A stretch of DNA of 64,000 bases from Mobula hypostoma. Taxonomy: Eukaryota. The notes beneath the pieces were generated by a model that saw only the letters and a list, made by a program, of their open reading frames with translations, was not told the origin of the DNA and ran no database searches. Location: NCBI RefSeq assembly GCF_963921235.1, contig NC_086097.1, forward strand, positions 22,198,001 to 22,262,000. Reading direction: 5' to 3'. Shown piece by piece: positions 1 to 64,000 of the stretch (within the stretch, counting starts at the first letter, position 1; every line of letters starts with the position of its first letter). The position numbers were made by a program, and so were the translations under genes.

Positions 1-322
1 AGTCAGAGGCTTTTTCCCAGGGCTGAAATGGTTGCCACAAGTGGACACAGGTTTAAGGTGCTGGGGAGTAGGTACAGAGGAGATGTCAGGGGTAAGTTTT
101 TTACTCAGAGAGTGGCGAGTGTGTGGAATGGGCTGCCGGCAACGGTGGTGGAGGTGGATACGATAAGGTCTTTTAAGAGACTTTTGGATAGGTACATGGA
201 GCTTAGAAAAATAGAGGGTTATGGGGAAGTCTAGTAATTTCTAAGGTAAGGACATGTTCGGCACAGCTTTGTGGGCCGAAGGGCCTGTATTGTGCTGTAG
301 GTTTTCTATGTTTTTATGTTCC
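1..322 (+). mobile_element. CR1/HER1-like LINE, 3' end
   Basis: ORF 28-234 has the CR1 C-terminal motif (GHRFKV..FFTQRV..WNGLP..SFKRLLDRYM), followed by a 3' UTR GGGCCGAAGGGCCTGT and a TTCTATG-type tail. Confidence 0.85.
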
Positions 323-1518
323 TATACTCCAGTTACAAACAGGGTGGTCCACAAATACACAAGCAAATAACTAAAATCCAAGCTAAAATGTAACAGTAAA
401 TGACCTGATGACCCCACTATAATCCCACAAAAGCATTTCAACGCAAGAACAATTAATAGCGCTGGTCATTAGGAATGCTGGGGCGGGCTGTCAACCCGGC
501 CCCACCCCCAAGTGACACAATACAGTATATGTATAAATTAAGTTAAATAAGCAGTGCAAAACGAGATCAAAAATAGTGAAATAGTGTGCATGAGGTGGTT
601 CATTGTTCATTGATAGATAGATCAATAAATCAATAAGTAAAACATATCCCGTTTCAGCTGAATTACTGAAGGCATTGCTCAGAATCTGAAGCCCCTTGGC
701 CACTGCAGCACCAGTCAACCGTGTCCCTTCCATCAATCCAAGCGAATTCATCGCTCCTTCTCGACAGAATAATCAGGCCATTGGGCTGAGGGATTCAGAG
801 TGACCTCTAAAGCTCCTGTACTTATCGCAGTTGGCTGAACCCCAGGCAGCGTTATTGCATGGGACAATTTGCGAATGTTGTGTGTGATTAATAACTGTGA
901 AAGCTGCATTCAAGCCATTAGAGTGGCATGTGTTTTAACCCCCTGCAATGCACTGTTATTTTCAAGAATTAAACTAACATGCAGGGCTGTGTATATGAAG
1001 CATGCTGCTTGGCCAAGTACTAGTTGGCAACTTTTCTGGCAGATAAAATCTACTACAGCAAGCAGATGTGCTAAGGTGTTTGCAGGTTAAGTAAATCTTT
1101 GGGAGATTACCAATTGCCAGCGCAGTATTAAGGGAGTGTTCTCCTTTCAAAGGTGTCAGTCTGCAGATGGGGTGCTGAACTGAATCTCAGTCCATGGTTT
1201 TGTTTAGGATTGGAGCCTCCTGCTAAGCCAATATTGACTGGTTTTCTGTCATATCCGGCAATGACAGTAGAAACCCGTGCGGGAGAGCATTTTTAAAGTG
1301 GAAAAGCCGTCGCACTGGGGCAGGCCCACTCTCTTCACCTCAGAAGTCTGGGTCTAATGGTACAAGAAATCATCACGAATTTCGCAGACGCCAACCCTGT
1401 GGTAAAATCTCGGCCCAAGCCACACCCACCTGAACTTAGGTCACGTTCCCCAGTCTATGTTATCAATACTGCTTTGTGGTTCACATTAATGTGGTACAGT
1501 GAACCGCAATGCTTCAGT

Positions 1519-2852
1519 AGACAATAGACAATAGGTGCAGGAGTAGGCTATTCAGCCCTTTGAGCCAGCACCACCATTCACTGTGATCATGGCTAATCAT
1601 CCACAATCAGTATCCAGTTCCTGCCTTATCCCCATATCCCTTGACTCCACTATCTTTAACAGCTCTGCCTAACTCTTTCTTGAAAGAATCCAGAGAACTA
1701 GCCTTCACTGCCTTCTGAGGCAGAGCATTCCACAGAACCACAACCCTCTGTGTGAAAAAGTTTTTCCTCAACTCCAGTCTAAATTGTCCACCCCTTATTC
1801 TTAAACTGTGGCCTCTGGTTCTGGACTTCCCCAACATCAGGAACATGTTTCCTGCCTCTAGCGTATCCAATCCCTTAATAATCTTATATGTTTCAATCAG
1901 ATCCCCTCTCATCCTTCTAAATTCCAGTGTATACAAGCCCAGTCACTCCAACCTTTCAACATATGACAGTCCTGCCATCCCGGGTATTAACCTCGTGAAC
2001 CTACGCTGCACTCCCTCAATAGCTAGAATGTCCTTCCTCAAATTTAGAGACCAAAACTGTACACAATACTCCAGGTGTGGTCTCACCAGGGCCCTGTACA
2101 GCTGCAGAAGGACCTCTTTGCTCTTATACTCAATTCCCCTTGTTATGAGGCCACCATGCCATTAGCTTTCTTCACTGCCTGCTGTACCTGCATGCTTACT
2201 CTCAGTGACTGATGAACAAGGACACCTAGTTCTCGTTGTACTTCCCCTTTTCCTAACTTGACACCATTCAGATAGTAATCTGCCTTCCTGTTCTTGCCAC
2301 CAAAGTGGATAACCTCACATTTATCCATATTAAACTGCATCTGACCACTCACCCAATCTGTCCAAGTCACCCTGCATTCTCATAACATCCTCCTCACATT
2401 TCACACTGCCACCCAACTTTGTGTCATCTGCAAATTTGCTAATGTTACTTTTAATCCCTTCATCTAAATCATTAATATATATTGTAAATAGCTGCGGTCC
2501 CAGTACCGAGCCTTGCGGTACCCCACTGGTCACTGCCAGCCATTCTGAAAAGGACCCATTAATTACTACTCTTTGTTTCCTGTCTGCCAACCAATTTTCT
2601 ATCCATGTCAGTACCCAACCCCCAATACCATGTGCTTTAATTTTACACACTAACCTCCCATGTGGGACCTTATCAAAGGCTTTCTGAAAGTCCAGGTACA
2701 CTACATCCACTGGCTTTCCCATGCCCATTTTCATAGTCACATTCTCAAAAAATTCCAGATGATTAGTCAAGCATGACTTCCCCTTCGTAAATCCATGCTG
2801 ACTCGGACCTATCCTGCCACTAATATCCAAATATTCCGCTATTACATCTATT
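1519..2852 (-). mobile_element. CR1 LINE, RT and C-terminal region, frameshifted
   Basis: ORFs 2330-2965, 2143-2370 and 1607-1936 carry QHGF, YLDFQKAFDKV, QGSVLGP, FADD and FFTQRVV..WNALP. The tail reads (AGACAAT)n on + at about 1519. Confidence 0.92.
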
Positions 2853-3064
2853 GCTTCCCGGAGCAGTGTTGATATCACAGGATGAGGAATGTAAGGAGAA
2901 ACCATGGAGGAGAGGGAGATGGGGAGAGATAAAAAGGGGGGTCTGGAGTTTGGAGTCCAGCACATAAAAGAAAGTTGCAGAATTTACAGTCAAGATGACA
3001 CCATGCTGCGGTCTCCATTGAGACAATGGCTCAGACTCAGTTGCTTTTTAAGTTTGTGGGGATT

Positions 3065-3472
3065 GTTTTGGGGATAGAGAGGTATGTGAGGGTCATGTTA
3101 GGGCTCAGGAACAGGGATATGGGAGAGTTAGGGGTCAGCTTTGGGTTTAGGGATAGGGAAGTGGGGGAGTTAGAGGACATGTTAGGATTTAGGGACTGGG
3201 ATTTGAAGGAATTAAGAGGTCAAGTCAGGGCTCAGGGACAGAAATGTGGGGAGGTAGAGGTCAGGTCAGGGTTTCGGGCCAGAGATGTGAAGGAGTTGGA
3301 GGTCAGGTCAGGGCTTAGGGACAGAAATGTGGGGGGTTAGAGGTCAGGTTAGGGTTTCGGGACAGGGATGTGAAGGAGTTAGAGACTAGGTTAGGGTTTA
3401 GGGACAGCGATTTGAAAGAGTTAGTGGTCAGGTCAGGGCTTAAAGACAGAGATGTGGGGAGTTAGAGGCCAG
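3065..3472. repeat. Degenerate 42-bp G-rich minisatellite, about 9-10 copies
   Basis: Unit like GAGGTCAGGTCAGGGCTTAGGGACAGAAATGTGGGGGGTTAG; gives the 14-aa periodicity in ORF 3026-3340. Confidence 0.85.
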
Positions 3473-4114
3473 GCGTCTGTTCTATGCTCAGCAGTTGAAG
3501 GCCAGCGGCGTTGATGGGTAACAGAGGACATCTATGGATGTCAGACTGCCCCAGATCAAGGGGTCCTGAGATCAGATATCCACATGTGAAGGAAGCATGA
3601 GGAAGGTCAGGAGTCGGTCAGTCAGTGAGGCTGGAGTTCAGGATCCTGTAACCAGCTCGTCAGGGGTCGATACTGAAGACCGCAACCCGAAGGCCGATCG
3701 GAAGCCTGGAAGTTGAAGCCCTATGGCTGAAGCCTGGAGAATGGAGGCTTACCTTGGGTCTGGAGGACTGTCCGTGTGAGCTGCCCCCAGCATATCCTTG
3801 GGCGTGTTGGTTGTTAATGCAAACAGTGCATTTCTCTGTTCGATTCCATGTTCATGTGATACATAAACCTGAATGTGAAACCAGGGGTGATCCTGAGGGC
3901 CGACGGGGGGGGTGGGGGTGTGTGGGAAGTGCAGTTTCCTGGCATGTCAGAGGACCAGTGGAGCTTCCAGTGATACAGGCAGTCCTGGAGATGGATAGAT
4001 ATGAAAAGAAGTGATGAATTTAAATCAAGGCATCGCTTTACTGTGAGCATAGCGAGACCAAGGGTGAGCAGAAAATAAGCAGCAAGGTTCAAAAAGAAAC
4101 TCAAGTGAAAAAGA

Positions 4115-4495
4115 GAACATTGGAGAATGAGGGGAGATTTGAGGAAATTTGCTAAAATTTGACAAAGTTACGAGGAGTATAGCTGGGGTAAATACAAGAA
4201 GGCTTTTTCCACTGCAATTGGATGAGACTAAATTTAGAGGTTATGAGTTGAGGGTGAAAGACCATCTCTTAGATGGTAGTGCAAGTGTGGAATGAGCTGC
4301 CAGCAGAAGTTTTGAACCCGGGTTTGTCTGCAACTTTTAAGAAAAGTTTGCATAAGTACATTGGTAGGAAGAGGATGGAGGGTTGTGGCCTGGGTATAGG
4401 GTGATGAGATTAGGCAGAATGAAGTACAGCATGAACTAGATGGGCCAAAGGGCCTGTTTCTGTGCAGTAATGTTGGATGACTCTCTGACTCTAGG
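4115..4495 (+). mobile_element. Old CR1 3' fragment
   Basis: Degenerate GAGGGGAGATTTGA..TGTGGAATGAGCTGCCA..GGGCCAAAGGGCCTGTT and a (ATGACTCT)n-like tail. Confidence 0.7.
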
Positions 4496-4680
4496 GCAAG
4501 TCAAACAACAGAACAAACAGCTGAGCTAAGGTTGAGGGCTGGTCAACGGGTCAACGGGTAGAAACAGGTAGAACTGAATTTGTGGTCAGAAGGTCAGGTA
4601 GAAGTTGATAAATAATGTTTCAACCTCGGATTGTTACAAACACAGAGGGATAGAGATCATGGCTCCAGTAGAGGGACTGA

Positions 4681-4930
4681 AGACCATAAGACCATAAGAC
4701 ATAGAGCAGAATTAGCCCATTTTGCCCATTGAGTCTGCTCTGCCATTCGACCATGACTGTTTTATTATCACACTCAACCCCATGCTCCTGCTTTCTCCCT
4801 GTACCCTTTGATGCCCTTACTAATCAGAAACCTATCAGCCTCTGTTTTTAATATACTCAATGACCAAGCCTCTACAACCATCTGTGGCAATGAATTCCAC
4901 AAATTTCTTCTGGCTAGAGAAATTCATCCT
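4681..4930 (-). mobile_element. CR1 3' tail fragment
   Basis: (AGACCATA)n tail followed by the reverse complement of the CR1 3' UTR; same family as 6883-7280 and 43200-43600. Confidence 0.7.
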
Positions 4931-5965
4931 CTTCGATTTTATCTAATAGCCACAGTGCTGCCCAAAGAGAAAAAGGCTTGGAATGTGGGAGGTCCACTTA
5001 GTAGCACACAGAGGCATGAGGTTTGTTTGCCACCACATTACACAGGGGTAACTTGTATTTGCATGTGTCGTTCCTTTAGCATACCTCAGATAGTTCTAAT
5101 CAATGTCTGGTTTTAACAATGGAGCTTTTAATTTTAAATTAGCCTGAAAGCGTTTCTTGAGGGCTGTTTGGGATCAGGTGTACAGCAGCAATGGTTTATG
5201 TGGACTGTCCCTTTAAGAGCAGCATTTCAAATAGGCAAAGAGAGGTAATTATACCTGCCTAGAATCTACTGAGGTAAGTCAACTGGAACTGCTTGTGTAT
5301 CTCAAGAAACAGGCTAATGACCAGGTTTTCTGAACAGCAAGACAGAGGATAAGCTGTTTTCTAACAATGGGGTTATACTTCAATCTATTATTTGCATTTG
5401 TTAAATCAACGCAATAAAATACTGTCAAAACACATAAACGAAATGGAAAGAAAAGCAGCAAAGCCATGTTCAGACTACACGACACTGTCTAATCCATCTT
5501 CCTGAAAGCTGAAGGTGTTAGATATCCAGACTGCAAAATTACTGTCGAGGAGGTAAAATTTGCCTTTACTTTGGTCTCGTTTTATTTTCCTTTCTCCGAG
5601 GCGTCCTTAGCTTTGCATAGTCTGTCCTCCTGCTGCTATTGATAATTACTATAATTAAACCTTCACTATTTTTTTGGCTCCATCTGCTTTTGTTATCTGT
5701 GTCATGCCTACCGCTCATTTGCAAATCCTCCTGCACGACTGAAAAAACAAAATGAGACAGGCAAATGGGTGAATCTGTGAATCTGAGATCAGGAATCGAC
5801 ACCTACATTTTTTTTTGTAGCTAATATCAACAACATGACACAAAGTGAACACTTTTAAAAGACAGCTTCTTAGCATGAAAATAATTTAATTTTATTTGTG
5901 GAGCCCACTTCAAAAAAAATTCTACGTTGTTTGTCTTAATCAATGCCCTACAAGAACGCTGGAGG

Positions 5966-6752
5966 CGGAGCAAAGTCAAGATGGCGCCTAACGGCGACTC
6001 CCTTGTTTGCACCTTTGGAAACAGCTCTATTTCTATCTTTGATATCTCTTTTTTCCCACTTCAAGGTTCATTTGAAGACCCTGATCTGGAGTTACACTCT
6101 GACTTTATTTCTTTGTGGGATTGGGACCTGCTGTGAGGGCATCACAACTGGCCACTTTTTGATATCCCAAGGAAACGGCCTGGAAGACTAATGCCCCTAC
6201 AGGGTTCTGGATTTTCGTCTCTCTGGAGATGGGCTGACTCTAGGCTGGTGCCCCCAACTGAGGTGTTGCGGGAGAACATGAAACATCGGGAGCAGCGTGT
6301 TAGCTGCTGGGGGCTGTATGTCTGGAGAGCTGCGACTTTTTGGCAACGCAACAGATTTTTAACATCGTAGTTATGTCTCCCCTCTCGCCATGAAACAGGG
6401 ACACCTCTTTTTCCCTTATTAGGGAGAGAGAGAGCCTGTGGTATGTTGAATTACCGGGAGAACGAGTAGGTTTTGGGGTACTGCAAGTTTGTGTCTTTGT
6501 TGCATGCTTGAGTGCTCGGTGGAGGGTGCTGATGCTATTTCTGCTGGTGGCGGTGGGGGTGGGGGGGGATGGTCGTTGCCTTGCTACTGCTTGTGTGTGG
6601 GAGGGAGGAGCTGGGGGGGGCTTTGGGGTTCCAACATTTTAATTGTCATTCATTCTTTGGGGCACTCTTCTATTTTCATGGATGTTTGTGAAGAAAAAGA
6701 GTATCAGGATATATATTGTATACATTTCACTGACATTAAATGTACTTATTGA
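5966..6752 (+). mobile_element. Non-autonomous interspersed repeat (AAGATGGCG head, Rex1/LINE-type tail)
   Basis: Begins GAGCAAAGTCAAGATGGCG. About 6355-6745 is homologous to the inverted copy at 20080-20490. Confidence 0.55.
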
Positions 6753-7420
6753 ATGAAGACGAGAGGTGACGAGGTGAAGACTGAGTGGATAGGCAGAAAC
6801 TTTTTCCCAGGGAGGAAATGGCCAATACCAGGGGGTATAATTTTAAGGTGATTGGAGAATAGTATGGTGGGGGGGGGGGAATAAGACCATAGGACCATAA
6901 GACCATAAGACATAGGAGCAGAATTAGGCCATATGGCCCATCATGTCTGCTCCAGCATTCCATCATTCCAGTTGATAAGAACATCAGCCTCCGCTTTAAA
7001 TATATCTAATGACTTGGCCGCAAGAGCCATCTGTGGCAGTGAATTCTACAGATTCATTACCGTCTGGCTAAAGACGTTCCTCCTCATCTCTGTTCTAAAT
7101 GGACGTCCTTCTATTCTGAGGCTGTGCCCTCTGGCCCTAGCTCCCCAACTCCACATTCACTCTATCCAGGCCTTTTAATGTTCGTTAAGTTTTGATGAGA
7201 TCTCCCTCATTCTTCTAAACATCAGCAAGTGCAAGCCCAGAACTATCAAATGCTCTTCATACGTTAATCCTTTCATTCCCTGTATTACACCTTCAAAATC
7301 AACCTTTCAAAGTGAATCACTTCACACTTTTCCATATTGAACTCCCTTGCTCCTTCCCAGCTCTGCATCCTATCAATGTTCCGTTATAACCCACAACAAT
7401 CCTCTATCTTACCCACAACA
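6753..7420. mobile_element. Cluster of CR1 fragments on both strands
   Basis: + fragment at 6753-6870; - strand 3' end at 6883-7280 with an (ATAAGACC)n tail; - strand RT remnant at about 7310-7420. Confidence 0.65.
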
Positions 7421-8128
7421 GCATGTTGGAAAATCGAAGGCTCGAGTCTTACTCAGGATAAGAGGTGAGAATACCATTCTCCAAACTGGCCTTGGTACCC
7501 GGCTGGACACTTTCGTCCAGTAGGTGTTGTCTGGTGCACTCTCATCTCCACCAACCTCGACATGCTGCCTGCTAATACACCACCAACTTCAAGCAGTGAG
7601 TTAGTTCAAAGGCTATTTAACATGTTCTGCAGGATTTATAGTGATACAAGCAATGGGTCATTCTGTGCCAATGGGTATTGAAGAGATATTCTCAGTTGGA
7701 TTATTCTCTTCTACTGCAGACATAATCACACAAACATACACACAGAACGTTTTCCAGCTGGTATCATGGGACAGAAAGTCAAACCTTTTGTAACACATAT
7801 CTATTAACTAGAGTCTATTTAAGCAGAATCTCAGGATTTTAAATAAACAGCATTTGGATCTGCTGCTGACCTGGACAACAGCAGCAAACGGGAGACCAGA
7901 GAGTAAGTCTGACGAGGGAGACATCAATGAGTGCAGAGGCAGTGACCCTAGGCCACTATAGACAGAGAGAGACGAGAGAATGAGGGGTCAACGGCAGTGG
8001 AGAAACTGATGGAAATGGACAAGTTCAGTTTTATTATCATTCAACTCTATACATGTGTACCATCCAACAAAGCAATGTTCCTCTTCAACAAGGTGCACAC
8101 ACAACACATGAGGTAATATTACCACATA

Positions 8129-8399
8129 AAGGCATCTGTTAGTCTTGCAAGACCATGGATCTACGCCTGGAAAGTCTTCACTCTCCAGGGCACAGGCCTG
8201 GGCAAGGTTGTATGGAAGACCAGCAGTTGCCCATGCTGCAAGTCTCCCCTCTCCATGACACCAATGTTGTCCAAGGGAAGGGCATTAGGACCTATTGGGC
8301 TTGGCACCAGGAACCAACACGTTGCCTCGGCTGGGTCTGGAACTCACAACCTTCAGGTTGCTAGTCCAATGCCTTAACCACTTGGCCACATGCCCACAC
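8129..8399 (-). mobile_element. tRNA-headed SINE with RTE-like tail and 12-bp TSD
   Basis: The - strand head GTGGCCAAGTGGTTAAGGCATTGGACTAG..GAGTTCCAGACCC has A/B-box-like motifs; the tail is TCCATGGTCTTGCAAGACTAACAGATGCC. TSD TATTACCACATA at 8117-8128 and 8400-8411. Confidence 0.75.
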
Positions 8400-8529
8400 T
8401 ATTACCACATATATGTAGTAAATGCATCTTATTATTTATTAATTTATATATTACCACATATAAATTAATAAATAATGATGCATTTACAACACGTCAAATT
8501 GTAAAAGTATTGTGCTACTGGCACTCCAT

Positions 8530-9072
8530 AGGTGTTGAGACCTGTGAGGTGGTAGGGAGTTCAGTAGTCTCATGGCCTGGGGGGGGAGCTGTTTCCTATC
8601 CTAACAGTCCTTGTCCTAATGCTACGGTACCTCCTGCCTGATGGTGGGGGGGGGTCAGAGAGATGTTTGGATGGATGAGAGTAAGATCACTGGCCACGCT
8701 AAAGCCCTGCATACACAGTGGTCCTGATAAATATCGTGGTAGATGGAATAGAGATCCCAATGATCCTCTCAGCAATCCTCACGATCTGTTGTAGGGTCTT
8801 GCGGTCAGATGCTTTGCAACTCACTGACCAGATGGTGATGAAACTGGTCAGGATACCCTCAATGGTGCTTCTGCAATAATTGGTTAGAACTGGGGTGGAT
8901 GGGAACCTTGCTCACCTCCATCTCCTCAGAAGTGGACATGCTGCTGTGCACTCTTTGCTGAAGAGATGGTGTTCAGGGACCAGATGACATCACCTATTAT
9001 GTGCATTCTGCAGAGGAGCCATTTATGTGCAGTGAGGTGTGGTCAGCCTGCTACTTCCTGAAGTCCACAATT
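8530..9072 (-). mobile_element. Rex1/Babar-type LINE fragment
   Basis: Reverse complement resembles the other Rex1 3' regions in the window (GGTACCTCCTGCCTGATGG; CAGGATACCCTCAATGGTGC). Confidence 0.6.
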
Positions 9073-9074
9073 AT

Positions 9075-9500
9075 TAGGGGAAAAACCTGCAACAATTCGG
9101 GAATGAGATATCCGTGTGCAACAGTGACATTGGCTAAAGGCAGGCAGTTCCTTATACCATCCATGATAAAGTAGCTAGTGAGCTAAATCACATGGAAGGT
9201 GAAGGAATTCTTTCTAGGGTTGATTGGAGCCCATGGGCAATGCCAGTGATCCCAGCAGCCAAGAAAGATGAATCTGTCAAGATCTGTGGTGATTTTAAGG
9301 TCACCTTCAACCCAGTACAGAGAGTAGGTCAAAACCCTCCGCCCAGGATAGAGGATACCTTTGCAAACCTTCCTGGAGGAAAGCACTTCCTCAAGTGGAC
9401 TCAGCTGAGGCCTACCTACAGATGGAGTTTAAAGAAGAGTCCAAAGTGTTTCTCACCGTAAACATACACAAATAGCTTGATCACTGAAATAGGCTTATTT
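9075..9500 (+). pseudogene. Gypsy/Ty3 pol RT N-terminal fragment
   Basis: VPY..ELNHMEGEGILSRVDWSPWAMPVIPAAKKDESVKICGDFKVTFNP..PPPRIEDTFANL; frameshift and stops downstream. Confidence 0.85.
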
Positions 9501-9795
9501 TTCTTTCTTTTCTTTTTCAATATTTTTATTGATTTCTTACATAAAAGAATACAGAGTACAGGAGGATATATATTATATATCAATTACAATATATTTAAAT
9601 CACACTTATAGCCTCATTACCCCATATGCATGTAAATTAAATTGAATCGTAATATTGAAAAGTAGTAATTTTATTATACAAAAAAAATCTAAACCCACTA
9701 CCAAGAAAAGCTGTTTGGTAAAGAGAGAAAAAGGAAAAAAATCCTTATCATATGGTAAAACATATTTTTAGCCAACATCTGTACATAATCTGTAC
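9500..9795 (-). mobile_element. L1/Tx1 3' UTR, separated from its ORF2 by the CR1 insertion
   Basis: (TTTC)n/TTTTTATTG tail at about 9500-9530 mirrors the + strand L1 tail at 13100-13133; continues at 11239. Confidence 0.6.
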
Positions 9796-9805
9796 AACAT
9801 CTGTA

Positions 9806-11238
9806 CCCCACTTTTTAAAAAAGGAGGGAGAGAGAAACCGGGGAATTATAGACCGGTTAGCCTAACGTCGGTGGTGGGGAAACTGCTGGAGTCAGTTATC
9901 AAGGATGTGATAACAGCACATTTGGAAAGCGGTGAAATGATCGGACAAAGTCAGCATGGATTTGTGAAAGGAAAATCATGTCTGACGAATCTCATAGAAT
10001 TTTTTGAGGATGTAACTAGTAGAGGGGAGAACCAGTGGATGTGGTATATTTGGATTTTCAAAAGGCTTTTGACAAGGTCCCACACAGGAGATTAGTGTGG
10101 AAACTTAAAGCACACGGTATTGGGGGTAAGGTATTGGTGTGGGTGGAGAATTGGTTAGCAGACAGGAAGCAAAGAGTGGGAATAAACGGGACCTTTTCAG
10201 AATGGCAGGCGGTGACTAGTGGGGTACCGCAAGGCTCAGTGCTGGGACCCCAGTTGTTTACAATATATATTAATGACTTGGATGAGGGAATTAAATGCAG
10301 CATCTCCAAGTTTGCGGATGACACGAAGCTGGGTGGCAGTGTTAGCAGTGAGGAGGATGCTAAGAGGATGCAGGGTGACTTGGATAGGTTGGGTGAGTGG
10401 GCAAACTCATGGCAGATGCAATTTAATGTGGATAAATGTGAAGTTATCCACTTTGGTGGCAAAAATAGGAAAACAGATTATTATCTGAATGGTGGCCGAT
10501 TAGGAAAAGGGGAGGTGCAACGAGACCTGGGTGTCATTATACACCAGTCATTGAAAGTGGGCATGCAGGTACAGCAGGCGGTGAAAAAAGGCAAATGGTA
10601 TGCTGGCATTTATAGCGAGAGGATTCGAGTACAGGAGCAGGGAGGTACTACTGCAGTTGTACAAGGCCTTGGTGAGACCACACCTGGAGTATTGTGTGCA
10701 GTTTTGGTCCCCTAATCTGAGGAAAGACATCTTTGCCATAGAAGGAGTACAAAGAAGGTTCACCAGATTGATTCCTGGGATGGCAGGACTTTCATATGAA
10801 GAAAGACTGGATGAACTGGGCTTGTACTCTTTGGAATTTAGAAGATTGAGGGGGGATCTGATTGAAACGTATAAGATCCTGAAGGGATTGGACAGGCTAG
10901 ATGCAGGAAGATTGTTCCCGATGTTGGGGAAGTCCAGAACGAGGGGTCACGGTTTGAGGATAGAGGGGAAGCCTTTTAGGACCGAGATTAGGAAAAACTT
11001 CTTCACACAGAGAGTGGTGAATCTGTGGAATTCTCTGCCACAGGAAACTGTTGAGGCCAGTTCATTGGCTATGTTTAAGACGGAGTTAGATATGGCCCTT
11101 GTGGCTACAGGGGTCAGGGGGTATGGAGGGAAGGCTGGGGTGGGGTTCTGAGTTGGATGATCATAATAAATGGCGGTGCAGGCTCGAAGGGCCGATTGGC
11201 CTACTCCTGCACCTATTTTCTATGTTTCTATGTTTCTA
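9806..11238 (+). mobile_element. Young CR1 LINE, 5'-truncated, near-intact RT
   Basis: ORFs 9871-10095, 10035-10715 and 10600-11151 join through two frameshifts (GNYRPVSLTS, QHGF, DFQKAFDKV, QGSVLGP, FADD); (TTTCTATG)n tail. Confidence 0.95.
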
Positions 11239-11885
11239 TAATAACAAATCAAAGATTTTGAAAATAATTCAAAAATGGTCCCCAGAATGTTAGAAAGTCC
11301 TGTCTAGATTCAGAAATTGAACAATGAATCTTCTCTAGGTTTAAGCATGACATGATATCACTTTACCATTCAGCATGAGTAGGCGGAACAACATCCTTCC
11401 ACTTAAACAACAACGCCCTCCTAGCTATAAGATAACTAAAAGCCAAAATGTGCAAATCAGGTGTCTCCAAGATAATATCTTCTCCTCCAACAATACCGAA
11501 TAAGGCAATCAAAGGGTTACGTTTACAATTTACTTTGAAAGGTACAGAAAAAGTTTGGAATACTTCCTTCCAATATTTTACAAGACTCGGGCATGTGCAG
11601 AACGTATGAATTAATGAAGCATCTCCATTGTTACTTCTGTCACAACAGGGAAATATATCCAAATAAAAACAAGACAGCTTATCTTTAGTCAGGTGGGCCC
11701 TATGGACCACTTTAAATTGTAGGAGGGAATAATGGGCACATAACGATGAGGTATTAACCAATTAAAAAATTTCATTCCAAGTTTCCTCAGAAATTGAAGT
11801 CTCTAAGTCTTGCTCCCAGAAATTTTTAATTTTGTCTGAAGAAACGTTTCTCATTCCCAACAACATACCATAAATATTTAGATAT
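11239..11885 (-). mobile_element. L1/Tx1-clade LINE ORF2 C-terminus (zf-RVT)
   Basis: ORF 11363-11761: LLQFKVVHRAHLT...CDR...ASLIHTFCTCPSLVKYW...IARRALLFKWK. Confidence 0.85.
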
Positions 11886-12699
11886 TGTGTAGTCGCGCAC
11901 AAATGCACTACTAAAGGAACACACCGAGGCAGAGAGAGCTGAACTCAGAATGCCTTTACTGATTCAAAATTGCACCCTTAAATCTCCCCTCCCATGGGCC
12001 CCTGCGACCCACGGGGCGGACATGACGTCAGACTGTCCCCGGAAGGTCCGCCCCGAACAGGTAGTTCCAAACGCGCTACCACGTGTCTGCCCGCAGCTCG
12101 GTGTTTCTATCTTACAGTTTGCAGTGTCGCTTATTTGAGATCCCCCGTCTCACGAGTCAGCAGACTGTCTCTGACTGTTGAGAGAGAGAGAAAGATTGCT
12201 TGAGTGCGGAGGCCTCTGACACCCGCGCCCGCTGTCTCAATGTTTTGATCACCGCGGGAATTGGGTCGCCCTCAGGGCATTATTAGTGACCCCTCCTTCT
12301 TCTTGATGCTATCATCAGGCAGGAGGTACAGGAGATCCTACCTCATACAAAAGCATGTCCAACACTGTCATCAGGTTCTTGAACTGACCTGAAAAACCCA
12401 AGTGATGCCTTGGACCACGTTAACCGACTGAGGGAGGAAAAAAGTGTACCTGGGGTCAGAAGGAGAGTGTGCACACTCCACACAAGCAGCACCCAACGCC
12501 AGTCCCGACCCTTTGAACTCTGGCACCGTGAGGCAGGAGCTCCATTAGAGGAATGGAAATTGTAAAGCCGAGCAAGGCCATGTTTGAGTCCCCTACAGAT
12601 AGAAGCAAAAGAAATTACAGCAGGCGGTAGAGAAATGAGTAAGGAATTAAATAAATATTTTCCACAAAGACATATTTGTCTAGGAAAATTAAACACATA

Positions 12700-13133
12700 T
12701 GTCTTTACGGAAGGCATATAAGAATATCTACCTGATTTATTACTCTTTCAATCTTCTTTTTCAAAGTTTTAGATTTGATCAGAAAGTCTTCCTTTCTCTT
12801 TTTTGGGTCATATCCTCAAAATGGACTGCCCAGTCCCCTTTTTTTTGGTTTTTTTTTTGTTCCTTTTCGATAGTGTAGTGTTTTTTTTTCTTTTCATTTA
12901 AAACCCAATGTTTTTTCTTTTCTCTTCATAAACTGATATGAGGAGAATTGCCATTTTCATTTTTTTATTATATATTTTATACGTTTAACAATATCTATGA
13001 TTTTGACAATGTCTATCTTAATCTTGATTCATATTGTAACTGATATATACTGTATATTTGAGATAATTATCCTCTTGATTGTTTTTATGCTCCTTTTTAA
13101 ATCAATAAAAAGATTAATAAAGAAAGAAAGAAA
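12700..13133 (+). mobile_element. L1-type 3' UTR/tail
   Basis: T-rich UTR ending AAATCAATAAAAAGATTAATAAAGAAAGAAAGAAA. Confidence 0.55.
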
Positions 13134-13849
13134 ATCTGCCATATTAAAGAAGCAAAGGTCCAGAGAAGATGAAGAACAGGAGGAAGTGAGTGGAAAACAT
13201 ACTACTAGAGAATTTGGTGTTGATGAAAGCTGATAAATCTAACGATCTTTATCTGAGAAGTTTGAAAGAGGTGCCTTTGCAGAGAGTGAATGCTTTGTTC
13301 ATTGTAAAATTCTACCGATTCATCAGTGGTTCCTACAGATTGGAGGGTACCAAATGTGACTGTGCAGACGGAGAGGTGAAAGCGGAAAGTGGTGACCCAG
13401 TGGTCAGTGCAGTACAGAGAGGCAAAGCCAAAAGTCGAAATCTGGAGCTCGGTGAGTCCGGAGGTGGAGGACCGAGGGTTGAAGTTCGTGGGTCAGCTTG
13501 TCCAATGGCCAGAGGCCTGGATGGAAACCTGGGCCAGGGACTGGAGGTTGGAGGCCTGATATCTGTGAGTATGAGAGCCCGGGGCCAAGGACTGGAGGCC
13601 TGGAGGTGGCCTGTCATGAGTTGGAGGCCTATCTGTGTGTTTGAGTGGGAGGCGGGTGACAGGGTGGGAAAGGGCCATGGTTTGTTCTGCTGCTGCTTGT
13701 GTTGTTCTGCGAACCATTATGGGCATGATATGTTGGCGTCGGAATCAGTGGCAACATTCGCAGGCTGCTCCTAGCCTTGTGTGTGCTGGTTGTTAACGTA
13801 AAGAGTGCATTAGTAAATAAATCTGAACCTGAATATGTTAGTTCCGGAA

Positions 13850-14450
13850 GCTGGAATGAAGGATGTCATAACTGAATACCTAGAAACAAGTAGGACTGAA
13901 CAACCAGGCACCCTGGATTTATGGAAAGGAAGTCATGCTTGACTAGTCTATCAGAACTTTTTAAGGGTGTGACTGGAAGAATCGATGTGGGGATCTAGTG
14001 AGTGGACTTCATTTTAGTGCTCAGAGGCTGTCGATAACATTCTGCCACAGGAGGTTGGTCTGAAATGTTAGAGCAAAGAGAGGTTTATATGATTATGTAA
14101 GGCATTGACAGAGTAGATAGCCAATGTCTTTTTCTCAAGATTGAACTGCCTAAGACCAATGGGCACTTACTTAAGGTGAGAGGAGGAAAGTACAAAGGAG
14201 ATGTGTGAGGTGAGTTTTTCATATAGAGAGTTGTGGGGACCATGAATGCGTTGCCAGGGGTGGAGCTGTTGGCAAATAGCATAGGAATATTTAAGGGACT
14301 CTTAGAAAGGCATGTGAATATGCAGAAAAGGAGGAATATAGTCAATGTGTGGGGAAGAGGAATTAGATTAATAATGAGTCATTAATTAAATTAATTTGGC
14401 ATAACTTTGTGGTCCAAAGGGACTGCACTGTTATATGTTCTATGTTGCAT
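13850..14450 (+). mobile_element. Degenerate CR1 fragments
   Basis: GGATTTATGGAAAGGAAGTCATGCTTGACT (the GF..KSCLT region) and a 3' end with tail at about 14440. Confidence 0.65.
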
Positions 14451-14459
14451 ATTCTGTGC

Positions 14460-14700
14460 TCTAAAAACTGGGAAGACATTGCTCTCAATAGATGCACCTG
14501 GAGGAAATCTGTCCAAGAGTGAGCTTCCCACATGAGAACCACATCCACTGTGCTGCAGAGAACAGAAAGACCCAACTGCAACCCACAAACTCCACTTACT
14601 CATGCCCACACTGCCCCAGAAAATGTAGATCTCGGATCAGTCACCTGGGGACCCACCAATGGACAGCCCTTTAGGAGAACATCATACATGACCTGAGTCA
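14460..14700 (+). mobile_element. RTE-like LINE C-terminal zinc-finger remnant
   Basis: ORF 14492-14674 ends YSCPHCPRKCRSRISHLGTH, resembling the C2H2 finger at the RTE ORF end. Confidence 0.5.
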
Positions 14701-14876
14701 GTACACTATACTGCTCTCTGTACTATGTTCCATATTGTATGTTCTATGTTTGTACGGTTGTTCACCGAGCGCTAGAGGTTCAGTTGCAAATGTTTCATCA
14801 CCAATCAAGATGATATCATCAATGCACACCTGAGCGCTGTTTCGCCAAGTGCCTGTGTTTATATTGGTCCGATTGA

Positions 14877-16800
14877 CTGAAACATAGAAACATAGAAAAC
14901 GTACAGCACAATACAGGCCCTTCAGCCGACAATGCTGTGCCAAACGTGTACTTACTGTCATAGGGTGGTGGCTAGGAACTGACCCAAGTGCAAGACACAG
15001 ATACTGAAGTACTAGGGACAGGACTAGGATACAGGGCGATGGCAAGGACATGGACAGGAAAACCGGGAACCCAGAACAGGACCGGACAAAAGAGCTAGGA
15101 GCCCGGGCTTGGACTCCAAGCCAGAGACTGGACAAGGACCCAGTACCTGGGTCTTGCCTCTGGCTCGGGCCCCGGAACCAGGCAAGGACGAGGCTTGGCT
15201 GGCAGGCAGGACAAGGCTGGAGTCTTAGACACTGGAGGCGAGGCTCGGCAGGAGGCAGGAGGCTAGAGTCTTTAGTCTTGAGGCAAGGCAGGAGGCTGCA
15301 GTCTTCAGGCTTGAGGCAAGGCAGGAGGCTGGAGTCTTCAGGCTTGAGGCTAGGCAGGCTCCTCCGGGGCAGGGCATGGTTCACTTGGGCAGGGCGCGGA
15401 TCACCTGGGCAGGGCGCAGATCACCACCCGACAGAGGCATGGGACAGGAAGGGACAGAACCAACCATAGGTAATGGCAAGACGACCTGGCTTACCCGACG
15501 GAGGCAAGGGACAGGAAGGGACAGAACCAACCATAGGTAATGGCAAGACGACCTGGCTTACCCGACGGAGGCAAGGGACAGGAAGGGACAGAACCAACCA
15601 CAGGTAACGGCAAGACGGCCTGGCTTACCTGGGCGGAGGCAAGGGACAGGAAGGGAGCTAGATACAGGGTGGCTCCAGGACAAGTCTGCAGGTGAGGTGA
15701 GGCGAGATTTACCAGCAAAACAAGGTAAGGCTTCAGGCAATGCAAGGTGAGATGAGAACTTCAGGGGAGGCGAGAGTTACCTGCAAGACAAGGCAGGGCT
15801 TCAGACAAGGAAACAGAAGGCAGAGCAAGGGATACAAGGAGTAAGGACAAGAACAATCCAGCAACCAGCCCTGGTCTCTGGAGGTATTTATGCAGCCAGC
15901 CCCAATGAGCATCAGCTGCCTCAATTAGAGCTAAACAAGAACAGAAACAGGGTAAACAGGAAAACCTGGAGCAAGGGTCAATGGACCGGACCGTGAACCG
16001 AAATATGGACTTCACAGACCGGACCATGACACTTACTTTAGAAATTACCTCGGGTTACCCATAGCCCTCTATTTTTCTAAGCTCCATGTACCTATCCAGG
16101 ACTCTCTTAAAAGACCCTATCATATCCGCCTCCACCACCGTCACTGGCAGCCCATTCCAAGCACTCACCACTCTCTGCATAAAAAACTTACCCCTGACAT
16201 CCCCGCTATAACCTACTTACAAGCACCTTAAAACTGTGCCTTCTTGTGGCAACTATTCCACGCACTCACCACTCTCTATGTAAAAAACTTACCCCCGACA
16301 TCCCCTCTATACCTGCTTCCAAGCACTTTAAAACTGTGCCCTCTCATGTTAGCCGTTTCAGCCCTGGGAAAAAGCCTCTGACTATCCACACGATCAATGT
16401 CTCTCATCATCTTATACACCTCTATCCGGTCACCTCTCATCCTCCATCACTCCAAGGAGAAAATACCAAATTCACTCAATCTATTCTCATAAGGCATGCT
16501 CCCCAATCCAGGCAACATCATTGTAAATCTCCTCTGCACCCTTTCTATGGTTTCCACATCCTTCCTGTGGTGAGGTGACCAGAACTGAGCACAGAACTCC
16601 AAGTGGGGTCTGAGCAGGGTCCTATATAGCTGCAACATTACCTCTCGGCTTTTGAACTCAATCCCATGGTTGATGAAGGCGAATACACTGTATGCCTTCT
16701 TAACCACCCAGTCAACCTGTGCAGCAGCTTTGAGTGTCCTATGGACTCAGACCCCAAGATCCCTCTGATCCTTCACCCTGCCAAGAGTTCTACCATCAAT
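14877..16800 (-). mobile_element. CR1/HER1-like 3' part, interrupted by a solo LTR and with an internal duplication
   Basis: (AAACATAG)n tail at 14880; ORF 16447-16707 (VKKAYSV..RPHLEFCAQFWSP..ERVQRRFT); about 100-bp tandem duplication within 16145-16350. Confidence 0.85.
14956..16031 (-). mobile_element. Solo LTR (Gypsy-like), 1076 bp
   Basis: TGTCAT...ATGACA ends; TSD CTTAC at 14951-14955 and 16032-16036; - strand GCATAAATA TATA-like box near 15890; internal 67-bp repeats starting at 15426, 15493, 15560 and 15627. Confidence 0.85.
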
Positions 16801-17574
16801 TCTACACTCTTTTGTTGGATGTCGTACTGGCCATTAGTTTCTGCTGGGTCCCAGTCAACTGAATATCGAATCTTGCATTCTTCTTCTCTTTCACTTCTAT
16901 GTTCTATGTTCCAATTTGTGTGTTTTATGTTCTATGATAGGTTCTATGAAGATGATTATCAGACAGACAGTGGAAATAAATAAGTCATTCTCTGGTTACC
17001 AGGCTGTGGGTCAGTTTATGGTGCCTGACCCCACCTCTGGATGTCTCCAGATGTGCAGACTCAGTCCTTGGGTTCATTCAGAGGAGGAAATGAAGCTGGA
17101 GCTGAGGTAGGAGGTCAGCCGAATGGTGGAGCGGCCTCAAAAAAGGCAGATGGCCTCCTCCTAATCTTATGTTCTTATCTTCTTATGCTTCTGTTTTCTC
17201 CCAGCATCGGCTGAGCAAGCTTTGAGCAGAAATTGCTCTGCAAATATCTCCTGTAATTCTGAATGTCAGTACATGCAACAGAATTATCTGCACAAATATT
17301 TATCTAATCCATTAACTCTCCAAAGGCTAATCTCTCTTACAACAAAATATTCCAGCAGTTCTCTTTAATAACAGAATGGGTATTAGTGAAGAGAAACATT
17401 TTGGGAAGGGTAGGGGTAGGGGAAGAACTCGTGTGTTCTGTTCTATTCATAATAGTGCTTTCTCTGCAGTGTTCTCATCAGGTTACTGTTGAGTGAAATG
17501 GGGTGGAGGGACAAACGTCTACTCACTTTTGTTAAACAATCACACATTTCCCATGGGGAGTGTGTAAATCAGTC

Positions 17575-17905
17575 AATGTGCATGCATACAGTATTTGTGT
17601 GTGAACGTGTGAGTGTGTGTGTTCGTGTGAAAGAATGTGTGTGATTGAGAACATGCGTGCATGCGTACTCACATACTTCAATGCTCACATACTCTAATGT
17701 ACATGAGGTGAATGTCTGAGATGTGTGTTTGGTGTTCACATGTCTCTGTGCATGTGCTAACATGGGTGTGTATGTGCACTTGCGTATCTGCATGTCCGTG
17801 TGTATGTACATGTATGTATGTATGTGAGAGTGTGCACATGCCTGTGTGTATATGTGTGCTTTTAGGACTTTATGCATCTGCCTGTGTGTGTGTGTGCATT
17901 TGTGT
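17575..17905. repeat. Degenerate (TG/CA)n low-complexity tract
   Basis: Alternating purine-pyrimidine GTGT/ATGT/GCAT runs. Confidence 0.9.
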
Positions 17906-18404
17906 CTCTCTTCCTCTTCTTAACACATGCATTGAATGCTGTATCTAAAGCCCACCAATACAAATTTCAAAGGTGCATTGAACTCATAAGTTACAGCATT
18001 TGAAAATGGGCAATGGCCATTCAGCTCCACTAACTGCTCCATCACCCAATAAAATCATAATTTGAGCTTTGTTCTATGCTCCATAGTCTTACCTGATCAC
18101 TCAATACCTCCATTCCCATAAAGATAGAAAACAATGTCTATCTTAATATCTCCCTCTCATCAGCTCTCCAGGCTAGAGAATTCCAAACATTTACAGCCGC
18201 TGAGAGAAGGGACTCGTCCTCATGACAGTCTTAAGTGGTGGGCTCACTCTGCTGAAGGTTTGTCCCCAGTTCGAGATCCCTCACAAAGACAAACAGACAT
18301 CCTTTTCTACTTCAACAAGATCACCTCCCAAACTTCCAAACTGCACAAAACGCAGACCCCACTTTTTCATCCGTTTCCCCAGAGAACAATTCCTCATTTC
18401 AGGA

Positions 18405-19820
18405 ATCAACCAACAGGCAGAAGCTACAGGAAGTTGTAAAATTATCCAGCTCCATCATGGGTACTAACCTCAACAGTATCCAAACCATCTTCAAGGAGTG
18501 GTGAATCACAAAGGCAGTGTCCATTATTAAGAACCCCATCACCCAGGGCATGCCCTGTTCTCATTGTTACCATCACAAGGGAGGTACAGAGACCTGAAGG
18601 CTCACACTCAGCAACTCAGGAACAGCTTCTTCCCCCTCTGCCATCTGATTTCTAAATGGATATTGAATTGAATTGAATTTTAAATTGAATTGACTTTATT
18701 ACTTAAATCCTTCATATACTGCACATGAGGAGTAAAAATCTTTACGTTATGTCTCTGTTCAAATGTGCAAGGTGTAAATATAGTAATTTATAATAAATAT
18801 TATGTACAACAGGATAGTCAATATAGCAGAAATACAGTTGCGACAGTATGAATTAAGCAGACTGACGGCCTGGTGGAAGAAGCTGTCCTGGAGCCCGTTA
18901 GTCCTGGCTTTTATGCTGTGGTACTGGTTCCCGGATGGTAGCAGCTGGAACAGTTTGTGGTTGGGGTGACTCCGGTCTCCAATGATCCTTCAGGCCCTTT
19001 TTACACACCTGTCTTTGTAAATGTCCTGAATAGTGGGAAGTTCACAACTACAGATGTGCTGGGCTGTCTGCACCACTCTCTGCAGAGTCTTGCGATTAAG
19101 GGAAGTACAGTTCCCATACCAGGCAGTGATGCAGCCAGTCAGGATGCTCTCAATTGTTCCCCTGTAGAAAGCTCTTAGGATTTGGGGGCACATACCAAAC
19201 TTCCTCAACCATCTGAAGTGAAAGAGGAGCTGGTATGTACAGACCATGTGAGATCCTCGGTGATGTGTATGCCGAGGAACTTAAAGCTGTTCACCCTCTC
19301 AATCCCAGATCCATTGATGTCAATAGGGGTTAGACTGTCTCCATTCCTCCTGTAATCCACAACCAGCTCCTTTGTTTTTACGACATTGAAGGAGAGGTTG
19401 TTTTCTTGACGCCACTGTGTCAGGGTGATGACTTCTTCTCTGTAGGCTGCCTCATTATTATCTGAGATTAGGTCAATCAGAGTAGTGTCATCAGCAAATT
19501 TAATTAGCAGATTGGAGCTGTGGGTGGCGACACAGTCATGGGTATACAGAGAGTAAAGGAGGGGCTTAGAACATTGCCCTGAGGGGCACCTGTGTTGAGG
19601 ATCAGAGGCCATGAACCCATGAACATTACCACATTTATCTATTTCTGCTTTTTGCACTACAGTTCTTAATTTAACTATTTAAAATACATATATATATACT
19701 TACTGTAGTTCACTTATTATTTTTTCTATATTTCATCATGTATTGCATTGTAATGCTGGCGTGAAGTTAACAAATTTCACAACATATGCCAGTAACATTA
19801 ACCTGAGTCTGATTCTGATA
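18405..19820. mobile_element. Nested Rex1/Babar LINEs (- copy 18665-19612 inside a + copy)
   Basis: ORF 19205-19657 (LLYSLYTHDC..LIKFADDTT..KTKELVVDYR..FKFLG) and 18990-19247 (FYRGTIESILTGCITAWYGNC). The host 3' end GAACCCATGAAC resumes at about 19613. Confidence 0.88.
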
Positions 19821-20079
19821 TTTACGATAGCATGAAAGTGCCATCACAAAGAAGGCATGACAGTGCCTCTACTAATGCAGAAGTTTACACAGATTCCAGT
19901 TGCGAAGTTTCCACAGAAACCTGATTCTAATTCAGAACCTCCCCTACAATATCTCCAAGGCAATTATGTCTTTTCCTTTTTCTTATACAGTCCTCCAGCT
20001 GTGAGCTTAGTGAAGTCATTTACAGTTGTAGCAAGATTTGCTTAAACTTGTATTCCATCCCCCTTCAATAGGTTCACCA

Positions 20080-20570
20080 GGTACATTCAATGTCAGAGAA
20101 ATGTATACAATATACATCCTGAAATTCTTTTTCTTCGCAAACATCCACGAAAACAGAGGATTGCCCCAAAGAATGAATGACAGTTGAAGGTTAGAACATC
20201 AAAGCCCCCGCCAACTCCCCCCTCCCACACACAAGCAGCAGCAAGGCAATGACACCCCCCCGGCAAAAAAAGCATCAGCGCCCCCCCCCCACCAAGGGCT
20301 CAAGCATGCAGCAAAGCATCAGTAAAGACACAGAGTTGCAGTATCTCAATGACTGCTTGATCACCCAGTAATTTGACATATCATAGGCTCTCTCTCTCCC
20401 TAATAAAGGAAAAAGAGGTGTCCCCATTCCACAGCGAGAGGGGAGACATAACAGACAACTCGCTGATTTATGATATAAAAGTCTGTTGCGTCACTTTTTC
20501 TGAGCTCTGCACCCAGAAAGTCTGCCCCCGAAAGGCTCAGGTCTCTGGACACACAGCCCACAGCAGACTG
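20080..20570 (-). mobile_element. Inverted copy of the non-autonomous repeat at 5966-6752
   Basis: CTCTCTCTCCCTAATAAAGGAAAAAGAGGTGTCCC is the near reverse complement of 6398-6433. Confidence 0.7.
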
Positions 20571-20621
20571 AATCTCTTCTCTTGCACATTGGTTGTTTGT
20601 CATTCAGTCTTTCTGTGTAAT

Positions 20622-21546
20622 TGTTGTAATCGGGCATTGGGGAGCAGACCCAAGAGCAGAACACAGAGCGGGTTAGGATTCTTACGCGGACTTGAACGTT
20701 CACTGGGACTCGGAGCCTGGACTTGGACTTGACTTGGACTCGGGGCCTGGACTTGGACTTGACTTGGACTCGGGGCCTGGACTTGGACTTGACTTGGACT
20801 CAGGGCCTGGACTTGGACTTGACTGGAACACAGAGCGACAAAACCAAACAAAGACAGACAATTCGTATCGCGGCTCGGAGCAGTGGCAAACAACCTGCAA
20901 TACTCAGCCGGGCGCAAGATGACAAAAACGAACAACAACAGACAATTAGTATCGTGGCTCAGAGCAGCGGCAAATGGTCAGTAATACTCAGCCAGGCACT
21001 AGACGACAAAAACGAACAATAACAGACAATACATATCTTGACATGGAGAAGCACATGAAGATGGAGAAGATGTAACACTGAGCGTCATAGGAAGTCATTC
21101 CTGCCTGTGGCCATCAAACTTTACAACTCCTCCCTTGAAGGGTCAGACACCCTGAGCCAATAGGCTGGTCCTGGACTTATTTCATAATTTACTGGCATAA
21201 TTTACATATTACTATTTAATTATTTATATTGCTATATTTATACTCTATTCTTGGTTGGGGCAACTGTAATGAAAATCAATTTCCTTTGGGATCAGTAAAG
21301 TATGACTATGACTATGAAGACAGTCCCTTATTCTTGGCGACTCGGAAGACGGTCCCCTTATTCTTGCCGGCTCGGAACGAGCATAGCCGTACTGCTGAGG
21401 TGACGAACCAGCAGCGAGTAGATGTAAGTCAGAGTTTTTATGCTGCCGGTTTGAATGAGGATCAGATGCCCTAATCAGGGAGCCCAGTGGAACATGGGAA
21501 AAAGGAAATTAACTGAAATGTGGAGTCAACAGACCGGACCGTGACA
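20622..21546 (-). mobile_element. Solo LTR (Gypsy-like) with a nested Rex1 tail
   Basis: TGTTG...GTGACA ends; TSD GTAAT/GTAGT (one mismatch); end CCGGACCGTGACA matches the 16031 end; four 30-bp repeats at 20706-20825; Rex1 3' tail (TATGAC)n at about 21080-21316. Confidence 0.75.
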
Positions 21547-22504
21547 GTAGTTTTTCATCGATTCTATTGTATTTCTTTGTTCCACTGTGAAAGCCTGCAG
21601 GACAATGAATCTCAGGGTAGTACATGGCGACATACTATACACGTACTTTGACTTTGAACTTTGATAATACTCTGCACTAATCTGATTCCCCATCACCATT
21701 TCTCTTGACCTGCCTTACAGCCGGAGAGGATCACCTCTCAGTCTTTCAAGCTATGTCCTAGCCTGTCCGTCCCTCCCTATAATTTAGTCCCCCGATTCCT
21801 AGCAAATCTTTCACTCTTTTTTTATTGCACTCTTTTCAGTTTAATAACATCCTTCTTTGTGCAGGGTGACCAAAATTGAACTGGCTTCATCACTCACTGG
21901 CTACAGCATCCCACTTCTATATTCAGCGCGCTGACTGATGAATAGTTCTTCACCACCCTGTCTACCTGTGACTTCAGGCAACCATGTACCTGAACACTAA
22001 GGTTCCTTTGTTCTACAACTCTCCCCACCACCGTTCACTGTGAAAGTCCCACCTTGAACTGATTGTCCACAATGCAACACTTCACACTTATCTGAATTAA
22101 ACTCGCTTTGCCATTCCTGGCCCACTCACCCAGCTGATCAAGATACCTCACACTTTGGGTGATCTTGATGACAGATTCCCTTTCCTGAAGGATATTCATG
22201 AAACAGGTGGATGGATCTGGACCAAAATCCAATAATTTCTCGGCCACCTTTCCTACATGGACGGGAGGGGTATGAAGGGCTATGGTCCAGGTCTTCTTGC
22301 GGCTGACATTGAGCGGAAGGTGTAGGAGTCTTGAGCCCCATACAAACATTTTCAGGTGTAGTTGTTATCCTACAGCCATAGTGCTCCTAGACCAGCTTCA
22401 CTCACCTCAACGCTGAACTGACTCCGCAGCTGACAGACTCACTTTTGGGGGCTTTGCAGCTCATGTTCTCAGTATTACTTGTTTACTTTTTATTATTTCA
22501 TTCC

Positions 22505-22925
22505 AAGAGGACCACAACCTTGCTGTGGTTTGGAGGCTTGCGTGCCTCAATGACCCGTAGAGCTATGTTGGTTGGAATCAGAGCTTTGAGCATTGGCTCT
22601 TGGTACGGTCACCCATGCCAAACAGGTCAAAGGGTAGAGGCCAGACTAAGAGTGATCCACCAGTCCTCCAGGTTCAGGAGATCAGCTCAGGGCTGTCAAC
22701 CCTGACGGGCAAAACAAAATTGTTATGGAAGCAGCAATGAAAATTCCTTCTACACCTGAGTGCGATGGTATCCCTGAGTCTTCACCAGGGACTTGCATGA
22801 CTGACAGTAGTGACAGCCAAGAGGAAACTACTGACATGATGGAAGAAGGCCTGAACACTGCTAGAGATGGAGTACCTTTATTGCTGACCTAAATGCCAAT
22901 GGTATAACAGACAGTAAGTAAGTTT
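22505..22925 (+). mobile_element. RTE/Expander-derived non-autonomous element
   Basis: RTE 5' UTR-like text (CCTCAATGACCC..AGCTATG..GGTCACCCATGCCAAACAGGTCAAAGGGTAGAGGCCAGAC) and an (AAGT)n tail. Confidence 0.5.
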
Positions 22926-23417
22926 TGCAAGACCTGTCGTCTTTTGCACATCGAATGTTTGTCGGTCTTTGCTCTTTTGTGGATTCTATTGTATTTCTTT
23001 TTCCTTCCTATGGGTGCCTGCAGGAAAATGACTCTCAGGGTTGTGTATGGTACACATACTTCGATAATAAATTTACTTTGAACTTTGGACAGGGCGCAGT
23101 ATGGACTAGTTGGGCTGACGAGCCTGATTTATGCTGTCACGCTCCATGACTCTGTGTTTTCTGAATTTTAACTTTTTCATTTGTGAGTACGTGAAATGAA
23201 ATTCCCAAATGACTGAGTGACATCAATAATCCTGGGCTGAGTCACTCAGCCATTGACTGATCCGTTGTGCTGTTATGCCACCAAGTACTGAGATGTAATA
23301 TCCAAAAAGCCCAACTTTAAAAATATATTTAGTTTGGAATAGATAGTGTTTTCATGGTTGTAATTTCATTGGCCACCTATCTGAATGAATTGTTTTATTT
23401 TTAAATTTTTTATTTGG

Positions 23418-23640
23418 AGATGCAGCATAGCAACAGGCCCTTCTGACCTTCAAGCCTATGCTGCCCAATTTCACCAATGTAACCTACTAAACTTTGGAAT
23501 GTGGGAGGAAACTGGAGCACCCTGAGGAAACCCACGCAGTCACAGGGAGAACATACAAACTCCTTTCAAAACATGTAAATGAACCCAGGTGCTGGTGCTG
23601 TAATAGCATTACGTTAACTCCTATGATAGTATGCCACCTC
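23418..23640 (-). mobile_element. HE1/V-SINE-like tRNA SINE
   Basis: TGTGGGAGGAAACTGGAGCACCCTGAGGAAACCCAC core. Further copies near 26475-26755, 30245-30470, 33255-33405, 43615-43890, 44430-44700, 45060-45330 and 60290-60540. Confidence 0.75.
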
Positions 23641-24596
23641 CCCAAAATATGAAAATGCCAAAAATGACATTAGAAACTATGGTGGCGTCATTTGCTTCTT
23701 CAAGAATCATCAATATGTCACAGTGGAGAGGCCTTTGAGTTCCTGAGATCCTGACAGCAATGCTGTTTGGAGTTTAGCCATCTTCATGTACGGTCATCTG
23801 TGGTGGTGAGGTTGAGGTGAAGGTTCCATTCAAGAGCAATCCAACAGAGACCTCAATGGTGGAGCTCGTAGAAGATGATGACACATCCCTATGACAGTGA
23901 AGGCGGAGGAAGCCTGCTGCAGTGAAGAAGGCTCCCCAGTTCTCTTGCAATCCATGTCACTAGATTTTGACCCCGATCTGTCTAGGACTGGATCTGTCAA
24001 GGTGGCTGCTTGTACATCAGTCTCCTCAAATTAAACAAAGTCATGCACTGGTATTCTCCAATAAGGGAATCCACCCTAATATTCCGAATATGTGGATTCC
24101 GGATTGGCCTCTGAGGACCTACCAATAGACGACCCCTTAGGGGAACATCCTGGATTAGTACTAGAGTCATTTACGTTCCGTACTATAGAGTAAAGGTAGG
24201 ACCTGCGCATTTCCTATTGCGACCTGCCTCCACTTGAGTGCAGCTTCTGACAAATAGCCATGCAACAGTCTGTGAAGGGTGCCACCTCTAAAATAGATTG
24301 CCGTGATAGACAGATGACAGCAGCACACACACTGTGGCTGCCAGGGGAGAGGCAGAAATCTACCAGGTGCATTCACACAGAACCAAAGAGGTATCAGTAA
24401 GAAGTGAGGTACTTCATACGGGGGTGGGGAGGTTGTGATGTATAAAGTATGTTGCAAGAAGAGACTGAGGGATGATCTTTAAGAAGTGTAATCTTTTTCC
24501 CAGGCTTGGAGAATTAACAACCAGAGGGCGTGGGTTTAAGATGAGAGGAGAGAGATTTAGGATATAGAGCATCACAACACAGCACAGGCCCTTCAT

Positions 24597-24980
24597 GGGT
24601 GGTGGGGTGGGGATACGTCTACTAAAGGAGGTGTAAGGTGCTTCTTTACTCTGCTAGCCTGCAGGCCATCCTTGGACGAAGTGTAGCACCTGCTTAGCCG
24701 CCTCCGATCAGGGTCATGTGAAGTCACGGGAACAGGTGGTGGGTGGTTGTATGAGCAGCTGGTGCATATCACAAGTCCTGGTTATGTGACCATTGACACC
24801 AAGCGGACTATCTCTGAAGAGTATTGATAATGGCTGGGGTCTCCTGTCATCTGAAAACACTGCCCAGAAGAAGGCAATGGCAAACCACTTACATCGAAAA
24901 ATTTGCCAAGAACAATCATTGTCATGGAAAGACCATGATCACCTACATCATAGGACACAGCACATAATGATGATGATGAC
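24597..24980 (+). mobile_element. RTE-tailed non-autonomous element
   Basis: GAAGAAGGCAATGGCAAACCACT motif and (ATG)n tail; second copy at about 49405-50275, split by a solo LTR. Confidence 0.7.
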
Positions 24981-25599
24981 AAGCCCTTCAGCCCACAATG
25001 CTGTGCCAAAACTTAGCCTGCTCTAAGATCAATTTAACCCTTCCCTTCAACATAGCCCTCCATTTTCCTATCATCCATGTGCCCATCTGAAAATCTCATT
25101 AAATGTTCCCAATATATCTGCCTCTACAAACACCCCTGGCAGCATGCTTCATGCCACACTCTGTGTAAAAAAGTATATCTGTCACCCCTCCACCCCTATA
25201 CTTCCCTGCAAGCACTTTTAAGTTTTGCCCCTCACATTAGCCACTTCCACGCTGGGAAAAGCTCTCTAGCTGTCCACATTATCTATGCCCATTTAGTAAG
25301 AACCCGAGGGGCAACTTTTGAACTCAAAGTATTGTCTGTGATATGGAATGAGCGACTAGATGAAGCAGTTGAGGCTGGTGCAATAACAACATTTAAAAGA
25401 TAGTAGGACAGGTCAATGGATAGGAAATGGTTGGAGTAATATGGGCCAAGTGGAGTCAAATGGGACACCTTGGTGATCACCTTGGTTGGCATCAATACGT
25501 TTGGTCGAAGAGCCTGTTTTCATGCTGTTCAACTCTGTCACTGGGTGAAATCTTCTGTTGCTGGGAATCCTCAGTCACTCAACCAATGCAAAGATAATT

Positions 25600-25980
25600 G
25601 AAGACACAAGAGACCACAGAATCTGGAATCCAGACAACACGCTGGAGGGGCTCAGCAGGTCAAGCAACATCTGTTAGGGTGGAATGGAATCATCAATATT
25701 ATGGATCGAAACCCTGCATCTGGACAGAAAGTAGAGGAAGGGGATAGCCAGTGTATAGAGGAGAAGGAGGAGTGGTGGGACACCAAGGTGATTGGTGGAC
25801 CAAGGGATGGTGAAGGAAGACAGGCAAATGCAACGGGATAGGTGAGGGGAATGGCGGAGGTAGGAGACAGAGACAGGTGGATGATGGCTGGAGGGAGAGA
25901 GAGAAAGGGAAATGCAGATGTAACGTAGTGGGAGGAAGGGGCTGGTGAGGGTGGAGACAGCTGCGGGAGAGTGATAAACA
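25600..25980 (-). mobile_element. Degenerate PLE 3' UTR/tail with decayed hammerhead
   Basis: Same tail organisation as 35485-35940; - strand CAGATGCAGGGTTTCGATCCATAATATT. Confidence 0.55.
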
Positions 25981-26874
25981 GGAATATACATTGCTAGAAC
26001 CTGCTAAGTGAGGAAGGCGAAAATACATATGGAGATGAGAAATAAATGTATCTTCAGGGAGAGCTGCAAAGCTCCAGAAACAGTTATAGGGATCTGTCAG
26101 ACCTTCAGTACATTTTGTGTTATGAATGTTGCAGGTGGTTCTACAAAGGAGAACTGAGGGGTTATAATGTGCCATCTGAACTCCCTTGACTGACTCGCAA
26201 TGAAGTCTGAAGGTGTTAAAGATTAACGCCCTGATGCAGTTTTTCAACCTGAAATGTAGACAGTTCTTTTCCTGTCACAGATAAAACCATACAACAATGG
26301 AGCAGAAATAGGCCATTCAGCCCATCACCATGCTCCACCATTCGATCACTGTTGATTTATTTTCCCTGCCAAGGTCATTCCCCATAACGTTTGAAGCCCT
26401 TACTAATTAAGAACCTATCAATCTCCACTTTAAATTTATCCAGTGACTTGGCCTCCACAGCTGTCTATTTTTATTTAGAGATACAGCACAGAACAAGTTC
26501 TTCTGGACCAACGACCTGCACCACCCAGCAACCCATCTATATTTAATCCTAGCCTAATCACAGAACAGTTTACAATGACCAGTTAACCTACTAACTGGTA
26601 CATCTTTGGACTGTGGGAGGAAACCAGAGCACCAGGAGAAAACCCATGTGATCACAGGGAGAATGTACAAACCCTTCGCAGAGTGGACTGGAATTGAACT
26701 CTGAACTCCAACACCCCAAGTAGGATGCTGTCCTGACCACTATGCTACCGTGGCTTCTGATTAAAGAAATTCCTCCTCATCTCTGTTGTATTCTGAGGCT
26801 GTGCCCTCAAGACCTAGACTCTACCATTTACAGAAACTTTCCATGGCCACTCTGTATAGACCTTTCAATATTAT

Positions 26875-28005
26875 AGAAATAGAATAGTACAGCACAGTAC
26901 AGGCCCTTCGGCCCACAATGTTGTGCAGACCCTCAAACCCCGCCTCCCATATAAGCCCCCACCTTAGGTTCCTCCATATACCTGTCTAGTAGTCTCTTAA
27001 ACTTCACTAGTGTATCTGCCTCCACCACTGACTCAGGCAGTGCATTCCACGCACCAACCACTCACTGAGTAAAAAACCTTCCTCTAATATTCCCCTTGAA
27101 CTTCCCACCCCTTACCTTAAAGCCATGTCCTCTTGTATTCATTGGTACCCTGGGGAAGAGGCGCTGGCTGTCCACTCTATCTATTCCTCTTATTATCTTG
27201 TACACCTCTATCATGTCTCCTCTCATCCTCCTTCTCTCCAAAGAGTAAAGCCCTAGCTCCCTTAATCTCTGATCATAATGCATACTTTCTAAACCAGGCA
27301 GCATCCTGGTAAATCTCCTCTGTACCCTTTCCAATGCTTCCACATCCTTCCTATAGCGAGGCGACCAGAACTGGACACAGTAATCTAACCAGAGTTTTAT
27401 AGAGCTGCATCATTACATCGCGACTCTTAAACTCTATCCCTCGACTTATGAAAGCTAACACCCCATAAGCTTTCTTAACTACCCTATCCACCTGTGAGGC
27501 AACTTTCAGGAATCTGTGGACATGTACCCCGAGATCCCTCTGCTCCTCCACATTACCAAGTATCCTGCCATTTACTTTGTACTCTGCCTTGGAGTTTGTC
27601 CTTCCAAAGTGTACCACCTCACACTTCTCCGGGTTGAACTCCATCTGCCACTTCTCAGCCCACTTCTGCATCCTATCAATGTCTCTCTGCAATCTTTGAC
27701 AATCCTCTACACTATCTACAACAGCACCAACCTTTGTGTCGTCTGCAAACTTGCTAACCCACCCTTCTACCCCCACATCCAGGTCGTTAATAAAAATCAC
27801 GAAAAGTAGGGGTCCTAGAACAGATCCTTGTGGGACATCACTCGTCACAATCCTCCAATCTGAATGTACTCCCTCCACCACCACCCTCTGCCTTCTGCAG
27901 GCAAGCCAATTCTGAATCCACCTGGCCAAACTTCCCTGGATCCCATGCCCTCTAACTTTCTGAATAAGCCTACCATGTGGAACCTTGTCAAATGCCTTAC
28001 TAAAA
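26875..28005 (-). mobile_element. CR1/HER1-like LINE RT, nested in an older CR1
   Basis: ORFs 27351-28028 (FSKAFDKVPH, PQGSVLGP, FADD) and 27062-27343; (ATAGA)n tail. The host CR1 sequence resumes at about 28006. Confidence 0.93.
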
Positions 28006-28359
28006 TTGGTTTCAATGAGGTCCTCCACACATTCTTCTAAACTCCAGTGAGTACAGGCCCAGGGCTATCAAGCGCATTAAAGCTGCTGCTTGAATCCCGA
28101 ATTCCTTCAGCAGCTAGTTTGTTTCTCCATATTCCAGTGTCTACAGTGTTTTGTTTCTCCAAGAATTAAGGTGTTAAACTGGGACATCATGTTGTACTAT
28201 ACGGATCATTGGTGAGACCACATTTAGAGTATTGTGTAAGGTTCTAGGTGCCCAGCTATTGGGAGCATGTCATTAAATTTGAAAGGGTGCAGAAAAGTTT
28301 CACAAGGATGTTACAGGGACTGTCAGGTTTGGGTTATAAGGAGAGGCCTCAACTTACCT

Positions 28360-29300
28360 TCAACATCATTTTGCAGCGAGATCAGTTCTTTGCCCATCCT
28401 TCTTCTTGTTCAGGAATGGATGTATTACCCAATGTGGAGTTTGGATCAAAAGAAGATCCTGAAATCTCTTTGACTTGTTTTTATGCAGCACAGTATCCTT
28501 GAAGATCATCATCTGGTATTATTTCTTCCTTTTCCAATTCAGAGAGGCTCAGAAAACGGAAAAGGTCGATGTTGTACTTAAATAGGGCTAACTTGGACAG
28601 AAAGGTGGAGATGACTGATTTGACTTTGAACTATGTTTTCATCTTTCTTGAAGCAAACATAACCAAAAAGCAAAGATTTGTTGCCTGGCAAAGTTGACTC
28701 ATCCAACTGGAGAGGAAATTCATTTGTCTAAAGTATGTTGCACAATGTGTCTTCTATATTCTTAGACATTTCACCTGTTCATCTTTAAAAAGAGTTTTCA
28801 CTGAGCGGAATCACTTTAGTTATTTGGTCTGGAGACTTACGCAAAACTGTACTCAGAACTTCCATTACTGCTGGCAGAATCAGTTCTTCTCCAATTGTAT
28901 GGAGCTTTCCAGATTTAGTCATGAGCAATGAAATGTTGTGTGAAGCACTTAAACTATCACTGTTTTGCTGTGAAGTGCTGGCAAATATGCTTTAAAGTGT
29001 TTTCCATTTTTGGAAGTTTTCACAAAGTGACTGAAAATAAGCCAGTTCCTGTTTGTTTTATCAGAGTGTATTCTCTTCAAATGTTCAAGAATCCTGGATG
29101 GTTTCATTGCCTCATTAAAAAAAAAACACCTTTTCACACAACAGACACATTGGTTGCCGTTGTTTGCTTGGTTCTGGGATAAATCCATATTTCAGGTATT
29201 CCACACTATAGTGTCAATGCTCCTTTTTCACGTGACCTGCTTCTGCCATTTTCGTTATGGATTGACAACAATGGTCAAACACCATTTGTTTAAGTCCAAC
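28360..29300 (-). pseudogene. hAT (Buster/Charlie, ZBED5/SCAND3-like) transposase relic
   Basis: The - strand reads YSVEYLKYGFI, NEAMKPSRILEHLKRIH and KSGKLHTIGEELILPAV in different frames, with stops and deletions. Confidence 0.75.
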
Positions 29301-30126
29301 ATCAAGCCCTGCGATCAATAAAGGGGAAAGTTAAGACATCATCATAGCTCAGACAAAACCTGACTCTTTGCCCGATGGTACATAAAGTGGGGCAGTGATA
29401 TCTCGGTTGGGCCACGGGCTAGAGAAACGCGGTCAGGACTATTCAACAGGGTAGATTCTGACTTTTACCCCATCGAATGCCACACACAAGAATTGTGTCA
29501 CTGGATGATTAGAGTATGGGAATTGCACTGGCTAACAGAGTACTACAGTAGTGAACAGCAACAATGCACAGGCTGGGTTCAGAAATAACAGTCCAGATTA
29601 CTAACAATGTGCCAAATACAGAAGCGTCAAATTATTATTCAACAACTATAATGCACTTCGAGCAAAGTCCAAGACAACGGAGGGTTAGCAAGAGATAAAG
29701 TGATTATGTGAACATTGTAATCAATTATGAGGCACTGAGGATCACGCAAGTAATTTATTTCTTAAATTAAGCTTGTAAACTCACAGCTGCCCTCGTTGCC
29801 ACCAAGTGCTCTCTCCTCCACCCCCTTTATCTTTTTTACCCCATTAGAAACTCATACTGCCCCTAAGAAGGGATGGTATTGCCCACTTTGGGAACTAATA
29901 CTTTTGATGATGATAAGCGCAGCAAAACAGAACAATGTGTTCCTTGGGCTACTCTGATCACTGAAGGAAATCTGCATTGAAAGGGAATATGATGCAAATA
30001 GTGACACTATTAGGTGGACATCTGACACTGGAGAAACATGCAATGCACTGATGTAGAGAGTGCACAGTCACACCTGATTCATCACCCTTTAACATGGTAG
30101 TAAGGACAACCATCCAAATCCAAGTA

Positions 30127-31114
30127 CAGTGGGTTCCAGTTATTTGGGAGACATCGGGACCAGTACATTTCGGTCCAATTATGTGGCTGCCCCAATTAAC
30201 TGAAGTTTCATGCAAAAAAGGTATAAAAAGATGAACTACTCCCAGCAATCCCCTGATTTAACCCTAGCCTAATTATGGGACAATTTCAAATGATCAATTA
30301 ACCTGCCAACTGTTATGTCTTTGGACTGTGGGAAGAAACCAGAGCACCTGGAGAAAACCCACACGATCATGGGGAGAATGTACAAACTTCTTACAGACAG
30401 CGGGAGGAACAGAACCTGGGCCTCCTATACTGTAAAGTGTTGTGCTAACCATTCCACTACCGTGCCTCCCCATGGACTGCTTTCGTACAATGCTTTTGGG
30501 GAATGTGTCGAGTGGGAGTGCATGAAGGAAGCTACCTTTTCATGAGGACCACACTCAAGATTAAAAAGGCAGAACTTCGCAGCAGTTTTTTTGAAGTTGG
30601 ACTGCAGCCAGTCACCGAGCGGGATTCATTAGAAAAAGCAAATTAAAATAATGCAAGTGCAAATGGAATGGCCATTCTTTGCACGGTCATTGTTGAGAGT
30701 GTGCCAGTGTTTAGGGTGGCTTTGGCTGATCAGACTTAGGAAAGATCAGGCTTGAGTGAGGTAAAGTATCTAGTAAGTTTCCTCGAGGGAAAATCTTGCT
30801 GACAAAACTGTTGGAATTCTTTGAAGAAATAACAAACAAGAATAGACAGAGGAAGATAGCTGGATGTTATGTACTTGGATTTTAAGAAGGCCTTTGACAA
30901 GATGCTGCACATAAGGCTGCTTTAGAAGTTAAGAGCATATGGTATTACAGGAAAGATACTAGCATGGATAAAGTTGCCTCAGTTAAGTGGTAAAGTGTCC
31001 CAAATAAATGAAGTGAATCCTGACTATTTCCTCATTTAGTTTTTGTTCTTTAGACCTGCGCCAAATAAACAACTGCCCCGGTTAACAGATGGCCCAGTTA
31101 ACCGGAATCTACTA
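30127..31114. mobile_element. Pogo/Tigger-like TIR element ends enclosing later insertions
   Basis: TA|CAGTGGGTTCCAGTTATTTGGG on the left and CCCAGTTAACCGGAATCTACTA on the right (16/22 inverted match); an HE1-like SINE and a CR1 fragment (30780-30970) lie inside. Confidence 0.5.
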
Positions 31115-32387
31115 AACTTCTAATCATGCGGGAAGTACTGATGTTTTTTGAATGGCTAGTCCCTACAGGATGTGATGGTCTGGATGTTCATTTACTTTCA
31201 GCCTAGCATTTGGAACATTTGGCTACACACTTCATTAGCATAATATTAAAATAATTCTAGTGCCAAAAGTATACAATAGGTCAAACAGCGATAAAAACAA
31301 GAGCAAGTGTTTTAAATTCAATAACCTTTTCTGAGAACATTTTTTTTTCTAACGATATCCCTCAGAGATCGTGAACCAGCGTGGATAACTCCAGTCACCA
31401 CGACCTACAGAATCACTGTCAATTGCTTTCCAACTCATGTTCTCTATAATATTTATTTTTTATTTGTGTAATGTGTCTTTTGCACGTTGCCTATTTGCCA
31501 GTTTTTGGTTATGTACCATATAGTTTTGTGAATTCTATTGTTTCTCTTTATTTTCCTGTAAATGCCTGTAAGAAGCTTAATCTCAAGGAGGCATATGCTA
31601 ACATATGTTCACTTTGATAATAAATTTTACTTTGACTTTTTGACTTGGAGATGAAACATTATCACTTTTCCCCCTGACACTGAGTACTTTGGGCAGTCTT
31701 GTTCTATTTCAGATTTCCTACAGCTGCAGCATTTTTCTTTCCTGATCGGTGCCAACAAAAGCAAGCTCAAGCAGATTGCATGATTTTATGCACAGATCCA
31801 AAGTAAGCAGAACTCCTAGCAACTCTATCATCTGAACAGGAGCTTAAATGTCAGTCTGTGTCTAATTCTTCAGAACTTCAGAAGAGCCACAGAAGCATCT
31901 GAGCAGAATTCTGGACACCTTGATCGTCAATGAAAGTTAAACATGAACTCGAAGATCAAATCGACCGGGTATAATTTGCTTTGCAACACTATAAACAAGG
32001 ACCAAAGTAAACCAAGTATATCAAAGCAAAAACATGCAGATGAATATCAGCAGAGACGAGAGCTAACCACTTGATAAAGATCAAACCATGAAGGACAGTG
32101 CTGTGAAGAACTAAAAGCTGGAAATACTGCAGCCTGTGATAACTTGAGCTGGAGTTTCAAACAAGTTTCAACCCCCAGGCTGGTGCTCTGAATAGCTTGC
32201 TGTTCACCCACCTCTTTGCATATACGGTTGCTGATTACATCACTGAACTTGAAGCTGACAGTGAACTGTAAGTGTTAACTCAAATCTCTATGGTGGCTGC
32301 TGAAGGATTTAAATTTAGCTAATTAAATAAATCTCATGAAACAAACCAAACTGTCATACCTCAATGTCTAATACGAGGGGGCATAAC

Positions 32388-33005
32388 TTAGAAGGGATGC
32401 AGAAGTTTTAGAGAGTGTGCAGAGGAGATTTGCCAGGATACTGCCTGGATTAGAGGGGATGTCTTATGAAAATAGGTTGAGCAGACGAGGGTTTTTCTCT
32501 TTGTAATCAAGGAGGAATAGTGGTAAGTCTTGGCCCGAAACGTCGACTGTTTACTCTTTTCTATAAACACTGCCCGGCCTGCTGAGTTCCTCCAGCATTT
32601 GTATGTGTTGCTTTGGATTTCCAGCATCTGCAATCTTCCCCATGCTGATTAATAGTGGTGAGTAGATAGAGGTGTTCAAGATAATCAGAGGCAAGATACA
32701 AGATAATGCAGTGGGCAACTACTGACTTTTTCCCAGATAGGATGAGAGGTCTTAACTTTCAGGTGTTTGGAGGAAAGTATAGGGGGTTTGTCAAAGGCGG
32801 GTTTTTCACACAGAGAGTGGTCGGCATGTGGAACACACTGCTGAGATGGCAGTAGGGGCAGATACATTAGGGACATTTAAGGTAGACACCTGCATGAAAA
32901 AATGGAGGGCTGTGTATTGGAGGGGAAGGGTTAGATTGATCTTGGATAGGTTAAAGGGACAGCGTAACACCGTGGGTCAAAGGGCCTGTACTGTGCTATG
33001 TTTTG
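32388..33005 (+). mobile_element. CR1 3' fragment interrupted by a PLE tail insertion
   Basis: GAGAGTGTGCAGAGGAGATTT..TTTTCACACAGAGAGTGG..AAGGGCCTGTACTGTG. Confidence 0.7.
32529..32650 (+). mobile_element. 5'-truncated PLE tail with 13-bp TSD
   Basis: GCCCGAAACGTCGACTG..GCTGAGTTCCTCCAGCATTT..CCAGCATCTGCA; TSD AATAGTGGT(A/G)AGT at 32516-32528 and 32651-32663. Confidence 0.75.
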
Positions 33006-34039
33006 CAGTAAGTAACAACATTTAGGGAAGGGAATCTTTTTGTCCTTACCTAGTCCAGAGGATAAATGACTAACTGCAAAGTGTTGACTCCTTACCACCC
33101 CCTAGAGCCAGGACAGTGACACTGCTTGTAGAACAGATTTCTGGCGAGTGCTGTACAACAGAGATCTCGAAGTACTAATGCATAGTTCTATGAGCACGTT
33201 GTCACAGGTGGACAAGGTGGCAAAGATGGTGTATGGAATTCTTTCCTTCACCAGAAGGGAGGAAACTGGAGGACCCGGAGAAAATCCACACATTCCACAG
33301 GGAGGACGTACAGACTCCTTATAGATGACATCAGAATTGAACTCTGAACTCTGATGCCCCGAGCTGTAATCGGGTGGCGCTAACCGCTATGCTATTGTGG
33401 CACCCAATTAAGAAAGGCTTAGATGGCGATCAGCCAAATACAGGCAGATGGGACTAACTCTACTAGGCACCATGGAAGAGTTGGGCCAAAGGACCAGTTT
33501 CCATGCTGTGTAATTCCATAGTTCTACACCTGCTCCCTCATAGTGATACAAGTTCAATCCTGACTTTGGGTGTCGTCCATGTGGAGTTTGTACGCACTCC
33601 TCTGGCTGGTTTCCTGTCATATCCAAACATAGATACGTGAATTGGCTGATTATTGTAAGTTGCCCCTGGAATGCAGGTGAATAGCAGGATCTGGGGGGAG
33701 TTGATGGGAATCTGGTTGGAATAAATAAGGATTTGTGTGGATAAGTGTGACAAAGGGATTGTTTCCATGCTGTTTGACCACATGACTCAAGATAGTCCAG
33801 TGACCCACCCGATCACATCAGACCGGTTGTTGGTTGTTTAGGCAAGTGACACATTTCACTGTATGTTTCGATGTACACATGTCAAATTTGATTCTCAAAT
33901 CTTGAACTGGGACAGTAACACAGAACGAATACAACACATACTAGTTTTACCTGGTGGAGATGGGGCGGTACCTTCATCACTAGGAAATATGGGAGTTCCA
34001 GGAAGTGGCCCAAAGTCAGTTTCTAAAGGGCAATGAATA

Positions 34040-35255
34040 ATGGGAAATCAGTTGAGATTGGCAACAACATCTCCTCCACAATCTCCATTAGCACAGGTGC
34101 ACCACAAAGTTATGTGCTTACCCCCCTGCTCTACTTGCCTTACACTTATGACTGTGAGGCTAAGCACAACTCCAATGCCATATATTCAGGTTTGCTGATG
34201 ACACTACTGTTGTGGGCTGAGTCAAAGGTGGTGATGAATCAGGATATAGGAGGGGGATTGAAAACCTGGCTGAGTGGTGCCACAACAACCTCTCACTCAA
34301 TGTAGGCAAGACCAAGGAGCTGATTGTAGACCTCAGGATGAGGAAACCAGAGGTCCATGAACCAGTCCTCATCAGGGGAACAGAGGTGAAGACGGTTAGC
34401 AATTCTTTGGTGTTATCATTTCAGAGAACCTTTCCTGGATCCAGCACATACATAGAACATAGAAGAGTACAGCACAGGAACAGGCCACCTGGCCCACAAT
34501 GTTGTGCAGAACCTGCTAATAAGCAAATCAAGAACACCCAAACACTAATCCATCCTGCCTACACCATGTCCACATCCCTCCATCTTCATTAGATGCACGT
34601 GCCTATCCAGCATCTCCTAAAAGCCATTAGGAAAAAGGCACAGCAGCGCCTCTACTTTCTTAGAAGTTTGCAAAGACTTGGCATGTCATCTAAAACTTTG
34701 ACAAACTTCTATAAATACACGGCAGTGAGTATATTGACCGGTAGCATCATGGCCTGGTGTGGAAACGCCAATGTCCTTGAATGGAAAATCCAAAAAGTAG
34801 TGGGTACGACCCAGTCTTTCAGGGGTAAAGCCCTCCCTACCATACAACACATCTACATGTTGCACCATTGCAGGAAAGAGGCCCTCACCATCCAGGCCAT
34901 ATTCTGTTCTCGCTGCTGCCATTAAGAAAGAGGTACAGGAGCCTCACACCACCAGGTTCAGGAACAGTTACTACTAGTCAACCATCAGGCTCTTGGACCA
35001 GTAGGATTCTTCACTCACCTCATCACTGAACTGATCCCACAACCTATGGACTCACTTTCAAGACTCTTCATCTCACGTTCTCGACATTTATTGCTTACTT
35101 ATTTATTTATTAGTATCATTATTTTGCTTTTATTATTGTGTTTTTGTATTTACTGTGAATGCCTGAAAGAAACTAAATCTCAGGGGATGTATATGGTGAC
35201 ATACAGTATATGTACTTTATATAATTTATTTTGAAACTTGAACTTTGAACTTTGA
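34040..35255 (+). mobile_element. Rex1/Babar LINE 3' half, with a CR1 tail nested at about 34453-34625
   Basis: ISTGAPQ..PLLY..YTYDC, FADD, KKAQQRLYFLRSL..NFY; (TTGAACT)n tail. Confidence 0.85.
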
Positions 35256-35484
35256 ATTAAAATATGCCAATTGGCCAACCCAGCTGCACTCACTTTGTGG
35301 TCTGATTTTAATGGAATTGCTGGCTCCTGATGCTTTTGTGATCCAAATGTTATTTGGAAGTGATGAATGATGCATAAAAATATTCTATATGATCATTTTA
35401 TTCAATGTTACAAGAGCAGAAAATGGACAAGAAAGAGGAGCAGAGAGAACAACGAAAAGAAAACAAAGGGAAAGAAAATTAGCA

Positions 35485-36304
35485 GACTCGAGGAAATCTG
35501 CAGATGCTGGAAATTCAAGCAACACACACAAAAGTTGCCGGTGAACGCAGCAGGCCAGGCAGCATCTATAGGAAGAGGTACAGTCGACATTTCAGGCCGG
35601 AATCCTTCATCAGGACTAACTGAAAGAAGAGATAGTAAGAGATTTGAAAGTGGGAGGGGGAGGGGGAGATCCAAAATGATAGGAGAAGACAGGAGGGGAG
35701 GGGTGGATCTAAGAGCTGGACAGTTGATTGGCAAAAGGGATACCAGGCTGGAGAAGGGAGAGGATCATGGGATGGGAAGCCTGGGGAGAAAAAGAAGAGG
35801 GGAGGGGAGCCCGGAGGGTGGAGAGCAGGCAAGGAGTTATAGTGAGAGGGACAGAGAGGGAAAAAAATGGGGGAAAAAATAAAAAATATATTAAATAAAT
35901 AAATAAGGGATGGGGTGTGAAGGGGAGGAGGGGCATTAATGGAAGTTAGAGAAATCAATATTCATGCCATCAAGTTGGAGGCTACCCAGACGGAATATAA
36001 GGTGTTGTTCCTCCAACCTGAGTGTGGCTTCACCTTGACAGTAGAGGAGGCTGTGGATAGACATATCAGAATGGGAAGGGACGTGGAATTAAAATGTGTG
36101 GCCACTGGGAGATTTTGCTTTCTCTGGCGGACAGAGCGTAGGAGTTCAGCGAATCGGTCTCCCAGCCTGCGCCGGGTCTTGCCAATATATAAAAGGCCGC
36201 ACCGGGAGCACCAGACGCAGTATATCACCCCAGCCGACTCACAGGTGAAGTGTCGCCTCACCTGGAAGGACTGTCTAGGGCCCTGAATGGTGGTGAGGGA
36301 GGAA
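35485..36304 (-). mobile_element. Penelope-like element (Neptune-type): GIY-YIG endonuclease and 3' UTR
   Basis: ORF 35962-36324: FTCESAGVIYCVWCSRCGLLYIGKTRRRLGDRFAE..PVATHFN; hammerhead motif in the tail. Confidence 0.92.
35581..35622 (-). ncRNA. Minimal type I hammerhead ribozyme motif
   Basis: - strand CAGTTAGTC-CTGATGA-AGGATTCCGGCCT-GAAA-TG-TC-GACTG. Core CUGANGA/GAAA/UC is intact; stem I TAGTC/GACTG; stem II AGG/CCT. Confidence 0.75.
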
Positions 36305-37625
36305 TACCTGGAGGCACAAGACAAGATAGGCCAAAGTCAACATAGTTTCTTGAAAGGGAAATCCTGCCTAATTAACCTACTGCAATTTTTTGAGGAAATT
36401 ACAAGCAAGGTAGACATAGGAGATGTAGTAGATGTGGTATACTTGGATTGTACGTGCACGTGGTGCATGTGAGGCTGCTTAGTAAGATATGAGCCCATGG
36501 AATTACAGGGAAGTTACTAACACGGGTGGAGCATTGGCTGAACAGCAGAAAACAGAGAGTGGGAATAAAGGGATCTTATTCTGGCTGGCAGCCGGTTACC
36601 AGTGGAGTTCCGCAGGGATCAGTGTTGGGACCGTTGCTTTTCATGATGTATGTCAATGACTCAGACTATGGGATTAAGGGATTTGTGGCAAATTTTCAGA
36701 TGATACAAAGACGGGTGGAGGAGCAGGTAGTGTTGAGGAAACAGAGAGCCTGCAGAGAGACTTAGATAGTTTAGGGGAATGGGCAAAGAAGTGGCAAATG
36801 AAATACAATGTTGGAAAGCGTATGGTCATGCACTTGGGTGGCAGAAATAAATGGGCAGACTATTATTTAGATGGGGAGAGAATTCAAAATGCAGAGATGC
36901 AAAGGGACTTGCAAGTCCTTGTGCAGGATACCCTAAAGGTTAACTCCAGGTTGAGTCGGCGGTGAAGAAGGTGAATGCAATGTTGGCATTTGTTTCCAGA
37001 GGTATAGAATATAAGAGCAGGGATTTGATGTTGAGGCTCTATAAGGCACTCATGAGATCACACTTGGCGTATTGTGTGCAGTTTTGGGCTCTTTATTTTA
37101 GAAAGGGTATACTGACATTGGAGAGGGTTCAGAGAAGATTCATGAGAATGATTCCAGGAATGAAGGAGATAGCATATGGGGAAAGTCTGGCAGCTTTTGG
37201 CTTGTATTCCCTGGTTCAGGAGAATGAGGGGGGGGATCTCATAGAAACATTCCAAATGTTAAAAGGCCTGAACAGATTAGATAAGGCAAAGTTATTTCCC
37301 ATGGTAGGCGAGTCTCGGACAAGAGGGCACGACTTCAGGACTGAAGGATGTCCATTTAGAACAGAGATGCTGAGAAATTACTTTAGTGCGTGTGGTAAAT
37401 CTGTGGATTTTGTTGTCACGAGCAGTTGTGGAGGCCAAGTCATTGGGTGCATTTGAGGCAGAGATAGATAGTTTCTTGATTTGCCAGGGCATCAAAGGGT
37501 ATGGGGAGAAGGCAGGAGAGGGGGGATGACTGGAAGAATTGGATCAGCCTGTGATCGAATGGCAGAGCAGACTCAATGGGCTGAATGGCTTACTTCTGCT
37601 CCTATATCTTATGGTCTTATGGTCG
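36305..37625 (+). mobile_element. CR1 LINE RT and 3' end, degenerate
   Basis: QHSFLKGKSCL, GVPQGSVLGP, VQFW, ERVQRRF; (TCTTATGG)n tail. Confidence 0.9.
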
Positions 37626-37729
37626 TATGTAAATACATAAGATAATTTATAAAGATAGATTGATTTGTGTCCATAAAGCGATCCTAGGCACAGAAGTGAC
37701 AGTGTCTGTACATCTGGTGACTGACAGTG

Positions 37730-38530
37730 GCTGTAGTTCATGAGGAGTTTGAGGAGATTTGGCATGTCACCAAAGACACTTGCAAACTTCTACAGATGTA
37801 CCGTGGAGAGCATTCTAACTGTCTGCACCACCGTCTATTATGGAGGGGCCAGGATCAGAATAATCAGCAGAAAGTTGTAGGGTAGCATAGTGGTTAGCAC
37901 AACGTTCTACAGTACAGGCAACCTGGGTTCAATTTCCAATACGCTGCCTGTAAGGAGTTTGTATGTTCTCCCTGTGACTGTGTGGGTTTCCTCCGGGTGC
38001 TCCGGTTTCCTCCCACAGTCCAAAGACATACTTGGTCATTGTTAGATTGACCCGTGATTAGGCTAGAATTAAATCTGTGGATTTCTGGGCGGCGTGACTC
38101 GAAGGGCAGGAAGGACTGCATTGTGCTGTATCTTATTAAATAAAAACTCAGTCAGCTCCATTATGGGCACGAGTTTCCCTGGCATCCAGGACATCTTCAA
38201 GGAGCGATGCCTCAATGACGCATCATCTATCACTTTGACATTGCTACCATCAGGGAGGTGGTGCAGGAACCTGAAGGCACATGTTCCACAATTCAAGAAC
38301 AGCTTCTTCCCCTCTACCAACAGATTTCTGAATGGACATTGAACCCATGAACGCTACCTCACCACTATTTTTTCTCTGTTTGCACTACTTAATTAATTTA
38401 ATTTCATTTGAAGTATACTTCTTACTGTATTTTACAGTTTTTTTTTATTATGTATTGCAATGTACTACTGCCTCATAACAACAAATTTCACGAAATGTGC
38501 CAGTGATATTAAACCTGATTCTGATTCTGC
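37730..38530 (+). mobile_element. Rex1 3' region with a nested HE1-like SINE (37880-38142)
   Basis: LRRFGM..NFYRCTVESIL; NSFFP; (CTGATT)n tail. The SINE has GGTTAGCAC..GGGTTCAATTTCC boxes. Confidence 0.8.
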
Positions 38531-39235
38531 CCTTTTTGTGTACGTGCCTTTGATGGCATGTAGGCTGGTGTCATTGATGCTTTGGGCAGTTCGGACTACC
38601 CTTTGTAGAGCCTTCCTGTCCACCGCAGTGCATCTTCTACAGGTCATTGCAAGCCAGCATACAGGAGTTAAACTACACGAGAAGTAACAATTCTACACCG
38701 TAATGTATCATAATTGACATTTTAGGAGGTTTAACAGTGATTTCTATGTTCCACAGGAAGCTTACAATGTCAGCCTAGGCTCAGCAGGACTGTTCTGACC
38801 TCTGGGTCAGATGTTTAAGGATGAGACTCCCAGATGTCTGATAATAAAATCTTGGCTGAGATTCTGGTACAGTCCTAGAGGGTTGAGTGGGGGTGGGGGG
38901 GGGTGGAATCTGCTCTGTCCCTCCAATGAGACATTAAACAGCTGTCTTCTCAACAGGTTGTAAGCCAAGTCAACAATAACACTTCAATAAGGTCACCCCT
39001 CATTCTTCTACGCTCCGCAGAATATACAGAACTTACTTCTGCTCCTGCCTCCTACGTTCTTCAGAATCAGAACATGCCAAGCTGCAAGAAAACGACTGAA
39101 GTGTGAAAGAGCTTCTTGCTCTTCAAGTGGCCTTGATGAAGCTTTAGTTTAGGAATAAGTGGTCTGTATTGTTACCATAATAAGAGACCTGGGCTTTCGT
39201 GGGATGAACAGCTTCATGGGCAATGAAATTTGGAA

Positions 39236-39605
39236 TAGTCATAGTCATAGTCATACATTATTAATCCCGGGGGAAATTGGTTTTCGTTACAGTTGCTCCA
39301 TAAATTATAAATAGTAATAGAACCATAAATAGTTAAATAGTAATATGTAAATTATGCCAGTAAATTATGAAATAGGTCCAGGACCAGCCTATTGGCTCAG
39401 GGTGTCTGACCCTCCAAGGGAGGAGTTGTAAAGTTGGATGGTCACAGGCAGGAATGACTTCCTATGACGCTCTGTGCTGCATCTCGGAGGAATGAGTCTC
39501 TGGCTGAATGTACTCCTGTGCCCACCCAGTACATTATGTAGTGGATGGGAGACATTGTCCAAGATGGCATGCACCTTGGACAGCATCCTCTTTTCAGACA
39601 CCACC
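39236..39605 (-). mobile_element. Rex1/Babar 3' end
   Basis: ILDNVSHPLH..FSQRL..TERHRKSFLP; (ATAGTC)n tail. Same subfamily as 21080-21316. Confidence 0.85.
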
Positions 39606-40489
39606 GTGGGGTGGTCTGAATGGGGTTACAAGGTGGATAAAGTGGAGTGAATCTTTCCTATCCCTCAGCCTCTGACACAACAGTAGCGTGAAGCTGCCCA
39701 CAAATACAAATTCCTTCTCTCAATTGCAAGGTCAGTGAAATAAAGAGGTGTTCTTTCCCACCTCCAGCCGGCAAAATGCATTCCTTCCTTTCCTGTTTTA
39801 ACCCTCTACCATCCTGCAAAATTGACTGTACAAAATATTTCAAGCATGTCAGGAAAGTCACATCCCAAGCTGCTCCTCAAAAGTCACATGCTCAATCATA
39901 GGGAAGAAAGTGTTTGCAGAAGGGCCTAAAATTTATTTTTAGAACAGTGTCAATTAAATGAAACTATATACTGGCCTGAATTCATTCAGGTTGCAATCTC
40001 AGATAAATCGGTAACTGGAGAACATTAACCGAGTTTGTTGATGCGGTTTTAACCTTCCATATTCAATATGAATAGACTCGGCAGATTCTGGATTTTATTT
40101 TCTCTCAATTGATATATATTTTTAGGCATTTATTTCAGCTTTTATTGATTTGAATTTTATGATTGCACAAAGTTAGGAGTATGGTACAAGGGCAGAAAAA
40201 TTATGAATAGCAAATCTTCCAATCCCCTGTCACAATAGGAAATGTAAATGTAATTATGTGTAAATCTATAAATCAGCTTGAATGCATTGTGTTCCTTGTT
40301 TTTTTTTGTAATTTATAGATTTTTCAATCTTTACATTGTATAGCACCCACAAAAAATGCAAATTTCACATCATTTTTCAGTGATAATAAATCAGAATCTG
40401 ATTCTGATTCTAATGATTTGGCAGGCATGTTACATGCTCATAGAAAGAGTTTGAAAAGACAAAGTCATTTTCATGTCCTTTTGTTACAG

Positions 40490-40675
40490 TTATTGAGGTG
40501 CATTAAAAAACACCTGGTTGTTTGAGACTTGTGAAAGTGATGCTTAATGATCCGTATTATTGGAAGTCTAATCCTGCAAAGCCTAAACGGGGATAATATG
40601 CTGTGCATTGCCACTGGGGACCCGTCTGTTATCGGGGGACCTGCCTGATATCAATGGGAAACAACAGACATTCAG
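40490..40675 (+). other. Candidate host-gene exon (5' UTR plus possible start MGNNRHS)
   Basis: Acceptor TTTTCATGTCCTTTTGTTACAG and donor CAG|GTAAGC in non-repetitive sequence; ATG at 40654 stays open to the donor (phase 1). Confidence 0.5.
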
Positions 40676-41028
40676 GTAAGCGTCGATAGCTGCATTCTTT
40701 CACAGGCGAATATCCAAATGTTCCATCGAAATATGTATTTGATTTGCGCTCTTCAGAAAGCCACTAACTCAATGAATGTCATTGAGCAGAGCTGGTACAC
40801 TGACACCTGAGCACCCGTTTAATTAATAGTTGCACTGGTTTTATTTGTCATCAATGCACAGCTTACCTTAAAATGATAGTCTAAGGTAAACTGACGGCTC
40901 CCTTCCCCTGATATTTGTAATAATGAGTAGACCATCGTTTAATGGTTCTCACAATAGCACCTGAACAAAAGCTAAAATTAACATATTAGTACCATCGTTC
41001 AAATGCCACAGAAAGAAACATCTTCTGA

Positions 41029-41155
41029 ACACAAGAGATTCTGCAGATGCTGGAAATCCAAAGCAACACACACAAAATGCTGCAGGAAATCAACAGGTTA
41101 GCCAGTGTCTATGGAAATGAATAAACAGATGGCATTTCGGGCCAAGAACCTTCTT
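41029..41155 (-). mobile_element. PLE tail, 5'-truncated within the hammerhead
   Basis: CTGCAGATGCTGGAAATCC..CACACAAAATGCTG; TCTTCTGAA on both flanks is a possible TSD. Confidence 0.6.
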
Positions 41156-41487
41156 CTGAATGTCAGGGGCTATTTTACCGCAATGAAAAAGCAATAGCAA
41201 TTTAATTTTGTCTGTGGTGTTACAACTTGCCCTCAGCCTCTATTAATTCATTAAATCTTCTTTTACCCCGTGACACCCTAACTTTAGCTTCTTCCTAACT
41301 AAAGATACCACAAAGAGCACAGAGCTCTTTCAGGACAAGCAAGCTTCTAATGTCCACATTTCTGGTTTACTTTCAAAGAACAGGCTATTGTAAGCTATCA
41401 GGACTATCACAAGCAATAGTTTTTTAATGAGTGTGCTCCAAACTGTGACAGAAAATCAATCCGTGTTTTAAAATTCTTTCTATCTTT

Positions 41488-41935
41488 CACTTTGTCGAGC
41501 ACCTTTGTTCTGTCCGCCACAAAAGGTGGGATTTCTCGGTGGCCATCCATTTCAATTTGACTTCCCATTCCCATTCTGACATGTCGGCCCATGAAGAGAC
41601 CAAACTCAGGGTGGAGGACCAGCACCACATATTCTGTCTGGGTAGTCTCCAACCTGATAGGCATGAACATCGATTTCACTGAGTTCTGGTCATTTCTCCC
41701 CCATCCGTTTCTCTTTTTTCCTATTCCCCATTCTAGTTCCCCTCTTACCCCTTTTCTTCTCCTCACCTGCTCATCACCTCCCTCTGGTGGCTTCCTCCTC
41801 CTTTTTTTCCTTTGCCTACTGTTCTGATCCGCCAGATCCCTTCTTCTTCAACCTTTTGCTTCTTCCACCTATCACTTCTGAGCTTCTTACTTCAACACCC
41901 CACCCCACCCACCCTCCTCTCCTCTAACCTGATCT
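41488..41935 (+). mobile_element. Degenerate Neptune-type PLE endonuclease C-terminus and UTR
   Basis: FVEHLCSVR..VAIHFN..SHSD..LRVEDQHHIFCLGSLQP, then a pyrimidine-rich UTR. Confidence 0.75.
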
Positions 41936-42068
41936 CCATAAGACATGGAGCAGGATTAAGCCATGAGGTCCATTGAGTCTGCTCCGCCATTCCATCTTGG
42001 CTGATTTATTTTCCCTCTGAAACAAATTCAAGTCAAATTAAGTTTAGTCTCATTTATCTATATACATG

Positions 42069-42273
42069 TATCATCATCATCATCATCATCATCAGGTGCC
42101 ATGCCCAGTTTGAGCTTTGACTGCCATGGCCCACACACCCCTGTTTCGGGTCAAGTGGATCAATTCACTGGTATTCATTTCCAGTTCTCTGGCTGCTGTC
42201 TCCTTCATCATTTGTCTTTGTCTTCCTCTTGCTTTCTTCCCTTCAATCTTTCCCACAATTACTGTGCATTCTA
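42069..42273 (-). mobile_element. RTE-clade LINE 3' end with TSD
   Basis: GKIEGKKARGRQR..W; (TGA)n tail; ATATACATG at 42060-42068 and 42274-42282. Confidence 0.8.
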
Positions 42274-42399
42274 ATATACATGGATATAATGCATATAACC
42301 ATATATTGTATATAGAAATGAGACCATTCTCCAAACCAAAGTGTAAAGTGCAGTAGTACACATAACACACATGACACATGATAACTTATGAAGATAAGG

Positions 42400-43170
42400 A
42401 TGCTATTCATTAGCTCCATTATTTAGCTCCAACATGATGTAGTTAAATTAAGTTGTTAAGGAGTTAAATTAAGGTAAATAGTGCAGAAACAGACATTTAA
42501 AAAAAATAGTGAGGTAGTGTTCATGGTTTTAATGTCCATTCAGAAATCAGATGGCAGAGAGGACAAAGCTGTTCCTGAATCACTGAGTGCATGTCTTCAG
42601 GCTCCTGTACCTCCTTCCTGATGGTAACAATAAGAAGGCGACATGCCCTGGGTAGTGGGGGTCCTTGATGATGGAAGCCACTTTTCTGAGGCACTGCTCC
42701 TTGAAGATGTCAAACAACACTTACAGTCCTGATCAAAAAGCTACAGAACCTGGGCGTCTGTACCTCCTTCTGCAACAGGATCCTCGACTTCCTAACTGGA
42801 AGAGCACAATCAGTGCAGATTTGTAATAACACCTCCTCCTCACTGACGATCAACACTGCACACCTCAGGGATGTGTGCTTAGTCCACTGCTTTAATCTCT
42901 CTATACCCATGGCTGTGTGCCTTGGCACATCTCTAATGCCATCTATAAATTTGCTGATGATATAGTCATTGTTGGCAGAATCTCAGATGGAGGCAGGAGC
43001 AAATTGCAGTTAAAATGGGGGTGGGTGGGGAGAGCTCGCTTGCCTCAATCCCCTTAGGAAGTGGAGGCGCTGCTGTGCCTTCTTGTTCAGGGAGGTGACA
43101 TTAAGTGTCCAGGTGAGGTCATCTGTGGTGTGAACTTCTCAGGAATTTGGTACACTTAACTCTCTCTACA
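42400..43170. mobile_element. Rex1 fragments in both orientations
   Basis: - strand 3' region at 42500-42710; + strand RT piece at 42715-42990 (WILDFL..INTA..QG..IYKFADD). Confidence 0.7.
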
Positions 43171-43199
43171 GTGGAGTCATGTATTCTCCAGTCCTCACC

Positions 43200-43600
43200 C
43201 CCCCCACCCCTTGATTTCCTAACTAATCAATAACCCAATAACCTTCACTTTAAATATCCTCAATGACTTGGCCTCCACAGCCACCCGTGACAATGAATTC
43301 CACAGATTCACATCCCTCTGGCTGAGGAAATTCCTTCTCATCTCTGTTCTAAATGGATGTCCTTCTGTTCTGAGACTGTGCCCTCTGGTCCCAGACTCCC
43401 CCACTACGGAAAACATTCTCCCCACATCCAGTCTATCTAGGCCTTTCAATATTTGATAGATTTCAATGAGATCCCACCTTATTCTTCTAAACTCTAGCAG
43501 GTACAGGCTCAGAATCATCAAACACTCTTCATAAGTTAGCCCTTTAATTTTCAGAATCATTCTAGTACCTCCTCTGGACTATCTCCAATGTCAGCACATT
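43200..43600 (-). mobile_element. CR1 3' fragment
   Basis: ORF 43219-43560: LEFRR..DLIE..TRGHSLR..QR..NLWNSL. Confidence 0.85.
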
Positions 43601-46600
43601 GATTGATTGATTAATTGAGATACAGCATGAAGTAGGCCCTTCCGGCTTTGAGCCACACTGCTCAGCAATCCTCCAGTTTAATCATAGCGTAATCATTGGA
43701 TGATTTGCAATGCCCAATTAACCTACCAACCGATACGCCTTTGGATTGTGGGAGGAAACCAGAGCACCCAGATGAATCTTATGCAGTCACGCAGAGAACA
43801 TATAGAGTCCTTATGGACAGCGGTGGGAAATGAACCCAGGTCACCTGTACTGGAAAGCGTTGTGCTAACCACTATGCTACTGTGCTACCCGGTTCTTAGA
43901 TAAGGGACCCAAAACTGATCACTGATCACCAGCCAGCAGTATTCCATCCCTCCTCCCCACTTACCCACCTGGTCTCACCTACCACCTCCCCCTCTTATAT
44001 TCCTTCCCCTCTTGCCCCTTTATCATTCTGCTCAAATACAATAAGATAAAGAACACAATAAGAAAACAAATCACATTAAACATAAATACATATGATAGCT
44101 TATATACATAGATTGATTGTGTGTCCGGAAGGTGATGCTTGGCACAGGTGGTTCTCCGTCATGTTCAGTGATGACAGTGAACCTCTGTGGGAGAGATTTT
44201 ATGAAGTGGAGAAGGCATTGTACTGAGGCAGTTCCAATCTCTTGACCTCAGAAGTCTGGATCCAGTGGTACAAACAAGCGTCACAAACTGGGGTCTTCCT
44301 TGGTTGGAGTGGATGACTGTGGCGTCTTCTCAGGCTAGGCATAGGAGTGTCAGCACGCAAGGTGACTTACAGGAATTAATAAAATACTGGTGGTTGGGGG
44401 CTGTGGAGGGGTGAAGTGTGTCACTTACATCAAATCAAATCAGCGAGGATGTGCTGGTGGCAGCCTACAAGTGTCACCACATTTCCATCACCAAAATAGC
44501 GTGCCCAGCCCACGACTCACCAGCCCGAACCCAAGCGTCTTTGGAATGTGGGAGGATACCAGAGCACACAGAGGCAACTCGCCGGGTTATGGGTGGAATG
44601 TACAAACTCCTGACAGGCATCAGCAGGAATTGAACCCTGATCAACGATGCGGGCGCTAGAAAGCAATGTGCTAATCACGACACTACTGCGCTGTCCCAAG
44701 CTAAAGCAAGGTCAGTAACTGTGCTTACAGTGGAAACCGTTTGCCATGCTTCTCAAGTGATCCAGAAAAGTTGCCCCTTTCACCTACCCCTCTTATATTC
44801 CTTCCCCTCTTCCCCCTCTTATCATTCTGCTGAAATACAATAGGATAAAGAACACAATAAGAAAACAAATATGGTTAAACATGGTGAGACTGCTCTTAAA
44901 TTTACTGCTGGTGGACGTGGATGGGAACTTGATGCAGTATTTGAAATATTAACCAGTAAATAATTTTGAGACATTTATTCCATATTCAGGTTACTCCATT
45001 AATAGCACGCTTGGTCCATTAATTTGAAGTTCTCAATGACTTACTTGTAAAGATCAAAGGTATGATTCACGTTATTGGTCACATAAACATTTAAGCATAT
45101 AGTGTAATGCGTTGCATTGCGTCAAATCAGATCAGTGAGGTTCGTGCTGAGGGCAGCACACAAATGTCACCATGCTTCCAGCGCCAACCTAACATACCCA
45201 CAACTTAATAACCCCACCCTGCACATGCTTTGAGTGCGGGAGGGAACCAGAGCAATGATGGGGAGAAGGTACAAACTCCTTACAGACAGTGGCCGCAATT
45301 GAACCCCAATCTTACATCTTGCACTGTACTACCAAGCCTTTTTTTGGGCCAAGGGTAGTGATTAATTAACTACAGAAATTTTAACCACAGGAGGCCCATT
45401 GTTCCAAGGCTAGCGTTCTAATAAAAATTAAAATGAGAATCTTCCTAGAGTAATTTGTGTAATGGTTTAACCCTGTGTAGAAAGCAGCGTGTGGGTGGAA
45501 TTGTAGATTATATTTTTTTTCACGGAGTAGTACTATGATAAAAAAAAAGTTCAATTAAGCTTATTTATGTAAGATTCAATTAGCAATGCAACTCTGCAAT
45601 TATATAATCTGTTCATCCTGAACTGCTCTTAATTTGGGGTTAGGAGTGGAAATTCAACATATTGAAAGACTTCTGGTGTTGTGTGCCTTTGATAATGACT
45701 GAATCCTCTTATATTCACACATGTAGTATAATGGGCATGTATGCCCTGGCTCTTGATCAAGAGAAGGGAGTTCATACCCTACTTCAGCAGCTGGAGAAAT
45801 TAAATACAGTTAATTAGATAAATCGGAACATTAAAGCTACTAAGAGAATTGATGGCCGTAAAGATTCGCCTAGTTCATTCTGTCTTTCAAGGAAGGAGGT
45901 TTGCTGTCCTAATCTGATCTGGTTTATGTGTCACTCCAAATGGAGGCTTGTAGTTGACTTTTGGTTGTCCAAGCCTCCAAGAAAGGTTGAAGAAGTGTAA
46001 AGAAAATGTACAAGGATATTACTGGGACTTGAGAATCTGAGTTATAGGGAATGGTTGAACATAGAACATAGAACAGTACAACACAGGAACAGGCCCAGTG
46101 GCCCACAATGTTGTGCTGAATTAACTAAATTAGTAATCATCTGGCCAACTAAACTAATCCTTTCTGCCTGCACAATGTCCACATCCTTCCATTTCCCTGA
46201 CATTCATGTGCCTATCTAAATGCCTGTGAGATCTCATGGAGTTATACAAAATTATGAGGGGTAAAAATAGGATGAATGAATGCAGGTTGGATGAGACTAG
46301 AACTAGAGATCATAGATTTAGCATGTCAGGTGAAATATTGTTAGTATTCTACATAGAGCCTCACTAGAGGGAGGTTATACTGCGTCATCCTACTTTTCAA
46401 GGACTAGCTTACTTCCCAGTCTAGTCTCTGTGGCGAGGTTTAGCTGCCAATACCCACCACTGAAGTGTTAAGTTCCCCTTCCCTATTAAGGAGGAGATAC
46501 TTCCAGCTAATTATGTAGTTCAAACACAGTTTATTTTATTTTAATGACACAAGTTGAAATTTTGACAAATAGTTTTTAACACAGAGGATTTCTGATGTAT

Positions 46601-47665
46601 GAAATATTTACAGAATTAGAGAAGATTTATGAACTAGAGAGAATTTCCAAACACATAAAATTCTTATGAACTAAAAGAACATACCAACAAGTTGCAGATG
46701 AACAAGACATCCATTGCAGGAACTGAAGGTTGAGGAATGAATTCCATTTCTTTTTTCTGTCATTCCCAGACTTTCTGTCATTCTCCTTGGCTTTCCTAGC
46801 AATCCCCAATGTTTTCTAATATTTATACTGCTTTGCTACTAGTTGACATTATCTGCATGTGATGTTTTTTTTCTGGTGCTTTTGCTGGGTCAAAATAATT
46901 GCACAGCTGTTCTAAAAGCTTCTGGGGATGGAGATCTCGGACACCTAAAACGAATGCTGTGAGGGTTGACTCTCAGAGTACACAAATATCCCAACTATTG
47001 ATTGATGTTTGGTGTGCTAAGTAACAAAATCAGCCTGGTCTTCAAGCTTCCTTGAACTTAGTCACAATGGCGCAAATAACTTTGCCAGTGCTGTGTGGGG
47101 TCGATGCAAGCCAGTTAATGTAACCCCATTGTCTTCTGTAGATTAAATTTACAAGACTGCATTGTTTACTTGGTTTCAACAAGAAGCTGAGCAAGGAGTA
47201 TTGGTTATAAGTTTAACTTGGTCAAAAACAACTCTGACCCTTTGGAAAGGTCATGTTGCTGTGTGAGAAAGCTGAGGTTAACGATGAGACTCTCGGGCCC
47301 TGGATAGTGAATATCCATCACACTCTTGGAGACCCTCTCAGTAGAACTTAAAGTACATCAGGTTTTTCTTATCTTTGAGAACAAAAATAACAGCAGACCA
47401 TAAAAAAACAATTTCAATAGCTATAATGACATTGTTTACTTCAAAGTTTAAGTCTACACAAGGGTCCACTGAATTACACATTTACAAAGGGAGCACATTG
47501 TAACACCTCTAGATGTTCAAACACCTTGGCTGGGAAAAATAACTCACAATGATGGTGTAAATGCTTCTGGGGTCCCAAATTCTCAAGATTAGTGTTGTGA
47601 GTGCTGACGATGTGGGTACACAAATATTCTAATTATTGAAAGAAATGGCTATAACCATGACGTGT

Positions 47666-48703
47666 TGTCACGGTCACGACCATTAATTCCTCTTATTCTC
47701 CTAATTCCCTTTTTCCCTGTGTGCTCCTGGGCTCCTTGATTGCAGCACCTGATTCTCATCTAAACCTGCAGCATAAAACCCCCAGCTTTGCATCCACTCA
47801 TTGCCAGATCGTTGCTTCAGCCAGTGTGGTATTCCATGTTCCTGGCCGCTTAGAATGGTGTATTCTAAGTTTTACTTCAGTACTGAGGTTTACCTGTGTA
47901 ACTCTGTCTCTCCGTGTCAAGATAATTATTGCCTGCTGTTTGTCTTTCCATTTGCCGCTCCGTGTCAAGGTAAGTATTGCCAGTCGTTTGCCTTTCCATT
48001 TAACGCTCCGTGTCAAGATAGGTATTGCCTGCCACCTGTCTCCTGTTTGCCGTTCAGCTCCAGCAACACCCTGTGTCAAGAAAAGTATTGTCTGCCATTT
48101 GCCTTTCCACATAATGCTCCGTGTCAAGATAAGTGTTGCCTGCCGCCTATCCCCTGTTTGCCATTCAGCTCCAGCAGCACTCTGTGTCAAGAAAAGTTTT
48201 GCCTGCCTCCTGCTCTTCCATTCATCTGCGCCGTTTGCCAGTGTTAACCCTGTCTCTCGGCCACTTAGAACTGTGTTTTCTAAGTTCTGTTCCCACGTTG
48301 TTGTTTGCCTGGGTTAACTCTGTCTCTCAGCCGCTTAGAATTGTGTATTCTAAGTTCTGTTCCCGCGCTGTTGTTTGGCTGTGTTAACTCTGTCTCTCCG
48401 TGTTAACAGGAGCATGGCATGCTGCCCGTCGTTCTCCCATAGCCACGCTTATCCGCTTGTCTGCATCCCTGCTCTGCATCATTCTGCCATCTGTCTACAC
48501 TCTCCGCCAGCTCAGTGGTTAAACGCTGCGTTCTCACCGTAGCGACCCGGGTTCGGTCCCCGATCCAGCCTCGCTCACTCCTCGGCTTTCCTCTGCCTAA
48601 TCCCTGCTCCCCAACCTTCCCTGCAACCGTTAATAAACACTGTTCTGATTACGCTAACTCTGTGTCAGTGCCCTGTGCTTAGGCCGCCCCGTTCCTTGCA
48701 ACA
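47666..48703 (+). mobile_element. Solo LTR (Gypsy-like), 1038 bp, with tRNA-like cassette
   Basis: TGTCAC...GCAACA ends; exact TSD CGTGT at 47661-47665 and 48704-48708; GCATAAAA at about 47771; AATAAA at 48632-48637; internal CGTGTCAAGA-type repeats. Confidence 0.88.
48508..48563 (+). other. tRNA-Glu(CTC)-like sequence with Pol III A/B boxes; not a functional tRNA
   Basis: AGCTCAGTGG A-box; anticodon arm CTGCG-TTCTCAC-CGTAG; T-arm CGGG-TTCGGTC-CCCG; no acceptor stem. Confidence 0.7.
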
Positions 48704-48719
48704 CGTGTTGCGTGGCAAA

Positions 48720-49115
48720 CTAGACCCTGAGCATCACATCTCAGCGGATCCGTCCTGGGGCCAACATGTTAATGCAATCATGAACAAGGCATGTCAGTGT
48801 CTACACTTCCTTCAGAGTTTGAGGAGACTTGGCATGTCAACAAAGACTCCAGCAAATTTCTACAGATGTACGGTGGGTGGGGAGCATTCTATCTGGTTTC
48901 ATCACCGCCTGGTCTGGAGGCTCCAATGCAAAGGGTTGTAACAGGCTGCAGAGGGCTGTAGACTCAGGCAGCTGCATCACGGACACAACCCTCCCCACCA
49001 TCAAGGGCATCTCCAAAATGTGGCGTCGCAGAAAAGGGACATCCATTATTAAGCACCCTTACCAACCAGGGCATCACTTCTCCTCATTACTATCATCCGG
49101 GAAGAGGTATAAACC
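48720..49115 (+). mobile_element. Rex1 3' fragment
   Basis: SWGQHVNAI..KACQCLHFLQSLRRLGM..NFYRCTV. Confidence 0.8.
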
Positions 49116-49429
49116 ATTTTCTTACAAGCTGACATGAACAGGAGAGTCACAGAATGAATGCTCCCTGATCCAAAGTTTTCATAATTCTTTTATTACTTCT
49201 TGTCTACTTCTTCCCCCGCTATCTCTACCCTGCATGTTACTTTCCCCAAGCAGTAATGGTAATCAGCACCTCCAGCCCCTAGCCCACCCCTCCACACACT
49301 CCACACACCACTACTTGATCATTTCATGTCAGTCACCTTATTTACGGGCTGAAGAGTCGCTCCTGTGCCTTGAGTTACTTTATGGCCATACCATCATCCT
49401 ATGTGGGTGGTGGGGTGGAGGTACGTCAC

Positions 49430-49940
49430 TGTTAAGGATCCGGTCTGAACATTGGGTCAAAGGGCCTCTGCTGGTAGCTCTGGATCCCGACAGTCTTTAA
49501 TTTCTGTTTTCTTTCACCTGGCCATGTGGGTTCTGGCCCAGCCCCTTTCCTTTTTGGACTTCCTCCAATTACCTGCTTGTCTCCTCATTTGCACCCACCT
49601 GTTTCTGATTTTCACTCATTACCCTGTCTATTTAAACCCTGCCTTGACTAGTATTCTCTGCCAGTTTATCTCAGTTCTGACCTATGTCGTTCTAGCCTGT
49701 CATTGTGACTTCTGCCTGATTCTGTGTTTTGGACTTTGCCTGTTCCTGGACCTGATTTTTGCCTGTGTGGTCTGGATTGTCTGCCCTCACCTGACTGCCC
49801 TTCCTGGTAAGACCTCTGCCTGCCATTTTGGATTTGTGCCTGCCTCCTGTCTTTGAAAGACTGTTGCCTTTGTGCTCCCTAATAAATCCTGGTGAAAAAG
49901 TATTCATTGGTCTGCACTTGAGTCCCACCAAAACCCGACA
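49430..49940 (+). mobile_element. Solo LTR (Gypsy-like), 511 bp
   Basis: TGTTAAG...CCCGACA ends; exact TSD GTCAC at 49425-49429 and 49941-49945; TATTTAAA at about 49629; AATAAA at 49881-49886. Inserted into the RTE-tailed element. Confidence 0.88.
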
Positions 49941-51859
49941 GTCACTATCAAAGGAAGTGTAAGATGTACATTTGCTCTGCCAGCCTGCAGGTCACCCTTG
50001 GGCGAGGTGTAGCACCTGCTTAGCCCCCCTAATCAGGGTCACATGAAGCCATGGGAGCAGGTGGTGGATGGTCGTATGATTAGCTGGTGTATATCACAAG
50101 TCCTGGTTATGTGACCACTGACGCCAGGCAGACAATCTTGGAAGAGTGTTGATAATGGATGGGGTCTCCTGTTTGCCCATAAGAAACCATTTCTGTAGAA
50201 AAATTTGCCAAAAACAGTCATGATCAAGGACCATGATCACCCACATCATATGACATGGCACTTAATGAATGAATCAATCTGTATACATAAGCTATCTTGT
50301 ATTACTTATATTTATTGTGTTCTTTATCTGATTGTGTGTTTTTCTTGTGCTATGTTGGATCTGGAGTAACATTAACCAATGTTGAATCCTGGACGTGCTG
50401 AATGAGAATATCCTTCTGTAGTGTCAAGCTTCAGCCCCTGTGTTTTAAGTGAGTTGTGTGCAATTCCACTTTTACTTTATAAATACATTACACAATAGCA
50501 AGTTTCCATCCTGGAGTTTTACGAAGCTGTTGCTAGGCTAGTAACCAGGCATAAGTTCACTATAGAGCACTTTAGCCTGCAGTTTATGGCTCAAGCCATT
50601 TGAGCCTGTTACAGATCTTCACGGCCTGGTATCAACCCTCTAGAAGCCTCCCTCATCTCTGTTACATGCTCAACTCACCATCTCTCCCTGCTGTGCTACA
50701 GAATCAAGAATTCACTGTTCCCTACCAAGAGCTTACTATCCTGAACTACAAGGGAGCTGAAAGGGTTGGTTAGCGTTTGCAGTTAAAGCAAAGGTTTGAT
50801 GGAGTAAAGCCCATGACTACGGGGAAGAGCAAAGTTGAGGACCTCTCAAACTAATTGGACAGGGATAAATGTCTTGGAGAGCAGGGGATAGGCTGAGGCG
50901 ATGAGAATGATTGGCATGTAGACTTAATGGAGCTTAATCACTAGTATGGTCCAAATCGGCTGAATAGCCTAATTCCAAGTTGTACTTTCTCTATTTTATC
51001 AATATCCTGCTGGAAGTTACATTCTGCACAGACTGTTCTAAATATAGTTCCACCAAAGTTCCACACAAAGTTGGAATAACTTGTTTTAGTTATAATTAAA
51101 TGCCCTTGAGACACATTGCACTGCTCGATTAGCCTTGTTAAGATGGATTCATGTTGGGCATCTCCCTTGGGTGAATAAGCAACACTTGGATACAAACCTT
51201 CAAAATGTAATTATGTGCCCTAAGCTTTTACAAATCACACAGTCATTACAGCACAGAAGGAGATCACTTGGCCCATCAAGTTCATGTAGAACAATCCAGA
51301 CAGATGCACTCTCCCAATCTATCACTGTTCATTTTCACCCCTAACTTTTTATTGAAATTGTTGGCTGTCTCCACTATAACCACCACCATAGTTGAATTAC
51401 TGTTTTCTATATAAAAGACATACTTCCTCATATCATCCTTGTATCCCTTCTCCAAAAAATTTAACCTGTGTTCAGAAGTATGGTCGGCAGAGCTGTATGC
51501 AAAAGTCCAGTTGTGGCCTAACCAGTTATATAAAAGCTCAGAATAATGTCATTATTTTTGTAGACAATCCTCTATGAATGCAAGTCAAGATCCCATCTGC
51601 TCTCCTAATGACCATCTCTGACCCTCCCACTCTGCAATTTAAAATACACTTGTTTTCTCACTTTTCTGATTTGATGAAGGATTCTGTTTCTCTCCCCACA
51701 GTTGCTGCCTGCCCAACTGAGCACTTCTCCCACTTTTTACCAGCATCTGTAGTGGTTTGGATCAACCACTCTGTCTGTCTTGCTGCATTGAAGGGTCGAG
51801 GCACTTGAATCCCAGTATCCCTGTTTCCGCCTTTACATTCTCGGGAGACTGCAGAACTA

Positions 51860-53400
51860 GATATACATTTGTAGATTACTGATCCCAAAGGAAATTAGAG
51901 TATCAGAGTAGCATTACAAGTGCACAGATTTACAAATATACAAATATTAGAAGAGAATTAAGAAAGAATAAAACAATAGTTTATCTCAAACAGTCTAACA
52001 GGAGGGGGTCATCACTTCCCTGGCTATAGATTGACTCATTATAGAGCCTAGTGGTCAAGGGTAAGAATGACCTCATATAGCGTTCTTTATAGCAGCCTGG
52101 TTGTCTTAGCCTATTACTAAAAGTGCTCCTCTGTTCAGCCACAGTGGCATGCAGAGGGTGAGAAACATTGTCCAGAATTGCCACGATTTTCAGTAGGGTC
52201 CTTTGTTCTACCACAATCTCCATTTTGTCCAGTTTGACTTCTGTAACAGGGCCAGCCTTTCTAATCAGTTTATTGAGCCTGTTGGCATCACCCATGTTGA
52301 TGCCATTGCCCCAGCACACCATCATATGGCAATAACAGACTGGTAGAACATGTGAAAGAGAGGCCTGCATACTCCAAAGGACATCAATCTCCTCAGGAAG
52401 TTAAGGTGACTCTGGCCCTTGTACACAGCCTCTCAATTCTGTGAGGTGGTACTCCACTAAATTCTGTCATCCAGGTGCACCCCTAGGTTCTTGTAGGTCC
52501 TCACCACCTCCACATCTTCACCAGGGAGCAGTGCAGGCTTAGTCTCTCTGAAGTCCATCACCATCTCCTTTGTCTTACTGATGCTGAGCTGCAGATGATT
52601 CAGCTTGCACCATTTGACATTCATCCTCCTTTCCTCCCTTTCACACCCAACTATTGCTAAGTCATCAGAGATTTTCTGCAGATGACATGACTCAGTGTTG
52701 TATCTAAGGTCCGAGGTGTACATGGGAAACCGGGAGGGAGCCAATACAATCCCCTGTGGGGCCCCAGTGCTGCTTATGGCCCTGTATGACACAGCTTTGA
52801 TGCTGGACAAACTGGTCTGCCAGTCAGGTAGTCCATTATTCAGGATACAATGGAAGTGCTAACCTGCATTGAAAAGAGTTTTTCCCCCAGCAATGAGGGC
52901 TATATGGTATTGAAGGCACTCGAGAAATCAAAAAACACGATCCTCACAGTACTGCCCTGCTTATCCAAATAGGAGTCGGTTCTGTTCAGCAGGTAGATGA
53001 TAGCATGCGCTCCTGGTAGGCAAACAGCGGGGGATTGAGGGCTGATCTGACCAGTGGTCAGAGGTGAGCCAGGACCACCCTCTCCAGAGTCTTAATGATG
53101 TGTGAAGTCAGGGCCACTGGGTGGTAGTCATTCAAGACTTTTGGCTGGACCTTTTTGGTTACTGGGACCATAAATGATGTTTTCCACACAGTCAGGACCG
53201 TTTCCAGGCTGAGACTTGGATTGAACATGCACTGGAGAATTCCACACGGCTGCTCAGCACAATCCGTCAGGACCCTGGGGTTCACACCATCTAGTCTCAA
53301 TGCTTTGCCATGTCTGACTTTCCCCAGAGCCCCTCTCACCTGCTCAGTAGTGAAGGTGAGTCCATGATGATAGGGGAGTTGGTGGAAGGTGGGAGCTGGA
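51860..53400 (-). mobile_element. Rex1/Babar LINE, RT to 3' end, decayed
   Basis: ORFs 53058-53339 (WKTS..VP..LNDYHPVALTSHIIKTLER), 52457-52810 (STGAPQG..SDD..KTKEM) and 51981-52370. Confidence 0.9.
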
Positions 53401-53954
53401 GGAGGTGAAGATTAGGACGATAGCAGTTGGTATGTGGAGGTGTAGATGGTAGGTGCAGGGCAAGGATATATCCCTGTTGAACCTTACAAATTTTTATCAC
53501 CATATCATTGAAAGCATTCTGTCTGGCTGCACCACAGCTTGGTACAGCAATTGCTCAGTACGTGGTCACAAGAAACTGCAGAGAGTTGTGGATGCAGCTC
53601 AGCACATTACAGGGAAGCATGGACTCTGTGTAAACTTCCCGTGGTTTCTGTAAAGCAGTGCTCCCAGCACCAAACCTTTGAGGAACACCCCTTTTCTATC
53701 ACCCTTGAATCAACCATTTATTACAGCTCACTGCATTCCCTCCTGAAGCCGGTGTTATCTAAGCTGAGAGAAACCCTTCCATTTGATGATATTTTGAATT
53801 GAGACCCTGCATCAAGACCATGCACCTGTAACAGGAGATCCATAGAACGCAGAACAGTACAGCACATGATGCTGTGCTGACCTTTTAACCCATCCAAGAT
53901 CAATCTAACATTTCCCTCCATTTTTCTTTCAGCTAGGTACCAATCTAAAAGTTT

Positions 53955-54250
53955 CAAGTGTTGTTCCTCCACCCTGAGGGTGGCTTCATCTTGGGACAAG
54001 AGGAGGCTATAGATCCCACTCATCGGAATGGGAACTGGAATCGTAATTAAAATGTTTGGCCACTGGGAAGTCCCTCTTGTGGAGAAGGTTGCCAAAGGTG
54101 CTTGACGAACTGGTTCCCAAATTTGCAATGGATCTCACCAATGTAGAAGAGGACAAATTAGGAGCACGAGACATGATAGACGGTCCCCAACAAACTTGCA
54201 GGTGAAGTGTTGCCTTGCCTGGCAGGACTCCGGATGGAGATGAGGGAAGA
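53955..54250 (-). mobile_element. Degenerate Neptune-type PLE endonuclease fragment
   Basis: DFPVAKHFN..QDEATLRVEEQHL. Confidence 0.7.
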
Positions 54251-54444
54251 GGGATGCTTGCAGGGATAAGTGCCTGGAGGGACTTCTCTGTTGTGCAATC
54301 AAAAAATTCACTTTGTAAATTCATTGATGGTATATGTTTTGTAAATCCATTCTGACTCAGCTTAATTAACCCAAACCTCTGGAACGTAGATCCCTGATTC
54401 TGTTTTCTAAAACCATATTCATCACAGTTTTTAAACTAGCCACC

Positions 54445-54920
54445 AAGATGACCTGGGAATTGGGTCAGTTGGCATTTACAGGATTCCTTGTGAATATGGA
54501 GCAGGCAATGTTGGCTAAATGGGACGCACAGTGGAAACCCGCATCAAGGAGCACAGGCAGTGTACCCGTTTTGGTTACCAGAGAAATCACAACAACAGAA
54601 CATTGGACTCCCAATGGCTATAGGATTGACCTCAAAAGGCACAAAACTACTGTGCCATGCCAATGGCTTTGGGGACTGCTTGGTAAAGGAAGCCATTGAA
54701 ATAAATCTAGAGGAAAAATATTTTAACAAAGACAAAGGTCTCGCTTTAAGTAAGAACTGGAATTCAATTATAAATGAGGTGGGAGAGCAGAAATCTGATT
54801 GGATGAGGACTAACCAACCAGGAGGGACGGACTACAGGGGTAGACATGCCCAGGATTCATCCCTGAAGAAGAAACATCAATACCTGCACCCAGCTGGAAA
54901 GCCTGAAGTTTTTATTCGCA
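54445..54920 (+). mobile_element. Penelope/Poseidon-type PLE: GIY-YIG endonuclease and 3' end
   Basis: DDLGIGSVGIYRIPCEYG..*MGRTVETRIKEH, then LVKEAIEI..FNKDKGLALSKNW; hammerhead remnant CTGAAGA-A-GAAACATC at 54863-54878. Confidence 0.8.
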
Positions 54921-54940
54921 ACCAACCTGTAACTGGAAGG

Positions 54941-56250
54941 CCACACACACCAAAGTTTCTGGTGGACGCAGCAGGCCAGGCAGCTTCTCTAGGAAGAGGT
55001 ACAGTTGACGTTTCAGGCTGAGACCCTTCGTCAGGACTAACTGAAGGAAGAGTAAGTAAGAGATTTGAAAGTGGGAGGGGGAAGGGGAGATCCAAAATGA
55101 TAGGAGAAGACAGGAGGGGGAGGGATGGAGCCAAGAGCTGGACAGGTGATTGGCAAAAGGGATATGAGAGGATCATGGGACAGGAGGCCCATGGAGAAGG
55201 AAAGGGGGGGGGGAACCAAGGATGGGCAAGGAGTATAGTCAGAGGGAGAAAAAGGAGAGAGAGAGTGTTTACATAAATAATGGATGGGGTACAAGGGGGA
55301 GGTGGGGCATTAGCAGAAGTTAGAGAAGTTGATGTTCATGCCATCAGGTTGGAGGCTACCCAGACAGAATATAAGGTGTTGTTCCTCCAACCTGAGTGTG
55401 GCTTCATCTTTACAGTAGAGGAGGCCGTGGATAGACATGTCAGAATGGGATGTGGAATTAAAATGTGTGGCCACTGGGAGATCCTGCTTTCCCTGGCGGA
55501 CAGAGTGTAGGTGTTCAGCAAAACGATCTCCCAGTCTGTGTCGGGTCTTGCCAATATATATATATATATATATATATAGAAGGCCACATCGGGAGAACTG
55601 GACGCAGTATATCACCCCAGCCAACTCGCAGGTGAAGTGTCGCCTCACCTGGAAGGACTGTCTGGGGCCCTGAATGGTGGTAAGGGAGGAAGTGTAAGGG
55701 CATGTGTAGCACTTGTTCCGCTTACAAGGATAAGTGCCAGGAGGGAGATCAGTGGGGAAGGATGGGGGGTATGAATGGACAAGGGAGTCGCGTAGGGAGA
55801 GGCTGGTGGGGTGGTAGGTGAGGACAAGGGGAATCCTATTCCTAGTGGGGTGATGGGAGGATGGAGTGAGAGCAGATGTGTGTGAAATGGGGGAGCTGCG
55901 CTTGAGAGCAGAGTTGATGGTGGAGGAAGGGAAGCCCCTTTCTTTTTATATATTTTTTAAAAAAAAAAGGACATCTCCCTCGTCCTGGAATGAAAAGCCT
56001 CATCCTGAGAGCAGATGCGGTGGAGACGGAGGAATTGCAAGAAGGGGATGGCATTTTTGCAAGAGACAGGATGAGAAGAGGAATAGTCCAGATAGCTGTG
56101 AGAGTCAGTAGGCTTATAGTAGACATCAGCAGATAAGCTGTCTCCAGAGACAGACAGAAAGATCTAGAAAAGGGAGGGAGGTGTCTGAAATGGACCAGGT
56201 AAACTTGAGGGCAGGGTGAAAGTTGGAGACAAAGTTAATAAAGTCAATGA
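54941..56250 (-). mobile_element. Neptune-type PLE, left (inverted) arm: RT C-terminus/thumb, Cys cluster, GIY-YIG, UTR
   Basis: FINFVSNFHPALKFT..LPFLD; YYKPTDSHSYL; GVIYCV..LLYI(YI)nG; (TA)n expansion at about 55554-55577; internal deletion at about 55799. Confidence 0.93.
55002..55043 (-). ncRNA. Minimal hammerhead ribozyme motif, core intact
   Basis: - strand CAGTTAGTC-CTGACGA-AGGGTCTCAGCCT-GAAA-CG-TC-AACTG with palindromic ACGT stem III. Confidence 0.75.
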
Positions 56251-56252
56251 GG

Positions 56253-57492
56253 AATTCCTCCATCTCCGCCACATCTGCTCTCAGGATGAGCCTTTTCATT
56301 CCAGGACAAGGGAGATGTCCTTTTTTTTTAAAAGAAAAGGGCTTCCCTTCCTCCACCATCAACTCTGCTCTCATACGCATCTCCCCCATTTCATGCACAT
56401 CTGCTCTCACTCCATCCTCCCATCACCCCACTAGGAATAGGGTTCCCCTGGTCCTCACCTACCACCCCAGCAGCCTCCGGGTCCAACATATTATTCTCCG
56501 TAACTTCCGCCACCTCCAACGGGATCCCACTACTAAGCACATCTTTCCCTCTTCTCCCCCGCCCCCCCCACCTTCTGCTTTCTGCAGGGATTGCTCCCTA
56601 CGCGACTCCCTTGTCCATTCATCCCCCCCATCGCTCCCCACTGATCTCCCTCCTGGCACTTATCCTTGTAAGCGGAACAAGTGCTACACATGCCCTTACA
56701 CTTCCTCCCTTACCACCATTCAGGGTCCCAGACAGTCCTTCCAGGTGAGGCGACACTTCACCTGTGAGTTGGCTGGGGTGATATACTGTGTCCGGTGCTC
56801 CCGATATGGCCTTCTATATATTGGCGAGACCCAACGCAGACTGGGAGATTGTTTTGCTGAACACCTACATTCTGTCCGCCAGAGAAAGCAGCATCTCCCA
56901 GTGGCCACACATTTTAATTTCACATGCCATTCCCATTCTGATATGTCTATCCACGGCCTCATCTACTGTAAAGATGAAGCCACACTCAGGTTGGAAGAAC
57001 AACACCTCATATTCCGTCTGGGTAGCCTCCAACCTGATGGCATGAACATTGACTTCTCAAACTTCCGCTAATGCCCCACCTCCTCCTCATACCCCATCCG
57101 TTATTTATATACAACATTCTTTCTCTCTCTCTCCTGTTTCTCCCTCTGTCCCTCTCACTATACCCCTTACCCATCCTCTGGGTTTCCCCCCTCCCCCTTT
57201 TCCTGCCCCCTGGGCCTCCTGTCCCATGATCCCCTCATATCCCTTTTGCCAATCACCTGTCCAGCTCTTGGCTCCATCCCTCCCTCTCCTGTCTTCTCCT
57301 ATCATTTTGGATCTCCCCCTCCCACTTTCAAATCCCTTACTAACTCTTCCTTCAGTTAGTCCTGACATAGGGTCTCGGTCCGAAACGTCAACTGTACCTC
57401 TTCCTAGAGATGCTGCCTGGCCTGCTGTGTCCACCAGCAACTTTGATGTATGTGGCTTGAATTTCCAGCATCTGCAGAATTCCTCGTGTTTA
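56253..57492 (+). mobile_element. Neptune-type PLE, right arm: linker, Cys cluster, GIY-YIG, UTR and tail
   Basis: ORF 56223-57071: RVPLVLTYHP, CKRNKCYTC, VIYCVRC..LYIGETQRRL..EH..HF..LEEQHLIFRLGSLQPDGMN. Confidence 0.95.
57352..57394 (+). ncRNA. Hammerhead motif with mutated core (CTGACAT), probably inactive
   Basis: CAGTTAGTC-CTGACAT-AGGGTCTCGGTCC-GAAACGTC-AACTG. Confidence 0.6.
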
Positions 57493-57800
57493 CTGTAACT
57501 GGAAGGGATGTCCTCATATGATTGCTTCAACAAAGGGGGTCACATATGCCATTTCCCAATCCACTGGCACCTGTCCTCTTATGTGGGGAATATTGGAAAG
57601 ATACAGTCCTTCCAGTATCTCCACACCCTTTATTAAGTTGAGATCCATACCAGGTGACTGACCATCGCCAAGAACTGGAACTCTTTCCAGTACAATCTTC
57701 CAATCAGATTGCACCTCATCGATTGTTCCCACCATTTCTAATTCTATTTGTACTTTATTGACATCCTGTTCCTTAGTAAACAACAATATGAAGTTCCATT
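57493..57800 (-). mobile_element. Old CR1 fragment, the target of the PLE insertion
   Basis: ORF 57514-57786: FTKE..SPG..GQVPVDWEMAYVTPF. Confidence 0.6.
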
Positions 57801-57967
57801 AATATTCATGGCTTGCCCTGCACCTCTAGGCATTTATCACCATTTTTATCCCAAACGCATCCTACCCTACCTTCTACTGTTCTATTCCAACCAATTTTAA
57901 TTATTATACAGTTATTCATCCCAAAGTATTACCAGGATTTGAAAAGTTTCACTAGGTTTATACCCAT

Positions 57968-58081
57968 TTCAGAATCAGGCTTGATATCACCATCAGATGT
58001 AGTGAAATTTGTTAAATTAGTGGCAACAGTACAATGAAATACATGATAATATAGAAAAAATAAGTAGATCAATTACAGTAA

Positions 58082-58116
<35 letters not shown>

Positions 58117-59000
58117 ATGTATTAAATAGTTAAATTGAAAATAGTGCCAAAACAAATAATATTTAAAAAAAAAAAAATGAGGTGGTGTTCATAGGTTCAA
58201 TATCCAATTAGGAATCAAATGGCAGAGGGGAAGAAGCTGTTCCTCAATCACTGAGTGTGTGCCTCCAGGCTTCTGTACCTCCTTCCTGATGATAACAATG
58301 AGGAGAGGGCACATCCTTGGTGATGGGGGTCCTTTATAATGGACACTGCCTTTCTGAGGCACCGCTCCTTGAAGATGTCTTGGTTACAATGGAGGCCAGT
58401 ATGCAAGATGGAACTAGCTAATTTTACAACTTTTTGTAGCTTCTTTCGATCCTGTGCAGTAGTCTCCTCCCCCCCCCCCACCCATATCAGACAGTGATGC
58501 AACCTGTAAGAGTGCTCTCCACAGTACATCTGTAGATGTTTTCAAGTGTTTTAGGTGACAATCCAAAGCTTCTCAAACTCCTAATGAAATATAGCAACTG
58601 GCTTGCCTCCTTTACAGGGGCATTGATGTGTTAGGACCAGGTTAGATCCTCAAGAGATACTGATACCCAGTACATTGAAAATACTCGCTCTCCCCACTTC
58701 TGATCTCTCTGAGGCATGTGTTCCCTCATCTTACCCTTTCTGAAATCCACAATCAGTTCTTTGCTCTTACTGACATTGAGTGCAAGGTTGTTTTTGAGAC
58801 ACCGCTCAACTAGCTGGTATATCTTGTTCCTGTACGCCCTCTTGTCACCATCTGGGATTCTACCAACAATGCTTATATTATCAGCAAATTTATAGTTGGC
58901 TTTTGAGCTGTGCCTCCACACAGTCATAGGTATAGGGAGAATCGAGCATTGGGCTAGACTCACATCCCTGAGGTGCACCAGTGTTATTCATCAGCGAGGA
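57968..59000 (-). mobile_element. Rex1/Babar LINE 3' half
   Basis: YKFADN..LALNVSKSKELIVDFRK; IIKDPHH..LSSGRRYRS; (TCAGAA)n tail; (TA)n at 58089-58115. Confidence 0.88.
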
Positions 59001-59889
59001 GGAGAGATTATTACTAATCCACACAGATTGTGGTCTGGCATTTATGCCAGAGGCACTTGCTTTTACCTGGGAATTTTCTCTCCTTAAAAGTTCAAAGTAC
59101 TTATACTATATACAACCTTGAAATTTATCTTCTTACAGGCAGCCACAAAACAAAGAAACCCAACTGAACCCATTGAAGACCATCAAACACCCAATGTGCA
59201 GGAAAAAAAAACAAATTGTACAAACAATAAAAGTAAGCAAATAAACCAAAGTTCCTTAATAGCATCAGCATCATCTGTACTGTGAATGTTTTGGGTAACC
59301 TGTTCCCTAGCCCCGTTTCACTCTCAATTGTATAACTTCTGGGATTTGAAACTTCTCTGTTATTAACATTTTGCTTGGTCAAAATTGTAATTGATTTTTC
59401 CAAATAGCAAGGTTTCATTGTTGTCCTTGGACACAAAGATTTAATTTGATTTAAATAAATGAGTCAGCCACTGTCTACAGCCATCAACAGCTGCATAACA
59501 TATAAAAGTAATGCATTGCTGAGCATTACCAATGGCAATTTGATTATTTTTACCAGCCTCTGTTGAAACTGTTCTGAAGCAGAGAGCCACAATAGCATAG
59601 CAATTAGCACAATGTGGTCTAAAATCCAATGCAGGGACTGCAGCAAATATTACGTCAGCTAAACAAGGAGAAAACTATCTGAGGATCCATGAGCATCAAT
59701 TGGCTGTGCAGTGGCATGACCAACTCTCTCTAGTCTCTAGCCATGGAGATCAAGAGGGGCACCAATTCAACAGGCATCAGTGGAAGTCATGATGCAAGCA
59801 AACACGTGGCATGGAAATGAAATCCTAGATGCACGATTTTCCACAAACAGTTCTGTAAACAGCCATGTAGACTCCAACGTGTAGACTTG

Positions 59890-60022
59890 TGTTCTGCTGA
59901 AGGGTCTTGGCCTGAAACATCGACTGTACTCTTTTCTCAAAATGCTGCCTGGCCTGCTGAGTTTCTCCAGCATTTTGTGCATTTTGTTTGGATTTCCAGC
60001 ATCTGCAGATTTTCTCTTGTTT
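59890..60022 (+). mobile_element. PLE tail with degenerate hammerhead
   Basis: CTGCTGA-AGGGTCTTGGCCT-GAAACATC-GACTG, then GCTGAGTTTCTCCAGCATTTTG..CCAGCATCTGCAG. Confidence 0.7.
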
Positions 60023-60649
60023 GCCCAGACCCCAATCCTACTTATAAGCCAATGTGGGCAAAATTCCTGACTACAACATAGAGTTCACCACGCAACCAAT
60101 CAGCAACGTGACCCCTTCCCTACATCACAATTGAGTTTCCATGATGACCAATCAGCTGATTGAAAATAATATAAAGGATAAGCATTCATAGGACGTACCA
60201 CAAGTCAACAGCACACTGATAATATCTCCTCGTATGGTGATGAAATGTTAGCAAGTAAATCACCAAGATCAGGGAACGACTCAACCCAACCAATTAGCAC
60301 AATGCTTCACAGCACCAGTAATCAGTTTTCAACTCCTGCCGTTGTCTGTAAGGCATTTGTATGCTTTCCCTGCGACTATGTGGGTTTCCTTTGTGTGCTC
60401 CAGTTCCCTCCAACATTTGAGAAAGATGTACGGGTTAGCCTTAGTGAGTTGTAGGCATGCCATGTTGGTGCCAGAGGCATGGTGACACTTGCGGGCTGCC
60501 CCCAGCACATTCTCGCACTGCGTTGGACATTGCCACAAACAACACACTTCTCGGCCCTCTCCATAGATGTCTAACCTGCTGAATTTCTCCAGCATTTTAT
60601 GTGTCACTGCATGCTTCGACGTACATATGACATATAAGCAAAAACGTGT

Positions 60650-63475
60650 CAGCCAACATCCCAGAATGAGTACTCGGGGAGTGTGCACACCAGCTCATTG
60701 ACGTCTTCTCAGACATCTTCAGCATTTTGCTCATCCAGGCTGCTGTCCCACATGCTTCAAATCAGCCCCCTTCATCCCTGTAGCAAAGAACTCTACACAT
60801 TTAGAACTAATTGGCTACCACCCTGGTGGCACTAACACCAATCCTCATGGTGTGCTTTGAATGGCTTGTAATGGAACATATCAAAAACTCAATTCCTGAC
60901 ACATTGGACACTCACTGATATGTTTACTGACAGAACCATTCTATGACAGGTGCCATAGCACCTGTCATGCACCAAGCCTTTAACACACCTAGAAAGCACG
61001 AACACTTAGGTCATAAAGACAAGATGGTGCCAGTGAATCATGGCAATCTGTTGTGGGCTGCTTATAAAACTTCTAAATATACCTCTTCTGAATTACACTC
61101 ACTGCAATCTGCAACCTATAATTTCCCCTGAAGTAACATAATTTTGAACTACCTTAATGAACTAGCGATTTCATGGTCTTCTGAAAGACTCAGTGAACCG
61201 AATTCTCAAGCATATAGGTACGGCACCCTTAAGCAGAAGAAGGTAGGTACATCATCATAGCTGTAAGAGAAAGGACAGAAAGACCCCAAGCCAGGTAGAA
61301 ATGCCAAGCAAAGAAAGTTCCTATACTCAGCATCTTGTTAGTAAATGTAGGGTTGCTGGAGAACAAGACTGAGCACCTTAGGGCAAAATTGAATTGGAGG
61401 GAAATGAAGAATTGCTGCATTCTGTGTTTCACAGAGACATGGCTCTTTCCGAACATGCTGGATTCAGTGATCAGAACTGAGGGCTTCTCGATATGCTGAG
61501 TGGACTGAACTGCTGATTTGGAGAAATCAAAAGGTGGTGTCTATGGTTCATGATAAACTTTCTGGGTGCTCGTACACAGCGGGCTTTGGTCTTATTGCTC
61601 TCTTAGTCCCGCAACCAGGAACAACTAACAATTATGTGCCAACCATTCTACTTACCAAGAGAGTTCTCGTCTGTGACCCTGACTGCAGTTTACATACCAC
61701 CAAAAGCCAAAGTTAATCAGGCATTAAAGTATTGAATACTACCATCACTGAACAGGGAACAGTCCAGCCCGATGCATTTCAAATCATAGTTGGGGACTTC
61801 AATCAGGCTTGTTTGAAGAAATCTCTGCACAATTATCATCAGGATTTAATCTGCAGCATCAAGGGTCCCAGTTTGCTAGATCACCGCTATACTACGTTTA
61901 GGAATGCCTACCGTTCCATACCTAGACTGCAATTTGGGAAATCCTTCAGGAGGGTGAACCCATAGAAAGCATTTGGCCCATATAGGGGACTTGACCGAGT
62001 AATAAAGACCAGTGCTGATCAACTGGCTGGAGTGTTCACTAATATCTTTAACCTCTCACTTCAACAGTCTGAGGTATCCACCTGCTTTAAGCATCTGGCC
62101 AGCAAAGGTGCATACGTCAAGATGTTCTTTATCAAGTACAGCCTGGCATTCAAAACTATTACCCCTCAAAACTAATTAATAAGCTTCAAGAACTTGCCTC
62201 AATACCTCCTTCTGCAATTGGATTCTCAATTTCCTCACTTGCTGACCCTAGTCAGCTTGTATTGGCAACAACATCTCCTCCCACAAAGTTCATCAGCATA
62301 GGTACACCACAAGGCTGTGTGTTTTGCCCCCTGCTCCTATTTGCTTTACACTTATGACTGTGAGGCTAAGCACAGCTCCAATGCCATATTTAAGTTTGCT
62401 GATGACACCACTGTCGTTGGCTGAATCAAAAGTGGTGATGATTCAGCATAAAGGAGGGAGATTGAAAATCTGGTTGATTGGAGCTACAACAACAACCTTT
62501 CATTCAATGTCATTGAGACCAAGGAGATGATTATTGACCAGGAGAGGGAAATTAGAGGTCCATGAGGCAGTCCTCATTAGGGGATCGGAGGTGGAGTGGA
62601 TCAGGAACTTTAAACTCCTTGCTGTTATTATTTCAGAGGCTCTATCCTGGGCCCAGATATAACTGCAATTGTGAAGAAAACACAGTAGTGCCTCTTCTTC
62701 CTTAGAAATTTGTGAAGGGTTGGCGTGACGTCTAAAACTTCCGGCAAACTTCTATATATGTGTGGTGGAGAGTTTATCGACTGATTGCATCACACCTGGT
62801 GTGAAAACATCAATGCCTTTGAATGGAAAATCTTACAAAAAAATGGCAGATACAGCCTAGTCCATCATGGGTAAAGCCCGTCTACACTGTGGGCTGTGTG
62901 AGTTCGTGAAGCTTCTTCCATGCTTTGACAGTTAAAGTAAGCATCTATTGTCACGATCCCCAGCATCGAGGCCACGCTTTGTTTTTGCTGCTTCCTTCAG
63001 GAAGGAGGTACAGGAGCCTCAGGACCTTCACCACCAGGTTCAGGAGAAGTTATTATCCCTCAAACATCAGGCTCTTGGACCAGAGGTGAACAGTTTCAAA
63101 TTCCTTAGAGCACACATCTCCTACAACCTCTCATGATGTAAAAACTTCCTGATGAGGCTGAACTTTCATCAGGGAGGAGGCTTCATAGCACAAACCAGGA
63201 CCACCGGACTCAAAACTATTTACTTTCCTCATTAACACCTCCAGCCACCACCACTACTTTATAATTTCCTGTCAATCACCTTGCGTGCAAACACTTCTGC
63301 GCCGAGTGTCACTGTTATGGACCTACATACAATCTATCTTGTGCATTTATATTTATTGTGTTCTTTATCTTATAGTGATTTTTTTTGTGCTGTATCAGAT
63401 CCGGAGTAACCATTATTTTGTTCTCCATTACACTTGTGTACTGGAAATGATATTAAGAAATCTTGAATCTTGACT
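60650..63475 (+). mobile_element. Decayed Rex1/Babar LINE segments (RT fragment, 5' UTR, APE endonuclease, RT, tails)
   Basis: AAGATGG head at about 61021; LLVNVGLLENK..CILCFTETWL; IIVGDFNQ..LDHRY; GTPQGCV; FKFADD; (TCTTGAA)n tail at about 63461. Confidence 0.85.
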
Positions 63476-63569
63476 CTGAAGATCATCTTTTAAACTTTAA
63501 TTTACATTGCCTTCATACTTCATTGGATCTGCTGTGCTTCATGAAGCACTGAAAGATTTAAAGTGTAAT

Positions 63570-63747
63570 ACACATAAAAATGCTAGAGGAACTTAGCAGT
63601 CAGGTTGCATCTATGGGAGGAATAAACTGTTGACATTTTGGGCCGAGACCCTACATCAGGACTGGAAAAGAAAGAGGAAGAGCTCCTCCAGCATTTTGTG
63701 TGTGTGTTACTCTGGATTTCCAGCATACTCAGAATCTTGTCTTGATA
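63570..63747. mobile_element. Miniature inverted PLE-tail insertion with 14-bp TSD
   Basis: - arm at 63570-63680 with a decayed hammerhead, + tail arm at 63681-63747; TSD ATTTAAAGT(G/A)TAAT at 63556-63569 and 63748-63761. Confidence 0.7.
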
Positions 63748-64000
63748 ATTTAAAGTATAATTTTTTTCGAAAGTTCATTTACATAATGTGGGTGTGACTG
63801 CAAGAACATAATGTGCTGTTCACATTATGAAAAGGAAATAGAGATCGGAGAGGGTGGTTCTGGAAGTGTGAGGATTTAATTATCAAGAAGGGAGAAACAG
63901 ACTGGATCTCCTTGCACTTTAGAAGAGAAAACAGAAAAGTGATCTAAATAACACCTTTAAGATTATGGATGGGCTTGGTAAATGTAGCACACACACAACA

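Follow-up and report, generated by a model that had tools for sequence, protein, structure and literature searches.

Inverted insertions are a familiar outcome of Penelope-like element (PLE) retrotransposition. PMC8557442 and PMC3846280 describe as typical of PLEs an inverted 5'-truncated copy, a one-sided tail of 30–40 bp, a flanking target-site duplication (TSD) and palindromes at the junctions, and attribute them either to self-priming from an antisense template or to resolution by the endonuclease. The PLE cycle is termed undefined in these two accounts and likewise in PMC8969392, and the formation of inverted units and tails is still called unresolved in the parts of this literature that treat it. 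In vitro work on an Anolis PLE (Frangieh et al. 2024, PMC11167929) reports that both target strands are cut and extended, that two start sites bracket the tail and that hammerhead cleavage is not required for insertion. The same geometry is described for L1 twin priming, in which the overlaps between the two cDNAs are short, with a median of 22 bp (Kojima 2010, PMC2912911; bioRxiv 10.1101/2024.08.27.596794).

Here we analyse an inverted PLE insertion within a 64,000-nt stretch of DNA (the window). Its build is already published as typical for PLEs and the locus adds another example, one dead copy among very many, with the same build occurring twice in the window. Its value is that of a clean, dated example, and what is added here, from this locus and its relatives, is a rule open to counting, namely a single tail in each pair while either arm may be the longer, by which the proposed mechanisms can be told apart.

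Architecture of the inverted insertion

The unit spans 2,552 bp between two exact copies of a 14-bp TSD, CTGTAACTGGAAGG (54927–54940 and 57493–57506), a 14-mer that is found twice in the whole window when both strands are searched; for comparison, random end pairs (±5 nt) gave a 13/13 match in 2 of 20,000 trials. Inside the TSD, two arms point outward, head to head. The left arm (54941–56251, minus strand) is a 5'-truncated Neptune-type PLE copy without a tail, and the right arm (56253–57492, plus strand) is a 5'-truncated copy consisting of the thumb end, the linker, the GIY-YIG endonuclease, the 3' region and the tail, its open reading frame (ORF) ending in a stop codon at 57069–57071. Between them, 1,000 of 1,067 aligned columns are identical (93.7%). 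The first-pass annotation, which had two Neptune-type arms leaving a central junction inside an exact 14-bp direct repeat, is confirmed; its limits for the right arm stand, and the inner end of the left arm moves from 56250 to 56251. A single extra base, 56252, belongs to neither arm.

The two arms differ at both ends. At the inner end, the left arm extends 216 nt deeper into the reverse transcriptase (RT) than the right arm, and the resulting loop (56037–56252, minus strand), annotated earlier as about 215 nt of left-only RT sequence, indeed holds the RT C-terminus and thumb in the left arm only. At the outer end, the left arm falls 36 nt short of the right arm, which alone carries the tail (57457–57492, plus strand); this tail measures 36 nt, or 37 nt when the one base common with the TSD is included, and on the latter count the overhang of 37 nt claimed before holds. 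Within the arms, the left copy shows a (TA)n expansion near 55556–55580 and lacks 117 nt between 55800 and 55799, corresponding to the linker stretch 56477–56593 of the right arm (plus strand). As judged from the alignment, this difference is a deletion in the left arm and not an insertion in the right arm, because 56477–56593 is colinear with the protein P0001 and is covered by family contigs. A perfect 12-bp palindrome (56249–56260) sits at the head-to-head junction; a 12-bp palindrome lies within 3 nt of 0.2% of window positions, and a looser search returned one at 204 of 5,000 random positions. The left-arm deletion and the junction palindrome are additions to the first-pass annotation, as are two features described below, a second small insertion at 63556–63761 and a mutated catalytic core in the hammerhead of the right arm.

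The locus therefore resembles the inverted EN+ PLE insertions of PMC8557442 (Fig. 2 legend) and PMC3846280 in its head-to-head inverted 5'-truncated copy, tail at one end, outer TSD, palindrome at the inverted junction and hammerhead in the terminal region. In contrast to those insertions, which have a full ORF between direct pseudo-LTRs plus a short inverted one, the arms here are truncated ORF pieces of 1.2–1.3 kb. It also differs from the rotifer examples given there in its TSD (14 bp here, 8–10 bp there) and in its host, a cartilaginous fish.

The element fits a very abundant Neptune-type family

The coding content of the unit follows the order of P0001, i.e., RT end, thumb, linker and GIY-YIG. 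On the minus strand, the loop matches the C-terminal part of the RT and the thumb of P0001, at identities of 28/33 and 46/66 residues, and in family contigs it is colinear with the start of the right arm. Among 2,847 candidate proteins, six match the right arm, the best ones coming from Hypanus sabinus (71%) and Rhincodon typus (61%), which points to a cartilaginous fish, probably a ray, as host. The Pfam GIY-YIG model hits the right arm at E 0.007 and 17 bits, under the cut-off of 22.6. A C-X4-C-xx-C motif in the linker (56667–56693, plus strand), of the Neptune/Nematis type, is invariant in all seven aligned proteins; 23 residues separate it from the Cys that precedes GIY. According to the clade description in PMC8557442, CX2-5CxxC occurs in the linker and is absent from Penelope/Poseidon; by our own count on the rows of its Fig. 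S2, the distance from motif to Cys is 25–27 residues in three Neptune rows and about 7 in the Nematis rows. The linker here, at 23 residues, is long and not of the reduced Nematis form. By this motif and spacing, as set out in the text and Fig. S2 of PMC8557442, the EN+ PLE fits Neptune and not Poseidon or Nematis; the RT core is absent from the insertion.

The GIY-YIG core (56775–56831, plus strand) is damaged in both copies. The CCHH Cys pair between GIY and YIG has lost one member per arm, the second in the right arm and the first in the left arm, and both P0001 and P0002 retain the pair. With its hammerheads and ORF broken, the unit is a dead copy without demonstrated function. The family itself is very abundant: in run X1 the contig depth sums to about 1e6 over the arm, while the flank has about 13, although such a depth is not a copy number. 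As for host gene context, scanning 91 of 117 long open frames returned only retroelement families and one sub-threshold match, a scan that short exons would escape.

Both arms very probably arrived in a single integration

Four sequencing runs were aligned to 56037–58070: X1 (organism A, possibly that of the window itself), X5 (organism B), X12 (organism D) and X14 (organism E). In X1, a contig covers 57468 to 58046 with zero differences and joins 25 tail letters to the flank; in X5, a contig starting at 57466 has 12 differences and 5 gaps and joins 27 tail letters to the flank. These tail overlaps of 25 and 27 letters are below the 31-letter rule used for bridging. X12 and X14 each have a single flank contig whose alignment begins exactly at 57493, the first base of the right TSD copy, after 80 and 51 unaligned letters, respectively. 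Such contigs have the pattern of an empty site, on the supposition that their loose letters match the left flank, so that the empty site in related species envisaged by the first-pass annotation appears as a pattern in two of four runs, starting at the first TSD base.

The divergence of the arms is in line with this distribution. The flank differs by 2.1% from organism B, 5.4% from organism E and 7.6% from organism D, and the two arms differ by 6.3% (95% interval 4.9–7.9), or 4.9% outside CpG, a value above that of the B flank and overlapping those of E and D. Such values would be expected of arms that started out identical, in an insertion that took place shortly after the lineage separated from D and E. 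The arms also have uncommon letters in common. At 17 aligned places among the 40 listed, the right arm departs from at least 90% of the family depth in each of the four runs, and the left arm has the right arm's rare letter at three of them (56423, 57431 and 57454) with 0.29 expected, which gives P 0.003 if sites are independent; since sites are linked, the true P is larger.

Six letters common to both arms are frequent in A and B and rare in D and E, and the copy at 35.5 kb has the D/E form where it overlaps these sites; one further site of this type, 57335, differs between the arms. Three variants had been named earlier as shared by the arms and absent from the 35.5-kb copy. They are distributed exactly so, but they say little by themselves, because they are CpG-type changes and because the 35.5-kb copy has markers of a different subfamily. 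Among 18 CpG sites of that copy, seven are decayed in both arms, all seven in the same direction (P 0.006), which could also reflect the consensus of a subfamily.

Collectively, the TSD, the empty-site pattern, the right junction in a third organism and the rare letters common to the arms argue that both arms arrived in one event, which we regard as very probable; one integration from one source is further indicated by an arm divergence intermediate between the flank values that date the insertion from either side. We can hardly credit, by comparison, two separate events in which a later copy landed in the 5' end of an earlier one and the arms were then homogenised by gene conversion. Such an origin could draw on the very high copy number of the family and on the longest identical run between the arms, 91 columns (P 0.055). 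However, the TSD surrounds the whole unit and neither arm is flanked alone, the empty-site pattern begins at the TSD, the shared rare letters adjoin differences (one of them is 2–3 nt from the left arm end), and differences are spread evenly along the arms at 8–17 per 180 columns. Gene conversion between the arms was looked for and is not evident, the 91-column run being borderline.

An assembly artefact in the form of a fold-back chimera is more improbable still. Its one point of support is that the central junction has no bridging contig among the 32 pieces listed; joints on 'opposite strands' at 56037–56263, considered as support for the junction, turned out to be ordinary colinear family copies. 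Yet the arms differ by 6% plus indels, which is not expected of read fold-back, a TSD is present, the right junction is found in the runs of two organisms, and the same build recurs at 63.6 kb.

Related insertions carry one tail per pair

That second, small insertion (63556–63761) is from a related subfamily and is flanked by a 14-bp TSD with one mismatch (63556–63569 and 63748–63761). It has a tail-less left arm on the minus strand with the same end point, a right arm with a 37-nt tail, and about 4 nt of target-element homology plus further likeness.

Distant relatives were collected from metagenomes by a scan with protein alignment, of which the best 80 of 313 confirmed stretches, at 30–48% identity, were analysed; a DNA pattern of the Neptune-type family gave no matches to the metagenome contigs. 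At the DNA level, 61 of the 80 loci match ten reference copies. Their 3' ends are bimodal: 45 lie within 160 nt of the element end, 22 of them at 0–3 nt and 14 at 39–52 nt. Nine of the 80 loci contain head-to-head pairs whose inverted arm is 3'-terminal, ten pairs in all (L009, L013, L015, L028, L031, L033 twice, L036, L064 and L078), L064 being included by hand with its blocks 93 nt apart. Left out were L001, L014, L016, L061 and L073, on account of a different family, a contig end or a repeat lying beyond the element, together with L012, L047, L058 and L059, in which the inverted piece is internal. As few host species may contribute these loci, they are not fully independent.

Both outer ends are visible in seven of the metagenome pairs. 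Candidate TSDs of 9–15 bp were found in five of the seven, some up to 13 nt off the estimated ends (null 8 of 600), and the other two are without a TSD. Tail-less ends depart from the modal site in two of the seven (69 and 134 nt). When the two units of the window are added, every pair with both ends visible has a tail on exactly one arm (nine of nine), P being at most 0.002 under independent arm choice; solitary ends, selected by hand, numbered 14 with a tail and 7 without.

Either arm may be the longer one. The tail-less arm is longer in seven of 12 pairs, three of the 12 being judged from one visible end, and its excess is 216 nt in the window unit and 600–1,300 nt in L009, L015, L033a and L078; in L078 the inverted arm consists of nothing but the tail. 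Of 11 junctions examined, one has a stem of at least 6 bp, and the second pair of L033 (L033b) has a near-hairpin junction that looks like a fold-back. Three candidate generalisations were dropped: that the tail-less arm is always longer (7 of 12 only), that a junction palindrome is the rule (1 of 11 junctions), and that an inverted tail lies hidden beside solitary tail-less copies, for which no match above shuffled scores was obtained in the five copies with upstream room.

Proposed priming of both target ends

We lean towards reading the unit as a 5'-truncated insertion of a very high-copy Neptune-type PLE, integrated once by twin priming on one RNA. The endonuclease would have cut the target with a 14-nt stagger and left two 3' ends, a cut geometry proposed from the TSD. 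One target end would then have primed at the tail-distal start site and yielded the right arm, and the other would have primed 36–37 nt upstream and yielded the left arm; the end points are those of the two arms in the sequence, and the priming steps are suggested by what the Anolis PLE does in vitro, where two start sites are used and both strands are extended. Both cDNAs would come from the same RNA molecule, which we infer from the one-tail rule only, the tail-primed cDNA running about 1.2 kb through a stretch already copied. The cDNAs would have stopped 216 nt apart, and their 3' ends would have been linked head to head, a single base being added, by a route that we can only suppose; the observed product is the junction with its 12-bp palindrome. 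Thereafter the arms would have decayed neutrally to a difference of 6%, with hammerheads and ORF broken.

Twin priming at two known start sites is favoured because the tail is on one arm in all nine pairs while either arm can be longer. The tail-only inverted arm of L078 agrees with a plain prediction of the same mechanism, and the bimodal 3' ends of the related loci also speak for it. A single fold-back, in contrast, cannot build the unit, because each arm has sequence absent from the other: the loop is not copyable from the right arm, and the tail is not copyable from the left arm. The first-pass annotation had proposed one template and one integration with a strand switch; one integration and one source stand, but a strand switch of a single cDNA cannot by itself yield both the left-only loop and the right-only tail, for which an additional deletion or another priming would be needed.

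A further deletion is what self-priming would bring in. There, the tail-primed cDNA would fold back and copy itself and be resolved 36 nt short, the loop arising by asymmetric central deletion or by template jumping. Long inverted repeats are known to undergo central deletion. The one-tail rule follows naturally from such a route, the L033b junction is a near-hairpin, and the 12-bp palindrome at the window junction agrees with the reading of palindromic junctions published in PMC3846280, which in this respect speaks against twin priming. Nevertheless, a fold-back copy cannot exceed its template in length, and the tail-less arm is longer in seven of 12 pairs, so each such pair would require its own later deletion. 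Moreover, stems of 6 bp or more are confined to one of 11 junctions, and the inner end of the left arm is without complementarity to the start point of the right arm. We consider self-priming unlikely on balance.

Other points also weigh against twin priming on one RNA, among them the two metagenome tail-less ends off the modal site, the two pairs without a TSD and the limited independence of those loci. The 1.2-kb overlap, set against the L1 median of 22 bp, means that strand displacement over a kilobase must be assumed, and the homology between left target end and element is 1 nt, where L1 5'-inversions mostly show 2–5. Displacement becomes unnecessary if, within one event, the two target ends were primed on separate RNAs from the same source locus, each subunit of a dimer having its own, or else on units that follow one another in a tandem or circular RNA. 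The 1.2-kb overlap and the free choice of the longer arm (7 of 12) follow directly from such templates, and a common source locus accounts for the shared rare letters; a dimer is predicted for the PLE protein in PMC11167929, and tandem or circular templates are proposed in PMC4209133. Taken alone, however, these templates leave the single tail in nine of nine pairs unexplained, and they do not account for L078, whose inverted arm is only tail, or for the short inversions located internally in L012, L047, L058 and L059. We therefore give this version, too, a rather low probability, while noting that the sequence cannot tell one RNA from two identical RNAs.

Twin priming as proposed here is close to, and distinct from, two described systems. 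With PAc (Poseidon of Anolis carolinensis, PMC11167929) it shares two start sites that match the two arm ends and little homology between primer and RNA; PAc differs in clade (Poseidon there, Neptune here), and the target here is not AT-rich. The PAc account, in its description of insertion, does not treat inverted insertions or different start sites for each end in one event. With L1 twin priming (PMC2912911; bioRxiv 10.1101/2024.08.27.596794) it shares two target ends primed on RNA, an inverted arm on the 5' side, a head-to-head joint, a TSD of about 14 bp and an overlap that arises once the first cDNA has run beyond the other start site. Unlike in L1, the second start is a preferred site 36–52 nt from the end instead of a chance internal match, the enzyme is of the GIY-YIG type, and the overlap reaches 1.2 kb in place of a 22-bp median. 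There is no poly(A) priming, and the insertion is therefore not an L1 event and only resembles one. In a literature search, no paper, judged by title and abstract, seems to propose twin priming for Penelope, although older papers on Penelope structure may already contain a two-primer reading.

A more general formulation, which we offer tentatively and do not hold to be the probable case, is that the inverted layout and the one-sided tail are a single phenomenon: the target ends would be placed on the two fixed start sites of one RNA, one for each subunit of a dimer, and the tail-primed cDNA could displace the other over more than 1 kb. If true, this would take the place of both current explanations, antisense self-priming and resolution by the endonuclease, and would predict that every pair has exactly one tail while its arms may be of any length, which could be counted in any long-read genome.

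Hammerhead remnants and predicted fold of the unit

Metazoan PLEs carry minimal type I hammerheads with an extra base between positions 9 and 10.1 and a palindromic 15.2–16.2 (Cervera and de la Pena 2014, PMC4209133), and both hammerheads of the unit, judged by hand against this motif, retain the extra base after A9 and the palindromic 15.2–16.2. An Rfam search returned no hammerhead family and five weak unrelated matches. The hammerhead annotated earlier in each arm survives as a remnant and not as an intact ribozyme. In the left remnant (55002–55039, minus strand), the CUGACGA and GAAAC boxes are intact, C11.1 is changed to U, leaving a G-U in place of the conserved G10.1–C11.1 pair, and the first stem I pair is broken. 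The right remnant (57357–57394, plus strand) keeps the G10.1–C11.1 pair and likewise has the first stem I pair broken; its core reads CUGACAU (G8 to A, A9 to U), so that the core boxes CUGANGA and GAAA are intact in the left hammerhead and not in the right. In family contigs, an A stands at 57368 in 97–100% of the depth.

Unlike the hammerheads of PMC4209133, those of this unit have both suffered damage and face opposite ways on the two DNA strands, although opposite-strand pairs are noted in that paper as well. The dimeric hammerhead fold requires two copies on one strand (PMC4209133), and the opposite orientation therefore leaves no tandem dimer. In a read-through RNA, the two hammerheads would instead pair with each other. 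Read-through sequence had been expected to fold into double-stranded RNA (dsRNA), and the computed fold agrees, with 86% of bases paired and helices of up to 162 bp. Long dsRNA from the unit is thus possible as far as the predicted fold goes, and if such units were common in ray genomes and read through, they could make up a large pool of long dsRNA.

Additional Penelope-like sequences in the window

A second head-to-head Penelope-like element (PLE) stub is located at window positions 63556-63761, flanked by a 14-bp target-site duplication (TSD) with one mismatch. Just one of its arms is tailed, the minus-strand arm carries a hammerhead remnant, and the palindrome at the junction is imperfect, with 6 of 7 positions paired. 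Further Neptune-type fragments are found at 35486-36304, 41028-41151, 41491-41688, 53958-54282, 59891-60024 and 32527-32632, and the tail is present on all four solitary 3′ ends. The copy at 35.5 kb (35486-36304) has the subfamily letters that are frequent in D and E, two related organisms whose flank contigs begin to align at the first base of the right TSD copy of the main inverted unit (57493).

The left flank of the main inverted unit (54941-57492) is itself a decayed PLE of a different kind (about 54330-54920), presumably Poseidon-like, with a GIY-YIG-like frame and no C-X4-C-xx-C linker motif nearby. The main unit landed about 10-20 nt beyond the apparent 3′ end of this element. Within the unit, (TA)n and A/T-run expansions at 55556-55580 and 55940-55970 arose in the left arm only. 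Elsewhere in the window, an imperfect, AT-rich palindrome of 78 bp (8414-8491) is accompanied by a 14-15-bp direct repeat (8400-8414 and 8449-8463).

Inverted pieces and palindromes in metagenome copies

Among the best 80 of 313 confirmed metagenome stretches, which are distant relatives, several Neptune-type copies have internal segments in reverse orientation at the 5′ junction that look like L1 5′ inversions or short fold-backs (L012 1-540, L047 1256-1320, L058 1124-1243, L059 902-1013, L021 1-420, L069 2-466 and L007 378-554). In L033, a single family inserted head-to-head twice, separately, inside 3.3 kb (304-1928 and 2955-3126). At the second insertion the junction is close to a hairpin, and the 15-bp TSD is accompanied by 12 additional bases on one side. 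In L016, a 62-bp inverted repeat (541-602 and 1571-1631) belonging to the flanks encloses a tailed copy with a 12-bp direct repeat near it, perhaps reflecting insertion into a small palindromic element. Palindromes of 130-230 bp are frequent in the metagenome contigs, occurring at many loci (for example, L002 50-207, L005 2749-2882, L025 1565-1741, L033 2045-2214 and L035 1655-1841), and the one in L025 contains a hammerhead-like motif.

The reference protein P0001 is a near-complete PLE RT-endonuclease that its source labels as one isoform of a kinase-domain protein of the host; the gene model has probably absorbed a PLE.
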